Source of the DNA: Sulfurihydrogenibium sp.
GTDB lineage: Bacteria; Aquificota; Aquificia; Aquificales; Hydrogenothermaceae
Length of the DNA stretch: 10,510 bases
Assembly: GCA_037442825.1 (NCBI GenBank)
Contig: JBBIPN010000045.1
Span: 1-10,510, forward strand
Direction: 5' to 3'
Shown here: positions 1 through 10,510 of the stretch, piece by piece
Position numbering within the stretch: position 1 is the first letter of the stretch
Layout of the letters: the number at the start of each line of letters is the position of its first letter
The notes under the pieces: generated by a model
The model's input: the letters and a program-made list of their open reading frames with translations, nothing else
The model's database searches: none
What the model was told of the DNA's origin: nothing
Made by a program: the position numbers and the translations under genes

Positions 1-66
1 ATATATTATGATATGGATGATATAGTAAAAAGAGCTTTAGAAGTATTTGAGGAGAGGGTAAGATAA
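1..66 (+). CDS. glf: UDP-galactopyranose mutase, C-terminal fragment (5'-truncated by window edge)
   Basis: Frame +1 reads IYYDMDDIVKRALEVFEERVR* (TAA at 64-66), matching the conserved Glf C-terminal motif Y-x-Y-Y-D/N-M-D/H-x-(V/I)-x-x-A-L. The stop overlaps the next ATG (TAATG). Only 21 codons are visible and the fragment is not in the ORF track. Confidence 0.75.
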   Translation: MYYDMDDIVKRALEVFEERVR

Positions 67-1085
67 TGTTAAATATATATAAAGACACTAAAGTTTATGT
101 AGCAGCTCCTGCTGCAGGTGCTACCGGAGGCCCAGAACTACTTCATCAATTAGCATATCATTTACGTAATTATTTAAATATAGCTACATATATGTTTTAT
201 TATCCTACTAACCATCCAAATCCAATTCATCCTGAATATAAAATTTACAATAATCCTTTTGTAAGAGAAATAGAAGATGATAAAGATAATATACTTATCG
301 TACCAGAAGTTAAGTCAGGTTTAGATTTTTTAGGAAAATATGAAAAGATACGAAAAATTATATGGTGGCTCAGTGTTGATAATTTTTATTTATCAACTGC
401 TCAAAACTATAAAAAAAATTTTTTTTCTAAATATGATATAAGCGAAATAGCTCTAAAAAAATTAAAAATACAATTAAATCTAAGAAAATTCGAAATGATT
501 GTAAATGTTGATTTTCATTTAGTTCAAAGTTTTTATGCTAAGGAACATTTAGAAGAAGCAGGTATTAGTAAAGAAAAAATACTTTATCTATCAGATTACT
601 TAAACAAAGATTTTCTTAGTATTCAAACTGATTTATCTAAAAAAGAAAACATAGTTGTATTTAATCCAAAAAAAGGATTTCTTTTCACCAAAAAAATAAT
701 TCAAGCAGCCCCAAATATGAAATTTGTACCATTGATAAATATGACAAGACAGCAAGTTATAGAAACGTTGCAGAAAGCAAAAGTTTATATAGATTTTGGA
801 AATCATCCTGGTAAAGATAGGATTCCGCGGGAAGCTGCTATTTTGGGTTGTTGCGTTATTACTGGTAAAAGAGGTTCTGCTGCTTATTTTGAAGATGTAG
901 CGATACCTGGAAGTTATAAATTTGAAGATAAAAAAGAAAATATACAAAAAATTATAGAAAAGATAAAAGACTGTTTGGAAAATTTTGAAGAAAAATATAA
1001 AGATTTTGATTATTATAGACAAGTCATAAAATATGAACCACAAAAATTTGTTAAAGATTTAAAGAAAATTTTTGTAAAAGTTTAA
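66..1085 (+). CDS. Putative GT-B fold glycosyltransferase of polysaccharide loci (possibly a galactofuranosyltransferase)
   Basis: 339-aa ORF with GAGGAG RBS at 49-54, coupled to glf. It has an N-terminal Gly-rich loop (ATGGPELLHQL) and a C-terminal YIDFGNHPGKDRIPREAAILGCCVIT motif, positioned like the GT4 EGFGLPxLEAMAxGxPVI motif. Galf specificity is inferred only from adjacency to glf. Confidence 0.65.
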   Translation: MLNIYKDTKVYVAAPAAGATGGPELLHQLAYHLRNYLNIATYMFYYPTNHPNPIHPEYKIYNNPFVREIEDDKDNILIVPEVKSGLDFLGKYEKIRKIIWWLSVDNFYLSTAQNYKKNFFSKYDISEIALKKLKIQLNLRKFEMIVNVDFHLVQSFYAKEHLEEAGISKEKILYLSDYLNKDFLSIQTDLSKKENIVVFNPKKGFLFTKKIIQAAPNMKFVPLINMTRQQVIETLQKAKVYIDFGNHPGKDRIPREAAILGCCVITGKRGSAAYFEDVAIPGSYKFEDKKENIQKIIEKIKDCLENFEEKYKDFDYYRQVIKYEPQKFVKDLKKIFVKV

Positions 1086-1352
1086 AAATAACGCCTAAAA
1101 CTTCCATCGTCATGCTTAATTAAACGGAATTTTTGCAAGCATAAGTACAAGGAAAGTTTGATATTTCAATAAAATTGGATAATCTTTTAATACATTTTTC
1201 TTTTCAATTAATTAGAAAATCAAGACATTATATTCTTTCTTTATTCACTCTGTATATAATTCAGTTTTTACTTACACGAATAAGAGAAAAGAATTTCTTT
1301 CGTTCAAAAAAGAATTGAAGTAATTAATTTGTTTTTGGAATTAATATATTAG

Positions 1353-1752
1353 CAATACGAATATCTATCCAAAAAACTTAAACTAGCAGATGCTATTTTA
1401 AAATACATAAATAAAAATCCTATTATAAAATCATTTATAGATTCAAAATTAAAGGAAATCGATACTTATATAGATAACTCACAAAAAGAAATTGTAGAAC
1501 TTGAATCTAAAATAAAAGATAGAAATTTTAAAATCTAAAAGACAAGCATCACAAATGGGTATTACTTTGCCCTCATAACCTGTTATTCCAAATGATAAAT
1601 ATAAACTTAAGAGATTCTTTATTGTTGCTATATTATTCATTAGTTCAACATTTATAGCTATTTTTATAGTATTACTAAGAGAATTAATAAACACAAAAAA
1701 CTCAAAGGTTAAATTAAGATTTAATTTGAAAAGAAAATTTTTAATTTTTTAA
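1353..1752 (+). pseudogene. wzz: Degraded Wzz-like polysaccharide chain-length determinant remnant
   Basis: Frame +3 at 1353-1538 gives a coiled-coil-like segment (KLADAILKYINKNPIIKSFIDSKLKEIDTYIDNSQKEIVELESKIK). Frame +1 at 1516-1752 gives KIEILKSKRQASQMGITLPS*PVIPNDKYKLKRFFIVAILFISSTFIAIFIVLLRELI, the Wzz-type Pro-rich/basic motif plus TM2. There is a frameshift near 1515, an in-frame TAA at 1576-1578, and no start codon. Confidence 0.6.
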
Positions 1753-1790
1753 TTATAATTTAATAGTAAAAATTTTTTAACAGGTTTTAG

Positions 1791-2468
1791 ATGAGAAAAT
1801 TAGTTATTATAAAGAGAATAAAAGACAACAATAACATTAACTTAGTGTATACTTTTTTAAAAAACAATAATATAAAAGTAGAAAACTTTTTTAAACATTT
1901 AAAAGAGTATGGAAAATTTGAATTTTATATTGATAAAGAAATTTTAGATAGTATAATCAAAGACCTATCAAACCTCGCAGAGATAGAAATAAATGATACT
2001 TCTCAAACAGAGATAAATAAAAGAGATTATGGTATTAACAATCAAATAAATAGTCCTTTTAGTTTTTTTGTTTTATCTTTTTTAGATATTTTTATTGTTT
2101 TAACATTTATAGAGATTACATTTAAAATTTTAAACCTTGATTATTTAATACTTAACTATTTAGGTGAAAATTTATCTCACTATTTTATAATAATACTAAA
2201 GCTTGCTTTTTCTTTTGTATATATTAAAGGCTTTTTAGATTTTATAAATTCAACACCTATTGGTTATTTATTCAAAGTTAAAATATACGGTTCTCAAACT
2301 AATATAATATCTACATTTCTAACACCTATAATAGGATTTTACTTAATAAAGTTAGATTCTAATACATTTAAACTTTTAGGTTTATTTTTGATAGTTTTTT
2401 ATATAGTTTCTGTATTTGTGACATTTAAATATCTTAGTCTTTCTTTAGAAAGAGATAAAGATTTATAA
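1791..2468 (+). CDS. Hypothetical membrane protein: soluble ~85-aa N-terminal domain plus ~4 TM helices, weakly RDD-like
   Basis: 225-aa ORF with an AGGT RBS-like motif at 1782-1785 and a hydrophobic C-terminal half. The segments FFVLSFLDIFIV and NSTPIGYLFKVKIY loosely resemble the RDD motifs (RxxAxxID; GxTxGKxxxxIxV). Confidence 0.6.
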   Translation: MRKLVIIKRIKDNNNINLVYTFLKNNNIKVENFFKHLKEYGKFEFYIDKEILDSIIKDLSNLAEIEINDTSQTEINKRDYGINNQINSPFSFFVLSFLDIFIVLTFIEITFKILNLDYLILNYLGENLSHYFIIILKLAFSFVYIKGFLDFINSTPIGYLFKVKIYGSQTNIISTFLTPIIGFYLIKLDSNTFKLLGLFLIVFYIVSVFVTFKYLSLSLERDKDL

Positions 2469-3597
2469 TTAATGTAATAAAATGAAATATGAAAATATAA
2501 CTCATATATTCGTAAACATTGTTAAACTTAAGTACAACAAAACCAAGATAGTAAGATATTAAGTATAAGTATATCAAAACTATAAACTTTTCTATAGCTA
2601 CGTTTGTTGAAAATATCAGTAAATTTATAAGTAATGGAAAGATAGATAAAATATAGTAAGGTAAAAATTCTGATGCTTCTAAAAATTTATCACCAAATAA
2701 AATTGAGAATACTTCTTTACCAAACAGATAACTAAACAATGATGAAGAAATTATAATAAAAATAACTAAAAGTATAGACTTAATTAGATAGCTTTTATAG
2801 TTTTCTTTATCTTTTGCTATCTTTACAAAGAAAACAGAAAAAAGTGTTATACATAGCCAGATAATAGCTTTGCCAAGTATAGATACAGAAGCAAATAAAC
2901 CAGCTGTATATGAATCAAAAACTCGTTTTATAAATATATCATCTGCATATATAAAAATACCTGTAGGTGATATTAACAAAAAACTTTTTATGATTTTTTT
3001 TATTGTTATAATCTCAACTTTACCAAAAATATTTTTATTTATATAAAAAAGTAAAACAGATATTAAGGAAACAGATATTAATGTAGATGCTAACGCTCCA
3101 TTTACACCAAAATTAAGACTTACTAAGATAAGTGCAAACACTAATCTTAATGAAAGCTCTAATGAATTAATTAAAGAGTATAGTCCAAATCTATTTTGTG
3201 ATTGTAAAAAACCCTTTTCTGTACTTATTAAAAATATAAAAAACCAAACTAAAGAAACAATAAAAAAACTACTTAAATCAGAAACATTTAAAAAAGATTT
3301 AAAAAAACTTGATAAAAAAATACCTACCAAAAAAGCAAACAGTCCAGCTACTAAAGCCATCAATCTTAAAAATCTAAGTACCTCATACTTTTTTATTTCA
3401 TTCTCTAAAACTTCTTTGATAGTTAAAGTAGGATAAACACTAGATAAAAACGATACACTAAGCATGAGAGAGTATAAAACCATAAATTCTCCATATTTTT
3501 CAGGTCCAAGACTTCTACTTACTGTAAAATGAAATACATATCCAAGGATATTAATATATAGAAACATTAAAGACAGAAAACTAAAATTTTTTATCAT
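2434..3597 (-). CDS. wzx: Oligosaccharide flippase (Wzx/MOP superfamily)
   Basis: 387-aa polytopic membrane protein with about 12 hydrophobic segments. It has the typical N-terminal pattern (NILGYVFHFTVSRSLGPEKYGEF) and the second-half pattern (DDIFIKRVFDSYTAGLFASVSILGK). Confidence 0.85.
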   Translation of the reverse strand: MIKNFSFLSLMFLYINILGYVFHFTVSRSLGPEKYGEFMVLYSLMLSVSFLSSVYPTLTIKEVLENEIKKYEVLRFLRLMALVAGLFAFLVGIFLSSFFKSFLNVSDLSSFFIVSLVWFFIFLISTEKGFLQSQNRFGLYSLINSLELSLRLVFALILVSLNFGVNGALASTLISVSLISVLLFYINKNIFGKVEIITIKKIIKSFLLISPTGIFIYADDIFIKRVFDSYTAGLFASVSILGKAIIWLCITLFSVFFVKIAKDKENYKSYLIKSILLVIFIIISSSLFSYLFGKEVFSILFGDKFLEASEFLPYYILSIFPLLINLLIFSTNVAIEKFIVLIYLYLISYYLGFVVLKFNNVYEYMSYIFIFHFITLIINLYLFLKKD

Positions 3598-4663
3598 TAA
3601 AAACCTTTAGTAAATATTTTTCGTACTGATCTGCTATAGTGTCCCATGTGTAGTTTTTTGCAAAATTTATAGCATTTAAAGACATTTTACTCAACAAATC
3701 ATTATTATTCCATACATACAATATTTTTTCTCTCAAATCTTTAACATTTTCTTTTTTAAAAGAGATACCAAAGCCACCTTCTACAGCATAGTTTAACTCG
3801 GGAATGTCAGAAACTATAACTGGGGTACCTACTGCTGCAGATTCTAAAACTACAACACCTTGACCTTCATACCTTGAAGGAACTATCAAAAATTTTGCAT
3901 TTTTAAGTATACTTATCTTATCTTCATTTGATACATATCCTATATATCTAATATTTTCTTTTGTTATCTTTAATTTATCTATGTCTTTTCCAGAACCAGC
4001 AATATATAGAGGTATATCTAAATCTTTAAAAGCTTCTAAAAGTATATCAATTCCTTTGTGGTAAAAATCTATCCTTCCTAAAAATAAACAGTAAAATTTA
4101 TTACTTTTATTAGCATCTTGGTATTCTAAAAATATTTCATCAATACCATTTGATATAACTACAGTATCTTTAATACCAAATTTCTTTTTGGATATCTCTG
4201 AAACTGTAATTATGTTATCGAACTTTTTAGGATATAAACTTTCAATATAGTAAAAAGGTAGACCAAATAATTTGTATCTTCTTAAAATGTTTTTTCCTTC
4301 TTTGTGGTGGGTTTGTAGTATTACTGTTTTTTTATCTTTTAGTTTATAACTAAACAATGGATTCCATGGTGCAAAATCTTCAACGATAATATTAAAATCT
4401 TTACAGTGTTGTTTTAAAAATCTCGTTCCATAAAAGGCATAGCTGAATGTACTTAAGATGTAGTTTTTTGAAATACCGATAAATTTATATTTAAAATTTT
4501 CATTAACGTTATAATCTATAGCTTTTGGATATTTACCACTTACGACAGTGATTTTATAACCTTTTTGTGATAATCTTTTATATATCTCATACACTCTAAC
4601 AGCTCCACCACCACCAACCCATGGATTATTTATATGATCGTATATTAGGTGTAAGATTTTCAT
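3581..4663 (-). CDS. Glycosyltransferase family 4 (GT-B, retaining)
   Basis: MKILHL..NPWVGGGGAVRVYEI N-terminus, FLGRI...KG, and the EX7E motif PSRYEGQGVVVLESAAVGTPVIVSD. ATGA overlap with the upstream gene. Confidence 0.92.
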   Translation of the reverse strand: MKILHLIYDHINNPWVGGGGAVRVYEIYKRLSQKGYKITVVSGKYPKAIDYNVNENFKYKFIGISKNYILSTFSYAFYGTRFLKQHCKDFNIIVEDFAPWNPLFSYKLKDKKTVILQTHHKEGKNILRRYKLFGLPFYYIESLYPKKFDNIITVSEISKKKFGIKDTVVISNGIDEIFLEYQDANKSNKFYCLFLGRIDFYHKGIDILLEAFKDLDIPLYIAGSGKDIDKLKITKENIRYIGYVSNEDKISILKNAKFLIVPSRYEGQGVVVLESAAVGTPVIVSDIPELNYAVEGGFGISFKKENVKDLREKILYVWNNNDLLSKMSLNAINFAKNYTWDTIADQYEKYLLKVFNDKKF

Positions 4664-5622
4664 TTTAATAAAGGTCTTAAGATTTTAATAGTTTTATATC
4701 CAAATAATGAAGAAAATAATATTATTAGTTTTAAAAATCCTTTTTTACCAGGTGAAAAATGTTTATAGTATTTCAAGTAAATATAAAAAGATTTCAATGA
4801 TAAATATTTATCTTTTCTTTTATTATATTCTATTAAATCATATATAACTTGTCTCTCATAATTGGTTAAACTTTTTTCTAAACTCTTTAACACTGAAACC
4901 AATATTAAAGAATGATTACTTAAAAAGTTATCGCCTTTCGTTAAAAAATACTTTAGTAGGTTTTTAAAATTAGCTTTAAAAGCTCCTGTTGTATTGCTAC
5001 CATGTAATCTATAATATATCAATTTTTCATCTAAAAACTTAACTTTACCTATTTTTGAAGCAACTAAATTGAGCCACCAATCATGATGAGGTATATTGTT
5101 TGGGAACGGTAAAGCATAATCAAGAAGCTTTCTGTTTATTAAAAAAGTACAACCAGGAAATCTACTTCCAAAAAGAAAACTTACAAAATCAGTATTTTTA
5201 TCAACTTTAATATAATCTATAAAACTATCGTATATAACTTTATCATTATCATCTATTATATAAGCATCTGATAAAACTATTAAATTATCTTCAATATTTT
5301 TATATAAAATATCTAATTTGTTAGGAGACCAGATATCATCTTGGTCTGACAATGCTATGAAATCTCCATTACATAAGCTTAAGGCTTTTTCAAAGTTCTT
5401 AACTACTCCAAGCTTTTTTTTGTTTATATAGTACTTTAGATTATTGTACTTTTTTGAATACTGATTTAATATTTCAGCTGTTTTATCTGTTGAAGCATCA
5501 TCACATACTATTACTTCAATATTTTCATAAGTTTGAGAAAATATTGAGTTCAACTGTTTAGATAAAAAATTTTCTCCATTATAAGTTGTCATTGCTATTG
5601 ATATTAATGGTTTTTCCATCAT
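4660..5622 (-). CDS. Glycosyltransferase family 2 (rhamnosyltransferase/RgpB-like subgroup)
   Basis: Motifs ISIAMTTYNGE, VCDDASTD, ALSDQDDIW, HHDWW and YRLHGSN are typical of this GT2 subgroup. The donor sugar is inferred. ATGA overlap with the upstream gene. Confidence 0.88.
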   Translation of the reverse strand: MMEKPLISIAMTTYNGENFLSKQLNSIFSQTYENIEVIVCDDASTDKTAEILNQYSKKYNNLKYYINKKKLGVVKNFEKALSLCNGDFIALSDQDDIWSPNKLDILYKNIEDNLIVLSDAYIIDDNDKVIYDSFIDYIKVDKNTDFVSFLFGSRFPGCTFLINRKLLDYALPFPNNIPHHDWWLNLVASKIGKVKFLDEKLIYYRLHGSNTTGAFKANFKNLLKYFLTKGDNFLSNHSLILVSVLKSLEKSLTNYERQVIYDLIEYNKRKDKYLSLKSFYIYLKYYKHFSPGKKGFLKLIILFSSLFGYKTIKILRPLLK

Positions 5623-6326
5623 CTAATTCTCTCAAATTTTAATTTCCAAACCATTATAGCGGCCTCTAATGCTATCTTTCTACTCATTTTAGAAGACCCT
5701 TCGTTTCTTTCGTAGAATATGATTGGTATTTCTGTTACTTTACATCCTATTTTTACTAATCTGTAAACCATCTCTATTTGAAAAGCATATCCATTAGATT
5801 TTATTTTATTTAAATCTATTTTTTCCAAACATTTTCTGCTATAGCATCTATAACCACTTGTAACATCTGATAAATTTTTTAGTTTAAGTATTGTAGTTGC
5901 ATACATGTTGGCAAATTTCGAAAGTAAAAGCCTTTTAAAATCCCAACCAACAACACTTATAGTCCCATTAATATACCTTGATCCTATTACTAAGTCATAT
6001 CCTTCTTTCATTTTTTCTATAAATTTTGCTATATCTTCTGGATTATGAGATAAATCACTGTCCATTTCAAAAAATATATCGTAATCTCTTTTTAATCCCC
6101 ATTTAAAACCTTCGATATAAGCTGTTCCAAGTCCAAGTTTAGCAGGTCTTTGAATTAAATATATCCTATTTGATCTATTCATCCAGCTTTTTATCTCTTC
6201 AACTGTTTTATCTTGTGAGTTATCATCTATAAATAATAAATCCACATCATGCTTTAAAAGTTTTGGTATAAGTTGATTTATATTTTTTTCTTCGTTATAA
6301 GTTGGTAATACTATTAAAATTCTCAT
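5619..6326 (-). CDS. Polyprenol-monophosphomannose synthase-like GT2 (Ppm1/DPM1 family)
   Basis: Motifs LPTYNE, IDDNSQDKT, RPAKLGLGTAYIEGF, EMDSDLSHNP, VIGSRY, DVTSGYR, SNGYAFQIEM and EIPIIFYERNEGSSKMS. The start was moved from 6332 to ATG 6326 (MRILIV) because AAGGT lies 6 nt upstream of it. Confidence 0.9.
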   Translation of the reverse strand: MRILIVLPTYNEEKNINQLIPKLLKHDVDLLFIDDNSQDKTVEEIKSWMNRSNRIYLIQRPAKLGLGTAYIEGFKWGLKRDYDIFFEMDSDLSHNPEDIAKFIEKMKEGYDLVIGSRYINGTISVVGWDFKRLLLSKFANMYATTILKLKNLSDVTSGYRCYSRKCLEKIDLNKIKSNGYAFQIEMVYRLVKIGCKVTEIPIIFYERNEGSSKMSRKIALEAAIMVWKLKFERIR

Positions 6327-7404
6327 TTGCATACCTTATAAATTCCTCTCTTGTTTTTACCCAGTTGAAGTTTTTAGCCCAGTTTATACAGTTTTGAGAC
6401 AATTTTTTATAAAAATCTTTATCTTTAAAAGATTTGATAATCATATCACAAGCTTCTTCTTTATTGTTTACTAAAAATCCAGTTTCTTCATCTTTTATGC
6501 TATCTATTAAACCTTTTACCTTAAAGCCTACTGCTGGTGTTCCAAAAGCATTTGCCTGTATAACTACCTGACCCCATCCTTCTCTAATACTTGGTACTAT
6601 AATAAAATGAGATTTTTTTAGATACTCTTTTTTTTTATCTTCATTTACATAACCTACAAACTCAATACTCTTTACATTTTTATACTTTTCTTTTAAATAC
6701 TCTAAAAGTGGACCAGTTCCAACCATTATAAGCTTTGAATTTTCTATTTGTTTTAAGACATGTAAAAATATCTTTATAGCTGATTCTGGATTTTTTGTTT
6801 TTTTCATTCTTCCAACATATACAAGTGTTAAGTTTTTGTCTTTTTCTGGCATTTCGTCTGAAACATAGTATTCAAGACCATTTGGTATTATTGTAACATC
6901 TTTAAATCCAAGTTTTTCTAAATCTTCTTTTGTAGATTGTGATACAGTTATTGTTTTTTTATTTTTATAAAATCTCAGTAGTACCTTTTCTAAAAATCTA
7001 AAGATGTAACCAACGTTACCAAGTTCTACATTCCAAAATTCTTCGTAAAGTTGATGAATTAGTAATACTGAGTTCTTTTTAAAAAATGTAAAAAATCCAA
7101 TACCGTTAAATTCATCTATTATTAAATAATCTTCTTTTTTATTTAAAGCATACAGAAAACCATAAAAATGAGTAGTAAATTCATTTCCTTTTCTTATGAA
7201 TTTTATACCATCAATAAATTCTTCTGAAGTTAAATTTTTAGCTTTTGATGAAAACCACTCTACATTAAAACCGCTATCTCTAAAGCCTTTAGCTATTTCA
7301 AAAGTGTAAACTTCTGCACCACCTTTTTCAGGATGTTTCACACATCTCCTATTTAAAATTAGAATGTTATTAATTTTTAAGCCATATATAAGCTTATTAA
7401 CCAT
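6295..7404 (-). CDS. Glycosyltransferase family 4 (GT-B, retaining)
   Basis: ILILNRRCVKHPEKGGAEVYTFEI N-terminus, YVGRMKKTK, and PSIREGWGQVVIQANAFGTPAVGF. The exact start is uncertain. Confidence 0.9.
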   Translation of the reverse strand: MVNKLIYGLKINNILILNRRCVKHPEKGGAEVYTFEIAKGFRDSGFNVEWFSSKAKNLTSEEFIDGIKFIRKGNEFTTHFYGFLYALNKKEDYLIIDEFNGIGFFTFFKKNSVLLIHQLYEEFWNVELGNVGYIFRFLEKVLLRFYKNKKTITVSQSTKEDLEKLGFKDVTIIPNGLEYYVSDEMPEKDKNLTLVYVGRMKKTKNPESAIKIFLHVLKQIENSKLIMVGTGPLLEYLKEKYKNVKSIEFVGYVNEDKKKEYLKKSHFIIVPSIREGWGQVVIQANAFGTPAVGFKVKGLIDSIKDEETGFLVNNKEEACDMIIKSFKDKDFYKKLSQNCINWAKNFNWVKTREEFIRYANENFNSITNL

Positions 7405-7946
7405 ATTACTGTTAATATTAAAATAAAACCTAAAGAAATTAGATTTATTCTATTTTTTTGAATCAGATAGTATAAAAATATTATAATACCTAAAAATGAA
7501 AGTATAGAAAGTAAACTCCAAAAAGTATTTGGAGTTCTATTAAATTTATCTAAACTTAGATATTCTTTTGTAAAATTAGCATCATTATGAGCTTTAATTA
7601 TGGCTGATTGGTTAATTGCAAAGTTTAAATCGTCTCTATATGGTTGATAAAAAGATCTTATTTGAAATAATGAAGATTTTAGTGTTTCATAACAGTATAG
7701 TTTTATAAAACTATCATCTGTGTTAACACATATGTTTTTAAGATTTTTAACAGATTCATTTACTATTTTTGAAAATGGTGTATATGCTAAAATTACTCTC
7801 TCATAGTAATCTATTGCCTGAATAAATTCGCCATTTTTATAACTATTTTCAGCTTTAGAAAAATTTTTGTACTGATAAAAAATATTTTTCACAAAAAAAG
7901 CAAGAATTAAAACAGTAAATATAAGTAGAAGTTTTTTTATATTCAT
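7377..7946 (-). CDS. Membrane-anchored TPR-like hypothetical protein
   Basis: 189 aa with an N-terminal TM/signal anchor, a TPR-like helix pair (AENSYKNGEFIQAIDYYERVI) and two C-terminal TM helices. ATGA-coupled to the upstream GT-C gene. Confidence 0.7.
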   Translation of the reverse strand: MNIKKLLLIFTVLILAFFVKNIFYQYKNFSKAENSYKNGEFIQAIDYYERVILAYTPFSKIVNESVKNLKNICVNTDDSFIKLYCYETLKSSLFQIRSFYQPYRDDLNFAINQSAIIKAHNDANFTKEYLSLDKFNRTPNTFWSLLSILSFLGIIIFLYYLIQKNRINLISLGFILILTVIWLISLYMA

Positions 7947-9730
7947 TTTTCTGCTTCCAAACTGTAAAAGTTTAGTTTATCGCTATTTTTCTGCTGTAAT
8001 TTAAAAAATATATCATACATCTCATTAGCTTTGATAATATATCCATTTTCTTCAAGTTTCTTTCCATAAAAAATATAAAAATTTGAAAAAACTCTACAAA
8101 GAGTTAAAGTATAGTAATCATCTGAATTATGATTTAAACAGTCTTGTAATAATGTTTTAAACAACTGTTCTTTTAAACCTAAAGAAGATATATCAAAATT
8201 ATTTTCACTATTAAGACTGTTTTTTTCTTTTGCCATATAAACTAATCCAACATATTTTACATCTAATACTTCATTAAAAACACTATCTTTTGGAAAACCA
8301 GAATTTAGAAAAATTCTATTATTTTTAGCATAATAAGTTAAATGATTGTTTACTAAAAATTCTCTGTAAATATTTTTGTATAAATCTATTGGTAAGCATC
8401 CCCTTGTGTATAGCTTATTATCTTCTATTCCATATTCTAAGGAGCACACATCATTTCTAAAATTATTTAAAACTTTTAAATACCAAATTCCAAACGAAAG
8501 ATTATCTCCTTGTGTTAAAAATAATGAGTTTTTTGGTAATGAAGCTAAAAAAGATTTGGTATAAGTATAAGGAACATAGTTATTTATAAAATTTTGATCT
8601 TGAAATCTTTGAACATAATTTAAAATGCCAGGAAAAATTACTGCAAATATAAAGATCTTTTTTGCTATATATAAATTTTTAGACTCTAAATAAACTACAA
8701 TCCTATAAACAGCTAATCCTATGAAAATAAAAGAAAAGAAGAACATTGGTAGATAGTACTGATGGCCTGATATATACCAATCTTTTAATTGAAGATTTTC
8801 ACCTGCTAATGTCATTTTTGCTAAAAAATATGAATATAAAAAGAAATTAAGTATAAAAATAGAAAATAATTTTTTGTTTTCTTTAAATAGTAAAAAAATA
8901 CCTAGTATTAAAAGTAAAATAAAAAAGTAATTTAAATTTAGTAAAAGTAATTTTGATACATTCAATAAAGGAAAAAGTAAAATATGAAAATCATTTTGAT
9001 ATACTGCACTATTTAAAGAATCCAAAGAAGAAGTACTATAATTTTTACGAAGATAATAATTTATAAATTCAGAAAAATTATTTATAGATGAATATTTAAT
9101 ACTATAGTCGTTTAAACTTCTAATTTTTAAATATCCAAAATTTAGTAGAAAAAAGAAAATCAAGATAGTAAAACCAATAAAGTAATCTCGCAAATTAAAA
9201 AATTTATTAAATAAAATTACTAAAATCAAACTTAAAAGTACAAACAAACCTGTATGGTGGTTTAGAGATATTAAACCAAATATTATTATAGATATGAAAA
9301 AATACTTTTCTTCTTTTGATATAAAGAACTTGAGAACGAAATATATAAATGAAGATATTAAAAAAAGATTTAATGTATAAAATTTTATTACTATAGACTG
9401 ACCAAAAAAAGAGTAAATTGATGATAGTAAAAATATAGCTATAAGAGATATATATCTAGGTATTTTAAGTAATATTAGTGTCTTTTTTAGTATAAATAAA
9501 GAAAGTAATGCAAATAAAACTGAAATTAATACCATTCTTTCTGAAATACTACCTATAGGAATAAATGATATAAATTTTAAAATCAAGGAATATAAAGAGT
9601 AACCAGAAGGATGTGCAATGCTAAGTGTAAAACCAATAGCTGAAAATTCAGCTCCATCGCCTGTTGAATATACAGGAAATGATAGAAAGATATATACAGT
9701 ACCTATAAAAATAAATAAAATATAAGTCAT
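7943..9730 (-). CDS. DUF2723 / TMEM260-like GT-C protein O-glycosyl(mannosyl)transferase
   Basis: After TM1 comes the family signature TGDGAEFSAIGFTLSIAHPSGYSLY (cf. GDSGELxxAAxxLGxAHPPGYPL). Later motifs are QSIVIKFYTLN, LISLNHHT and the periplasmic FLTQGDNLSFGIWY (cf. GDNxxFxLWY). About 11 TM segments are followed by a soluble C-terminal domain. The start was moved from TTG 9742 to ATG 9730, which overlaps the upstream stop (ATGA). Confidence 0.82.
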   Translation of the reverse strand: MTYILFIFIGTVYIFLSFPVYSTGDGAEFSAIGFTLSIAHPSGYSLYSLILKFISFIPIGSISERMVLISVLFALLSLFILKKTLILLKIPRYISLIAIFLLSSIYSFFGQSIVIKFYTLNLFLISSFIYFVLKFFISKEEKYFFISIIIFGLISLNHHTGLFVLLSLILVILFNKFFNLRDYFIGFTILIFFFLLNFGYLKIRSLNDYSIKYSSINNFSEFINYYLRKNYSTSSLDSLNSAVYQNDFHILLFPLLNVSKLLLLNLNYFFILLLILGIFLLFKENKKLFSIFILNFFLYSYFLAKMTLAGENLQLKDWYISGHQYYLPMFFFSFIFIGLAVYRIVVYLESKNLYIAKKIFIFAVIFPGILNYVQRFQDQNFINNYVPYTYTKSFLASLPKNSLFLTQGDNLSFGIWYLKVLNNFRNDVCSLEYGIEDNKLYTRGCLPIDLYKNIYREFLVNNHLTYYAKNNRIFLNSGFPKDSVFNEVLDVKYVGLVYMAKEKNSLNSENNFDISSLGLKEQLFKTLLQDCLNHNSDDYYTLTLCRVFSNFYIFYGKKLEENGYIIKANEMYDIFFKLQQKNSDKLNFYSLEAEK

Positions 9731-10152
9731 TCTACAGTACAAATAATAGCATTATTGTTTAAATTGCATTTTGCTTTATAATCACTTACAGTATTTATTT
9801 TGCCTATTATAGTTCCATCTGATATATTACCACCTTCTGCACATACTACATTACCAGTTATATTTATACTTAAATTGTATTCAAGCACATTAGATGTTCT
9901 ACAATTTTTTAAATCTATATTTGAAACATCTATAGATGTAGGAGTAGATGGATTTAAATCAATACAATAAGCTATTATATCTTTAGCACATGCATTTGTT
10001 ATAGGCAAAGCAAAACTGCTTACTTTTGATTTATTTTGATATTTTATATATATAGGTATTGCCATAGATGAAAGTATAGATATAATCGCTATAACGATTA
10101 TAAGTTCTATTAAAGTGAAGCCGGCCAAAGACCGGCTTTTTTCAGATATCAT
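9727..10152 (-). CDS. Type IV pilin-like protein (second, probably minor, pilin) with class III signal peptide
   Basis: MISEKSRSLAG|FTLIELIIVIAIISILSSMAIP gives a prepilin peptidase site with E5. The protein has 6 Cys. The RBS TAAGGTG overlaps the upstream stop codon. Confidence 0.92.
   Translation of the reverse strand: MISEKSRSLAGFTLIELIIVIAIISILSSMAIPIYIKYQNKSKVSSFALPITNACAKDIIAYCIDLNPSTPTSIDVSNIDLKNCRTSNVLEYNLSINITGNVVCAEGGNISDGTIIGKINTVSDYKAKCNLNNNAIICTVE
10116..10142. terminator. GC-rich hairpin, candidate bidirectional/leaky intrinsic terminator downstream of the major pilin
   Basis: Perfect 7-bp inverted repeat AAGCCGG (10118-10124) / CCGGCTT (10132-10138). On the minus-strand RNA it extends to AAGCCGGUC-UUU-GGCCGGCUU, followed by CACUUUA. 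On the plus strand it ends in T6 (10137-10142). It lies about 24 nt after the pilin stop codon. Confidence 0.6.
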
Positions 10153-10161
10153 GTCAACACC

Positions 10162-10510
10162 TTATTTAACTGTACACTTAATTCCCGTTGTAGTAGCATA
10201 ACATTCAGCAGTATAATCACTAACGCCAGCAAGTCGTGCTGTAACTGTTCCTCCTGATGAGACTGTTCCATCGCTACCACATGTTGCAGCTGTTACAGTT
10301 AGTGTCACATTTCCTCCTGGAGTACTTTGAGTAGTAGCGCAGTTTTGTAAAGTGGCTGGTGTTGTTGCACCAGGATTTTCTGTACAGTAAGCTACCATAT
10401 CCATTAAACATCCTCTTGCTATAGGTTCAGCATAAGAACTTACTCTTGCTTTTTGTTGGTACTTCATGTACTGTGGTATTGCTATTGATGCTAAGATAGC
10501 AATAATAGCA
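10162..10510 (-). CDS. pilA: Type IV major pilin (5'-truncated by window edge)
   Basis: The frame is open upstream of the ORF-track Met (10467) to the window edge and reads AIIAILASIAIPQYMKYQQKARVS, the type IVa pilin alpha-1 helix. It has 6 Cys and is first in the visible operon, followed by a hairpin. Higher GC and the hairpin are consistent with a highly expressed major subunit; 'major' is an inference. Confidence 0.85.
   Translation of the reverse strand, partial: AIIAILASIAIPQYMKYQQKARVSSYAEPIARGCLMDMVAYCTENPGATTPATLQNCATTQSTPGGNVTLTVTAATCGSDGTVSSGGTVTARLAGVSDYTAECYATTTGIKCTVK

Follow-up and report, generated by a model that had tools for sequence, protein, structure and literature searches.

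Human TMEM260, a protein O-mannosyltransferase, is classified in CAZy family GT117 and Pfam family PF11028, with structures deposited as PDB 9RQL, 9RQM and 9RQN (PMC10214176; bioRxiv 10.64898/2026.03.17.711096). Among the pilin systems, TfpW of Pseudomonas aeruginosa group IV is a membrane transferase encoded behind pilA, which uses a lipid-linked donor and itself polymerises D-arabinofuranose; according to the accessible part of the source, an accessory gene, tfpX, is found in some hosts and the donor genes are at times clustered (bioRxiv 10.1101/2020.04.19.049825). The Wzy_C-type O-OTases (TfpO/PilO, TfpM, PglS and PglL) carry an O-antigen-ligase domain and transfer a lipid-linked glycan to pilin in the periplasm, with the pilin-specific classes encoded near their substrate and the acceptors of TfpO and TfpM ending in Ser/Thr, as described in the accessible sections of PMC12645811. 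In the model for WpsA/B–WpsG–WpsJ of Lactococcus lactis, an oligosaccharide is started by a GT2 on undecaprenyl monophosphate, flipped and transferred by a GT-C enzyme, the acceptor being a rhamnan cell-wall polysaccharide and not a protein (PMC7476776, accessible part). Literature searches found no description of DUF2723/GT117 paired with a pilin, just the human paper for DUF2723, nothing relevant on type IV pilin glycosylation in Aquificae, and none on pglB with an N-linked pilin in Deferribacter; the papers retrieved for TMEM260 with bacterial glycosyltransferases did not concern bacteria, as judged by their titles and the starts of their abstracts.

The locus lies in a 10,510-nt window (the whole stretch analysed) from Sulfurihydrogenibium sp., and we regard it, with moderate confidence, as a system dedicated to the O-glycosylation of type IV pilin, in which a bacterial TMEM260/GT117 transferase uses a polyprenyl-monophosphate-linked glycan. 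This reading is based on gene content, family, conserved catalytic residues, co-occurrence and exchange of the transferase in its slot. The features are as follows:

10162–10510, minus strand: major type IVa pilin, the likely acceptor, with its 5′ end lost at the contig end
9727–10152, minus strand: second pilin (141 aa), a possible second acceptor, with a Pfam N_methyl match and prepilin N-methyl motif
7943–9730, minus strand: GT-C protein of the TMEM260/GT117 family (595 aa; PF11028), hereafter GT117
7377–7946, minus strand: all-helical membrane partner (189 aa), found only in GT117-bearing genomes
6295–7404, minus strand: GT4a, a GT4 glycosyltransferase (Pfam GT4)
5619–6326 or 6332, minus strand: polyprenyl-phosphate sugar synthase-like GT2 (Ppm1-like; Pfam GT2 and PDB match)
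4660–5622, minus strand: GT2 glycosyltransferase (Pfam GT2) at a variable position
3581–4663, minus strand: GT4b, a GT4 glycosyltransferase (Pfam GT4)
2434–3597, minus strand: Wzx-type flippase-like protein (Pfam Polysacc_synt)
1791–2468, plus strand: convergent RDD-like membrane gene, marking the cassette boundary

Re-examination of the ORFs, Pfam families and overlaps bore out what the preliminary description had observed: all nine ORFs of 2434–10510 are on the minus strand where stated, and the four ATGA overlaps (9727–9730, 7943–7946, 5619–5622 and 4660–4663) read as claimed. The other downstream junctions, put at 17–32 bp, overlap by 28, 32 and 17 bp, where the value of 32 assumes that the Ppm1-like ORF starts at ATG 6326 and becomes 38 with the alternative start at 6332. 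The two pilins do not abut but are separated by 9 nt (10153–10161). The first pilin, whose globular domain is 27% Ser+Thr, continues on contig C123; the overlap comprises the last 202 nt, at 99%, and C123 bears the leader and N-methyl motif of this pilin, plus two minor pilins. The second pilin also occurs in relatives without GT117, and in G084 the RDD-like gene abuts it with no cassette in between. The Polysacc_synt match of the flippase-like protein scored 28.7 bits, barely above the cut-off of 28.2. The left part of the window holds a wzz remnant and a further GT.

Relative to human TMEM260, the locus shares the sequence family, the GT-C core with a Rossmann-like domain, five essential residues and a predicted polyprenyl-monophosphate donor; it differs in having Gln for R355, a C-terminal TPR that appears shortened and a separate, co-encoded helical membrane partner, no IPT-domain acceptor was found, and the GT4, GT2 and flippase genes suggest a longer glycan. 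From TfpW it is set apart by gene content, since it encodes a DPM-synthase-like GT2, GT4s and a Wzx-type flippase. The Wzy_C-type enzymes have a domain that GT117 does not match (no PF04932 hit at E≤0.01); moreover, the operon is without an initiating phosphoglycosyl transferase (no PF02397 found in the genome) and its pilins are without a terminal Ser/Thr. The STT3/PglB/AglB N-oligosaccharyltransferases share the GT-C fold and, in 19 Aquificota genomes, have members that stand behind the same pilins in the slot filled here by GT117, but belong to a different Pfam family (no PF02516 or PF21436 match in GT117). The Lactococcus model, though directed at a polysaccharide, is a precedent for the donor route proposed below.

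Assignment of GT117 to DUF2723, which had been suggested from the letters of the sequence, held on three counts. PF11028 matched at 36.7 bits against a curated cut-off of 24.2 (E 4.6e-9); phmmer aligned residues 5–431 with human TMEM260 (9rql, E 1.2e-17), the sole PDB sequence at E≤1; and the predicted structure (mean pLDDT 95.6) was modelled as a membrane GT-C core, a Rossmann-like periplasmic domain and a short helical C-terminal part. No NCBIfam family matched. In a structure search with this model, the best 20 matches were membrane GT-C-like folds (Z 12.8–26.4, the next being 7.6), headed by ArnT and ALG12. TMEM260 was missing from the library searched and appeared in neither of two match lists, so that sequence is the basis for comparing the two proteins. 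The residues essential in the human enzyme (D52, H67, R264, Y267 and D441) are all kept, as D25, H40, R228, Y231 and D409, and are invariant in 18/18 Aquificota rows of alignment A1:

9656–9658, minus strand: Asp25, human D52, an essential donor-binding residue in the human enzyme
9611–9613, minus strand: His40, human H67, essential in the human enzyme
9038–9049, minus strand: Arg228 and Tyr231 in the donor-loading loop (human R264 and Y267), essential in the human enzyme, where they bind phosphate and sugar
8504–8506, minus strand: Asp409, human D441, the general base by alignment

By this correspondence, the catalytic base is likely Asp409 and not the Asp25 of the GDGAE motif, whose role is likely donor binding. 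Human R355 contacts mannose, and its R355A variant retains ~20% activity. The equivalent position is Gln in 18/18 Aquificota proteins and Arg in just 23/92 other rows, so the sugar need not be mannose. Beyond the base, GT117 has 187 residues compared with 266 in human TMEM260, whose five-helix C-terminal TPR recruits the acceptor; the model has three helices beyond residue 539 and no TPR Pfam match was obtained. PF01833 (IPT/TIG) was found in 0/5 GT117 genomes searched and the human sequon core pattern in 0 ORFs of the Sulfurihydrogenibium genome: the IPT/TIG acceptor and sequon are marks of the pathway in animals rather than of the protein family.

The label "TPR-like", previously attached to the product of 7377–7946, is supported by neither Pfam nor NCBIfam; its basis is an all-helical model with generic helical-repeat matches. 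The partner has a helical-repeat middle flanked by hydrophobic helices, one on the N-terminal side and two on the C-terminal side, with Cys73 and Cys85 invariant. Its fold search returned solely designed and natural helical repeats (best Z 12.5, in the range of common helical arrangements), its similarity to TPR was not significant (hhalign probability 2.8%), and neither was a profile comparison with the C-terminus of GT117. The Ppm1-like GT2 had an archaeal dolichol-phosphate mannose synthase as its best PDB match (5mlz, E 1.2e-31), compared with E values of about 1e-8 to 3e-9 for GtrB/ArnC; it is thus closest to DPM synthase, without C-terminal membrane helices. Together with ManC, which is present in the genome, it is compatible with a polyprenyl-P-mannose donor. 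The genome further encodes three other PMT_2-type GT-Cs and one Wzy_C protein (on contig C26), which could share a lipid donor with the cassette, and yielded no match for STT3 and none for DprE1 (DprE1-like query, E≤1e-30).

Across 178 Aquificota genomes, GT117 was found in 20, which represent five genera and include kin that are not independent, as a single copy always directly behind a pilin. In all 20, a same-strand pilin lies ≤1 kb upstream (19/19 in the slot survey, plus G089), and the proposed linkage thus recurs elsewhere. A single-protein scan of the genome contigs gave one locus. Among cultured organisms, a partner homologue is recorded for Hydrogenobacter thermophilus TK-6 and a GT117 homologue for Thermodesulfovibrio yellowstonii. 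Strong matches to the partner were present in 19/178 genomes, the Ppm1 orthologue in 20, the flippase in 19 and GT4b in 19, of which 18, 18, 18 and 17, respectively, were among the 20 GT117 genomes. Outside these, the four genes appeared only in two fragmented assemblies, G138, with a partial GT117 at a contig end, and G110. Four PF11028 matches below the cut-off occurred in genus g21. The cassette order recurs across Aquificales at 27–38% GT117 identity (79% in one close relative) and is thus more than chance. Not all of the operon set previously listed is constant: the GT2 at 4660–5622 was found in only 1/19 other loci, a methyltransferase occupied its position in 6/6 loci scanned, other tailoring genes also occur in relatives, and GT4a is replaced by a GT9 in some. 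In other relatives, the slot behind the pilin holds an STT3/PglB-type enzyme (19 genomes), Maf (four, with G043 counted here for its adjacent Maf) or nothing. STT3 is present in 59/178 genomes, yet in only 2/20 with GT117 (6.6 expected). As other glycosylating enzyme families fill the same slot, the cassette likely glycosylates the pilus, and family membership, pilin linkage and this exchange together support the pilin-glycosylation interpretation.

The composition of homologous major pilins is consistent with O-glycosylation. Their Ser+Thr fraction was 0.232 beside GT117 (n=15) and 0.159 where the slot is empty (n=9; p 0.0003, or 0.03 on genus means), a test that compares these two groups and contains no within-genus contrast. 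STT3-adjacent pilins, however, were as rich (0.220, p 0.33 versus GT117-adjacent), and N-x-S/T counts did not separate the two classes (2.6 beside STT3 versus 2.1 beside GT117, p 0.17). The major pilin contains a GG-x-V-T-L stretch similar to the core of the human sequon, though shorter by one residue; its enrichment was not significant (12/15 versus 4/9, p 0.09) and offers a lead only.

In the proposed mechanism, the Ppm1-like GT2 would load one sugar onto polyprenyl monophosphate at the inner membrane face, perhaps mannose from GDP-mannose. GT4a, GT4b and the enzyme at the variable position, which is a GT2 in this operon and a methyltransferase in most relatives, would then extend and tailor the glycan. 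These steps are assigned to the lipid-linked stage, as enzymes that depend on nucleotide sugars are unable to act in the periplasm. The Wzx-type protein would flip the lipid-linked glycan, D25, H40, R228 and Y231 of GT117 would bind the donor, and D409 would take a proton from a Ser/Thr of the membrane-anchored pilin, in its periplasmic head, with the glycan moved in one step. The helical partner may help recruit the pilin, offsetting a periplasmic region ~80 residues shorter than that of the human enzyme. As to purpose, phage masking, adhesion or stability in hot water would each be a guess.

GT117 might instead move a single sugar from a polyprenyl-P-sugar to the pilin, leaving the GT4, GT2 and methyltransferase genes to a separate or optional product. 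Human TMEM260 adds an unextended mannose, the loci of G090, L105, L108 and L111 comprise just pilin, GT117 and partner, and G116 has lost GT4b. In G109, which has neither Ppm1 nor partner, GT117 adjoins DprE2, DprE1 and DPPR-synthase homologues of a monosaccharide (arabinofuranose-type) donor pathway, the DprE1/DprE2 part being shared with TfpW loci (bioRxiv 10.1101/2020.04.19.049825, accessible part), a parallel that also speaks for the favoured reading. This account nevertheless appears unlikely: GT4b and the flippase are restricted to genomes with the GT117 cassette and were retained despite a split operon (in G089 and G090, Ppm1, flippase and GT4b lie on other contigs or distant on the same one), and a GT4 or GT9 comes next after the partner in most loci. 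We likewise favour the transfer of an extended glycan to the major pilin over a position at the pilus locus that is incidental, with GT117 serving minor pilins, PilY1, secretin or a general set of envelope proteins. The enzyme is single-copy, many loci have minor pilins and pilY1 directly upstream, and most other bacterial GT117 genes sampled are without a nearby pilin, which confines the conserved linkage to one clade; in 79 metagenome loci, a pilin was adjoining or within about 0.5 kb in 12, eight of which had the partner. However, in seven g13 genomes the cassette adjoins the major pilin and the minor pilins lie elsewhere, major pilins are richer in Ser/Thr where GT117 is present, and in Thermodesulfovibrio-like loci an Aquificales-type major pilin moves along with GT117 and partner. 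Such an incidental role is accordingly judged quite unlikely. The tree was computed with FastTree alone. Four Thermodesulfovibrio-like loci (L105, L108, L110 and L111) have GT117 and partner but no sugar genes beside them, which weighs against the favoured reading.

Highly improbable, finally, is decoration of a lipid or polysaccharide, such as an LPS side branch, by the cassette. Its gene content does fit three-component GT2/flippase/GT-C systems, as presented in the accessible part of PMC7476776, ArnT and ALG12 come first in the structure search, whose library lacked TMEM260, and the wzz remnant and additional GT lie left of the cassette. Against this, the sole characterised member of the family has protein as its acceptor and the Asp that activates this acceptor is invariant, the pilin stays constant while left neighbours change between genomes (the pilQ operon in g13), and the slot replacements are protein glycosyltransferases.

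A broader proposal is put forward tentatively, as possible but rather doubtful: an undescribed class of pilin glycosylation with a two-subunit GT117 (transferase plus partner as acceptor-binding fingers), which would move a tailored oligosaccharide as one block off its polyprenyl-monophosphate carrier, be swapped with STT3 and Maf, as three unrelated classes that take turns in a single slot behind one pilin, and have spread with that pilin between hot-spring phyla, as expected of an anti-phage coat. If pilin glycosylation by GT117 is true, this would be, as far as our literature searches went, the first substrate for a bacterial TMEM260/GT117 family member and would add an enzyme class beside Wzy_C enzymes and TfpW. 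Loss of TMEM260 causes a human congenital disorder, and the cassette would provide a small, thermostable, one-operon model for the enzyme, as well as a possible O-glycosylation tool using monophosphate-linked donors. With GT117, STT3 and Maf exchanged behind one pilin, Aquificota would allow O-linked, N-linked and cytoplasmic routes to one fibre to be compared as they occur in nature, and members of the GT117 family occur in cultured strains.

The source assembly (1.35 Mb) is 99% complete, and the window comprises all of its contig C45. From 10510 down to 2434, nine ORFs lie on the minus strand, to which Pfam assigned the following content:

10510-2434, minus strand: pilin motif, PF11028 TMEM260-like protein (GT117), GT4, GT2, GT2, GT4 and Wzx-type flippase

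The 595-aa GT117 protein matched PF11028 with 36.7 bits (cut-off 24.2), the flippase barely exceeded its Pfam cut-off, and the 189-aa ORF (hereafter the partner) had no family in Pfam or NCBIfam; with this exception, the gene names of the preliminary description agreed with the Pfam assignments. Its four ATGA junctions were confirmed in the sequence, and the pilin pair does adjoin the DUF2723 gene but is not itself gapless, as 9 nt separate the two pilins. The closest relative locus in the genome collection, from Aquificales, encodes a 79% identical GT-C. The first pilin is truncated by the contig end, and its leader is supplied by contig C123, which overlaps the last 202 nt of the window with 2 mismatches and also holds two minor pilins. 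Given these genes, pilY1 on contig C72, and the prepilin peptidase and PilB/PilT-type ATPases also encoded in the genome, this locus is the main one for type IVa pilins. The assembly thus breaks inside the major pilin, and both mismatches (C123:1-202 versus window 10309-10510) change amino acids, hinting that the pilin varies within the population.

The proposed DUF2723/GT-C identity was borne out by the PF11028 match and by an AlphaFold model built from 110 sequences (pLDDT 95.6), which in a structure search matched ArnT (Z 26.4, rmsd 5.5, 432 aligned) and the further GT-C proteins ALG12, AglB, Pmt2, STT3 and PglB (Z 23-26); TMEM260 was absent from these match lists. The single PDB sequence matched at E<=1 was human TMEM260 (E 1.2e-17, residues 5-431). 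The accessible part of the TMEM260 structure preprint (10.64898/2026.03.17.711096), in which the word stem 'bacteri' is absent, reports D52, H67, R264, Y267 and D441 as essential, D441 as the base, and about 20% activity upon loss of R355. The five essential residues align to D25, H40, R228, Y231 and D409, invariant in 18/18 Aquificota rows, and the position of R355 is Gln in all 18. Accordingly aligned with the human base, D409 (codon 8504-8506) is likely the catalytic base; Asp25 of GDGAE, earlier put forward for mutation, is a valid knockout target but not the likely base, since D441 aligns to D409. As 187 residues follow the base in GT117 versus 266 in human TMEM260, the acceptor-recruiting TPR fingers appear to be shortened. 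In human, IPT domains serve as acceptors, whereas a PF01833 search found none in 5 GT117 genomes, so that the acceptor must differ. On bacterial members, the available text of PMC10214176 states only that distant TMEM260 homologues occur.

PF11028 exceeded the cut-off in 20 of 178 Aquificota genomes, as a single copy each and in 5 genera. In all 20, a pilin of the same strand lies upstream within 1 kb (G089 being examined separately from the other 19), and the suggested survey of DUF2723 and pilin co-occurrence found the linkage kept in each of these genomes. At the 19 other GT117 loci, best-BLAST labels gave the partner in 17, Ppm1 in 15, the flippase in 15, each GT4 (GT4a and GT4b) in 14 and the GT2 in 1. 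Across the 178 genomes, the Ppm1 orthologue was found in 20, the flippase in 19 and GT4b in 19, with 18, 18 and 17, respectively, among the 20 GT117 genomes. The partner gave 19 strong matches and one weak (G016), 18 of the strong ones in GT117 genomes; as its model was built from GT117 loci, independent evidence comes only from its absence elsewhere and from G138. Beyond the 20, these cassette genes occur in G138, where GT117 is partial because a contig ends there, and in the fragmented G110. In G089 and G090, Ppm1, flippase and GT4b are located away from the pilin locus, which argues for a common function beyond synteny. The variable GT2 position holds a SAM methyltransferase in 6/6 scanned loci, and one genome, G137, has additions suggesting a phospho-substituted glycan:

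L026:2296-6024 (G137), cassette: nucleotidyltransferase-aminotransferase fusion, methyltransferase and CDP-alcohol phosphotransferase

With GT9 also replacing GT4a in G137 and G090, this variation follows the pattern of a surface glycan that is diversifying. Separately, on a 1.6-kb contig of G134 (L008:1-999), GT117 is seemingly split into two ORFs behind a pilin, which appears to be an assembly error or pseudogene.

The slot directly beside the pilin pair was surveyed at 39 pilin loci from GT117-less genomes (a fortieth stretch was that of G138) and at loci picked for an STT3 match near a pilin. Two other occupants were found:

L068, L070, L072, L076, L077, L090, L097, L102, L183-L191, L064, L071 (19 Aquificota genomes): STT3/PglB-type OST directly beside the major pilin
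L067:2317-4242, L074:2404-4338, L098:9869-11917, L195:3-980: glycosyltransferases of the Maf family (flagellin-type, cytoplasmic), convergent with the pilin pair

The STT3/PglB-type proteins, with a PF21436 match in 8/8 scanned, are candidates for a separate N-linked system of pilin glycosylation; these 19 genomes were chosen for adjacency from the 59 with STT3, the others carrying it elsewhere or on broken contigs. Maf-type proteins stand beside the same pilin pair in 4 genomes, which mostly hold a second Maf elsewhere; it would be unusual for a Maf to act on pilin. In other genomes the slot is empty, as in G084, where the convergent RDD-like gene that bounds the window's cassette abuts the second pilin. 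STT3 and GT117 co-occur in 2 genomes versus 6.6 expected (Fisher p 0.014, with kin not independent), and in both GT117 holds the slot. Within genus g8, GT117 is present in G116, STT3 in G114 and G115, and there are members with neither. Maf is present in 5 GT117 genomes, with none listed at the GT117 locus; its lack of genome-wide exclusivity is expected of a flagellin enzyme, as Maf is described in the accessible text of PMC12645811. In G035 (L086:1695-4661), a pilin of 28% Ser+Thr is directly followed by a 988-aa protein whose C-terminal domain is glycosyltransferase-like, a possible fourth occupant. Two genomes of family f5 have ~650-aa proteins that match no Pfam family and converge on the pilin pair (L088:2278-4257, L094:2318-4264).

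Among homologous major pilins, other subtypes being left out, the Ser+Thr fraction of the head was 0.232 beside GT117 (n=15), 0.220 beside STT3 (n=10), 0.212 beside Maf (n=3) and 0.159 where the slot is empty (n=9); the difference between GT117 and empty slot gave p 0.0003, or p 0.03 on genus means, and the all-pilin comparison gave 0.241 vs 0.190. This enrichment fits pilin glycosylation of either O- or N-linkage, which sequon counts in the major pilins likewise did not tell apart.

A metagenome profile scan covered 79 loci from the best 80 of 380 confirmed. The partner was present in 10 of them, with a pilin directly upstream in 8 and <300 nt of upstream sequence in the other two. All partner-bearing enzymes form one clade (28 rows, FastTree support 99). 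It mixes Aquificales with loci that have an Aquificales-type major pilin and a partner 99-100% identical to proteins from clusters bearing Thermodesulfovibrio names; judged by these sequences, pilin, enzyme and partner appear to move together between phyla. Within the same best 80 of 380, the other 69 loci, many with short flanks, had an adjacent pilin in just 4 (L113, L114, L127 and L176, two being fragments), so that pilin linkage characterises the partner clade and a few further branches rather than bacterial GT117 as a whole. Some pilin-less GT117 genes nevertheless adjoin a Ppm1-like gene or form tandem arrays of 2-4 copies (L130, L131, L117, L143, L170, L173), and other GT117 acceptors therefore exist. 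The partner model is all-helical (pLDDT 93.5) and resembled helical repeats in generic fashion only; its look-alikes are unnamed clusters found most often in Myxococcota (scores 0.95-0.96).

Within the pilin-linked cassette, the pilin is probably the acceptor of GT117. That the enzyme glycosylates other proteins is quite unlikely, and a lipid or polysaccharide as acceptor is highly improbable. Regarding the donor, the Ppm1-like GT2 has its best match in archaeal DPM synthase (E 1e-31), ManC is present in the genome, and a search for the PF02397 phosphoglycosyl transferase family found no member there. GT4 and GT2 enzymes use nucleotide sugars as donors, and in the simplest route they would for this reason extend the lipid-linked sugar before flipping. 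We slightly favour the transfer of an oligosaccharide to the pilin by GT117 in one step; decoration with a single sugar is rather unlikely. The oligosaccharide route resembles the monophosphate-linked one proposed in Lactococcus, according to the accessible part of PMC7476776. In P. aeruginosa, pilin glycans are reported to protect against phage (available text of 10.1101/150227).

The general arrangement is shared with TfpW, a GT-C encoded behind pilA and already known to glycosylate pilin, and databases already carry the label 'glycosyltransferase family 117' for such proteins; no substrate of a bacterial GT117 was found in the literature, with subscription papers poorly covered. To this the locus contributes a whole cassette whose parts co-occur almost completely, and the three-way exchange of GT117, STT3 and Maf within one slot. 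In some species the DprE1/DprE2 pathway for the D-arabinofuranose donor clusters with pilA-tfpW (accessible part of bioRxiv 10.1101/2020.04.19.049825), and a divergent GT117 in G109, without partner or Ppm1, likewise adjoins it:

L041:9581-14510 (G109): two pilins followed by a divergent GT117, with genes resembling DprE2, DprE1 and DPPR synthase converging on it

This GT117 is possibly arabinofuranosylating; the single case is suggestive only, because 10 genomes that lack GT117 have DprE1-like genes as well.

On the plus strand of the window, a 339-aa ORF (66-1085) with a GT-B-like C-terminal motif by eye and no match in Pfam or NCBIfam probably marks where a separate surface-polysaccharide cluster ends. 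It is followed by a wzz chain-length gene remnant (1383-1710) in two pieces, in different frames and with an internal stop, which are 55-67% identical to an intact Wzz in the same position in G136. An RDD-like membrane protein (1791-2468; atlas score 0.85, a lead only) faces the cassette in 12/19 related loci; in genus g13 it comes after pilQ, and its gene may be an unrecognised pilus gene.
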